This document shows positions 1-64,000 of a stretch of 64,000 bases of DNA, piece by piece. The first letter of the stretch is position 1. Every line of letters starts with the position of its first letter. The stretch covers positions 26,538,001 to 26,602,000 of the forward strand of contig NW_024704742.1 of assembly GCF_018977255.1 (NCBI RefSeq), in the 5' to 3' direction. Under the pieces are notes generated by a model that saw nothing but the letters and a program-made list of their open reading frames with translations, was not told the DNA's origin and ran no database searches. The translations under genes were made by a program, and so were the position numbers. The DNA is from Callorhinchus milii. Lineage: Eukaryota.

Positions 1-12
1 GTTCCGCTATTA

Positions 13-3000
13 CAACAACAACAACAACAACAAGATTCCATTTATAGAGCGCCTTTCACGTCAGGAGGACGTCCCAAGGCGCTGCACAGTTGGGTCATGA
101 CCCGAGCAGGGGGGAAATGGTCAGGGTGAGGGGAGGGAAGGGAGGGAGAGAGGAGGGGGAAATGGTCAGGGTGAGGGGAGGGAAGGGAGGGAGCGAGGAG
201 GAGGAAGAGAGTCGAGAGGGGAGCTGAAGGCACGGTCAAAGAGAAAGGTTTTGAGACCGGCCTTGAAGGAGGAAAGGGAGGAAGCAAGGCGAAGGCACTG
301 GGGGATGGAGTTCCAGAGCCTCGGGGCTGAGAGGCTGAAGGCCCGACCACCGATAGTAGGGCGGTTGGGGCGGGGGACGTGGAGCAGACCGGAGCCAGAG
401 GAACGGAGGGTACGGGCAGGTAGGTAGGGGGATAGTAGGTTGGAGAGGTAGGAGGGAGCAAGGCCGTGAATGGCCTTGTAGGTGAGGATGAGGATCTTGA
501 AATCAATCCTCTGGGGGATGGGGAGCCAGTGGAGGCGAGCGAGGGTGGGAGTGATGTGGTCCCGAAGCCTGGTGCGGGACAGTACACGAGCTGCAGAGTT
601 CTGAATGACCTGCAGCTTGTGGAGGGAGGTGGCGGGAAGGCCGGCGAGGAGAGAGTTCCCATAGTCCAGCCTTGAGGTGACAAAGGCGTGAACCAGGGTT
701 TCAGCAGCGTGAGGGGTGAGGTAGTGCCGTAATCTGGCGATATTCCGGAGGTGATGGAAGGCGGTGCCAGTTGTGGTGCGGATGTGAGGGAGAAAGGACA
801 GCTCAGGGTCGAACAAAACGCCGAGGTTCCTGACTGGCTTTGAGAGGTGGAGAGTGCAGCCTTGGATGCTGATGGTGTCAGCGCCTGAGGTGCGGAGGCG
901 CTGACGTGAGCCAATCAGGAGGGCCTCGGTTTTTTGCACGTTGAGCTGAAGAAAGTTGTCTCTCGTCCAGGACTCGATGTCGGACAGGCAGGCTGTCAGG
1001 ACATCGGTGGTCGTGGAGTTGAGAGTAGAGGAGGAAAGGTAGAGTTGGGTGTCATCCGCATACATGTGGAAGTTAACCCCATGTTTGCGGATGATGTCAC
1101 CAAGGGGGAGCATATAGAGGGTGAAGAGGAGGGGACCGAGGACAGAGCCCTGAGGGACACCACATGAGACAGTACGGGGGGTGGAGGAGAAGCCATTCGT
1201 TGAGACGAAGTGAAGACGGTGAGAAAGGTACGACCTAAACCATTCAAGGACAGTGCCTTGAAAGTTGAGGTGGGAGGACAAGCGGTGGAGTAGGATAGTG
1301 TGGTCGACCGTATCGAATGCTGCCGATAGGTCGAGGAGGACGAGGAGACAGAGGGAGCCCTGGTCACAGATGGTCAGGATATCATTGGTGACCTTGACCA
1401 GGGCAGTTTCTGTGCTATGAGCAGCACGGAAACCTGACTGAAGGGGTTCAAAAAGAGAATGGGTGGAAAGGAAAGAGCGCAGTTGGGAGGCGACAACTCT
1501 TTCCAAGACCTTGGAGAGAAAGGGGAGGTTGGAGATGGGCCGGTAGCTTGATAGCTGCGACGCATCAAGGGAGGGTTTTTTCAGGGTGGGCGTGATGATG
1601 GCAGTTTTTAATGGAATGGGGACAGAGCCAGAGGAGAGGGACAGGTTTATGATGTCAGTGATGTGTGGGGCAAGAAAATGGAGCTGGGAGATAAGGAGTG
1701 GAGTGGGGATGGGGTCAAGGGAGCAGGTGGTTGGTTTTAGGGATAGGATGAGTTCAGTGACAGAGGGTGGGGAAACGGGTACGAAGGTGTGTAGGGGAGG
1801 ATGGGTAGGAGTCGGAGTGTGGGAGGGAAGGGGTGGGTGGTGGGTGGAAGTTGGAGGGGAAGTGACCGCGGAGCGGATTCCCTTGATCTTGGATTCAAGG
1901 AAATCCAGCATCTCCTCGCAGTGAAGGTTGGAGGAGATGACCTGCGCGGGGTGGCGGGGGGACGGAGGAGTCGGGATGTGGTGGAAAACAGTAGCCTGGG
2001 GTTGTTCTTCGCCTCCAGGATTATCCTGGAGTAGAAGGACGACTTGGCCGAGGCTAGAGTGGAGCGGTAAATTTTGAGGAGGTCCAGCCAGATTTGTCGG
2101 TGGACCGTTAAGCCGGATTTGACAAAGGTGCGCTCAGCAGCCCGCACCTGGCATTTCAGTGAGCGGAGGTGGGTGGTGTACCAGGGGGAGGAGCGGGAGT
2201 AGGAGACAGTGCGGGAAGTGATGGGGGCAAGAGTATCGAGTGTGGAGGAGAGGATATTGTGGAGGAGGGAGAGAGGAGAAGAGGGGTCGGTGAGGGTTGA
2301 AGGCCAGAGGGAGAGGAGTTCAGAGGACTCCAAGGCATCGGTTAGGGATTGTGGGGGTAACTTCTTCCAAGGGCGGTAGAAGATGGTGGTGGGTCTGGTG
2401 GAGGTGGGGAGGGGGGTGGAGGTGGTGAAGGAGATGAAGTAGTGGTCGGAGATGGCCTTGTCGGTAATAGTGACATCCGAGACACTGAGGCCCCGGGTGA
2501 TCACCAAATCGAGTGGGTGGCCGTGACTGTGAGTGGGGGAGTTTATGTGTAGGGAAAGGTTGAGTGAGGAGAGCAGGGAAGAGAAGTCTGTGGAGATGGA
2601 GCAGGAGGGGGTGAAGTGTAGGTTAAAGTCGCCCAGGATGATGAGGCGATCGGAGCAGAGGCAAAGAGATGTGAGGAGTGTTGAAATGTCAGAGATGAAG
2701 GTGGGAGAGGTTTTAGGGGGCCGGTAGAGGAGGAGGATTTTAAGGGAGAGGAATGAGGGGTGGGAGAGGGTGAGGTGCTCGAAGGAGGGGAAAGAGCCAG
2801 TGGAGTAGGGGGAGAGGGCAAGTGGTGTCCTTGAGATAAGGGCAACACCACCGCCACGGCGGTTGGGGCGGGGGATGTGGTGGGAGGTGTAGCCGGGTGG
2901 CGTGGCCTCCGTGAGGGGGAAGGTGTCGCCTGGGGTGAGCCACGTTTCTGTCAAGGCCATGATATCAACGTTCTCATCAAGGATGAGATCGTTGATGACC

Positions 3001-3184
3001 AGGGCCTTGTTGGAGAGGGAGCGGACATTTTGCAGTCCGATGTGGAGGGAGCGGTTGACAGAAGGGTGTGTGGGAGGGGAGGGGGGTCCAGGTTGTGAGG
3101 CAGGGGTGGGGGAGATGGGGATGAGGGAGGAGAGGTTGACTCCCCGGGTCTGTGTCCGGGGTGGCTGGCGAGAGTGGTGGGGAA
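13..3184 (-). mobile_element. Young 5'-truncated L2-clade LINE with almost complete ORF2 (APE + RT) and (TTG)n tail
   Basis: APE motifs (LQNVRSL, ALTETWL, GDFN, LDLVI, SDH) and RT motifs ([29 protein letters not shown]). (CAA)n on + at 13-33 is the 3' tail. TATTA direct repeat at 8-12 and 3185-3189 is the TSD. Confidence 0.95.
166..3184 (-). CDS. L2 ORF2 endonuclease/reverse transcriptase, split by one 1-nt frameshift near 1948-1951
   Basis: ORFs 1737..3506 (APE part) and 166..1911 (RT part) overlap in different frames. Adding one C in the C-run restores ...[22 protein letters not shown]... Confidence 0.9.
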
Positions 3185-3189
3185 TATTA

Positions 3190-3455
3190 GCGGGCAGGCC
3201 TTCCGACACTCTGCATCCACCCCCTAGAACTCCATCCTGAAGTCCCTCTGTCTTGCCCCCTCCCTCGCCACTTTCAAGACTCACCTCAAGACCCTCCTTT
3301 TCTACTGTAATTTTGATCTCCCTGCTTCCCCCCCCCGCCCTCCACTCTTTCCCACCCCGAACCCCAGCTCGGGTCCGTAACTCTGTCTGTCCAACACCTT
3401 GGGACGTCCTCCCAACATGTAAGGCGCTATACAAATGTAATTTTATTGTTGTTGT
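3190..3455 (+). mobile_element. Older L2 3' fragment, the target of the young L2 insertion
   Basis: ggcaggccttcc...aactccatcc...ttcaagactcacctcaagaccctc...aggcgctatacaaatgtaattttattgttgttg matches the L2 tails at 13141-13370 and 23310-23500. Confidence 0.85.
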
Positions 3456-4176
3456 ATATCTGACTGACTGTGTATTTTGTGGGCCAATGCAGCAGCTAGC
3501 ATGCAATGGTATTTGTAGTTTAATGACACAGTTACATTAAAAAACAGCAAAACACAGCACAAAATGAGTTTTGCCGTGCTAAAACATTATGTACATAAAG
3601 CCAGGTTGAGTTTCACTCTTTCAGAAATGTATAGTAACAATAATAGTAATAATCCTTGCATTTGTGCCTTTTAAATTGGAAAGATGTCTTAAAGTGTTTC
3701 TCATGATTACTGTAAAATGTGGCAACTGTGTATTTTGCACTGCCTAATTTCCTGCAACTATGGAAGCAGTATCAACTTCACTAAACTATCGTGACCCACA
3801 TGGAAACCATCACCACGCTTAAGAGTCTCCAAACTAAATTACTGAGAGTTCCTCATTTGTATGGTTTCCATTCATCTGATATGGAGTTGAACTCTCTCTC
3901 CAGAGGAGCACATTGTGCTAACCTAATCCAAGAGAGTTCAGTGATAGTTTATTAAAGGAGATCCAAAGGCTGGGGACGCCAATGTGTCCGTTGGATAACT
4001 GCTGGAGCTTAACCAGTTAAAACCATCCAGTCTACCATTGCAAAAACTGGCACATTTGCTGCCATCTGTCTGGCTTGTTCTACCCTACAGATTATGGTTT
4101 TGGCAGGATTCGCAGGAGCTCAGTGGGAAGAGCCCTCACCTGGACTGATGTCTCAATTATTAGGAGTTGTGCTTAC

Positions 4177-4289
4177 CTGCAGCACTGTAACCGTAGATAG
4201 GTCCTTGAGTCTGCCTTCTTCATCTTTGAGGTTATAACCTTCTGGCCTCTTGTCCCTTTCACTGACCTTCCATAATTTAATAGTTTTAT
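4177..4289 (-). CDS. ppp2r2c: PP2A regulatory subunit B55 coding exon, 113 bp: (D)[37 protein letters not shown]
   Basis: ttttag acceptor and gtaagc donor. Translation matches the B55 family. KDLSTVTxLQ is gamma-like (beta has RDPATITTLR). Confidence 0.9.
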
Positions 4290-4779
4290 CTAAAAGAATT
4301 AAGAAGACATCACAGTGCATCAAGAAGAGAGCAGCAATAGATGTGAATAGAATTACATTAATGCCAACAACTTGGATTTATATAGCAGCCTTCACATGAA
4401 GCAGAGGCTCAGGAGCAGTGGTGGAGCTTGATACCGAGCCAGGGAGAAATGGGAGGTTACCGTAGGCATAGTCAAAGACAAATAAGTTTTTTTTCTTTTT
4501 TTTTCTGAGGTTTTCTGGTGCAAACTGAAGATGGGCAAAATGGGGCAAGGCAGAGGGATTGAGGCAGAGAGTCTCAGAGTTTGGGGACACAGTGGCTAAA
4601 TACATGGCCGCCGATGGTGGACTGGAAGGGGGGAGAAGGTGGTGGGCTCAATAATCAGGGTGTGGGAGAAGAGATTGCAATGTTTCTCTTCCTCCATTAT
4701 GTGGGTTCCTGCAAAACCTGTGAAGTTCTATAGAGGCAGAATCCATTGTGGGTTTCAAGAGGAAAGTACACAGGTATAT

Positions 4780-4965
4780 AATAACAATAACGATCCTTGC
4801 ATTTCTTATAGCACCTTATCACGTCTTCGAAACGTTTCAAAGAGCTTCACAGAACATACTGTAAAGTGAATTGAGAATTGACTGCATATTTTGTGGGAGA
4901 AATGCGGCAGCCAATTGCGCACAGCAGTGTCCCACAAACAGTCGTGGATTGAGTGACCAAATTAT
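4780..4965 (-). mobile_element. SINE 3' half (Deu-like core plus L2-type tail)
   Basis: Reverse complement of tgtgggacactgctgtgcgcaattggctgccgc...aaggatcgttattgttatta; same family as 29763-30076. Confidence 0.8.
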
Positions 4966-5294
4966 TATGAAGGATAGAGGCTTGAAAGGGCATGGGGATA
5001 TTTGTAGGAACTCTTAGGAACACGAGCAGGCGAGTAAATTATTTGCTTCAGTCAGGGTTCGACCACCGCCAATTTCTTGGACCCTGTAAATGTTGGTATG
5101 TTTTAGGTCTACATCAGGCTCAGTGTTTTTTTTTGCTCAATATCAGTTTATTTTTCCAGAAGGGCTGAGGTCTAAGCAATCTGAGGTAAAAAAAAATATT
5201 TTACTGACCAGTTGTGCTAGACCCAAAAGATTGGTTCAGATTTGGGGCTCTTTCCAATGACATGAAGACTATTCATATTCCAATGTGAACATTG

Positions 5295-5435
5295 ACCTAT
5301 GAAGGAATAAATTGCAGGGCTATGGGGAAAAGGCAGGTAAATGGGACTGGAAATGGATTGCTCTTTAAAAAGAGCCAGCACAGACATGATAGCCTGAATG
5401 GCCTTCTTCTGTGCTGTAAATTTCTATGATTGTAT
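5295..5435 (+). mobile_element. CR1 LINE 3' tail
   Basis: gcagggctatggggaaaaggcagg...ctgaatggccttcttctgtgctgtaaatttctatgatt, a typical shark-type CR1 3' end. Confidence 0.75.
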
Positions 5436-5597
5436 TTCAATTGCATCTAATTTTTTCTAAGTAAAATGCATCATAAGCTATATATTTTCCACCAACAAAA
5501 AAAAACGCACAAGCACATTTTGAGTATCCTTGAAAATGCAACATTTAAACTGCTGCAATTTTTTTCCTGTACCACGGCAGACCAGCTGCGTACTTAC

Positions 5598-5763
5598 CGT
5601 TGGTTGAAAGGAGGAAGTGAGCTGCATTCTGTTGAGGGAGCCATCGGATCTTATTGATCTTTTCTTCTATTTCCAGACTTTTCAGGTAATCAAACTCGGG
5701 CTCATGACTCTGGAAGGTGCTGTAAACATTGTATTCACCCTGCTGGTGAGGCTGTTTTTTTGT
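5598..5763 (-). CDS. ppp2r2c: PP2A B55 coding exon, 166 bp: [55 protein letters not shown](D)
   Basis: catag acceptor and gtaagt donor. Contains the invariant B55 signature [15 protein letters not shown]. Phase 0 in, phase 1 out, consistent with both neighbouring exons. Confidence 0.92.
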
Positions 5764-6168
5764 CTATGATAAAAAAAATACGCTAGTTTCAAAGCAGAAA
5801 ATACTCAGGACTTTTTTTTACCCCCCGAGACACAAAATTTAATACTGGTAGGTGAACTTTCAGCAATTCTGTCCCCTCGCTTCTCCTTCAAAACCCACCT
5901 TAAGATCTATCCTTTCTTCCATCATCACTCTTAACCCAGATCCTTCCCCACATCTCCCCTCCCCAATCTCAGAGAGTGTGACGTGAAAGGTGCTATATAA
6001 ATGTAAATAGTAATTGCTGTTGATCTGAACCCGTTTTTTGACAAGTCAACAACAACTTGAACATAGTAGTCAAGCACACATTCTGCCAATTAATCTATTG
6101 CCTCCTCTCAAAGTTACAAGTCTTGATAATCAGGTTGACATGCAGGGTTACATTCCATTGACACCCAC

Positions 6169-6266
6169 CTCTTGTTCTCTCTGGAAGATAACAACTCGAC
6201 CCCCCTTGTCCCCTGTAGCCAGCAACTCTCCAGTGTGGTTGAACTCGACGGTAGAAATTATATCAG
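6169..6266 (-). CDS. ppp2r2c: PP2A B55 first common coding exon, 98 bp: (A)[32 protein letters not shown]
   Basis: tctttctccttcag acceptor and gtgggt donor. FNHTGE is shared by beta and gamma. A phase-1 upstream exon is required. Confidence 0.92.
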
Positions 6267-9074
6267 CTGAAGGAGAAAGAATCAAAGAAAGAAGGTCAAA
6301 TGTAGAACTGAATGGGGATTATATGTTCAACTATAGGTTAGCTTGTAAAAGATATTAAAAGATGAAACTTTCAGAATGCTACCCAAAGTTTTATTTAACC
6401 CGGAGGTTAAAAGATGACATGCAGGAATATTTCACATGCACAAAGTTAAGGTTTTTAAACTTACAGAAGTAATATTGAACACAATGGGCATTCACCAGGA
6501 ATTGTTTTAAATCTAAGTGAGAAGCATTCCTTGACCAAGTAACACCACCAGGTTAGCTATTTTCGGCCCATTGATTATTTGCCTGCACAAATAATAAAAC
6601 CAACAGAGAGTGCAGCAATAAAATATGCTCGGATAAGTTTACGCCACTTAGTACTTTGAAAATGATAACATCTAATTTACAATCCTCAACTGTATTCAAA
6701 ATAAAGGTATAGACTGGACCCTGGTATATTCAGAGATAAAGACCCCACATTATATTCAGAGACACAGACTGGTATGTTCAAAAACAAATGTAACATTCTA
6801 TGGATTACAGTAAACCCGGATCAAGAGTTTAGGATGCATCATGACAATAAAACAAGATGGGTTTAGGCTCAAAGGGCAAATTCATGACAGATACTTATAA
6901 GTTTTTCTTTACACAGAGGGTAATCAAGAAAGATGGGCTCTTTTAAAAAGCAGCTTGATGCAGTGCTGGGGGAGTTGGTATGGTGGGTTTTATGGTGGGA
7001 TGAGATCAGATAGCTGAAGGGCCTTCTTCATCCAGACTGATCTCGTGATCTTCTGAAGGAACAGTATGGTTGCATTCCTCTATAAACATATTAGGAACTA
7101 GGTTTACGCCAATCCTGTTTCATGGACTAGGACTGTGCTTTGTAAACAAACTTGAATGCAGTGAGAAAATCCTCTTTCATGCAATTTACACTGGTAGTCT
7201 GGCTCTAGATAAACATACACGAAGGTTGCATCAATTTTCAAAACCTTCATCCTAGCAATTCTTCCCATTAGCAGGTGATGCAGAAGCAACTGCTGATTGT
7301 GGAAAAAAACATCTAATGTACAACGCAGCCAGGCAGGGCACTGCCTGATGCCATTTCAGCATAGAAGATGCCATTCGGCCCAACATTCCTGTTCCAGCTG
7401 TCTGATAGAGCTATGAATTTAGTCCCAATCACCTGCCTTTGGCCCATGCCCCTTTATATTTTTCTTTTTTCAAATATTTATCTAATTCTTTTAAAAACTA
7501 TTATGGATTCTGCTTCAACCACTGTTTTGACCAAGAGGGCACCCAACCTCACCGCACCTGCCATGCTGTTTCTCTGCTACCTTTATTTCACTTTTAAGAC
7601 CAGTTCCTCATTGGCATTATTAGCTTATGGGCATCACCTCTCCTTTCTACATGCCTTGTAACACCCATTTAGGTGCCAAGTTTTATCATTATATACCAAT
7701 AATAATCCTTGCATTTCATATAGTGCTTTATCACGTCATCGAGACATCTCAAAGCGCTTCACAGGATATACTGTAAAGCAGAGCGCTGTGTATTTTATGG
7801 GCAAACATAAACCAAGGAGGTTTATAGTTTAAGTGTTTTGTTGCACCTCCTTCCCTCACATCACAGTGATCAGTGTGAAAGAAGGTTTGCAAAACAACAG
7901 GAAAGGAAGAAGGTAAACTAACTGAATGTGCTGCTTTCAGCAACAATTGATTGATGAACTAGGCAGCAGGTCAGTTCTTCAAGCAAAGCTGTCTGGAGAA
8001 GAAAATTATGCAGAGCTCCAAACTGGAGTAATTTTAAATTTCCTCTAGCCCGCTCGCTCTTTCTCTTTTATAATCCCAACACCTTGGAACGTCCTCCCGA
8101 TGTGAAAGGTGGTATATAAATGCAATTTGTTGTTGTTATAATCGTTTTGACTTTAAGACATAGAATTACTTCAGTTTACTGAGCTCCATGGCTTGGGTTT
8201 CATCTCCTGGGAAAACTGGGCATCTGTATTCCGGGGCTTCTGTATTGTGTATAAATACAATATGATGTATTACTTGTTATGTTTAAATAAAATCAGTGCA
8301 ATGATGCAATGTAATGTGCCAATTTAAGAAGTCATAAGCATGAGCAACTTGAAGGTTACAATTACTTTGTGTGTTTGATGTTGTGTTATAGCTGGGCACT
8401 GGTACAACACAATAACAATCTACATTTATATTGCACTTTTCATGTTCGGAGGATGTCTCAAAGTGTTTCACAGCGCTGGATGGGCTCCTGAGTTAGGGGT
8501 GGGAGGAGAAAGACAAAAGCACAGTCAAAGAGAATTGCCTTGAACGCAGGGAGAGATGGAGTCAGAGGAGCTCTGGGATGGAATTCTCGAGAGCAGAGAC
8601 ACAGTGTCTGAAAGCCTGCCTGCTGATTATGGAGTACATGTTCGCTGAGCTAAGGGAGAATAGGTGTTTTTTCAATATAACCCAATATGACATAATTACT
8701 GGGCATCCTCTTCTATCTCACTCACTTAATTATGACAGCTCCTTTCCCCAACCTCTGCAAAAGTAGTTGCCGCTTGCCTAAATTCACACCATTCTTCTTA
8801 TGGGTACTGCTCAACACAAGACAGCTTATAACCTCAACTTTTGCAGAAGCCACATAGTGAGGCAATCACACTCTATCCATCTTAATCAGGAAATGTCTTG
8901 CACTTCTACCATGTCATCGCACCATCAAACAGAAAAGTGCTGAGCTGTTTATAATGCAGAGAACAGTAGTCTCCAAGTAAATAGGTTTGCAGAGACATTT
9001 GTGACTTGAGCACAGCACAGACTAGAGTTCTGTTTATTGTACTACAGCCCTAAATAGACCATTCCCATCTGAAC

Positions 9075-9688
9075 TTAATACAAAAGCAAGCAAGTGATGC
9101 TTCAGTTGTACAGACCCTTGGTCAGACTCCATCTGTACTGCGTTCAGTTTTAGGCACCACATCTCAGGAAGGATATTTTGGTCTTGGAGGGGCTACAGCG
9201 CAGATTCACTACAATGATACCGGGGATGAACGGGTTAAATTATGAGCATAGGTTGCATAAACTTGGTTTGTATTCCCTGGAGTTCAGAAGGTAAGGATGA
9301 TCTAACTAAGGTGTTTAAAATGATAATGGCATTCAATAGGGTACATACAGAGAAACTATTTCCTCTGTTGGGGAAATCCAGAACACAGGAGTGTAATCTT
9401 AAAATTAGAGATAGACCATTTTGGAGTAAGGAGCAAAACCAGAAAGCATTTATTCATACAAAGAGTAGTGGAAATCTGGAATTCTCTCCCCCAAACGCCT
9501 GTAGATGCTTGATCAATTGGAATTTTCAAGACCGAGGTCGATATATTTTTGTTAGGTAAGGAGACAGATATGGAGAAAAGGCGAGTAAACAGAGTTGAGC
9601 TACAGACCAAACATGATCTGCCATGATCTAATAGAATGGTAGAATGGACTCGAGGGGCTGAATGGCCTACTCCTGTTCCTATGTTCCT
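9075..9688 (+). mobile_element. CR1 LINE 3' fragment (ORF2 C-terminus plus 3' UTR)
   Basis: YKSKQVMLQLYRPLVR..YCVQF..APHLRKDILVLEGLQRRFT. Ends gaggggctgaatggcctactcctgttcctatgttcct. Confidence 0.9.
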
Positions 9689-10049
9689 GTGAAAACAAGC
9701 TCTCACATGTTACACCCAAGCTTACACTTAGTTCGTGGAACTGGTATTATCAATCTCCTGCAATTGTTTAAATCCAATGGAGGAATCTTGCAATGCCCAG
9801 ACCTGATAGTCTCCTGTGTTGAAATTTCTATGATATCTTCCCACAGATATTGAGAAGAGATTCCTGTCAGCCCACCAGTCGGTATCAGACTGATAATCTC
9901 TAATTCTGCAGGTACAATCAATACAGTACATGAAGCTTTTTCATTTTCAAGGTGCAACTGAGAGTAGAAATCCACGTTCTTTATTCTTGATGAACAGCCT
10001 TACACATTTGCAACAAGGTAAGCTTGCAGTTGAAATACAAAATGGCTTT

Positions 10050-10231
10050 CTCCACAAGCTCCAGACCACGCAGAACTCCACAATCCTCCGCAGACCTCCT
10101 GTGTTAGGCTCATCACCCTCCTCCTCACCCAGCTCCTCTGGACACCTTATTTTCCCAATGACTAAGATCTTTGCCTTTATCTTCAAATGCCCCAGTGGCC
10201 TGATCCCCACCCTACTCCTGCAATCTCCTGC

Positions 10232-10291
<60 letters not shown>

Positions 10292-10575
10292 CATCTCCTA
10301 CCTCCCCGGTGATTCACTTTGCTCCACCAACTCTGATCTCCTTCTTGGCCCACTCCACCCAACCCACCATCAGCAAGTAAGCTTTCAGCCACTTTGCCTC
10401 CATACTCTGGAACCCTCTGCCTCACCCCTTCTTTTCTGCATTCAAAATTATCCATTTGACTGTGCCTTTGGCCATCTCCCCTTAGATTACCCTTCCAGTT
10501 CAGGCTCCTACTCAATCTTTGTAAACTGCCTGAAATAGTCTCCCTACATTAAAGATGCTGTATAATTGAAGATGT
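10050..10575 (+). mobile_element. Decayed L2 3' fragment interrupted by an (ATT)n tract
   Basis: ctccacaagctccag...cagaactc and ctctggaaccc...tttgactgtgcctttggc are L2 landmarks. Confidence 0.65.
10232..10291 (+). repeat. (TAT/ATT)20 microsatellite
   Basis: Perfect trinucleotide tract; gives the poly-Ile artefact ORFs on both strands. Confidence 0.97.
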
Positions 10576-12029
10576 CTCAAAGTGTTCATGGGATTTACTG
10601 TAGTGTAGTGACTATGTATTTTGTAGGTGTACAGCAGAGTAAGCTTGATGGGCTGAATGGGAGAATATTGTTGCTATGTTTTTTGGTGCTTATTATAATC
10701 GGTTACATTACCGTGGTTCTCCAGTTCCATAGTTAGATTTTCATGACTGTGACTAAACTTCCAGCAATCTGAACTTAGACTGTATCAGTTCAAAGTCCCA
10801 AAGTGGGCCTGGAACCCACAGCCTCCTCACTTGGAGGCAAGAGTACTGCTGACTGAGCCAGGCTGACAATAGGTAATAAAAGCCCAAATAAATTATAGTT
10901 TCTTTTGTTTTACGGACTTTTGAAAGTCAGAACCGTTGCAAAGTTGCATGGTATAAATGCTGATGAGGATCAGTTACTAATTGATTTGATCTAAATATAA
11001 TACAGTGATCACATTGCACATTTCAAACCCAAACCTGGCAATTACTGCACGCACAGGTAACGATATCATCCATCACGATGGTTTCCGTGGCATGAAAGGG
11101 ATTTATTTCTAGAACATTCCCACGGTTAATCCATCAACGCTTAATCAACTGTTGAGGCAAGCCCAGTTGATATTTTGCTGCAAATTAAGAATGTGAGTGC
11201 TTTTAGGAACTTTAAATCCAATCGCTGTACAAGAGACAGTTCACTCTTCGCAGTCAGTGCCTGAGTCAGTTCACTCTCACCAGCAGTTTCAGGAGTAAAC
11301 GTTTGACATCTGCTAACCTCAGTGTTACTTGGTGTTAAATGTACCGCATTGTGATTCTTTGCGATGCCTCAAGCACACAACTATCAACATCCACTTCATG
11401 ATACTTTCAAGAAAAACATATATAGCCAGCCTGTACTAGTTTTGATTTCACAGCTCGGTGAAACATTCATAGGGAAAAAAAGATATAACATACATTCAAA
11501 CCACACAGACGCACAGTAACGGTGTTAAACATTTAGGATCACAATTTGTATTTTTTTCCAATACTAATTGTGATTAACGTACCATTTCTCCTTTTTTAAA
11601 AATAAGACTTTCGATAACACTGGAAATTTGGGATAATAATAATCCTTGCACTTGATATAATTTAATTATAGGTTTTAGATTATTCACACATTATAAGTGC
11701 ACAGAAAATAGTACAGAGCAGCCACTCAGAAACTAGAAACTGAAGCTTATCCACTTGGCAGAGCACAACGGCTCACCCTTAATCAAACATCTCCAAACTG
11801 TGCTTTTAAGACACAGATGAGATGCAAACAGAAATTGTAGAGACTTGGGCCGGATGGAACATATAAATGCAGGATTAAGTCAGATCCGCCAAAAGAATTT
11901 GAAAGACCGGAAACAATTGAACAATTGCGCACTGAACACAATGGGTTTAGCCTGGAAAGGGGCATTATCAATTTTGCCTCACACTCCCTCCAATTGTGCA
12001 GAACAACAACAAATTGCATTTATATAGTG

Positions 12030-13370
12030 CCTTGTCCGGCTCTGTCCTAGACTGGTTCAGATCGTACCTCTCACACCGCCTCCACTTCATCTCCACAAAC
12101 AGTTTCTCCTCTAGCCCCCCCCATCTCATGCAATGTTCCTCAGACCTCTGTCTTTGGTCCCCTCCTCTTCAATATCTATAAGCTCTCTCTTGGTGACATA
12201 ATCCGCAGACATGTATGCGGATGACACCCAATTCAGTTGAATGTCAACAAGACTGAGTCTCTCCTGATTGGCTCCCATCAGCGCTTCCACACCTCACCAT
12301 CCAAGGATACACACTCCACCTTACAAAGCCAGTCCAGAATCTTGGCGTCTTGTTTGACCCTCAACTATCCTTTCTACCCCACATCCGTGCCATGACCCGC
12401 TCTGCCTTCCCCCACCACTGTAACATCGCCCGACTCCACCACTGTCTCACATCGCAGGCCGCCGAGACCCTCATACACACATTCATTACATCGAGGCTTG
12501 ACTATGCAAACTCCTTGCTTGTCGGTCTCCCCAACTCCTCCCTCCATAGGCTGCTGATCGTCCAGAACTCTGCAGCCCATGTCATTTCCCGCACCAGGTT
12601 CCGTGACCCTATCACCCCCATCCTCGCCCAACTCCACTGGCTTCCCATCACACAGAGATTACAGTTCAAGATCCTGGTCCGCAACTTCAAAGCCCTCCAT
12701 GGTCTTGCTCCCCTTCTGCGACCTCCTAACCCCCTATCACCCCTGCCCGCTCCCCCTGCTCAGCATTCTCCAGCCTGCTTCATGTCCCCTACCTCGCCCA
12801 CCCCACCATTGGCGGTCGAGCCTTCTGCCACTCTGCCCACACCCTCTGGAACAACAAAAACTTGGATTTATATAGCGCCCTCCACACCGGATGGCGTCTC
12901 AGAGCTCTTCACAGTAACAGATCCCGTAGCCGAGCCAGGGGGAGGGGGAGGAAGTTCACCAAAAGCGCAGTCGAAAAGAAAGGTCTTCAGCCGAGAACTG
13001 CAAGTGGGACAAGAGGGGGCGAGGCGAAGGGAGTGAAGAAGGGAGTTCCAGAGCCTCGGGGCGAAGTGGCTGAAGGCACAGTCCCGGTGGAGCAAAGGCA
13101 ACGGGCACTGTTGTGAGCAGAGAGGAGGTCCGAGAGGTAGGAACTCCATCCCGCAGTCCCTCCACCTCATACCCTCCTTTGCCTCCTTCAAGACCCATCT
13201 CAAGACCCTCCTCTTCGACTGTGCTTTTGATCACCCTGCATCCATCCCTGCCCTCCACCCTCCCTAATCCCAACTCCCAGCTTGGGTCCGAAACTCTGAT
13301 TGTCCCGCACCTTGGGATGTCCTCCCGATGTGAAAGGCTCTATACAAATGTAATTTTATTGTTGTTGCCT
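12030..13370 (+). mobile_element. Decayed L2 RT C-terminus plus 3' end, with a nested antisense insertion
   Basis: [16 protein letters not shown], atgtatgcggatgac (YADD), FITSRLDYANSLL, LHWLPI; (TTG)n tail. Confidence 0.9.
12853..13139 (-). mobile_element. Short L2 3' fragment nested in the + strand L2
   Basis: GGAAC direct repeat at 12848-12852 and 13140-13144. Same subfamily tail as 33500-34045 (actgtgaagagctctgagacgccatccggtgtggagggcgctatataaatccaag). Confidence 0.85.
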
Positions 13371-13519
13371 TTCATGTCAGGAGGATAACCAAGGATAGTC
13401 AAGGGTTTGCACCCGAGCTGGGATTGGAATCAAGAGTGGTAAAGGGCGAGAGAAGTCGGAGGATGACTGACAGTCAAAGTCAAAGAGGAAGGTCTTGAGA
13501 TGGGCCTTAAAGGAGTGAA

Positions 13520-14800
13520 GAACCCAATAAATAACAAATATCATCAGAATATACCACAGCGTATTAGCCAAAGCTGATGATGATTAGCAGGTGCCAATCC
13601 GAATGTCAACTCCTCCAGTAGTGAGACGGCACAGGTAATAGAGAACATATTGTCAATAACTGAAGACATCAAATCCATCTACATTAATGCTAGTATGCTT
13701 GGTGGATATTCTTGCATCATGAGACATTTGCTGCCTTTCGCCATGCCATGGTCATTGCCATGAACATCAGCAGCTGCCTTAAACTCATGTCCAGACACTG
13801 GTCACAACGACGTATTCCTGTTTGCATCTCATGTGTGGTTCGTCTTAAAAGCACAGTTTGGGGATGTTTGATTAAGGGTGAGCCGTTGGGCTCTGTCCAG
13901 TGGATAAGCTTCAGTTTCTTATGTTTCTTTCTTAGAAGTGGTCCTTTTTTCCTTCTTCACATTAACTCTGGGTCTGACCATTGTGTTACAGTGGGATGAT
14001 TCTGAATTTCAATGCCAATGATCTGGAAAGAAGTCGCCAAGCTATTAGTGGTGGCCTCAGCAGAGATAGCAATCAAGCACCATCAGACTTCATTGATACA
14101 CAGCCTAACAACTAAATACATCCCTTTGTGACCTTGAGGGTCAATTCTTCTTTCTTGGATTTGACTTCAGGTTCAGATCTCCTGGTATGATACTGTGTTC
14201 TATAATGTTCGTTCTTTCTCAGTTTGCTTGTCTGCGCAGGTTTATGAAAGCTTAACCACAAGGTAACCCAGCAGAGAGACAAACAGAAATCACGAGTCGA
14301 TTCTGATTCTAGACTCTTGTCTACTTCTCCAGAAAAACAACAGCAGGACAGCGTGTGGAATGCAGTGTGGGAATGAATGGAATGAATGGATGATCGTGCT
14401 TTTAAACTGGTCTTCATTTGCCCAGTGATCTGTTTTCATTGGTAGCTATGCATCTCACCTCACGTGGAGGGAAAGAAATGAGCAAGAATATATTTCCAGA
14501 AACCCCATGTAGGTCAACTCAACTACACAAAGAGAATATTGACCTAGCGTACATCCTTTGGTGTTATTTTCTGTTGTACATCCACTGATACTCAGGAGAA
14601 TGGTGTCTGATCACACCAAGCTCAGTCTTTCACTGTGTTATTCTTTAGACATCAATTCTGATTATGCCTGATGATCATTCATCCCGTCACGCAGATCTCT
14701 GAACTGACACTGTTTAAGCTTTCATGACACATCTGTTACTGAAATGCATTGCTGAGCTTGCAGATTTTATCAATTATCGTGGAGCAAATGGATAAATAAT
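13520..14800 (-). mobile_element. Possible highly decayed Gypsy-like gag/protease remnant
   Basis: Fragmentary translations in collinear order: RDLRDGMNDHQ..SELMSKE (capsid-end-like), a degenerate knuckle, and IGIEIQNHP..TMV..RVNV (protease-like). Many stops and frameshifts. Confidence 0.35.
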
Positions 14801-14931
14801 TCAATTGACTTAAAGTACAGGAAGATCACAGTAAAATAGGGTTATCATGACAGATTGCATACTAAACTGCATTAGCAATTCTCTTCCACGAAGAGCTTTC
14901 ATGCTTTCCTTAAAGTACGATAACGACCAAT

Positions 14932-14982
14932 CTGCCTGCTCCCTACTAACCTGCCTGCTCCCTACTAACCTGCCTGCTCCCT
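14932..14982 (+). repeat. 19-bp tandem repeat CTGCCTGCTCCCTACTAAC x2.7
   Basis: Read directly; lies within an L2 remnant. Confidence 0.85.
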
Positions 14983-15151
14983 CTCTCACTGGTCGGCTTT
15001 ACAACCCTCGCCCTGTAGGCCCCACCATCGGCAGTTAGGCCTTCACTCTCTGGAACTCCATCCTAGAGTCCTTTTGCTTCAGTACACAGAAGAATACACA
15101 GAATACACAGAAACTCGAGCAAGCTGATTTTAAACCAGGTTGTGGAAGCAT

Positions 15152-15407
15152 GGCTCTGGAACTCCAACCCCCAGTGCCTTCGCCTTGCTTCCTCCCTTTC
15201 CTCCTTCAAGGCCGGTCTCAAGACCTTTCTCTTTGACCGTGCCTTCAGCTCCCCTCTCGACTCTCTACCCCCTCCTCGCTCCCTCCCTTCCCTCCCCTCA
15301 CCCTGACCATTTCCCCCCTGCTCGGGTCCTGACCCAACTGTCCAGCTCCTTGGGACGTCCTCCCGACGTGAAAGGCACTCTATAAATTAAATCTTGTTGT
15401 TGTTGTT
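15152..15407 (+). mobile_element. Young L2 3' end, same subfamily as 13-3184
   Basis: Near-identical to the reverse complement of 13-320; (TTG)n tail. Confidence 0.92.
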
Positions 15408-15869
15408 TCATATGCTCTTTACTGAACTGTATGAACTTTACTGAACTGTATTGACACAAGTACAAGATAGTGACAAGTAAATCTAGAAGAGGATTTAGGA
15501 GGAACTACTTCACGCAGGGGGTGATGAGATTGTAGAACTCGCTGTCTGAAGCGGGGTTGAATCAATGGCAGATGCATTCAAGAGGAAGCTCGACCTTCAC
15601 AAGAGGGAGAGGGGAATAGAACAGTAGGGGAGGGAAGAAGGAATGGATGGAGATATGCACAGTATATGCACAACATTGAGGGCCTTCAACATTACCTCTC
15701 CCTCTGGGCTGTTTAGACTTTCACCTTCATCATGTCCTCTCCTGCACCAGACTCCACGAGCCTATTACCTCCATGCACGTTCGACTCCACTGGCTCCCCA
15801 TCCCCAGTGAATCAAATTCAAGATGATCTTTCAAATCCCTCCACGACCCTCCCCACTCTATCTCTATGA

Positions 15870-16290
15870 CCCTGTAGCACTCGCGCCTTGGGAGTTAGAA
15901 GGTTGTGGGTTCAAACGCCATGTCAGGACTTGGAGCTCATATAGTTCAATGACACTCCAATCTTGCGTTGGGATGTGCTGTATTGTCAGAGGTGCCATCC
16001 TTCAGATGAGACATTAAACTGAGGCTCTGTCTGCTTGTTCAGGTAGATATTAAAAGTACCATGACACTATTTGAAAAGAAAAGAGAATTTCTTTCCAGTC
16101 TCCTGGCCAACAATCCCCCAAATAAAACTGGTCATTCTGTTTGTGGAGACATTGCTGTATGCAAATTGGCTGCTGCGATAGTCTACAAGATACAGTCACT
16201 ATACTTTACAGGATATCCTGTGAAGCGCTTTGAGACCTTGTACTGACTTGAATAGTGCTATACCAAATGTAAGGATTATTATTATATGAA
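15870..16290 (+). mobile_element. Deu-domain SINE, tRNA-headed (SacSINE1/AmnSINE-like body)
   Basis: B-box ggttgtgggttcaaac, body ggtgccatccttcagatgagacattaaactgagg, Deu core ttgctgtatgcaaattggctgc, L2-like tail. Confidence 0.8.
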
Positions 16291-18079
16291 AGAGATTATA
16301 TTATATGGAAGGATTATTATTATTATAATAACCAACAAGATTGGTAGTATAGTAATTTGAAAGAGGACTGTCTGGCACAGTTTCATCTGTCATAGTAGAG
16401 AACACGTTCCACTAATTAGACCTAATATGCATTTGCTTAATGCCAACCATAAACGTCAATTATTGCTCTCTGCAGGAAGCAGCTATCAAACTTCGAAATG
16501 ATGTATGCACTCTGCCAAGATATAATTTACTGGGCAAGATTTTTTCTGTAAAAAAATTGGGACCCAATTTAATTATAAGGTAAATGATGAGCATCTTTTC
16601 TTCAAGCAATTAGAAAGCTTTGAAAAGACAATTGATGCAAGCTAAATTAAGCATGCTGGAAGTTAATAGCCATTCTACAAGTGTAATTTCAGTCTTGGTT
16701 ACAATATTATCCTCACAGGCCAGACCGTGAAAAATCTGGAGCTGTACTTATCTATTCATGCACTTAATTCAACATGTAAAAGGAAAGGAAAACTCCTAAA
16801 TGTGGGATTGAGGAGGGTTTATATCGTTTCTAGACCATGGCTGCTACCAGAAATCAAAACGTTTATTTTATGTCAGCTGGAAACTCAACTTCTGAATTAG
16901 CATTTGACCTCAGACAGACAGAAACTAACCCACAGGAAGCTCTCTGATAACTCCCACATTTATAGGACAACTCTGTCACTGATTTCAACAGTTCTCTGCA
17001 GATTATCTTTGATCAATTTTCTTACGCTCACTCTTTTTCCCACCTGGATTGGTGCCATTATCCTACACGAGAGGTGCTATAGATGTGCAAATTGTTATTG
17101 TTGTTCCATGTCTCAAAATACTGATGATGTGCACTCACTTCCTTTGGTCCAGTGAACTGCGCAGGGAAGCTCTTTGACTGAAGATTATTTTGAACGAGTA
17201 TTTTAGTCTGAACGTTTTATTGGACAAAAGCATAAAGGCTCATACTTAGCACAAAGCATTTACCACATCGATATTCTTTCTTTAAAAGGGGCATAAATTA
17301 GCCCCACCTGTATTGAAAACAAAATTATTTTCACTAAAATGTTAATCAAACAGCTCATTAATCTCATTTCAATATGAAAACTATTGCAGATGTTATACTT
17401 ATTGACTTGTTAGGTATCAATTTCCCAACTGCTGTACATCATTGGGGTTAGTTAGAGTTTGTTTTTAAATAATGTCTGCAGTCATTGATAGGCCTGTTCA
17501 TACATTTAGGAGTTGTTTGCTTGCAATAATGCAAATTTCATTTCTCATTTACTACGTCTGATAGCTATTAGCACTGTCCTGTGGGGGCTTTCCATACAAG
17601 TAATTAGATCAGACAATAGCATTATTTTATTCCATGTAAGGGAATGAGAAGCTCCCAAAGTGACAGATATTCAATCCAGATGCTGACATTTCCGCACCAT
17701 CAAAAGCTAATTTGAAAAATAAAATCATTTTTTGGGGGGCATGCCATTTAAAATACGCACAGAGAGATGATGGCTCCTCACATCAATGATGGTAAGGGGA
17801 GGTGAGATCTAGTCACTGTCATGACAAAATATGCCAAATATTATCACAGATGTTATCTAATTCTCTTTTGTAAATACACAAATTAAACATTTAGAGCGCG
17901 TGATCACATCTGAATCAGAGACATGTCGTATTTCAATTAAACAAAAATTGTTCCAGGTCGACAAGGCCTCGTAAATCTGGGGAAGCTGAATTCATTCATT
18001 GCATGTATGAGATAATGTGTTCAGAGGCACGACATCAACTTTACAGTTAAGAAAGGGTCAGTTTTGTAGTGTTAGAATT

Positions 18080-18378
18080 AATAATAATAATCATCATCCT
18101 TGTGTTTGGTATAGCCCCTATCATGTGGAGAGGACATCCCAAAGCGCTTTGCAGGATTTAGTAAAATGCAGTGACTATGTTTGTAGGTGAATGGGCAGTC
18201 CATTTGCAGACAGCAATGTCCCACAAACAGCTATGAAGTGTGTGACCAATTTTATTTTGGGGATTGTTGCCCGGACACCAGGAAAAACTTTTTCTCTTTT
18301 CGAATAGCGCCATGGGATCTTTAACGTCCACCTGAACAGACAGGCGGAGCCTCGGTTTAATGTCTCATCCAAAAAACT
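18080..18378 (-). mobile_element. Deu-SINE fragment
   Basis: catgggatctttaacgtccacctgaacagacaggcggagcctcggtttaatgtctcatcc. Confidence 0.8.
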
Positions 18379-18495
18379 GCTTCCCTTCTCTCTCCCCACT
18401 TCTCTCTCCCCACTCGCCTCAAACTGATCCAATAACTGTGTACATTTGCTTTCATCCAGTATTTAAAAGGGGAAAAAAACACACAGATTGCAACT

Positions 18496-18816
18496 GTGGA
18501 GTCCTGTAGCTCAGTAGTTAGACCACTTGGCTTGCAAGCGAGAAACCTGGGTTCAATTCCAGGCAGGGCAAAACCTTGGGCAAGTTTCCTTACTCCACAC
18601 GCCTAATAATAATTCCTCCAAAAAACAAAATGATAATAAATTGGTCATTTTCAATCAACGACTGTTTGTGGGACACTGCTGTGCGCAATTGGCTGCCGCA
18701 TATCGCCCACAAATATACAGTCAATTCACTTTACAGCATACTCTGTGAAACACTTTGAGATGTCTAGAAGACGTGAAAAGCGCTGTATCAAATCAAGGAT
18801 TATTATTATTATTATT
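18496..18816 (+). mobile_element. Full-length tRNA-derived SINE (Callorhinchus SINE2-like)
   Basis: A-box tagctcagtag, B-box ggttcaattcc, Deu-like core, (TTA)n tail. AACTGTG at 18492-18498 and 18817-18823 is the likely TSD. Confidence 0.92.
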
Positions 18817-19304
18817 AACTGTGCTCCTGGAGAAACAGTGCAGTTAACACCATAATGTTGCTGGCATGGCAACCGCAGAGAGGGCTGTTATACGAACAAT
18901 CCACAAGAGACGGTGAAAACGAGAGAGGGACAACGAGAGAGACGTGACCAACCAGTCTACATATTGCTAACAAAACACTCAATTTTAGTAAACAAAGCCT
19001 TTCTTTTTTTAACGTGATAGCATTTAATACTTTCATTTTCAAAAAATATGTTTTCACCTAGGACATTTACTTAAAAGTTGCTATTATTTTGGGGGGGAGA
19101 AAAAATGGGTATATTGGATTTAAGCTTCAAAACAGTGAGATGTAAGGGTGGAATTTAAATTGTGTTCATAATACTTATTTAATTAGAAGCGAGTTTATTC
19201 CAACAATATTACCCATCATTTTTCCCAAGTCACCACGTTCAATCAGGTGTTTATCCAGTTTCTTTTTTGAACAATCGTATTGCTTAAGAGTCAGTAACTC
19301 CTTG

Positions 19305-19685
19305 TAATAAATTAATATAATCCTTACATTTGATATAGCGCCTTATCACATCTTCTCGGTGTCTCAAAGCGCTTCACAGAATATACTGTAAAGTGAATTG
19401 ACTGTATAATTTGTGTACGAAATGCAGCAGCCAATTGTGCACAGCAGTGTCCCATACACAATCATGGATTGAGTGACCAAATTATTTTTAGTTATTTTGA
19501 AGGTATTATTACCAATGGAAAAGCGATCCGCCAATCGACTAATAACCGGGTTCCTACTTACTGCTGGGTAAACAGAGGCGTGTGGAGCAAGGAAACTTGC
19601 CCAACATTTCGCCCTGCCTTGAATCAAACTCAGGTCCTCTTGCTTCCAAAGTGAGTGCTCTAACCATTAAGCTACAGGACTCCAC
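19305..19685 (-). mobile_element. Full-length tRNA-derived SINE, long variant with an extra internal segment
   Basis: Same head and tail as 18496-18816, plus gcctctgtttacccagcagtaagtaggaacccgg... Confidence 0.88.
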
Positions 19686-19899
19686 AATGGTAATGAATTA
19701 ATATATTCCTTGCATTTGTATTCCAAACCCTAATCATCCTCCGAATTAAACAATTCCTCCAAACCTTTCCCCGAATTGTTTCCGTTAACAATCCTGAGAC
19801 GATGGTGCTTGTTACCCATTTCCTAACTGAAGCAAATGATCTCTGCCCCATTATGCTCGTTCAGTGAATGGCATGCAAGCAATCTGCCAGGCTCACTGG

Positions 19900-20330
19900 G
19901 GAATAGTACATACATAGTGGGATATAAAATATATGCATCGAGGAGATTTACGGTGGAAATTCAGCCAGTCGAGAAAACAATTCTTATTTTTCCACCATTT
20001 GAGCACTCAATCCAAGGAATAATCTATCAATTTAAGGTCAGAAATAAAAAAGGCATGACTGGTACTTTCAGTCAAAGCTCTCCTGAGCTTGATGTGTTTC
20101 AAGTCAGTAAGAGGGACTCTGGGCGCTCTCTGGTCATTTTTATACTAATGCAGTATTTGCACAGAAATTCTCAACAACTTTCCATCACTCATTGAGCAAG
20201 ACAATACGGCAACAATGTTTTATAATAAGTCAAGAAATTTGACAGATTAATGGCCTATAAATAAGGATTGTGGTGTCAGGTAAGGAGAGTAGAAGGTTAC
20301 GTTATCGCAGAAATTCAGCAGTCAAGGTTT
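19900..20330 (-). mobile_element. Possible decayed L1/Tx1-type RT fragment
   Basis: YRPLICQI..IIKHCCRIVL (YRPISL..DYKI-like), then DQ...VP- and D.EK..F-like remnants. Confidence 0.3.
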
Positions 20331-22207
20331 GACCATACTTTTGTATATCTATAGAGGCAATGAAGAAAACGATAAGAATGCAGTGTAGGAATTGCAACAA
20401 ACATTACAATTTACATTTATGTAGCACCTTTCATACCAGGAGGATGTCTCAAAGCACTTGACAACGCTGGATTGGCTCCCGAGCTGGGAGTGGGAGCTGT
20501 TGGAAGTGGGGAGGAGAAACCGTGGTCAAAGATGTACAAATTTCAACATTTTGGGACGGAGGGAGCAAGTCACAAGGAGTCTGGGATGGAGGTCCAGAGA
20601 GCAGGGCCACAATAGTTGAAAGCCTACCTGTGCCGATAGTAGGCACTGGGGGTGGGGGTGTGTGGAGGCACATAAAGCAGGACAGTTTGTGTTGAGTGAA
20701 GAGAGCAGTAGGGTCAGAGTGGTACAAAATACAGAATACAATAATGTGCTCAACCTTCTTTGCAAAGGACTGAGCTCGCTTTGCTGGATTAAATTTACAA
20801 ACTGTTTACATATGGAATTATAAAATGGTCTAAATGGTCTCAACAGAAGCCACTTAAATGCAGCCTTACACAAACAATTGATGAAGCAATAACAAGCAAC
20901 AACTTGTTTCTGGTTTGTTTTGTTCAAATTTTTTTTAAAGGGAAGTTTATATAATTGTTTCCAAAATAAAAATAAATGGAGAGAAACAAAAGAATAATTT
21001 TACATTTTACAGGAAATGGGAAGCTGCAATGAGTAAAACTAATTACAGTATAGCTCAGTCCAGAGAATGCAATTGCTTTCAGATTGGTTTAGATTTCATA
21101 CCCAATCACATTCTCATCAAAAATGTCAGCCGGTATAGAACTGAAAAGTAAACAATTGACGCATTTGTCTCCAGAAAAGAGAAATGAACTAGTCAATATA
21201 AAAAAAATGTTTCAAGCTTACAAGGCAACTCAGAGATTGCAATCCTTTTGGTGCAGTGAAAGAAATTGGTTTATTTACTCATCTTCAAGATTATGGCGTG
21301 CTTGGACGTGGGGTACATCTGCTTAGCTCTGGTGTTTGCATTAGATCTGCCGAGAAACATTGACCTCTGTCAAATGAATACATTATCAGTATTCCAGACA
21401 GTGCAGCCTGAAAAGCAACACAGCTAAAAATATCTCAAAGCCTCTTCTTACATTTATCCTCCAAGTACCCTTAGGTGCCAAGAATCCATTTTAAAAAAAA
21501 AGGCAGCAATTACTACCACCAAACAATTATTTATTTAATGTATGAAATTCCTACCGACAAGCACTTGGTAGGAGCACTTCTAATCGAGATGATGTTTCTA
21601 AAAATATATTTTCATATTGTTTTCAGTTTTAGGATACACACACACACACACACAAACCCTTTGCAATTACATACAGCCTATCTAGGATTCTTGCCAACAT
21701 ACAAGTGCCTCTCAAATTATATATTTAAAACACATTAATGGGCTGCAAAATACCGGAGATTGCTTTATTTCTTTTACCCCACAGCTCCTGAAGGTTTTAT
21801 TTCTCTGGTAGTTTGCCTGGCTTCAAAGTCCTTGCCCTCGCACATAAAAGAAATCCCTTCTCACTCTAGTAGCTTTCAATCTCTCTGATCTTCTCATACC
21901 CCACTCCTCTGCTCACCTCCTCCGCTCAGCTAACAAAGGCCAGTTCTGCATCTCCTAACCCCTCAGTGCCATCATCAATAGCTGAGCCTTTAGTCATTAC
22001 AACCCTAACCTCTGGGACTCCCTGCCTCTGTCCCTCTGCCTCGCCCTTCTCTATATACATTTAATTCCCACCTTAAATTCTACCACTTCAACCATGCCAA
22101 TGGTCACCTCCCCTCTCCCCTGATCACTGTCCAACCCCGCCATTGTGAACTACTATGAGACTACCCGACGTGAAGGGTACCATATCAATGCAATTGTTGT
22201 CGTTGGA

Positions 22208-22910
22208 GTCATTCTTCACATGCGAGTCTGGACAATAATTCACATTGGGGTGAAGGGAGGGAAGGAGGTGTTTTGGGGAAGGGCACAACACAGAGAAGCC
22301 CGTTCATTTTCTCATCCCTGACTCCCTGTTGCCTATACCTGTCCATCAATGGGCGTGCACTCACCACTTAGTCCTCACTCTCTGGAACTCTCCCTAAATC
22401 TGTCTGCCTGGCCCTCTCCCTCTCTGCTTTCAAACCCCTTCTAAATCTACCTCTGACTGTGCCTGTGATCACGTCCCTCCTATTCACCACATCCCCCTCA
22501 AGCTCCCACTCAGGTGCTGTGAAGTATCTTGAGATGTTTCTCTATCTCAGAAACCCTGTATAAGTGCTAGTTGTTGTATTCTCACATATGTATATTTCCA
22601 GCAGAGGTCCTTGCACAGCAATTTTCTCTTCCTTTCTTCAAGGCACTGAAGCCAATTATAGAATCCTTTCTGCTTCCTATCCTTCAGAGGATCGCGTTCA
22701 AGATCCTTGTCCTCACCTTTCAAGCCCTCCACGGTCTAGACTCCACCCTACCTCTGCAACTTATTAAAACTTCACCAACCTACATAAATGGAACTTGTTG
22801 TTGTTATCCCACCTGAGGTCAGCTAACTTAGCACAGACCAGTGATTGGGACGGTTTGGTTCATGTTCCCCAATGGGTGGTGATTTTTATTAACTGAAATA
22901 CCAAAGGAGC
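22208..22910 (-). mobile_element. LF-SINE-like remnant split by L2 fragments
   Basis: ttcttcacatgcgagtctggaca...agggcacaacacag...ctcatccctgac (3' half) and gtcagctaacttagcacagacca (5' half). Confidence 0.5.
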
Positions 22911-22959
22911 AGGTGTTGAGTGTCAGTGTTAAAGGTGAAGCCTGTATTCTTGCAATAAT

Positions 22960-23500
22960 CACTTCACTTCATCACCGTCAGTATACTGCAGTATAGTCTT
23001 GACTATGCAAATTCGGCTTCCCCAACTCCTCTCTCCAAAGGCTGCAGATCATCCAGGAATCTGCAACCCGTGTCCTCTCCCACACCAGGCTCTGTAACCT
23101 TATCGCCCCCATCCCTCGCCTGACTCCACCGGCTTCCCATCACACAGAGGATACATTTCAAGATTCTGGTCCTCACCTTAAAAGCCCTCCACGGTCTTGC
23201 TCCCCCCTACCTCTGCGACCTCCTAATCCCCTACTATCCTGCCTACTCCCTCCGCTCAGCGGGCTCCAGGCTGCTTCATGTCCCCCGCCTCACCCGCCTC
23301 ATCATTGGCAGACAGGCCTTCCGCCACTCTGCCCACACCCTCTGGAACTCCAGCCTGCAGTCCCTCCATCTTGCCCCCTCCCTTGCCTCCTTAAAGACCC
23401 ATCTCAAAACCTTCCTCTTCGACCATACTTTTGATTATCCTCCTTCCCCATCCTCCCGATGATATCCTCCCGCTATACAAATGTAATTTTGTTGTTGTAG
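22960..23500 (+). mobile_element. L2 3' fragment
   Basis: cttgactatgcaaattc...ctccaccggcttcccatcacacagaggatacatttcaagattctgg...(TTG)n. Confidence 0.88.
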
Positions 23501-24306
23501 TAGCAGAACCTGCAATGTAGTTAAACTCCATTTCATATTTTGTGCTGGAAACATCCATTGCGTTACCTTCCATAGGTTTAATTCCATTTTGAATTTTGTC
23601 AAAGATTTGTTTTTAATCCTTGCATTTGATGTAGTGCCTTTCATGTTGGGAGGACGTCTCAAAGTGCTTCAAGTACTGTAAAGTGTGATGACTATATATT
23701 TTGTAGGCGAACACAGCAATCAGGTAGTCAAACAAGACAGGAAGGGCAGCAGATACTTTATGAGTGATAGTACTTATAGTAATTGAGGAGCTTGGTGCAT
23801 TTGTTATGTTCCTGCTTGTGATATTTTTGGTTATTTAAATATGTGTGAGAAGAGTCCAGGGCAGAACACTGTACATGGTTAGTAATAGGAGCAGGACTAG
23901 TGATTTTAGCCTTTTATAATTCTGTACAAATGCACAGTCACTACACTAAATAGTAAAATCTTGTGAAGTACTTTGATACTTCTCAAAGACATGATAAGGC
24001 GTTATATCAAATGCATGGAATATTTCAATATTATGCAAACATTAATACTGTAACATCTAAAAGTATGCATTTTAGCAATTTACAAACTAGCATTAAAGGT
24101 CTCTTTTACTTACCTTGGCAATAGATTACTGTGTTTTTTTTAATCAAATGTATCCCATAGACATCACTACAAATTAAGCCTGTTAGATGGATTTCTACTT
24201 CGTATTCAAATGGATTTCCGGAGGGGTTAAAGGTTAATACTTTTCTGCAAGCTTTTTGTTCAAATCTGTATATTGATTTATACCAGAGAAAGGACCAACT
24301 AATAAC

Positions 24307-24865
24307 ATCAACAACAGCAAAAAAAGTTACATTTGTATAGTGCCTTTGTCCAGCGCTTTGAGTCGACCCAAGGCGCTGGACAGACAAAGTTACACACCTG
24401 AGTTGGGGGACAGGGTGGGGAGGGTGGAGGGCAGGGGGGAAGCAGGGAGATCGAAAGCACAGTCGAACAGGAGGGTCTTGAGATGTGTCTTGAAGGTAGC
24501 GAGGGAGGGGCGAGACGGAGGGACTGTGGGATGGAGTTCCAGAGGGTTGGGGCAGAGTGGCAGGGGACATGAAGCAGGCCGGAGCCCACTAAGCGGAGGG
24601 AGCAAACAGGATGGTAGGGGGATAGGAGGTTGCAGAGGTGGGGGGGAGCAAGACCCGTGGAGGGCTTTGAAGGTGGGGACCAGGATCTTGAACCGTATCC
24701 TCTGTGTGATGGGAAGCCAGTGGAGTTGGGCAATGATAGGGTCGTGAAGCCTGGTGCGGGAGAGGATACGGGCTGCAGAGTTCTGGATGATCTGCAGCCT
24801 GTGGAGGGAGGAGTTGGGGAGGCCGACAAGCAATGAGTTTGCAATAATCGAGCCTCGATGTAATG
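24307..24865 (-). mobile_element. L2 3' fragment
   Basis: ORF 24390..24833: LVGLPNSSLHRLQIIQNSAARILSRTRLHDPI..LHWLPITQRIRFKIL. Confidence 0.9.
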
Positions 24866-26649
24866 AAATAATTGATTCAAGCCACCAATTATTTGTAGAC
24901 AGGCAAGGTGAATATAGCCAGCTATAAACAAACCAGTTCTAAAAATCGCTACGTCTAATACATAAATGCAATAGGATAATGTGGTATTTCAACACAAATT
25001 AAATATTGTATTACTCTCCTGCCGTCACTTGACCGAAGTATATCTAACACCAGGTTTCCTGTAAATCAGTCACTCTCTTTGTAACTTGTGGACTCAGGAA
25101 ATGTCCATAAAGCATGAACAAAAATGGCATAAAGATCAATAAGCATTCTGAAATGCTATCCCGTGTGAAAGACGATGTTGTTGTCGTTGTTTCTATTTAT
25201 TTAATCCACCAAGCTTGTTCCTTCCATAAACCACTGTAAAGGTACCCTATCAAACCTAATCCCTCATTCCCCAGGGGAAGCTCAGCAAAGCCATTTGGCA
25301 TTTCCAAAGTTAATGTTTCATTCACCGATATGAGTTTATTCCCACAGTTTATTCCCATTCAATAGATAATAATAATAATAGATAAGAACATTTCCATTGC
25401 CCTGCTTTATGTTGTTTTGGGGCATAGAACTGTCTGGTTGGTATTAGCAACGGTTGTATAGTGAAGATGTCGTTCAATGAATAAATGGATTGTTTCTTAC
25501 TCCCTGCGGGCAACTCCACATAAAAACAATCCCTACATCTGATATAGCACCTTTCACATTAGGATGTCTCAAAGCACTTCTGAGGATATACTGTAAAGTG
25601 TAGTGGCTGTGCAATTTGTAGGCAAATGCAAAACCCAATTTATGGACCACAGTGTCCCACAAACAGCCATGAACTCAATAATTAATTTCATTTGGGGGAT
25701 TGTTGGCCGGGAGAAACTCTCTTCTCTTAATGAATAATGCCATGGGATCTACGTACAGGACAACTATGGAATAATTTATTCAACATGTCAACATGACCTA
25801 ATGGTTCCCGAGCAATAAAGAGATAATTAATTTTCAATCACAGTAAGCAAATTTTAAATTTGCGTTATCATGGTTTATTAAAATAAATACTTGCATAAAT
25901 ACTTATCACATAGTCAATAAGGCTCAAAATGCTTCATAGGATTTTTACTGTGAAGTTCAGCGTCTGTGTATTTTGTAGGAAAAAGAGATAGCTAGTATCT
26001 ACACTGCAATGTCCCACAGACAGCCATGGAGTGAACCACCAATTTTTATCTGGGAGATTGTTGGCCAAAACACTGGGAGAAACTCCCTTCTTATTTCAAA
26101 TAGTGCTATAGGATCTTTAATGTCCACCTGAACAGGCTTTGAATCTCCAGTCTCAAGGCTGGTTAACTTGAAACCTAAATCTTTCTGTTGTGTTCCCATA
26201 TCCAAGTCAAATAATGTGCTTATATCATGTTAGGCCTTTTCGGAAATGTTCACACTTACTGAAAGTCGCGTACTGAAATAAACTCCTAATGTTTTGGAAC
26301 ATAAGAAAACTTGGAATGAGAAAAAACTACTTGGCTCATCAGGCATATTGCTTCCCCACAAATAATCCACCCTATTATAGACATCACATAAGCCACTTCT
26401 CCCAAGCAAAATTCTGCAAAGCCCAATTTATCCTTTGTCATATCGTTTTCATCCTTGGGCCGTTTCATTACTTGCTCTGACCTTTCATTGTTCCCAATAG
26501 CTTTGGTGTCATAATACTGTACATGATATTCTACTATTTCCATCAGTACTTATCTCCATAACCTTGGATTTAGTTCCTAACCTGATATCCAGATAGCTTA
26601 TGTTCACTGGCCAATATTAAGCATCTGTGGTATATGCCATGTGGTATTA

Positions 26650-26810
26650 ACCCAAAGCAATCAGGAAAATCACAGGCTCCACGACTGTTGAGTTAGCTGA
26701 TCTCAACCAATGGTGGAGCCACTATAATTGGACTCAGGGCCCTTAGGACAGGGAATGATGGGGAAGGGAAGGGGAAATAATCCAAGGTCTCCATTCCCGA
26801 TCAGCTTTCT
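26650..26810 (+). mobile_element. LF-SINE-like remnant
   Basis: tgagttagctgatctcaacc...ctataattggactcagggccc...aatccaaggtctccattcccgatc. Shorter relatives at 35645-35720 and 63335-63380. Confidence 0.6.
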
Positions 26811-29762
26811 TTGAATGGCTTTCAATTCCATTTTCTGAGAAGCTCCTGTAGATGCTGTTCAACATGTCAGGGTTCAAAGACAATATACCAACGTCACTCT
26901 ATAAATCAGTATGAAATGTATATACAAATAGTTATTCCGCTTATCCAACCTGCCATTGTGCTGTGATCCTTCTACTGATCCAAATTCAATCCCAAACGAA
27001 AGCCTGTCAATTGAGCATTTGGTTGGAAGGCACGCCCCAAGATCAATTATTTCATATACAAGGTTCTTCAAAAGGTACATAACTGCTCTGATCTTGCATT
27101 TGTAAGGTCGTTGAGGTTTGCACTCCCTGACATTATACAAACGAGTCAAACTTTCAAACGCCTCACAGTAAATGAATTTCAGATTAGCTTCTTCTTGGTG
27201 CTTTGTTGAGTTTCATTGCTCAGGAATCATATGGAGCAAGTGCTGTACTGAAGTCGCCCTCTGTATAGAATGGTCAGGTGAGAATCAGCTCGTAGGTCAA
27301 AGCATTCAGTTCAGGTGCTTGAGAACTTCACAAATAAAATATATATCATGCGCTTAATAGTTCTCCATTAAGTATTCTGTTTACACATAAGTGTGTTTTT
27401 CATAACTAAATTATTTTTTAATCCCAGAACGAGGACCACTGTGAGCGTGAAGTGCTGGCAGCTAAGTAAGCTATTGTAAAACGACCCTAACCCTTCAGCA
27501 TGGATGACTAATTCAGTTAATAGCGGCTTCTCTCCTAAAATAAACACATCGCACGATTGTCACAGTCTCAGGAAGACAGCTCAGCTCTGTACTTGACAAA
27601 GACGGTATAGCTAAATCACCATTTACAGAACTACTGATGCATTCGGATGAAGCCTAGGTAAATGCAACACATAAATGAACCTGCTGTATATTATTTGGAC
27701 TTTACATACTGACTTCACAATTCACTTTACATATTGCATGTTGCAAAATGTGAAGCCTCATTTGTTTTTTTAAAAAATCTGTCCTATGACTCAACGTCAA
27801 GTGTTGAGTCAGAACATAAAACCTTTTTTTTTGTATCCACCACTAAGGAAATCTGAAGACAATGTTGCAGGAGGGAGGCTTCAAATCCAAAAGCACTGTT
27901 TTGGCACTCACCATCACAGTATGAACACATCAGCAGGAAGCATTCAGTTGCACTTTGACTTTGTTGTGCACAATTTGGACACTTGATGTTCACAGATCGT
28001 TCATCCACTCTTAAGTATCAATAGCTTTGACTGTGAAATGGCTTGTTGCTTTGAAGTACAATCTCATACACCCACTTGCAGTTCAGATTTGTTTCATCTC
28101 TCAGAATTTTTTTTAAAAAAAGAGCACATCTTAAAGCAGCCCAGCAGGTGACCATGGTGCAAATCAAACATGGTGGGAAAATAAAGCAACCACACAAACT
28201 ATGAATCAATCAGAATAAAAAAAACACTGTCGTCAGTGCAGGAAAAAAAATATTGGAGATCGCAAATAAAAGCAATTCAAAGCAATCATGTTTAAAGATC
28301 TGCAACATATCAATTGAACAATACTTAGAAATGGATTTCCTCTCTATTCGCGGTGGTACCCAATCTTAAAGCTTCGAAAGCATGAAAATATCAACTTACC
28401 ACCATATAACACATGGTTACCCACCACTGAGTATATCCTTGTCATTCTGCAGACCTATTACATACATCTACCACAATGTAAAAAAGCACATAGCTAATGA
28501 AATTGTGCACAAGCTTTAATTACATTGCCACTATGACAGACATTCTGGGTATTCTTAACAGATTGCAGGTGTAATTCACATAAGACCTAATGAAGCATCC
28601 TATGTTTTACAGGCAAACTTGTCAACGCCATTTAATTCATTCTTAAACCTGATGCATGCATCGGCCACCAAAGCGGAACAATGAAACAACCAAATTAATT
28701 TGGGTGGTAGGGTGTGTGGGTGGAGGTGGGCATTTTGATTGAACACGCACTTGATAGCTGTTTGCAGGCCCATGCTATGTGCAAATGGTTACGGTGTTCA
28801 CCTACAAATGCAGAGTCACTATACTTAACAGTAATCACTGTAAAACCCTTTGAGACGTAACACTGTGTTCATTGTGGAAGTGTAATAGAACATCATAAAT
28901 CAAAGCTGTTGAATACCACAAGGCAAGGGAAGAAAATCCTACTCGAGTCAAGATTTACAATATCCTTCACATTTTAGAGAGTGCAGTGTTTGGCAAATTG
29001 GTTCATTTCAGTTTTAAATTGAAAGCCAGATTTCTGTAGTTAATTAAAAGAAGCTAACAGAAATACAGCTTCAAAATTCCGAAAATAAGTGTAAATCTAG
29101 GCCTTGGGAGGATTTATCTTCCCTTAAAATAGAGCAAAGGTTTGTGGAGGCAGGAAATAAAATTCACTGCTTACAGATTGTAAACGAAAGGGTGAAATAA
29201 TTCACTGAGATACACATGTAGAATACAAACAAATCTTGTATAATATGAAGCCATATTTTGTACGAAAATCAATACATTCATGAATTATACCAAAAAGTTA
29301 AATCAATAGGCTGTGTGGGCACGGCTGGGGGTTATAATGCTGCAGTAGTAATCTCTGTGCTGACATTGATTTATCAGCAATCTAATGATCAAAAATGCAC
29401 CCATCACAGGATTAGTGCAAACAGATAAGTAACCTGCAGGAACTGACACCGTTAGGAACGTGTGGCCAATTAATGTGTCAAACACCTCGGGTGCTTTAAT
29501 GGCAACATCTCGGCAAAGTCAGTGATATAGAACAAGGAAGGTAGAAAAGCATGAAGTCTGAAGGCCACTCGCTTTGTTCAGAAAACTCACTCCTTGTCAT
29601 GGCCATGTACAATCTCTCGTATCATGATCCGACCTCACAGATGTGGAACACTGTCTGATGGACATTCTGGAAGGGAGAGATCAACTGGGCCAAACCGATC
29701 TTGTGAAGTTCTTCCTAACCCTCAGACCAAGCAAGACTGAAGAGACTTCTACAGACTTCTAC

Positions 29763-30076
29763 GTGGAGTCCTGTAGCTCAGTGGTTAGAGCACTCGCCTT
29801 GCAAGCGAGACACCTGGGTTCAATTCCAGGCAGGGTGAAACCTTGGGCAAGTTTCCTTACTCCACACACCTAATAATAATCCCTCCAAAAAAAACAATAA
29901 TAAATCGGTCATTTTCAATCCACGACTGTTTGTGGGACACTGCTGTGCGCAATTGGCTGCCGCGTTTCACCCACAAATATACAGTCAATTCACTTTACAG
30001 TCTATTCTGTGAAGCGCTTTGAGATGTCGAGAAGATGTGAAAAGCGCTATATCAAATGCAAGGATTATTATTATTA
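29763..30076 (+). mobile_element. Full-length tRNA-Ala(TGC)-derived SINE
   Basis: Head gtggagtcctgtagctcagtggttagagcactcgc-cttgcaa-gcgag...ggttcaattcc (anticodon stem-loop with TGC), Deu-like core, L2-like tail ending (TTA)n. Confidence 0.93.
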
Positions 30077-30770
30077 CATTCCGCATCAGTCACAAATCTG
30101 CGAGTGATTAATGCAAGGTTGATAAAAGTTCGGAAAATAGAAAGCAAGACGAGTTTTGTTGAAGTTTGAAATTATAAATTTGTCCCACTACTATTTACTC
30201 CCACGATCACCACTTCCTCCCTCCTTCCTTCACACATACATATACACACACAAAATTTCATCCCCAATGTTAAGTTGAGCTCTAGTGTGTCCATAGTTCC
30301 AATTGTTCCATTTGCAGAGTCGCCAGAGAAGGAGTTGGCCTTCTTTTTGGGATGGGGGGGAGGGGAAATGTGGAGGAGAGAAAGGATGACTGAAAGAAGA
30401 TTGTTGTCATTAGCTGACAACCAGCAATCATTTGGCAGCTTTAGTGAGATAATGGGAACATTTCCATTGAAAATCCCACTGCATTTATCCATATGCTCGT
30501 CTGCTCATACACCATTCACAGATGACAATCACCTGCAACATCATCTGTATCTCTCCTGTCAACACAGATGCTTTTAAGAGCTAAAATATGGTCTATTCCT
30601 CACCCATTCCTGGAAATAATTAGTTTTTTTCTTGCAAAATGCAAAATCTGCTGGGACAAAATAATTTTGGTTTCACCACGTTTTATAGCTAAAGGTTTGT
30701 TACAAATTTGTGATGGGGGGGTTTGGGGGGAGGGAGGAGAAAATAAATTATAACTCAGTAATAATTTAGT

Positions 30771-30844
30771 ATTCCAATGATTTACAGGATATAAAAGTTA
30801 TAACTTAAATATTGTAACTTTTATATCCTGTAAATCATTGGAAT
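30771..30844. repeat. Perfect 30-bp inverted repeat with a 14-nt spacer
   Basis: ATTCCAATGATTTACAGGATATAAAAGTTA (30771-30800) is the exact reverse complement of 30815-30844. Confidence 0.97.
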
Positions 30845-33319
30845 GCCACTCAATACAAATGACCATTCAAATGAATACCATTGCCAATGATTGATGGACA
30901 TTGTTTGGTTATCAAAAGATCTTTCTCAATGAATGTTGTTCAATGAGTGATTAAACATATTTGCGAAAAGGATATTGGATTAACTATTGAGCTCTTTGAG
31001 CGTTTGGAAAGGTGCTATAGTAAATACAAATTGTATTGTATTGATGCAAAAACTATACCATTTATTATATTTATAAAAAGTCTCGAGTTAATTTGCTACT
31101 GACCATTTTCAGTGGAGCAGATGAAAGTGCTGGGAGTAAAACCTGGAATTCTAAAAATAAAAGATTCAATGCCTGGGTCTGGAAATAAATAAATGTGAGG
31201 TACAATTGCAAAGGAACTAAAGCAAACCACATGCACTGTATACATCATACACTGACAGAAACATCTAGATGTAATGGGTCAGTAACTTAAGTTATCAGCA
31301 GGAACCGGAAAGTGAGGCAGGAAGCTTTTCAATGGACCATTTGGCATTGGCTGGGAATTTTTTCATACTTCCACACATTCAATGAGTTAAATTGGTATCT
31401 GCACTCAAAAAGAGTCAACGAGGAGAGTTGGTGTTCGATCACAGAAAATTTTGAATTAGTAGATTTCGGAGGATCTCATAGGGGTGGGAGTATTTTGGAG
31501 CAAGCGCATTTTTTAATAATGTTTAACCTCAATCTTAATTTTGAAATTTATTTTCTTTGTGAAAGGCACTATATTAAATGTAAGGATTGGAATTATATTG
31601 TTTCGGCACATCAGTGGGAGCCTCACAACGGGAGCTGACAGCGTTGTAGACATTCTTATCCTAGGAATGCTTCATGCACACTTCAGTGAGACAAATAGAA
31701 AAGAAAGTTTCCAATCTCCAGTACCAACATTACTCAGTAGAAACAGAGGCCTCAAAAAAAATAATAGTACCCTTTTTCTCAATTTTGGTGTAAGTTTAAA
31801 AATATGTGCTGTTTTTCAGAAAAGCACATACATTCACATTTGTTTTAGTTAAAATAAATCAATCCACTGCCAGTAAAAGCCACAATGCTAATCTTATTTG
31901 CAGTAAACCATTTAGGACAGTACTGTTACTTCAGCTATAAAACAATGAGCAGAGGCTCAATGGAGCTGAATGCCAAGTTGGAAAAGTCAGTAAAAAGCCA
32001 CACAACGCATTTACCTAGAATCAACAAGCACAGTATTTTTATAGGTACATTCACAGAATTCAAGGTGGTTGTTTTACACAGGCCATTATTCACAGTTTAG
32101 CTCGTGAATAAGTGTGTTACTGGCTTTAAATTTCATAATTGCGCCACAAATTTTAAAACAATTTGTTGCCTGCGAAAGCGATTTAAAATGAAGGTTCTGC
32201 TGGCCTTCTCACAGGAGGTAAATCACCAGTTAGTAGTATCAATGATAATATTAATCCTTGCATTTGATATAGCACCATATCACGTCGGTGAGATGGCTCA
32301 AAGTGGTTCATAGAATATACTGTAAAGTGGATTGACTGTATTTTGTGGGCAAAATGGCTTACGCATTTCCACTGAGTTGAGAAATTCTGTGTGCACCAGC
32401 CCTTGTCTTTTGTACTGAAAATACCATTTCTGATCTGACTTGTAAAACTATTGTTGCCCCTCATGCCCAAGCTATTTGCACAGTTACCAAGGAAACCGTT
32501 GCGAGTGTTATCATACTACTGCAGTTCTGAATTACTCTCATTTATTATAAGCCACAAATCAGTACTAAAATGTGTGTATATTTGATTAAACAAAATTACT
32601 TCATTTTCATATTAAAGTGATAGCCAATTTTCAGCAAATTAATCTCATTAGAATAATTCCCTACGGACCAAAGCATTTTACATACAGGCAGATTAATACA
32701 CCATTCATACCAAATAAACACATATATATGCACGTGTATGTGCCTTAGCTCATTTACTCAAACCTAATTGCCCTTTCATTAAATAATCCATTACAGGTTG
32801 AAAGCCCTGCTAGATTGTTCTCAGTTTCTAAGTGGCTAGAAAATGGTGGCCAAAGCAAACAGTAAGAGCATGTTCCAAGCTACTGACTGTGAGCTTTGCT
32901 TTAAATTGAAATGCACAATTGCAGTTCCTGTTGTCAAAGACACCAGCAGAGAATATGTTCACTGAGCCTGAAGAATGGCTACACCTGGATACGGAACATT
33001 CCCCACACCAAGCGCCAGCACAGTGCACTCCTTGGTTAGGACTAACCCGTTACATAATGCAGTTTCCTAATACAGTACAGCTCTTAACCCTGGCCACAGG
33101 GTGAAATCCACAATCTTCAAAGGCGATAGCGCTTCCAAATGAGCCACGCTGACCCTTTCTATAACAGTATTCTGTTCAATTACTGCACCTGAAAGATAAC
33201 TGCCATTTCTTCAAAAGTGTGTTATTCCTGGAATTATATATAAAAGATAACATTTCCCTCTCATCCTTCTGCAATGTAATGTAGTTGGAAAAATACCTTT
33301 ATTATGGTTTGGCACATTT

Positions 33320-34281
33320 GGAAACACTCTTGCCTCTGAGTCAGAAGGTTGTGCGTTCAAACACCCCATCATGACTTTGAGCTCACATGGTTTAGGCTGA
33401 CACTCCAGTGCAATGTTAGGAGTGTTCCATTGTCAGAGGTGGCTTCCTTCAGATGAGATGTTAAACTGAGGTCCCATCTGCCCATCCAAGCTAATGTCCA
33501 AGCTAACGCCCTCCTCGCCGGTCACCCATCCACTACCATCCATAAAATCCAAATCATTCAAAACTCTGCATTCTCACCCACAGGAAACTCCGCTCCCCGA
33601 TCACCCCAGTCCTTGCCAGACCTGCACTGGCTGCCTATCCCAGAGAGGATCGATTTCAAAATCCTCGCCCTCGTATTCAAGTCCCTGCACTCATCTGCAA
33701 CCCCCTACCTCTCTGACCTCCTCTCTCCTCAAAACAGTACCCGTTGCCTTTGTTCCTCTGGATCTGGCCTCCTCCTCGTCCCCGGAGTCCTCCGCTCCAC
33801 CCTCGGCAGCGGTGCCTTCAGCCACTATGCCCCGAGGCTCTGGAACTGCCTTCCTCACTCCCTTCGTCTCGCTCCCTCCCTTCCCATTTTCAGGTATCTG
33901 CTGAAGACCTTTCTTTTCAACCGGGCCTTTGGTCACCTTCCTCCCCCTCCCCCTGGCTCGGTCCCGGGATCCGTTACTGTAAAGCGCTCTGAGACGCCGT
34001 CCGGCGTGGAGGACGCTATATAAATCCAAGTTGTTGTTGTTGTTAAAGATTTCAGGGCACTCTTTGAAGAGAGAACAAATGTTCTGGTGTCCTGGCCAAT
34101 CGTCCCCCCAAATAAAACTGGGCATTCACTTCATGGCTGTGAGTCATTGCTGTGTGGAAATTTCCATGTTTGCATACAAATATACAATCATTACATGTAA
34201 ATCATGTGAAGCACTTCTGAGATGTTTCAACATTAGTGATAAGGCACTGTATCAAATGCAAGGATACTTTATTATTATTAT
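33320..34281 (+). mobile_element. Deu-SINE split by an L2 3' fragment (about 33500-34043)
   Basis: SINE head (gagtcagaaggttgtgcgttcaa) resumes at taaagatttcagggcactctttgaaga after the L2 (TTG)n tail. L2 part encodes LHWLPIPERIDFKIL. Confidence 0.85.
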
Positions 34282-37200
34282 CTTCTGTCATATAATAGTG
34301 TAAATCCTGCATTTTCTTTGACCACTAAGGCTTGTAAGAGATTTTTTTGAGTTAATCAGAACCACACATCACAAATGTTACTTTACATATCACACAATAC
34401 ATAACACTGAATTTAAGAAGGACAAGGAAAGGACAAAACAATAATTCACCGGAGCTCAGCTCTGCATGATTACAGTGGCTGTCAATTGCAGGGTTGGGTG
34501 GTGGATTTCTAACTTGCTTCATGTATCTATTATTCTAGATTTACAACACACATGAGCAGTTCCAGCAGTGGTTTATCTCTCCCAAGAGCCGCCACTGGGA
34601 ATACCAATCCCACTAATAACTCTGCATAAACTAAGCGAGTTCTGGGATAATGAAATATCATCAGGTACCTTTATTTCTCAGTGAAACACTGACCATTTTT
34701 TCATTTCAAAAGGTGCTGAACAACAAAGGAATTATTTGCAGATTAAACCTTTGTTCTGCCACCAAAAAAACACACAACATAAATGGATTTATTGGAGGAC
34801 ATTGTGACATGAACACATCTGATCACAGCAGCAGTCCATACTGTGAATGTTAACTGCATCCGTCTCTGTAAGAAGCATTATTGGTCTCATTTGAAAATGT
34901 CACTGGACTCCTAAAAATTATGACAGAAAAAGCAATGAGATGTTGCCATCTTCACTCTCATGGGCTCCAGCAGTAGGTTAATGATGTTTTCCATGATCAA
35001 TCAGTGGTATGTTTCTTAGGGGCTTTGAGATAAAACCGTACATTACGTACATAATATAAATCCCACCAAAAATCTCCCTCTGGCTGAAGAATTGGCCTGA
35101 TCCATCAGATGCTCTGCGCTTGCAGGACAGTTTGCTTTCAAAGGTGATTACTTGGTATAGATTTCATATTAATAAATTTTTTGCTGTGCGACTCATCTGC
35201 CCTTCTGATTTCTTTTAATAACGTTAAATTAAACTGGTTGATCTTCCTATTGTGGGTCAGCCAGGTATCTACCACATACGAAAACTATCATCACCATGCT
35301 TATGAGTATCCAAACCAGACTGAAAGTGCCACAAATGTACACCACCTACACATGGAAACTTCTGTGTGTCTGAAATGGAATACACAGTCTCTCCCTGGGA
35401 AGGATACACCCTGCCTACCTAACTCTGGAGAGCATTAAGCGCAGGAACCAAAGCTCAGGAACCCCAGAGTATGTTTTAGGGTACAACTGGAGTTGAACCA
35501 GCTAAACCACATGGCTTGTCATTGATAGAAAAATCCAGTTAGCTTCCCGCTGCTTGTTCAGCTCAGATACCCTAAACATTTGTTTTGCATCAGGAAGGTG
35601 TCAATCCTACTTGGTGGATAAAGGCCCCAGCAGCCAAGATCGAGCGAGTCTCAGGTTTAAATCCTCATCTGTGCTGAGTTAACTGATCTCAGCTGATAAA
35701 AGAGGTGAGGGCAGTTTGGGCAGTGATTTTAAACATATCTTAGTTTTGCATTTTGAGGAAAGAGAAGCTGAAACACTCTTTTTCTACTTAATCCGAACTG
35801 CAGATATCACCTACGTAGGTCAAAGCTTCTCCACAACAATACATATTATCGCCATCCATTAACCCTCATGGGTTTCATTAAGTGAAGGCAGCTAAATTAA
35901 CCACCTCCTAGACTGAAAAGCTCTGGTTTGTGATGCATATATCATAGAAAGCAAAACAGGAGCACATGGCAGATCTGTAGCGATACTGCATTACAAAGAG
36001 ACTGGAGAGCAGAGACATGTTGGGCAAAGTCTGTTCACCTTAAAGTATTAGAACCTTCAACAGTTCACCGCCAACATTACTACCATGCATAATTAGCTGT
36101 GCAAAATGTCTCCTCTTCACACGCTCATTTACAACACATAGTGCTTCCTTGAGTGAGGGGAAGGTGCAACACTTTGTAAAAATGCGAAACTGTTGATATG
36201 TGTGTGAACAATTTCTTTAGGAAAGACTGGTGGTTTGAAACAACAAAAGAGCAGATTCAATTTATAACTGAATATATGCAGGTAATTGTCCTTTCAATAT
36301 AACGGTGGGTGGTAGAGAGCAATGGGTTTATCCTACAGACCCAGCACATCCTGAGGAAGGGAGGGGATCTAAGGTGCAGGTAAGGAGAACTGGCTCCAAG
36401 GTGATGTACTTGGCAACAGAATGTCTGAGTGATTCAGAAACCAGGTCCCTTTTTTCCAAAGTTACTCAACAGAATCAATGTGAACTCTTAATCCCTCCCA
36501 CTCCTTAATAAATAAAACCTTTCCTTTTGTTATTTGACATAAAAAAGTGGCAAAATTATATGTGTACAATGAGAAAAAAAAACATTTGCAAGGTTTTAAA
36601 TCAAGTCACAGAAACGAGAGGATGCAGCATCCTTGCCAGCAAAAAATTCCATGAATACAGCCAAATATAGTAAATCATGAGATAAGGCCAGCAGAGCCAG
36701 GTAGTAATTGGATCTCAGGGTTTGCTCCTGGAGATTATGACACAACTGTATAACCCTTCAATTCAATTACTGAGTTGCATCTCGCTGATAGTCATCTATT
36801 TTCCTTCATGTAATCTTACGGGGAATTTCGGGTGATCCCATAAACCATAAGAAGAATTTTGAGCCAATTTACAACTATTGTGCGAAAAATGAAATTAAGC
36901 CACAGCCTTGAAATCACTGCTGTTGATATACCACTACAATTTTATGTCCAGCTGTATTCCAGTTTTGGTTCTGTCGACTGGGATGAACAAGCTTCATGTC
37001 TCCCATGACAGTCACAGAAAAGTTTAATGATAATGATAGTGATGCAAATAGGACTTATTAAGCTGCCCTGCTCGGCAGCAGATCCTCAGAAAAATGCAAC
37101 TATTGTCCAGTAACAAGCTGGTCCATTTCATTCAAAATGTTAAATAATAACAACAATCTTTGCATTTGATATAATGCCTTATCATGTCTTCGAGACTTCT

Positions 37201-38127
37201 CAAAGCGCTTCACAGAATATGACTATATTTTGTGGGCGAAACTGAGTATGCTGTATGATATAGAAAAAATGATAATCTAACATAATATTAATCTTTGCAT
37301 TGAAATGGCGTCTTATCTGGATCGCAACTGGATCGTTAACTGGATCGCCCAAAGCTGAATCCAGCTTGATCTTATTGCTGGCTTCGAAGGGATGACATAT
37401 AACTCAGCCACCAGTCAGAACAAGGCTAACATCAGCCATCCCGAGTCATGCTCCTGCTGAATTGGTTTATTAAGGTTAATTTCCCCCTTTCCATTTGTCC
37501 CCTCCCACCCACCCCAATCCCCCAGCTGCCAATACTTCCATCCCCGCCTGCCAAGGAAATTGAAGAAAGCAATTTTCAGCAGAGAGCAGATTTAGTGTTG
37601 ATGAAATTAACTCGGTTTGAAGTGAATTAGATCAGGCTACTGGCTAGCTTCGCTCACAATGTGTCAACCTTGGCAGCAGTCAAGCGATTGGGAGCAAAAA
37701 AAGGTTAGGTTTCCTGCACCCCATGAACTGCTAATACAGCTCAAAGAGCACTGTGACCACACAACCAGGCACATTGGCATGGCTCTGCTAACCAGCATTA
37801 GTTATTGAAGAAATGATCTCACAAGTTGCTCTTTAATAACATTAAAAAGATCCAATGAAAGTCTTTGAGCCATCCAACCACCAAATAAATTATAAAGGAT
37901 ACTTTTTGAGCACAGAAAGAACCTACTTTTACACTGTAGAATACAAATTGGTTTCCTCACAAAACCAGATTCTTGGCAGCTACTATTCAGTGAACAATGC
38001 TTCAAGATCGCAAATCTCAGACCTAATTCATACTGTATCTTTGGTATTCACACTCAATGAAGTTGTCAAAGTTCCTCAGTTGCTGGGTAACTGTATACTT
38101 CACCAGACCCATTTAATTTATTAATAA

Positions 38128-38250
38128 AAGATAGAGAGATGGAAAGTTGGAGAGAAATGGAAAGATGGAGAGAGATAGAGTGAGATAAAGAGATAGAGCG
38201 AGACAGAGGGAGAGACAGAGAGCACGACAGAGATAGAGAGACAGAAAGAT
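38128..38250 (+). repeat. Degenerate (GA)n purine-rich low-complexity tract
   Basis: Read directly. Confidence 0.8.
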
Positions 38251-38434
38251 AAAACTCGTACTTGATGTATTGAATGCTGATAGAAACATCTGAAAGCATT
38301 TCACAAGAATTACTGGAAAATGTAGACTCTGTGTACTTTAAGACAAAAGCAGCAGTTAACTTATACACAGGAATTACCCACAGCCAGCGATGAAGTAAAT
38401 GACCAATTTTATCTGTGGGATTGTTTGTTAAAAT

Positions 38435-38945
38435 GCAATACAAAATTAATTTGTAAAGTGCCTTTCATGTCGGGAGGATGTCCTAAGGCGCTGAACAGTC
38501 AGGAATTAGGACCTGTGCCAGGTGTGGGGGTGGGGGGTTGGTATCAGGAAGGGTGGAGGCCAGAGAGGGTAGGAGGATGATGAAGGCATGGTCGAAGAGG
38601 AGAGTCTTGAGGTGTGCCTTGAAGGAAGCAAGGGAGGGAGTGAGGTGAACGAAATATGGGATGGAGTTCCAGAGGGTGGGGGCAGAGAGGCTGAAGGCCC
38701 GACCAACGATGGTGGGGAGGACCGGGGTGGGGGGGAGGGAGTACATGGAGCAGGTCGGAGGCTGGTGGGGGGGCGGAAGATTGCTGGCAAGGACACTGGG
38801 AGAAACTCCCTTCTCTTTTTGAATAGTGCCCTGGGATCTGCAGCCACCTGAACAGGCGGGACCTCGGTTTAGCATCTCATCCAAAGGACCGCACCTCTGA
38901 CAATGCAATACCCCCCGGCATTGCAGTGGAGTGTCAACTTAGTAT
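38435..38945 (-). mobile_element. L2 3' fragment abutting a Deu-SINE fragment
   Basis: [31 protein letters not shown], followed by acctcggtttagcatctcatccaaaggac. Confidence 0.8.
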
Positions 38946-40362
38946 GAGAGTAAATTTAGATCCAGGTGACATTTCTACCCCATTGTTGAGATCCTTTCAG
39001 CCAGGAGAGGGAATACCTTTTGCGTAGCTGGATTAAAAAAAACAGGGTCCCACAGCTAAAGGGAATACACTATGCTGGCCCACTGAAATTTTAGGATGTA
39101 TTCCAGAGTAGAAATGTAGAGTGGATCATTTTTGCAGGTTGTACAATATATATTTCTACTGTTAAATCCAAGCCAGATCTGAACTGATCAAAAGCTTCTA
39201 AACTCCTCTTCTTCAATAACAGTGTGAAGCTCACTGCTAGGATTTTGTTCTGGCCACACACAGAAATAAACTCCAAGCTCAAGTATACCAAAGCTTGCTT
39301 TTGGCTATAGTTTGACTCAACCAAAAATTGTCATCTGCAAAATCTGTAAATATTGAATATTATCGAATAATGCTGACAAAGACGCAGAGAATGGAAACAC
39401 AAGACTTCATTTGGTGCTTTTTAATTAAAGTGATTAAAGTGTAATAATTAGTTTTGCTGATGAAATCCCCCTTCAGCACTCCATCAGTAACCTCTGCTTT
39501 TTGTTCTACTCATTTCCTTTTTACAACCAATAGCCTGCACTCGCTCTCGCTGTGGAACAAAACCAATCTGTGCAGTTTGCCATTTAGAAAGTTCCTTGAG
39601 GTTTTTCTAATTCCAAGACAAAGCCTGTAGTGATAATGACATTCTGCGATCTACATCCTACCATCTTTAATTCATGACAATAAGCCATTATGCAGGAAAA
39701 AACATTTACATAAAAACCTGGCTCTAAGGCTTCTCTGTTTAAGAACAAGAATCCACAGTCACTGGCATCGCCCATTCTACCAAACACTAGCGTTCTCCTG
39801 TCCTTCATGGTCTGAGCACAATTTGAGGTTGGGATAGGAATCCAAGTCATCTCCTCAAATCCATGCAGGTCATCTCCTCAGGTTGCATCCTTCTCTCTTT
39901 GCGGACACAAACGTCCCTCCTGGCTCATTAAACATTTGCATTATAAGGAGTTGAGGAGGAGCTTCTTCACACAGACAGTGATAAAAATGTAGAACTCACA
40001 GCCGGAAGCAAAAAGCATCAATGTGTTTGAGAGGAAATTTGAAAGCATACATGATGTGGAAGGGAATAAAAGGGTAGAGGAGAAGGGGAATAGGAAAAAA
40101 TGGAGGCTCTTGTGGAGTATAAACACCAGCAAGGACTAGTTAGGCCAAATGGCCCACTTCCATGCTATATCATTCTAAGTAATTCTAGTCATGACAAAAA
40201 GGTACCTCAGCTCAGTAGTGTCAATGGCTGCAAGGTTTTTTTTCTGCTGCATTATCTTCCTTCAGTGGTTTATTTATGAGAAGTTAATTCCTGCTTTAAA
40301 CAGGTCATTCCCTCTCGAACTGCACTAAATTTTCTGTGATCACACATATAAATCAGAGTTGC

Positions 40363-40650
40363 GGGCGAAACCAAAGGCAAATTTCCTTACTCCACACACA
40401 CGCCTCTGTTTACCTAGCAGTAAGTAGGAACCCGCTTGCTAGTCGAATGGCAGATCACTTTCCGGGGTAATAATCCCTTAAAAAAATAACAATAATAATT
40501 TGGTCACTCAATCCACGACGGTTTGTGAGACACTACTGTGCACAATTAGCTGCCGGGTTTCACCCACAAAATACATAGCCACGACATTTTATAGTATATC
40601 CTGTGAAGTGCTTTGAGACGTCTCAAAGACACTATATATCAGATGCAAGG
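40363..40650 (+). mobile_element. 5'-truncated long-variant tRNA-SINE
   Basis: tttccttactccacacac..gcctctgtttacctagcagtaagtaggaaccc, as in 19305-19685. Confidence 0.8.
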
Positions 40651-43600
40651 ATCATTATGATTATAACTACATTATGTCATGCTCAGAGTTTTGTAAACAA
40701 TTGCTTATATTACCATCCACAATGTACAATAATCAACAAAGATATATTTGCATGCAATGTTATATCAAAATATAACATGGCATGCAAACAAAAGACGTGA
40801 CTTTCCCAACTGTCCAGCGCCTTGGGACATCCTCCCAACGTGAAAGGCGCTCTATAAACGGAATCTTGTTGTTGTTGTTGTGATGCTATATCAAATGTAA
40901 GGATTATTATTATTATTTTATTATTATATAAAATGACAATAGCTATTAATTCAGTTCAATTTGAAAATAAAGCTGTCAATTTCTTTCAACAATGAGAAGC
41001 AGCTTGTGCCAAAGCACAGATAAATTAGTTTAAGGAATTGTATCCTTGCAAATGCAAGGAAATGAAAGGTTGCATTTGCAAGGACATAACAAAAGCAACC
41101 CAAAGTCCTTTTAATTGCAGAAGTCGCCGAATGTTTAATTGTTTTATTCCAGCAGTAGGATGCATTACTTTTAGCAGTTTTATAATATGAAAAAAATAGA
41201 AACTATGGAGCGACAACAAATACTGTATGTGACAAAATACCCAAACACTTGGGATGTATTCTGTTCCAATCCATCAATGGAGAAGAACAAAATACTAGGA
41301 GTACCGAATGCCAAAATGGTAACTTGTTCCTTAGTTAGGAGAGAGCTCCTTTTAACAGAAACAGATGCTGTGAGAAACACTGTGGTGGCTTACTGCCTTC
41401 ATCCCTCAGATATCCCAGCCTGCCATCTCCCGGTACAACATCGAGCATTTCTTAAAGGAGTCCAGCATAATGGCTTTGACCTTGTCCACCCATCAACAAG
41501 TGTTGATTTAGACCCAGCTAGCATTTCTCCCCACATATTTCTTCACTTTCTCTCCATCCCATTTAATACCATTACTTCTGACATATCTATCAGTAAAGGC
41601 ACAAAGGATGTTCAGATGCACAGAAATTGCCAGTGTGTAATGTTTACCAGCAGTGGGGTAACCAACAAAGGTTCAACACATTCACAACCGAAAAACTGAA
41701 GCAGATTTCCTGCTGTCAATCCTCTCAGATCTGCAACCATGTCATGCATTTACCTGTTCAATTATAAAACTGTGGAATTATACTCTCCAAATCAGATTCT
41801 TAAGTAAAACCTCATGGTGCTTGACCTCTGCGGCTGAAACAGACCATCTCCCACCAGGCAAATGTAAGTGACTGACTCATCTCCTGCTGATGTCAGCTAG
41901 GAATCAAAGCTAAGTGTGTATGTCAGGAAGTAATTTAATACATCCCACCACACAAACCAATCCAGGCAAGTCAGATTGCAAAGCCTGGGAAGAATTCTAC
42001 AATTGCATTCGGTTCAGATCAGGTTTTCCTGACCAGGACAGAATGCAATCTCTACAGGGGTTAAATAGAAACTGAGTTCAGGAATGCAAGTCTTGCATTT
42101 TATCATCTTATATGAAGGGTCATGTGTCCTCTACGAAGCCTCAAATTAACCAAATGTTCACCTAATAGTCCATGTTTGTGGAGATCTCTTTGACAGTCTG
42201 GCAGATCTATTTTAAGCAACTTTCTATAGTAGAATAAAATTTGATTACTTCTATGGTGCTGTAGCATTTCGATTTAATTAGGAGAGAAATAGACAACAAA
42301 TGGTACTTCGCAACATCCTCATAAACCTTGGTCCTTACTGAACATTGATAATTTACATTTCAAAGATAAACTGGTATTCTTATGTTCATCAACATTTCAA
42401 ATGTTTGCATGCGAATGGTTACTTTTGTAACCGAGGACCAGAATCATGTATTCCCAAGCCAGATGTATAATGATCAAACACAGGGTTCACATTGTTTTGA
42501 AAATATTTCTATGGCAAATCTTTCGAGGCAGAAGAGGGAGAAGATTTTCAACCTAGGTCTGGACTCATGAGGTAAAAAACAAGACTGTAACCAACTGGTC
42601 ACTCGTAGCCCATGATTCACCTTCAAATTAAACTTGTACAAATAAATATGTACAAGTCCTGTACCACTCAATATATCTCATGAGGGAAAAAATTCAGAAC
42701 TATTCATCATACCTTAATATCAATAAAGATAATACTTCTGCACATGTAGAGGTTTACAAAGTCAGGCGCTTCTTTTACAATTGTTGAATAGAGATGCGCT
42801 CCTTATTTAACACAAGACAGTTTTCGATCATCCATTCTGAAACACACGGGAACGTTCGATTTAACAATAAATGATCAGAAAAATGGTTCCACAGGTCCTT
42901 TGTTAGGCAAGGATTGATTCCCAAATTCAAAGAGAATAACGAAGCTCATTGTGTGTCTGAGCCTTGAAGCAATTCAGATCCACAGCACAATAATGGCGAT
43001 TAGCATTTTTCAATTTGTATCCAGGTTACTGTGGATGGATTCTGATCTGGTTTTGTTTTAGTTTTTTTTTCTGGCTCCCCCCCACCGCCGACCCAAACAC
43101 ATACACACACACTGCACATTTTTAAAATCAAATATGTTATTTGTTTGAAAAGAGATACAAGTCAAAAATGCTCTGCACACAACTAACTTCATTTTGACAC
43201 AGAGGCTGGTGTGTTTCAAGATCTGTAAACAGGCAACTGATGGTAAGAGAGTGAACATTGCTCTCGTGCATTCAGATTTTGTAGCCCTCAGTCAGAATCA
43301 TTTCGATTTGAAAACTGAAACTCGAGTCTGGTTCAAGATAAAAAATCTATTTTGGATTTCTACTCAAACAAATCTCAACACTCGATGGTAAGAGTGTTCT
43401 TTGTATAGCAGGAATAAGTAAAGTCTAAGTAACTTGTGAGCATCAAAAACATGCAAGAGTTGTGAAGATCTGAAAGGTGAATAAGTGTTTCATACTTACC
43501 CACGGAAGAGCTATTTGTGTGAGTATAGATGATAATCGTTGTAATTAAATATAAACACATCAAAGCATTTCAGACAAGTCTTTGTAAAGTGCAGTAGCTA

Positions 43601-45926
43601 TTTGTAGGAGATCATATTTTTTACTCAGCAATGTCCTACAAACAGTCATGAAGTGAATGACCATTTTTTTTTATTTGTGAGAGTGATGGCCAGGAGAAAC
43701 GCTGTTCTATTTTTGACAGTGTTTAACGTCCATGCAAACAGGACCTCAGTTTAACGGCTCATCTGAAAGATGACACACCTCCAACCATACAGCGCTCCCT
43801 TGTGACTAAAAAAAATGATATTCAATGACATAATTATAACTGCCAATAATTACTTTACATTTTTCGGTCCTTTATATCCTAAACATACAGTATCCAGAGG
43901 AGCTTTGAGAATATGAGGTCAGGACTTCACAATGTGCAATGGGTTACGAACTGCTTTATAATTGGATTCTTTGGGAACACACATCCTAAAATAAGTTAAT
44001 TACCAGGGTTTTCTTCCCAATTGATCATTAGACATTAAAAATAATTACACAATTATCCACTGGGCTGACGAGAGACAGAAAAACAAAAACACAAAACAAA
44101 ATTAGATTTGTGCAGAACGCGAGATAATTAGTGTGGGTGTTGAAATGAAAATATATCCAAGTGGTTTAAAAAATTAAACTGGGGAGCAATTCCACCTGGA
44201 TCTAGATTTACTCTGTTCGTGTAGCATTTTAGAGCATACAAACTGTGCAAATTATCTTAAAGCAGTTCTGATAGTTCTTAAAAGATCTCAAAAGAAAAAA
44301 ATGCTTAAAAATTAAGGCTGTGTATAAGAGATTATCGAATTCTGGAGTTCTAAAATCTACATAAATAGAATAAATCCATGTCGCTGTGGAATATCTTTGC
44401 AAATATGTGTTCACTGGCATAAATACAATGTAGGATAATTGTAAAGTTCAATAAATGTATTTTATGGAATTGATCGACTGAAAAGTACAGTAAATACTCA
44501 AAATTTGGCTGTTCATTTCCCTATTACATCAAGGGACGTCAAAGGATACAGGCAGAGAATCGGGAGGTTTGGAGAGAGAATTGAAATGGGGAGCCAAATG
44601 ATGAAATAAAAACAAAGAAAATTCAAATTTAACTCAAAAGAAATGACCAAACCAATGTTAGTTTGGAGAAATCTGTTTCTCATTAACGAAGGAAGTTTCT
44701 TCTAATTTAATATCCTGGCCAACAATCCACTGGATAAAACTGCCATTCACTTCAAGGCTGTTGGTGGGACATTGCTGAGTGCTAGTTGGCTGCCACCTTC
44801 ACCTACAAAATACAGTCACTACGTTTTACAGAGTAAATCCTGCGAAGTGCTCAGAGTCGTCCTCCTGACGTGAAAGACGCTTTACCAAAGTTAAGAATTA
44901 ATGGTATTAACAGTGCCATTTGATTTATACTCCACCAGAGGGTCGTTCATGCAGAATTTATTTTGTCCAAACCCATAATGGACACATAGCAAAAGCTGGT
45001 GGTGCCTGTCTTTGATCTCTCATAGAGATAGTCGATTATGTAAACTTTTACTACTTTGCAAATAAGGCAGGCACACTTTTCACAGAGCAAAAAAGGAGAG
45101 AATTGTGCTCAGCAATTTTCTGATGAAGTTATGCTTGTTTAATCAATGACCATAGTTTTAATCCATTGCAATTCTCATTCTGCCCACTGTCATCCTGTTC
45201 CAAATCACAGAATCATACAAAAGGAGGCCATTTGGCCCATCTTGTCTGTGCCGGCTCTTTGAAAAGAGCTATCCAATTCAATCCCACTCCCTGCTCTCTC
45301 CCCATAGCCCTGCAAACTTCTCCTCTCCAAATAATTATCTACTTCTCTCTTAAAAGTTGTTATCGAATCAGCTTCCACCACCCTTTCAGGCAATGCATTC
45401 CAGATCTGAACAACTCGCTGTGTGAAACAAATTCTCCTCACCTCCCCTCTGTTTCTTTTAACGACTATTTTAAATTGGTGCCCTCGGGTTACCGACCCAC
45501 CCGCCAGTGGAAACAATTTCTTCCTGTTCACCCTATCGGATCCCCTCATAATTTTGAAAACTTCTATTAAGTCTCCTCTTAACCTCCTCTGCTCAAAAGA
45601 GAATAATCCTAGCTTCTTTCGCCTCTCCTCATAAACTGAATTCCCTCATTCTGGTACCATCCTGGTAAATCTCCTTTGCACCTTCTCCAATGCCTTGACA
45701 TCCTTCCTAAAGTGTGGGGCCCAGAACTGAACACAGTACTCGAGCTGAGGCCTAACCAATGTTTTGTAAAGGTTCATCATAACTTCCTGCCTTTTGTATT
45801 CTATGCCCCTATTTATAAAGCCTGGTATCCTGAATGATTTTTTTTTAAATAGCATTATCGTCCTGTCCTGCCACCTTCAAAGATTTACTTATATGAACCC
45901 CCAAGTCTCTCTGTTCCTTCACCCCC

Positions 45927-46394
45927 TTTAAGATCATATTTGTGAAACTTACTGTTTTTAAGATTTTTAATCAGTATACTTTTAAAATGTACACTTACAA
46001 TTTGTTTAGTACAGCGGTCCTTAGCTATTAGGGCATAGACAAAGGTGTGTGTTTTTAAATAACTAACTTGGGGCCCCTGAGAGGGTACATGTGGCAGTTA
46101 GCGTTAGCAAAGGTAAGGATATATTGGCTTGACCCTTGCTGAGGTCAGGTTTTGATAACTTTCCCTCGCTCGGTGCCTGGGTCCTATGTCATTCTCCCAT
46201 CTAAGAATTGAGTAATCATGTCCTTGAGCACAGATGTGAAAACAAGAAGACTCAGAGAGAGAAGCGCCCTCCTGTAAATCTGATTAGCTCAATACTAAGA
46301 AACGGGAATCCTCCCAATTAGCTGTGCATATCTCTTTCTCCTTATCAGTTATTTTCCCATGCAAAAAGAGCCTGCTCAAAGCCTGTGAAGGGTG
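45927..46394 (+). repeat. 5' LTR (U3 part only; R-U5 and PBS missing)
   Basis: Aligns to 49280-49755, then switches abruptly into gag-like sequence after gcctgtgaagggtg. Confidence 0.85.
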
Positions 46395-47710
46395 CATGCA
46401 GCGGATGATCAATTTCGGGTTTACAGCATCCAGAATTGGAAGACGCTGATATTGGTCAGGTTTTGGTTTCTACATGGGATTCATCAGTGAGACAAGCGTT
46501 ACTGGCGTGGCCTCCAACTACAGAGGAACGGTGGCAGAGAGGGCTATTCTTCAGGTCCTGGGGATGGATCATCAAACCCTTTTAAATTATACTGAATGAT
46601 ACAGGATTCCCATGAACACCTTCGGGCTTTTGCAGCGTGATTATTTAGTGTTTGTTGCTCGGGATTGCAAGCAGAGTTGGATGTGGGAAGTGCTGTTGTG
46701 CTGCAACAGGAGCAGATCAGACAAGCGCAGCAAGCAGTGATTCTAGCAGCACAGCAAGCAGCAGCACAGGTTAACAAACCAAGCTGTCCCTCTTCAGCCC
46801 CAAATGTTCATCCCTAATAGTCCTCCTCCAACAATGGAGGACCCGGCTCTCTAAACCATGTTTTTAGAACAGCTAAACCCCAAACTAAAGATGGCATCTG
46901 CTGCTGTGGCAAATAATACTCTACCATGGGACAACATTTTAGAAGCGGTAGAACAGGTTTGGGATTTGACCTCTCATAATCGTACCCCCTCGCCCTCTTG
47001 CACTCTGCGGCCTGTAGCAGCAGTGGAAGGACCCCTCTGAGAACGTGACAAGGACATGGTTCAAGGGAAAGGCCAGGAAGGTGTTACAATTGCGAGAAAC
47101 CTGGGCATTATGCCTATGATTGTCGGTCAAAGAGACCAGAGGAACCTCCAAACAGGGGGCGTATGCAAAGAAATTTTGCAGCCTCCAGCAGGAGTCGGGG
47201 CAATTGTTACAACTGCGATAAACCAGGGCACCATAAGTGGCAATGTAGATCATGGAGATGAGAGGGTCTACCCTCTAGACAAACTCCAAATAACAACAAC
47301 TTGGGAACCAATAATAAAATTCACTGGTTAAGACAGAAAATTGAGAGATTGGAGACTCTGTTCAATGTTCAAAGGATCACATCACCAGCAAAAATGGGAA
47401 GCTAGACAGGGAGAGGCAGACAAAAAATTAAAAGGGCATAAAGTAGCAGCCTTGGTAGAGAAAAAAACTGAAAAAGTGCAGAAGAATAAGGTTCTGCAAG
47501 ATTTAAAAGACAAAACAGGACAAATTTATTCTGCAAAAGAATCAAATTTGGAAAAAAGGTTGGGACAAATGGACACTTCGGAATTTGAAAGATTACGGAG
47601 GGAGTTAAAAGCAATGAGGCGACTGATTGAGCAACTGATTGAGCAACGTATAGATCCTAGTGTTTCACAGTGTTCCACCAATATGCCTCCAACCAGAACG
47701 GGGAGATGAC
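46395..47710 (+). pseudogene. Decayed gag (capsid C-terminal domain/MHR, nucleocapsid, coiled-coil extension)
   Basis: QDSHEHLRAFAA*LF (MHR-like, 46602-46646); MFLEQLNPKLK; CYNCEKPGHYAYDC (47082-47123); CYNCDKPGHHKWQC (47205-47246). Confidence 0.85.
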
Positions 47711-49279
47711 TCATTCGCTAATCTAAAGGCACTCAAACAGTTCAGTCTACTTGTGAGGAGTCAGAAAAGGTCAAAATGCTCTTCTCTCAAATAAAGAGAT
47801 TAACAGAAGGTGGGCGAGACAGTAGGATGGGTTAATTGAGGAAAAAAACAGCAAGAGAAAGAAACTTAGACAGCAACTTTAAAAATCACTGACTGCAGCC
47901 ACTGATTATGAGCAGTTTAAATTCACTGACTGCTAGCAGTCTGGTTTTTGTAAACCAAAAGACACTATACAGGCTGCTCACGGAGAATTAACTCTCTAGT
48001 TTCCACATAAAGTAAAACTGTTTTTGCTGCTAATGATCCTGTCCAAGCTACAGTTGAATCCCTGGTAAAGCTATCAGAGCAAGCATTTTGAAACAATAGC
48101 GCAAATAGCTACTGCGATCAGATTAGCCAACTAAAGTGTTTAAAGAACGGGAGATTTCACCTTGTGATTTAGTTCCTGCAGATACTAATAAGAATGGCTT
48201 GTTACACCCCATGCCTTCTATTCTGGGACGACTTATACTTTTCGCCCCACCTACAAAGCCGGTCTTCGCATTCAATTTGAGTTCGACCGTCTAGGGGTTA
48301 GACAAGTGGACAACTACAACGCAGTCAATTGTCTAATTCGCAACAGCGGCCAATACCTGCACAGAGGACAGGGTTGTCAACCGCACGTGTTTTGTAGGCG
48401 TCGGGTGTGGTAAGAGCGCGAGGTGACAGGGTCGATAGGTAGAATAAACACTGTGACAGTTCAAGAAGGAAACGTGATAGTATTAGGAATGTCAGTATTC
48501 TGATTTATTTTATGTAACATTTACTTTGTCTGTTCCAGTATTTTAGAATGCTCAAAGCCTGCGGGCAAGGATAGAGCGAACATCCACTGAAATAATATAA
48601 AAAGTTTCTGTGGCCATACTGTTTATGTTAATCATGATATTATTGCTAATGATGTGCCGTAATTATATATGCTAAAATTAGTTGAAGGCACTGATGCGGT
48701 GGCTGAGATAAAAGAGAATCGTGAAGATTCTGATGGTGATGGTGGGCTTGTGCTGTCAGCTTGACCCACTACAGGAGGGGACTGGACAGTTAGCACTCCC
48801 AGAATTCTGTCTTCAGTTGACCAAAGAAAATCGTAAAGAATCGTGGATTTGTTTTGCTGAAATAGAACTGATTCTATGGACTCAAAAAGACATTGGTAAA
48901 GTCAGCACATTTCTGCAGACTTGGCGTACGTGACCAAAAAGGTCTGAATTTGGGAACAAGGAAGCCGAGTCTAACCGATCTTGAGAAAATAGATATTCTG
49001 CAATCAACATGAATCTTACCAAGTTAACAAGTCGATTCCTAATCACAGCCGCTGTGTCAATCTGATTCATTCATTGCACTGAACTTTATTACTCTTGTCT
49101 TATGCCTTTGTGATTGCCCAAGCTATAATTTTATTTACAATGATTGTGTCTTTATGTTATTTGCACTTCCTATTAAGGGCTACCCAGTTGCAATCGGACC
49201 ATTTACAGTTCACTAACTTAATAAATCATAGATAAATGAGAGATCGTAAATCTTATTTTCTCACTTTCAAGGTGGGGAC

Positions 49280-49980
49280 TGTAAGATTATATTTGTGATG
49301 CTTACCGTTTTTAAGATTTTTAATTAGTATACTTTTAAAATATAACCAAACACTTATAATCTGTTTAGTACAGCGTTTCTTAGCTATTAGGACAAAGACA
49401 AGGGTGTATGTTTTTAAATTATGAACTTAGGGCCCCTGAGATGGTACATGTAGCAGTTAGTGTTAGCAAAGGTAAGGATATATTGTCTTGACCCTTGCTG
49501 AGGTCAAGTTCTGATAACTTTCTCTCGCTTGGTGCCTGGGTGGGTCCTATGTTATCCTCCCATCTAGAAATTGAGTAATCATATCCTTGAGCAAAGATGT
49601 GAAAACAAGGAGACTCAGAATTGCACACCTGGAAATCTGATTAGCTCAAGACTAAGAAACAGGAAAGGAATCCTCCCAATTAGCTGTCCATATCTCTTTC
49701 TCCTTATCAGTTATTTTCCCATACGAAAAGAGTCTGCTCAAAGCCTGTGAAGGGTGGGGGCTATCTCTGTGACAAGGGGAGGTGGAGTTAGAAACATATA
49801 AAAGATGTAACTTTGAAATAGTTGGAATTGTCGTAGAGGGTCAGAGCACTTCCCAGTGGAATCGATATTAATTCTCCTGTTTCTATGGTCTCAGTTTTAA
49901 GAATAAGTTAAGCTATTTGTATTACTTAATAAACCTTGGATTATTACACCACTGTATTGGTCGTCTCCATTCAAATCTCA
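49280..49980 (+). repeat. 3' LTR, about 700 bp, TG...CA
   Basis: Starts TGTAAG after the PPT; TATAAAA at 49797-49803; AATAAA at 49928-49933; ends ...aatctCA where CR1 resumes. Confidence 0.85.
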
Positions 49981-52444
49981 TAGTACCATCTAGTTTATAT
50001 TCTTCTCCTCATTCTTCCTCCCAAACTGCATCACATTGCATTTCTCCACAGTAAACTTCATCTACCACGTGTCTGCCCATTTTACCAGTCTGTCTTTGTC
50101 CATTTGCAGTCTGCTACTATCCTCCTCACCGTTTACTACTTTTGCTAGCTTTGTATCACCTGCAAACTTGGAAATTGTACTCCTTATACCCAAGTTCAGG
50201 TCATTTTCCTAGATCAAAAAGAGCAGTGATCCTAATAGCGACCCCTGGGGGATACCACACCTCCCTCCAGTCAGAAAAACAACCATTTCACAAATCAACA
50301 ATTTCACTTTTTTAAAAAAAAAGAATTTTCAAGGTATTTGCAAGTCATTTCTTGAATTAAAATTTTGTCAAAATATACATTGCTCCTCTTGAGAAGAAAA
50401 TTGTTCCAACAAACCAATTCAACCCTCTGCCCCTTCTCCCTCCAAGGAAACAAACACAGCCCCACACAGTATTTAACCTCCCTGTTATATGATGACAAAT
50501 TCCTTTCAGAAAACAAGTTGCTATTGATCAAAGTTGCAAACAAGGTGAGTTGGAGTGAAACTGGGTAAAAATGAGACGGTAAAAATGAGAGGGGCAAAAC
50601 ATTTACAAGTAACTGATCAAGTGTGTCATATTGGAAGCAGCATGCATCAGTGAAAGACTTCAGAGTTAACTGCACAGATTCCCTGCACAATGTATTTTCA
50701 ACATCAGGGAGGAGAGAATGTGCGGTGGGGAAGGGTCGGGTGGGAAAAAGACAGAGAGAGGCTTGACCTCTGTCATTCATTTCTGAAGACCAGTTGCTAG
50801 TTACAGGGTCTGGGAGGAGCTCACTGCCCATCTACAAATGGAGTAGGGGATGTATTCAAAACCAGGAATGGAAATTAAATGGCTGAATAAACACTGCAAA
50901 CACCTTTCTGAAAAGTGGTCGCTTCGTTGAGAGGACAAAATTAACAAACTCAATGATTTGTCAACACACGGAAATATTCTAGAAAATGGCCAATTCATAC
51001 TTTTAGAATAAGTTTGAAAGGATGATGAATTAGATTCATCTACCATCAAATGAAAAGCCTTGGTGTAGCACAGGGTTGCCATGGAGCAATTTATCCCAGA
51101 AAATCTTTGAAAAGTTGCTATTATAAATCAATCATTCACTTGTTACATTTCTCACAAGTACAAGAACTGTCTCCATTTCAAAGAGGTTTTTTTTGGAGGG
51201 GTGGAGGTGGTGTCAAACATCTCAGAATTTTCTCTGTTCCTGAACCCGTTTATAGTTTACCTTTTATATATCCTTTGGGATATAAAAGGTATTGAAAAAT
51301 ACCAAAGATTTCCTTCTTTAACTCCTGAAAGACCTTTCGAGGCAGACAGGGATAACGATCCTTCAGATGAGAAGACACTGCATTAATTAAACATTATACA
51401 GCGTGATCAAAGTTAATAGCTGAAATGACAGACATGCTTTCGGAAAATGAGATGCACAAGGTCCTTTCAAACAGATTGGTTCTCCTTTCTCCCAAGCAGA
51501 TCATTTGACTTTCTTTTTACCTCACCGTGGTCACAAAATTCATGTTGGGGTTTAAATTGCCGGGGGCGTGATGATGGGGGGGGGGGGGGCGCGGGGGGGG
51601 AAGAAAGGAGAGAAAGTGGGGGGGGGGAAGAATCCAAAAAGAGGTTCGTTATTAGCGGATCCCGGAGCCGAAGTGGCTGATCATATGGAATGGAGTTCAC
51701 ACGCCAAGTTCATGGAATTCCTAACAGATTGGCACCCATGCAGATTTCCTGTGGGTTGTCCATGCCCCAGACTTGCTCTTTGCTCTTTACAGTTCCCCCC
51801 ATGCAATCATCATGTGGTAGGAAATCAAGCGTTGACCCCGAGTGCTGTTATTTCCGTCAGCTGATCTTCCCCCACTCAGTTTTATATGGGATCAGTACAC
51901 TTTACGGTGTATTCTGTGAAGCGCTTTGAGACGCCTCAAAGACGTGATAGGGCGCTATATCAAATGCGAGGATTATTATTATGCCCTGCAACATTTGAAA
52001 ACACATCCTTATTCTTTTGGCTGGGGGTTGCAGCATACAGATCTCAAATGTAGCAGAAGTGGCAAGGTTACAAACGCAAACTGAAGCAGCTGCTTGCACG
52101 ACTAGGTCAGACGATTGACATGGAAGGCTGGGAAGGTGCTTTGCATCTGAAGCTTAAACCTCTTTTATTGAATGAGCAAGATGAAGCTACAAGAGATCAT
52201 CGAACATTCCTTGTTCTTCATTCATCCTTCCTTACGCTGCAGTAACAGAAAGTCAGGTCAGCTTGAAACACTTCAGTTGTCAAGTGCTTATTTGAACAAT
52301 TTTCTCTATGGATAAATATACAGTATCAATGAAATTGTGGTGGTTATGAGGGGGAATTCTTAGGTCATTGCTTTACTTTTCTGTAATGGAGATAGGAGGC
52401 TTCAGTGGACTTGGTTCCATTTTATCCTCTTGTGCCTCTAATGA

Positions 52445-52875
52445 CTTCATCAGTTAATAATAATATAATACTCTAATCCTTGCATTTAGTAGTGAAGTTT
52501 ATGTCGGGAAGACGTCCCAAACCACTTCACAGGATTTACTACGAAGTAGTGACTATATATTAATGGGCAAATACAGCACCCCAATGATAGCCATGAAGTG
52601 AATGCACAATTTTATCTGGGGGATTGTTGGCTGGAATGCTGGAGGGAAACTCCTTTCTCTTTTCAAATAGCGCCATGGGATCTTTAATGTCCACCTGAAA
52701 AGGCAGATGGGTTTAACGTATCATCTGAAAAACAGCACCTCCAACAATGCAAAACCCACCCCAATACTGCATTGAAGTGTCAGCTTAGACTATGTGACCT
52801 CATATCTCGAACTTAGGGCTTGAACCCACAACCTTCTGACTCAAAGGCGAGAGAGCTACAACCGAGTCAGGCTGA
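52445..52875 (-). mobile_element. Full-length Deu-SINE
   Basis: cttgaacccacaaccttctgactc (B-box head), gccatgggatctttaatgtccacctg body, L2-like tail. Confidence 0.85.
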
Positions 52876-54039
52876 ACATTCAACAATACATTGACTTGTG
52901 TCAAATGCAGAGCAATTGCTTTGAACAGAGCTAAAGGTTGTGCTGAGGATGGTGACAGGACTGTGTATGCTGAAGACTATAATGCTCTGTCTATTCATTA
53001 AGAATTTAGTCAGGATGGCAAAAGTTAAGCAAACAGGCGATTAGTACAAGAGAAGCTTGTACGAGACCCAGGAGACTCAGCACTTTCATCTCAGCTGTAC
53101 AAATGATCTTTAAATGATCTGCATTATGTATCTTTCTTGATTACTTCTGCTAACTCTACATTTCCACTTTAAACCTGAAGATGAAATCATTGAGAGAACC
53201 AAAGCCGCTCTTCAAACAATTGCATGCGATCAACATATAACCTTCCAAAAAACGAGTTGGTTCACATCAAGACTGCCACACTTCCAAAAGTGTTAGGATT
53301 CAAGAAAACAGCATGTGCAGATGTCTTGGGTGTTGATGAGTGGGAAAGCTCCACAAAATTCAAAGTAGATTTTAAAACTAGTATCAAACAGAACTGGAGA
53401 TGACAGAGTTCAGTTTCAGTGAGACACTAATAATCCTGGTTTGATATAATGCTTTTCGTGTCACAAAGACATCTCAAAGCACCATACAGTGCATTTTACA
53501 GTGACTGCTATTGTCGAGAGTAAAATGGCATTGATGACTAAGCAATTTTGCTTATGGTACAGTTCAGTTTTAAACACAACACATGGGGGAAGATCATCCA
53601 ACCAAAATAGCATTGCAACAACGTCCATTTCTTAAAGCAATGGTGTCCTCCCGTGTTTGCTTTTCTTCCATCCCTCCTCTGCCAGACAGGATTAAGGGTA
53701 TTATTGTTTTAATGTGGAGATTTAACAAACAAAAACAAATGATAGTCATTATCTGTAGAAATTGTAAGTCCAGAGTACACTCATAGCTCCTTTGGCTATA
53801 ATTTCATTGTCAGTTTGCATTACTCAAATGTTTATTGTACATCTGGGTGGAGAGTTATTTTATTTTTGGAACATAGGAAATAAGAAACAGGAGAAGGCCA
53901 TTCAGCCAACGAGTCTACTCTACCAGTTTTTTAGATTTTGTCATATCTTTTAATCCCAATGTCCTACTGATTTAGTACACACCTTAATATCTTTACTACC
54001 CAGTTACTATCACAGAGCCTCGAGAAAGGCTATTGTGCC

Positions 54040-54478
54040 AGCCTGGCTCAGTGGTAGGACTCTCGCCTTTCAGTCAGAAGGTTGTGGGTTCAAGCTCCAT
54101 TTCAACAAGTCAAACTCAGATAGTCTAAATTGACACTCCAATGTAGTGCTGGGGGAGAGCTGCATTGTTGAAGATGCCGTCCTTCATATGAGATGTTAAA
54201 CCATGTCTGCCTGTTCAGGTGGGCGTTAAAGATCTCATGACTATTTGAAAAGAGAAGGGAGTCTCTCATGATTGTTCCATTTCCCTCCGGCGTCCTGGCC
54301 AAAAATTCTCCAAATAAAAATGTCATTCATTTCGTACCTGTTCATGGGATAGTGTTGTGCACAAATTGGCTGCCACATTCACAAGACACACAGTAACAGC
54401 ACTAAATCCTGTGAAGCACTTTGAGACGTCCTCATGATATGAAAGGCACTGTACCAAATGTAAGAATCATTATTATTA
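54040..54478 (+). mobile_element. Full-length Deu-SINE
   Basis: tggctcagtggtaggactctcgcctttcagtcagaaggttgtgggttcaagc head; Deu core; tail. Confidence 0.87.
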
Positions 54479-54530
54479 ATTTGGGAGGTTGAAAATCTAA
54501 CTTTTAAAGATGCCAGTGTAACCCCTGGTG

Positions 54531-54854
54531 TAATAATAATAATAATAATCCTTGCATTTAATATAGCGCTTTTCACATCGGGAGGATGTCCCAAAGCGCT
54601 TCACAGAACACACTGTAAAGTGAATCGACTGTATATTTGTGGGCGAACGCGGCAGCCAATTGCGCACAGCAATGTCCCACAAACTGTCGTAGATTGAAAA
54701 TTACCAATTTATTATTGTTTTGGGTTTTGGAGGGATTATTATTAGGCGTGTGGAGTAAGGAAACTTGCCCAAGGTTTCGCCCTCTGCCTGGGATTGAACT
54801 CAGATCTCTCACTTGCAAAGCGAGTGCTCTAACCACTGAGCTACAGGACTCCAC
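54531..54854 (-). mobile_element. Full-length tRNA-derived SINE
   Basis: Reverse complement closely matches 29763-30076. Confidence 0.92.
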
Positions 54855-55699
54855 GTATAACAGACTTGAAGAACAAATAATGAATTGGCTCAACTTAATT
54901 GTACACGATGGGACCACAATGTCGTGATCCATTCAATACATTTCAAACGGAATCTAATGTTAGCAGATTCTCTGCCTCTCCCCTTCCCGTCCCCTGCAAC
55001 ATCATATTGAACCAAAGATCTTAAAGTAGCCACTATCTCAGTAACCTGCAGCCAAACACCACAATTCACAGGTCCAACAATGTAGACGCTACTTCATAGC
55101 ATTAATATTGATAACGGTTTTTGGGAGTGAAAGGGGCGAATTAAACATATAATAATAATAATTTGGTCACTCAATCCATGACCTGTTTGCGGGACACTGC
55201 TGTGCATAAATGCCTGCTCCGTTTCGCCCATAAAATATACAGTTTAAAGTATATTGTGTGAAGTGCTTTGAGATGTCTCGAAGACATGATAAGGCACTAT
55301 ATCTAATGCAAAAGTTATTATTATAATAGATGGTCACCTCTGGCCCATCTAGGGAACATATATGATAAACATAGAATGGTACAGTGCTTTATTGTCCTCC
55401 TGACGTGAAGGGGCAATTTTTTTGTAAAAAGTAGATAAAAAGCGATTTGGATTGAAATTTCACTGATTTGTGACATGAATTCATTTAAGGATTCCTTGTG
55501 CCAGTTTCTCAACCACAAAATGCTGAAATGGCACCCTGCAGTTCATTTACTTCCTACAGGATGTGTGCAGTGTGCATCTAAATTAGACCAATCTCTGGAA
55601 ACGTAAGCAATCTGGAGACCATTATGTTTCAATATGTTGTTGACTTCTAAATTGGCCGAATCTCTCAATTGGAATGAAACCATTTGCCTAGAGGTAAGA

Positions 55700-56010
55700 T
55701 AATTGTGAGGGGCTCTGATAGAGACGTTTAAGATCCTGAAAGGATTTGATACCTTCTACTTGTTGGCAAATCCAAAATGAGGTGATATAAATACAAAATA
55801 GTCACAAGCAGATCTGAAAAGCAACTCAGGAGGAACTTCACACAGACGGTGATGGAATTGTGGACCTCACCACCAGAAGTTGTGAGGTTGAAACAAAAAG
55901 GAATCAATGTATTTAAGAGTAAACTTGATGCATGCATCAGAAGGAAGGAAATAGAAGGACACTGACACGGACTACAGGTAGTTGGGTCAAATGGCCCATT
56001 GCCATGCCAT
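55700..56010 (+). mobile_element. Old CR1 3' fragment
   Basis: ctgatagagacgtttaagatcctgaaaggatttgat...gggtcaaatggccc. Similar CR1 remnants at 6840-7055, 39940-40185 and 62930-63310. Confidence 0.7.
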
Positions 56011-58049
56011 TTCATTCGATGCAATTAAGGCAAAATTCCTAAAAGAGAAAATGCATTGGCTGCCAGGGAGGGAGAATAGCCGAACAGATCAGTGTCCCTT
56101 TTTGTCATATTGGTGTGGAGAACAAGAACCACAATCATGCTTCTTGGAACACAACGACTACTTTAAAATAACATATTAATACATGAAATGTTTAAATAGC
56201 AAAATCCTATTCCCTCACCCTCTTTCCTTGATAATTTGCTAAGCAATAGACGTTACATTTTGTAGCCCAAATCAATTAATAAGCATGCCTATTCAGCTGC
56301 ACTGCCATCTCTGGTTATTATTCTCTTCGAGCCCTAAACCATCTTCATAGGTCGTCACTCTGGTATATTCGAGTCGATCCAAAGTATTCAGATCAAAAAG
56401 CTCTCCCTTTAAAGCAAATCTCACTTTCTACTGTTTTAGTTGTCCAGCAATTGCAAACGTTCACTTTAAACTGTAAAATGCTTAATGCTCCAATTCAATG
56501 CTGGGCAGTGTTGCATTGTTGGAAGTGCTGTCCAAGGTCCTGTCTGCCTGTTCAGGTGAACATTAAAGATCCCGTGGTACTGTTTGAAAAGAGGAGTGTG
56601 GGGTGGGGAGTTCTCCCACTGCCCTAGGCAACACTCATCTTGGTAAAATTGGTCATTCATTTCATGACTATTTGTGGGACATTGATGTGTGCACGTTTGC
56701 CTGCAAAATATAGTTAGTCCACTTTACAGTGAAGCACTTTGAGACGTCCTCCCAACTATATAAAAATGTAAAGAATATTTATTTTAAATGCCTAATTATA
56801 AGAAGTCTTCAACGATATAACCAAGTTGATTGTAAATGTAAAGAAAAAGGAAGAAGAGGAAGACACTAAATAGGTAACTAGTAAACATTGGTGTAATTCA
56901 TTTTATATAATGAGTGTTAAATGCAACATAATTACAACTGACATTTTAATTTTTATTGTTATTCTAGGAGGGGACATATATCTGAGACTGATCCTAGTGT
57001 GAAAATATTTTCCCACTGTTATTTATGGGGGAAGTAATGTTCTTCTCATTTCATCAGTTAACAAGTAAAGCGTACCATGGCTTTTAAGGAGAAGTGATGA
57101 ATAATTCAGCAGAGATGAGTCTAAAGCCGGCACCATTTCTAAGCCCATGGGATGTCGCTTCAGTGATTCAGTGTCAGTGCTAATTCAGCTCATGTCAAAC
57201 ACACGACATGCAGATTCTATTTAGTCTCATCTTCTGAGCCCGGATTTAGCTTTTGATAGCCACCACACACTCCCAACCCACCACCCTTCCAAACTGCAAT
57301 TTGCATTTGGTTAGGTGAACGAGTTACATTAATACAAATCATTCTTGATTTCTATCTGTGACATTTTAACCACAATTATATTCTATGCCTTCCACATGGA
57401 AGTCAAAAAACAAGACCTGATTCTGCATCCGACAAATCATTCAGGTATAAGTCTTTAAACATCTCAGTGGCAGCTCCATAATGCCTGAAGGATTCTGTTT
57501 TATCTAAAAAAAATTGAAAAGTTCACGGATGACATTCTAAGTGTTCTTGCCCACAGGTTTTCTCAAGAATGACCTATTCCTACCAAGGAGGTAAACTTCT
57601 GTTGTACTGAGCTGCAAAATCCAGAAGAGCACAGGTCAGTCGTACAGTTGTCGGATGAACTACTGCAGGCATATGCCAGGAACAGAAAATCTTTTTTTTA
57701 AAACCCAAACCAAACAGCACTTGAAATCAAAGGCTCTCTTCTCGTCTCCCGACTCTTTGGATGGGAGTGCACTCCACACAAAACTGATGTACGAGCTTGA
57801 GATGTGAAGTCAAAGACTGTTTGTGGGACACTGCTGTGCGCAATTGACTGCCGCGTTTCTCCCACAAAATATACAGTCAATTAACGTTACAGTATATTCT
57901 ATGCAGCACCACGATGATGTGATAAAGCACTAAATGAGTGGTGCACTTTTTCTGCTGCTCTTGGCAGGAAAACGAGTTTAAATCTCCAAGCTGCCAGTAG
58001 TGATATTTGTTGCATGAAGCTAGTGAACGTTCCCGACACGTGGCGAAAA

Positions 58050-59200
58050 AGGGGAGCAGGACAGTTTGGCCCATGAGCTTCTTCCTGGTCACTATTGATG
58101 TTGACGTGGATTTGCCAATTAAAGGACACGACTCAAGGAAAGTCAGTTACTCTCTCTCCACAAAGGTTCTGATACTCCCTCATTTACCACAACCAGCAGG
58201 CTCGCTAAAATCCATGAAAATTCACCCTGTCCATAGCAAGCACATTAAAGGAACAGGCAACTTTAAGACTCAATAATAAAACCATTAACTGTAGAAAGCT
58301 AAGAGACAACCAGGAATAAAAAGACTGCAGTGAAATTAATTAAAGGCATCAACTAATAAAAGAACATAAAATAGTTTATTCTAAGAATTTATGCTACATA
58401 ATGCTAAAATTACAACAATAACAAATCATATTTATATCGCACTTATCAAGTCAGGAGGATATTCAGTTATCCTCATTTACAACACACTTTTGAGAGATTT
58501 TATTCTAATATAATCCTTACATTTGATATTGTACCTTATCGAGACGTCTCAAAGTGCTCACAGGATATACTGTAAAGAACTGTGACATGTGCATTTTGTG
58601 GGTTAACGCAGCAGTCAATTTGTATGCAGCAATGTCCCAAAAACAGTCTACACGGATAAGCTCAGAAGCACCAAAGCAAATTCCCACAAGGACTATTGCA
58701 CCAAATAAACTTCAACTCAAAACATTTTTAAAAACATAATTGGTTGATGCACTGCAGGTGGTATAAAAGATAGTAAAATATCTAATGCATTTTAAATGAG
58801 AACTGGAAGTATATTAACATATTGTAACAGATTTTAAGAACATTAAGATAATGTATTCATTAATATACATCAAGTAGTCAAAATGCACAATTGCACTCAA
58901 AATGACTTTCTCTTCATGTTTGTGGATTTCAGCTTCTGAAGTTCACAAACCCACCTCCCAATACCTCCACACCACCATCTTCCTCAACCAGAAGGCAAGG
59001 CTGTCCTGCCTGCAGCCAAGGTGGATACTGGCAAAGTCAACCAAAGAGGATGAACTGGAGTGGAAAGAAATGAGATACTACCTCCCTCCCACCCCCCCTG
59101 AGCAGACATTAAACTATAGGGGAAATCCAAAGGGAAACGATAGAATTAGATCAACACAAGCTGCGGGAGTGAATCACACAAAAATGACACTGGGATGAGT
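58050..59200 (+). mobile_element. Possible decayed Penelope-like RT, interrupted by SINE pieces
   Basis: FFLVTIDV...IKGHD (LVTxDVxSLYTNIPH-like). VHKPTSQYLH and LNYRGNP (RKPT..YLH / RGYP-like) in ORF 58902..59198. Confidence 0.4.
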
Positions 59201-60779
59201 ATGGCAAGTATATGTATTGCATATGTGCCTAAGTGTGTTTACTTACGTCCATTGATTGTATTGATGCCAAAAAAAATTGTACATATCAAAACAGATGATA
59301 GTGGTGCTGAGCCTCAGAAGAATTATCTGCTTTTTCAATGTGGCACCCAATGCCAGGTCCAGCACTAGCCAGGCTTCAGATGAAACTCCATCTGCTCTGT
59401 TACAATGTGCCTTAATCCAAATCGCAGAAGTGCAACCCCCTACTGCAACAGTCTGGTTTGCTCCATTTCCTAGACTATGCCCGTAACCCCAGTGAGATGA
59501 GAATTTCTGTGATGTGGGCAGTTTTGGAACCCTGCCCAAAGGGAGCTTGTTTGTGAGTGTCCAAACACATCTCGCATAGGGCTCTTTGAAATATTGCCTG
59601 GGCTCCATCCAGCTGATATCCTTCAGCTACAAAGACAGTTAGCAATTCATTAAAACTGACAGAACAAAGTGATATAGCTTGAAGGGGGAAAATACTTAGA
59701 ACCTAGAAATGTACGACAGTGGGAAGTCATTCAGCCCATTATTTCCCATCGGTGTTTGCTCCTCCAAGAAGCCATCTATCCTAATCCCAATTCCTCGCTC
59801 TTTGCCCATAAACTCCTAGTACTCTTTCTCTGCATATGCTTGTGAAGCACATACAAGTTTACATTTTCACATCTTGCCATCTCTCCTGAAATACTAATTT
59901 ATATTGTACCGTATTCTAACAGCTTCATAGCTCTTACCACTCTTATCACTCTCTGGGTACATTCGCTCTGCTCAATTGGTGTTTCTATATAAATCCAAGT
60001 TGTTGTTGTTCTTTTTATAATTGGAAAAGTAAGGCCTTGCAAGACCTCAATTAACACTTCATTCAACCACCTGATCAGCCCTGACCTCCAGAATATCCAC
60101 TTAACAACAATTTACACTTACATCACACCTTTCAGGTTGGGAGAGAGTCTCAACATGCTTTACAAAGGATGAGCGGAACCCCAGCTGGGAAGGAGATGGG
60201 GGTGGGGCAGAAAGAGAGGAAAGAAGTAGGTGCCAAAAGCACAGTCAAAGACATACAGTCTAAGTACCACTTTAGTCTGAATCTCTCTCTCTTTCTGTCA
60301 ACTTTACTTTTAAACTTAAATGTTAAGCAGCCTTTCTGAGTTCCAACTCTCAGTGGACCGAACTCTCACCACTCTTTGGTAAACCCACACTGCTGGCGCG
60401 CACTGTGTTGAGAGTAAAAAAAAAACAACTGGTTATGATAATGACACACCGGGGCAATCGTTGGCTGAAAATACTCAACAATCATCACCATATGAGTGTA
60501 CATGTATATTAAACAACTAGCTACAGGTTCCTCTTTATAGAGAGACAAACATAATAAAATACAACGGAGAGGAAAAGTGGAATTGAATAACAATTCTCAC
60601 ACACTGGGGCATTATCAGGAATTCATTTACATTAAGATTAGGTGTGACAAATGTCAAGCAAAAATATAATAATAATTCTTGCTTTTGGTATAAAGACTTA
60701 GTACACCATTGAGACAAAACACTATGAAATAGTATGTCCTACTTGAAGGGCGTTGTATAAATGCAAGTTATCTCAAAGT

Positions 60780-61180
60780 ATTTCACAGAATTTACTGTAA
60801 ATTATGGTGACTGAAAATACTGTAAAGTGGTGTCACTATATGTATTTTGTGGGAAAATACGACAGCCAATTTGTACACAAACTGTGATTGACCAATTTTA
60901 TCTGGGGGATAAGGCAAGGATTATTATTGTTGGCCAGCACACCAGGAGAAACTCCCTTCCCTTTTCGAATAGTGCCATGGGATTTTTAACATCCACCTGA
61001 ACAGACAAATGGGACCTTGGTTTAATGTCTTACCTGAAGGACGATACCTCCAACAATGGCGAGCTTCCCCGACACAGTTTTGGGAGTGTCAGTCAAGACT
61101 GAGAGTTCAAAATCCCGATGTGAGGCTCGAGCCCACAACCTTCTGATACAGAGAGGACCAATCGAACCAGGCCAACACCC
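60780..61180 (-). mobile_element. Deu-SINE
   Basis: gccatgggatttttaacatccacctgaacagac...ctcgagcccacaaccttctga. Confidence 0.8.
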
Positions 61181-63687
61181 ATCCATGAGTTGGTACATTA
61201 TTTATGAAAATTTATTAATAGTATTTTAAAGATGTACATTAAACTATTAGCCCTGATTTCTCTTAATTTGTTGTCATCAACAAACTTGCCTTTTTGAGTG
61301 TAAATGTGCCAACACCTACAAAAAAGTGAAAGTCTTTGCCTGATTTGATCTTCGATACTCATCGAAGAAATAAAAAACTTGGCATTTACCCTGCAAACTG
61401 TGCAGACACTGGAATGCCGACTGTCAGCATAAATATCCATATATTAACACACAATTATGTATTAGTCACTGCAATGGTTAGATTTGCTCTAGACAATGCC
61501 AGCAGTAGTGTTGCACAGGAAAGCTTACAAATGCATTTGCTAGCATAGTCATTCAAAGTCCCATGATAAAATACGTACCAGTCATCCTCTACCACACGAT
61601 AACAATTCACTGTCAGCAAATAAAAAACAAGCAGTACCAACTCTGGCACAAAAATAGATCTAATGCAGCACACAATGCAATAGTGATTGCAGAACAGGCT
61701 TTTTTTTTACTTTGCAACTTTGGGGAATCTCAATTATCCATTAACAAATTTTAAAATTGAACATCAACTAGAAGTCACAAATCCAGTTTGTAAATCCCGC
61801 AACATCTACCTCCCCCTCACCCACTCCTGTGGGTGTATGACCTATAGGTTTCTTAAAGTTATACCTTTAACTGAATCCAGTAAAATGATACATCATGGAT
61901 ACAAATCAATTATTGGTGGATAACAGAAGCAAATTTAGCAGGTAGGGAACATTTTTGCTAGCTTGGTAGTGGATTGCTTATAATATTCCAAAGGGTCACA
62001 ATACACATCAAGAGGTAGACACATTGCAACAATTCCCCAAATAAAATTGGTCATTTACTCCAAAGCTGTTTTTGAGACATTGTTGTACGCAAATTGACTG
62101 TCATGTTCATCCACAAAATACATAGTCACAGCATTTTACAGTATATTTAGCAAAGTGCTTAGAGATGTCTCAAAGATGTGATAAGGTGCTATATCAATTG
62201 CAATTATTAAAATAATTATAATAAATGATTTGGACAATTTGTCTCATCATACTTTGTGAAATTCTACAGTAGATTCAAAAGAGAGTAGGGAACGTTTTGG
62301 ACGTTTAGCTAATGAAGAGAAGAAATCGAAAACCCAACATTACTTTGTATAAATCCCCCAGAATTACACAGTTATTTTAGATGATGTGCTTATATATGTG
62401 TCCACTCCCGACTGACACTTGCACACTGTGCCCAGAATTACACGGGTGGATAATTAGGATGAATGTCATTAGGAAGCAGCAGTACATCAAAGAGTTAATT
62501 AACAAACCACAGAGAGGATTCAAAGCTAATAATTACTGTGAAACAGGCATTGATTGTCCCACATGGGCAAGTAGGATATGTGACCAGCAGCCACCTTCTG
62601 CAGTTAACAATTCATCCATTGTCGCTTGCTTTTTGGTACCGAAGTAATATTCTGCTCACTACCCAAAAGACAAACAATATAGTTTTACCTGAAGCAATTG
62701 TTGGCTACAGCAGACATGAACTTTACGATCTTTCCAAGCCAACACAACTGGGGCAGGGTGGGTGGGTGGGGAGGGAAGGTAAGGTCTAGTTCTATGGGTG
62801 CTACAATTTCTCCACTTATCTCCCTCCACCCACCCAACTTCAGTAAACTGGCATCCACACATGCTCACTTTTCAGGGGCTATGAGAAGCACAACAGAGGA
62901 GAGTGACAAGGATGACTGCCATTGTTAGAGCAATGAGCTTCAAGCAAAGTTTGGATAAGCTAGAGCTCTTCAATCTTCAGAGAAGATGTCTCAAAGAGGA
63001 CCTTATAGGAGTGTGTAACATTTTGATTGAAAAAGTAAACCCAAAACATTAGTTTAGGACAGTGGAACCAGAGGACATTTGCTTAGGTTTGCAAAGAGTA
63101 ATTTCATGACAAACACCAGGAAGTCTTTCTTTACCCAGACATTAATTAATGACTTGAACAGGTTGATAGGAAGGGTGGTTGAGATGAGGATGCTGGGTTC
63201 CATTTAAAAAGCAGCTTGATGCTGTGATGGGATTGTGGTCAGGTAGGAATTCTGGAAGGATGAGATTGAATGAGCTGAAGGGTCTTTTCTCATCTAAAAC
63301 AATCTTGAGGTGATTTACAGCACACCAAATGCTTCCCTGGGTCAGATCAGCTAACTGAGCACAGAACAAAGATTTGTACAGTTTAGTATTTTTGAATGTA
63401 GGCAGCAACTTTACATTTGAAATTCTCATTTGCTAACAGTATGTAAAGCTGCACCATAATATTTTCCTTATCCCCTTTTCCCTCCAAAGTCACTCGTAAA
63501 TTTCAGGCCTTTGAGGTGCTCTGTTCCCTTCCACAGCACTTTAGACAATTACTTTACTTGGCCAGGCTTTCAGAAGCAGTGTATGCAGCACGTTGTTAAA
63601 CTCACAATTAAAATTCAAATGAAACTTTGCTAAGTACAGGAAGCCTGTTTAAGCTCTACTGCATCTCTTTTAGCTACACTCAGACCC

Positions 63688-63805
63688 ACACTTTCGCCCA
63701 CAAAATATAGTCAATTCACTTTAAAGTATATTCTCTGAAGCGCTTTGAGACATCTTGAAGACGTTATAAGGTGTTGAATCAAATGCAGGGATTATTATTA
63801 TTATA
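63688..63805 (+). mobile_element. SINE 3' tail fragment
   Basis: ttcgcccacaaaatatagtcaattcactttaaagtatattctctgaagcgctttgagac...ggattattattat. Confidence 0.8.
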
Positions 63806-64000
63806 CTCAACTAACAAATATTAATGGTGCAGAATACTATTGAAGCAAAATATTACACTCTCAATAGAAGTCAGTGCATTAAAGCAAATGTCAAGTGGAA
63901 ACAATACATTCTCGGCACTATAAAAATAGACAACCTACAACTTTATTTCGTGCTCTGCCCCATTGCATTTGATCACATAGGAATCGTGAAACACATTTCC

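Follow-up and report, generated by a model that had tools for sequence, protein, structure and literature searches.

BHIKHARI (Bik-1) of zebrafish is a gag-only relative of endogenous lokiretroviruses, a vertebrate LTR family in which, as far as the available part of its description goes, a single gag frame encodes a Gag protein containing a coiled coil, pol is present in no Bik-1 copy, and complementation by a partner is presumed (10.1101/2024.03.25.586437). TR-GAG elements of plants have LTRs, a gag frame alone and no enzymes, and are described in the available portion of the source as partner dependent (PMC4350172). Lokiretroviruses have an LTR-gag layout, some with an extra SMC-like gene, and the hosts named in the available text do not include a cartilaginous fish, the words shark, cartilaginous and Chondrichth having no occurrence in that main text (PMC7947760). 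CmiERV lineages I to III of the elephant shark are LTR elements of a cartilaginous fish (PMC4422223, available portion). The locus analyzed here resembles Bik-1 and TR-GAG in having LTRs, gag and no pol, Bik-1 also in a coiled coil that may belong to Gag, lokiretroviruses in the LTR-gag layout, and CmiERV in being an LTR element of a cartilaginous fish. With it, a fish lineage that has little annotation would gain one uncatalogued gag-only LTR family; the literature searched yielded no description of a family of this kind in cartilaginous fishes, and one may already stand in Repbase or Dfam.

The element (Table 1) spans 45927..49980, or 4054 nt with at least ~1.2 kb missing, of a 64,000-nt window, that is, the whole stretch of DNA that was analyzed. 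We read it as an inactive copy, reduced by further deletion, from an old LTR family that was non-autonomous and carried gag only, a reading to which we give a probability of about 0.68.

Table 1. Features of the element and its surroundings, in window coordinates
Feature	Position	Strand	Basis or remark
Next B55 coding exon	5598..5763	-	Sequence search
Closest B55 (PPP2R2) coding exon	6169..6266	-	Sequence search
Left flank: host CR1 LINE, ORF2 3' portion with tail	45205..45933	-	RT frame includes sequence as far as 45933
5' LTR remnant, U3 part only	45927..46394	+	LTR-LTR alignment; first 7 bases also covered by CR1 frame
Deletion junction	46394..46395	+	5' LTR end (R/U5), PBS, leader and front of gag absent
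Capsid-like gag remnant over several frames	46395..47040	+	Motif by eye; weak atlas leads
MHR-like stretch	46596-46661	+	By eye
Two predicted helices, capsid piece	46855-46974	+	Low-confidence helix model
CCHC zinc knuckle 1	47082..47123	+	Pfam zf-CCHC; PDB
CCHC zinc knuckle 2	47205..47246	+	Pfam zf-CCHC; PDB
Coiled-coil-like coding remnant after the knuckles	47261..47830	+	Break counts, helix model; longest stop-free frame 47332-47709
3' internal region, noncoding when inserted, common to many copies	47831..49268	+	Break counts, contigs; no homologue
Hydrophobic segment 1	48601..48657	+	No start codon, stops on both sides
Hydrophobic segment 2 with tail, placed like a TM	49083..49235	+	DNA 51% T over 49083-49163
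PPT	49269..49279	+	Purine-rich tract before 3' LTR
3' LTR, TG start	49280..49980	+	TATA 49797, AATAAA 49928
Right flank: host CR1 LINE, upstream portion of the split RT frame	49981..50208	-	No target-site duplication

The element splits the minus-strand RT frame of a CR1 LINE, in agreement with a preliminary description that had it nested in such an element. The left flank of the CR1 has two to three frame breaks in 720 nt, a count as low as which is seen in at most 1 of 300 shuffles. No 4- to 6-mer is duplicated at the element ends, and the CR1 frame is contiguous over the site; the ends at the junction are trimmed. The same description placed the element antisense in an intron of the B55 gene, and it is indeed antisense to minus-strand B55 exons, but the intron is deduced from a splice acceptor, the upstream exon having no match within the 64-kb window to five motifs in two scans (four motifs and one). 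The host CR1 most likely lies in a long 5' intron of the B55 gene, and nothing suggests that this copy affects the gene.

Direct repeats of the LTR type are present (45926-46394 and 49279-49756), with 419 of 463 columns identical (90.5%; K2P distance, 0.10), as is the expected PPT. The two LTR copies reported earlier are therefore real as repeats, but the 5' copy is not full length: it has no counterpart of 49757-49980, with its TATA and AATAAA signals, and passes directly into mid-gag. Because the 5' LTR breaks off and joins gag in this way, the copy has neither a PBS, lost with the deletion, nor a gag start. Comparison with other copies drew on contigs of the public runs X1, X2, X5 and X6 (X5 and X6 being RNA only by guess) and rests on 32 of 3517 rows for matching pieces and 24 of 1063 for loose ends. 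Contigs with unrelated flanks begin at 49280 (at least 20 in X1 and at least 23 in X2; agreement, 0.4), and in X1 contigs end at 49970 (at least 17) or 49979 (at least 22). These contigs show many insertions and a multicopy family, and, judged from the loose ends, the 3' terminus of the studied copy is 4 to 5 nt short of the family end.

On the gag side, both of the tandem CCHC knuckles first noticed by eye are recognized by Pfam zf-CCHC (E 1.3e-5, passing the cutoff), and their top PDB matches are retroviral nucleocapsids. The capsid-like remnant upstream gave atlas similarities at the level of leads only, to Caulimovir_coat_dom (0.86) and Retrotrans_gag (0.84), which point weakly to coat domains of the Gypsy or caulimovirus type. 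Its pieces returned nothing meaningful from the PDB, and a fold search with the two-helix piece gave no match at E 0.001. The MHR-like motif of the preliminary description is visible by eye but has no match in Pfam or the PDB, and the notion that the element kept gag whole does not hold, since this copy has lost the front of gag. A protein search with the gag frame found no relative among 926 near-length candidates or 2145 longer ones. None of 17 pattern matches in IMG/VR is a relative, and 13 loci from 531 pattern matches in JGI metagenomes were rejected as relatives because their similarity is confined to the knuckles. Behind the knuckles, the coiled-coil remnant is modelled as long helices (pLDDT 80) and has weak Pfam coiled-coil matches below the cutoff; the atlas gave a first match of 0.79 and no family for it. 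It may represent the C terminus of Gag or a separate frame.

Frame breaks were counted region by region. The gag remnant has 6 breaks, a number reached in 17 to 264 of 400 simulations of a decaying open frame, and the coiled-coil part has 3 (185 to 362 of 400). The 1.4-kb 3' region has 15 to 20, reached in none of 400 simulations and in 0 to 1 of 400 under harsher rates, and is equal to shuffled DNA (128 to 174 of 300 shuffles). For the coiled-coil part, 27 and 8 of 300 shuffles were as low; gag was not clearly better than shuffles (55 to 173 of 300), so the break test is weak for short regions. The break counts of gag and of the host CR1 fit decay since insertion, and those of the 3' region are far too many: no open frame ran through this region at the time of insertion. 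An ORF through the hydrophobic segments at that point, as an earlier env assignment would imply, is not supported by these counts.

That assignment, which held that the element had kept the ends of env, started from the two hydrophobic segments. Both lie where they had been placed, except that the frame of the second ends 44, not 45, nt upstream of the 3' LTR. Segment 1, taken for a signal peptide, lacks a start codon, lies directly behind a stop and is stopped again six codons later; in other copies, a 2-nt indel at 48624 falls inside it. With a hydrophobicity criterion of Kyte-Doolittle 2.3 over 19 aa, two or more such segments occur in 1% of 300 block shuffles, against 3 of the 54 native tiles of 2 kb that make up the comparison within the window, on T-rich DNA, and we regard the pair as suggestive only as a sign of env. 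No similarity to an envelope or fusion protein was found in Pfam, in searches of 1.84 billion and 5.8 billion proteins or in the PDB, where frames 0 and 1 were each compared with one large library and frame 2 with Pfam only. Frame 1 of 47332-49235 had no match among the 1.84 billion proteins, frame 0 of the 3' region had no relative among 3140 candidates, and the 3' pieces gave nothing meaningful against the PDB. A PF00523-like Env was likewise not matched at E values up to 1 and up to 10, decay lowering the sensitivity of this search. The TM subunit of the orthoretrovirus type carries an immunosuppressive motif and a CX6CC motif. In the element, QNR/ENR matches are scattered and no CX6CC occurs on the plus strand. 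Segment 1 was also considered as a fusion peptide and rejected, its spacing to the QNR-like matches being unlike the TM layout and CX6CC being absent. RNA folding of 48450-49279 was no better than that of shuffles (z 0.56; 14/20).

A weakened form of the env interpretation survives best among the alternatives: the family would descend from an env-bearing retrovirus-like element, with the 3' region a relic of env that was dead in the master lineage before insertion. Consistent with this suggestion, the two most hydrophobic stretches lie in this region, as a pair rare among block shuffles, and the second stops short of the LTR much as an envelope anchor and tail would. Furthermore, the two-knuckle nucleocapsid is closest to retroviral NC, and an RRKR motif at 48464 falls at the positions (48465-48491) from which the matches of several other copies start. 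The RRKR is, however, at chance level because the internal region holds five R-x-K/R-R matches, and the capsid leads weakly favor Gypsy or caulimovirus types. Together with the empty env searches, the missing CX6CC and the frequency of such pairs in native T-rich tiles, these points lead us to consider an env relic possible but unlikely.

The ~2 kb behind the knuckles contains no protease, RT, RNase H or integrase, as originally noted: none of these families is found by Pfam in six frames, and a motif scan for pol produced a single FWDD, out of context. The stretch from the knuckles to the PPT is covered throughout by contigs of other copies and so belongs to the family rather than being a scar of this locus. 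A second copy, record 21 of X6 (3454 nt; 10 to 17% different), carries 1208 further letters upstream of position 46395 and matches both the gag blocks and the 3' block. In it, the matches at 47532 and 48491 lie just 217 letters apart, and it measures 1326 letters from its last knuckle to the contig end just before the PPT, which leaves no room for pol. Its gag-side blocks recur in records of X5 and X2 with nearly equal difference counts. Because this diverged copy also has no room for pol, a non-autonomous family, as first proposed, is probably to be preferred to a one-off loss.

The opposite view would be that the studied copy reflects one-off or repeated independent deletions within an autonomous Gypsy or ERV family of the ordinary kind, with no spread of a pol-less form as such. 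This could be so because the middle parts of the two copies show a difference of ~740 nt, and the studied copy does carry one large private deletion, at 46394/46395. In addition, record 21 is the only copy besides the studied one followed from gag to the 3' end and is an assembled contig, possibly chimeric or a spliced RNA, and X2 too has a joint in this part (47616 to 47972); the contig evidence comes from a minority of the rows, and pol-bearing copies may be hidden among the others. No autonomous partner was seen among the listed contig matches. Gag coverage in the contigs is thin relative to that of the 3' part (depth not being taken as copy number), and many family members may be without such a gag altogether. 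Against independent deletions stand the absence of pol from both copies and the complete coverage from knuckles to PPT, and we judge this account improbable.

A more speculative proposal, which we find doubtful, would make the family what is left, in gag alone, of a lineage of retrovirus-like elements with envelopes that is so far unsampled in cartilaginous fishes. Its Gag would be of unusual build (capsid, two knuckles and a long coiled coil at the C terminus), and the protein libraries searched gave no relative of it; ~48465 to the PPT would be the worn TM half of env, and the studied copy may have entered without integrase. If the 3' module were an env relic of such an unplaced lineage, it would add to what is known of enveloped retroelements in this group of fishes. 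That the mobile form still coded for Gag and an envelope, or for its signal peptide and TM ends, at insertion is very improbable and already largely refuted: two hydrophobic segments do occur in that order, but the simulations never reached the break count of the region, the CR1, at least as old, is almost open, and segment 1 has no start codon, is flanked by stops and carries an indel in other copies.

For the non-autonomous gag-only family that we favor, a master copy would have been transcribed from its own LTR and would have encoded its own Gag, which would use its two-knuckle nucleocapsid to package the RNA of the element. An autonomous relative recognizing the same PBS, PPT and LTR ends would have supplied protease, RT/RNase H and integrase in trans, and the 1.4 kb at the 3' end would have been carried along as untranslated cis-acting or passenger sequence. 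The studied copy would then have inserted into the CR1, antisense to B55, and decayed neutrally, with the LTR end, PBS and front of gag lost before or after insertion. It is now incapable of moving or of making protein. Gag-only families are of interest because the BHIKHARI Gag of zebrafish is needed for development, and intact young relatives of this element would be worth finding.

Membership in lokiretroviruses, BHIKHARI and CmiERV was considered and rejected, and the evidence assigns the element to none of the three types (ERV, env-Gypsy or lokiretrovirus) offered in the preliminary description. CmiERV lineages I to III are defined by pol, then env, and their LTR ends in the supplement are unlike those of the element; an exact search of supplement 1, in which line breaks can hide matches, gave no occurrence of three short PPT/LTR motifs of the element (PMC4422223, available portion). 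The element has neither a pol homologue nor a downstream env homologue, nor a plus-strand CX6CC, and is not placed among CmiERV or other orthoretrovirus-type ERVs. Lokiretroviruses are defined, in the available text, by RT phylogeny, a dual RNase H and a PF00523-like Env (PMC7947760), features that the element lacks or that escape detection in it. Troyka elements have CG...CG termini in the available description (PMC12440569), whereas the LTR here starts with TG. With Metaviridae (Gypsy), the comparison consists of the capsid atlas leads of 0.84 to 0.86, pol being absent. Bik-1, compared by description, has a Gag whose coiled coil is N-terminal and whose C terminus bears a glycine-rich patch. 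Here a coiled coil comes after two CCHC knuckles, in a gag whose N terminus is deleted; no link between the two at the sequence level was found, and we do not assign the element to that family; in the available account, Bik-1 is also young and intact, has target-site duplications and plays a role in development (10.1101/2024.03.25.586437), whereas the studied copy is old and broken and has no duplication. TR-GAG elements, according to the available portion of their description, belong to plants and are shorter than 4 kb (PMC4350172), whereas the present copy exceeds that strict length even in its reduced state, and the family, probably more than 5 kb when whole, has a 1.4-kb noncoding 3' region and a coiled-coil extension; the match is a structural analogy only. 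Overall, by analogy with these two systems, the family most likely worked in the manner of zebrafish BHIKHARI or plant TR-GAG, providing its own Gag and borrowing its enzymes.

The pair of direct repeats at 45927-49980 bounds a genuine though defunct copy of a nonautonomous LTR family that is uncatalogued, and no further copy was found in the 64-kb window. Local alignment of 45926-46394 with 49279-49756 gave 419 identical columns of 463; five indels separate the two repeats, and their K2P distance is 0.10 ± 0.016. The repeats and purine tract named in the preliminary description were confirmed, but the 5' LTR is incomplete, and a deletion at its end had been overlooked. This LTR lacks a counterpart of the final 224 bases of the 3' LTR, and what follows it immediately, from 46395 on, is capsid-like, so that the beginning of gag has been deleted together with R/U5, the primer site, and the leader. 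The LTR distance corresponds to about 230 Myr at 2.2e-10 substitutions a year for each site, a rate treated with caution by its author in the excerpt available (PMC4422223), and to about 23 Myr at a mammalian rate, and from divergence the element is best called only "old."

Features of the LTR element and the neighboring B55 exons
Feature	Position	Strand	Remarks
3' LTR	49280-49980	+	TG start; TATA box 49797; AATAAA 49928
Purine tract (PPT)	49269-49279	+	directly before 3' LTR
B55 exon (nearer)	6169-6266	-	begins at splice acceptor
B55 exon	5598-5763	-	

Pfam searches of nine readings covering six frames gave two zf-CCHC matches (E 1.3e-5) and none to a family of pol or env, in agreement with the tandem knuckles and missing pol motifs first described. 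The top PDB matches of the knuckles were retroviral nucleocapsids, although such matches are generic for the motif. The stretch 46596-46661, which we take by eye, from capsid motifs, to be MHR-like, drew no confirmation from Pfam or PDB; the helical piece behind it had lead-level atlas matches to caulimovirus coat (0.86) and Retrotrans_gag (0.84) clusters. After the knuckles, a 125-codon stop-free frame is predicted by a single-sequence model to form long helices (pLDDT 80) and has weak Pfam coiled-coil matches under the cut-off. The coiled-coil coding remnant (47261-47830), partly common to a second copy, matched no protein family, and protein searches with the gag frame found no relatives. 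We put at roughly two in three the probability that the element worked as a gag-only nonautonomous element: the LTR would have driven its RNA, its own Gag would have been made with a two-knuckle nucleocapsid, and the enzymes would have been borrowed from a putative autonomous partner.

Both hydrophobic segments behind the coiled-coil part, the supposed signal peptide (48601-48657) and the TM-like stretch with its tail (49083-49235), are present, and at the thresholds used the plus strand of 47300-49279 has no others. At KD 2.3, at least two segments of this kind occurred in 1% of 300 block shuffles versus 3 of 54 native tiles. They lie on T-rich DNA (42% and 51% T), and the first has no start codon, a stop directly before it, and the next stop six codons on; in run X1, 3 contigs that make up 184 of 330 in depth carry a 2-nt indel within it. 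No env or fusion relative of the 3' region was found in Pfam searches, among 1.84 billion representative proteins (frame 1), among 3140 candidates (frame 0), or with pieces against PDB, frame 2 being compared with Pfam only; these blanks are weak, since decay cuts sensitivity and gag likewise matched no relatives. An env relic in the family's ancestry, which would fit the borrowed-enzyme mode of movement too, is possible but unlikely: the second segment sits in an anchor-like position and an RRKR lies at 48464, where several other copies start matching, but the internal region holds five R-x-K/R-R matches, and the plus strand has no CX6CC.

Contigs of four public sequencing runs (X1, X2, X5, and X6, of 24 listed) were matched to 46395-50040 at 80% likeness, yielding 1279, 1429, 308, and 296 records, respectively, contig depth not being equal to copy number; the contig evidence comes from the matches listed (32/3517 piece rows and 24/1063 loose-end rows). 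At least 20 X1 and at least 23 X2 contigs with long unrelated loose ends (agreement 0.4) break at 49280, and loose-ended X1 contigs stop at 49970 (at least 17) or 49979 (at least 22). Because these ends are mutually unrelated, they fix the LTR borders and reveal many insertions. A single spanning contig (X6 record 21; 3454 letters), from a run whose RNA nature is a guess, is a different copy, with 1208 letters upstream of the 46395 counterpart. It matches three gag blocks and one 3' block at 10-17% difference and has 217 letters where the copy under study has 958. Its last knuckle lies 1326 letters from the contig end, which falls just before the PPT, so no space is left for a pol gene. Among the matches listed, gag-side blocks in X5 and X2 records have nearly the same difference counts as this contig, and the joint 47616 to 47972 is found in X2 and X6 alike. 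Independent deletions of an autonomous family are improbable as the origin of such copies. Coverage of the gag half is far thinner than that of the 3' half, and a gag of this kind may therefore be absent from many members.

In X6, guessed to be RNA, the second copy has a depth of 33.7 versus 2.25 for a piece of the window locus (record 22), a hint that another family copy may be transcribed. Several other-copy contigs start matching at 48465-48491, among the matches listed, so the 800 bases that precede the PPT behave as a module more widely common than the middle of the element. The 3' part of the LTR (49689-49932) is covered far deeper than the 5' part, and in each run 9-24 contigs part from the LTR sequence just before 49742, which points to LTR subfamilies, perhaps with the autonomous partner among them.

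A stronger test than the protein searches compared the minimum number of frame breaks on a path through each region with that in shuffled DNA. The 3' 1410 bases need 15-20, equal to shuffles (128 and 174 of 300), and for 720 bases of the host CR1, at least of insertion age, 2-3 are enough (1 and 0 of 300 shuffles). When random open frames were decayed at the LTR-derived rate in 400 runs, the break count of the 3' region was reached in none (1 and 0 of 400 when harsher rates were set), that of gag in 17-264, and that of the coiled part in 185-362. The 3' region was therefore noncoding at insertion, when open frames may have run through gag and the coiled part. The hydrophobic segments stand, but their description as kept ends of env is unproven; that the mobile form coded for env is unlikely, and coding env ends at insertion are highly improbable.

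The element sits within a CR1 on the minus strand and divides it in two, the CR1 RT frame continuing across the insertion site, and no 4- to 6-bp duplication flanks the element. The CR1 frame is complete only with 45927-45933 counted as CR1, bases that also resemble the LTR start, and family contigs run a few shared letters beyond the 3' end of this copy; both LTR termini therefore look trimmed and the target undamaged. That two terminal indels arose independently has a probability of roughly 0.2-0.6% if indels occur at the LTR-derived rate, a figure that microhomology would raise. Most insertions of integrase-defective HIV-1 in one study, as cited in an excerpt of PMC11042837, had LTR truncations and no duplication. 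Given this resemblance, integrase-independent cDNA capture is a fair though unproven reading of the junction (45927-45934/49979-49981). The element is antisense to both B55 exons and lies some 40 kb upstream; since the nearer one opens at a splice acceptor and five motifs found no upstream exon in the window, it likely lies inside a B55 intron.

Elsewhere in the window, a long, nearly open LINE ORF2 (166-3536, minus strand; frames of 599 and 655 codons; endonuclease and RT recognized by eye) is a comparatively young copy. Two ARAGORN tRNA-Ala calls (29768-29837 and 54779-54849), both in copies of a 320-bp repeat, are probably SINE heads, and a trinucleotide microsatellite at about 9950-10010 (minus frames 9897-10538 and 9947-10297) translates as a long isoleucine run.

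A literature search, with repeat databases lying outside it, found no published description of the LTR family, and the excerpts available of PMC9040795, PMC4977317, PMC10699275, and 10.1101/2023.10.26.564294 gave no lineage placement. As far as the partial sources describe them, those lokiretrovirus features that a pol-less copy can show are absent from the element, and the LTR ends of CmiERV differ from its own. Plant TR-GAGs, in the excerpt available (PMC4350172), resemble it in its probable way of working but are under 4 kb, and it is not a member. Zebrafish BHIKHARI, as excerpted, has a single gag frame and no pol, with a partner assumed (10.1101/2024.03.25.586437); although the coiled coil of Bik-1 Gag is N-terminal, its end is glycine-rich, and the element is not a member, this resembles the element's probable gag-only working without pol.
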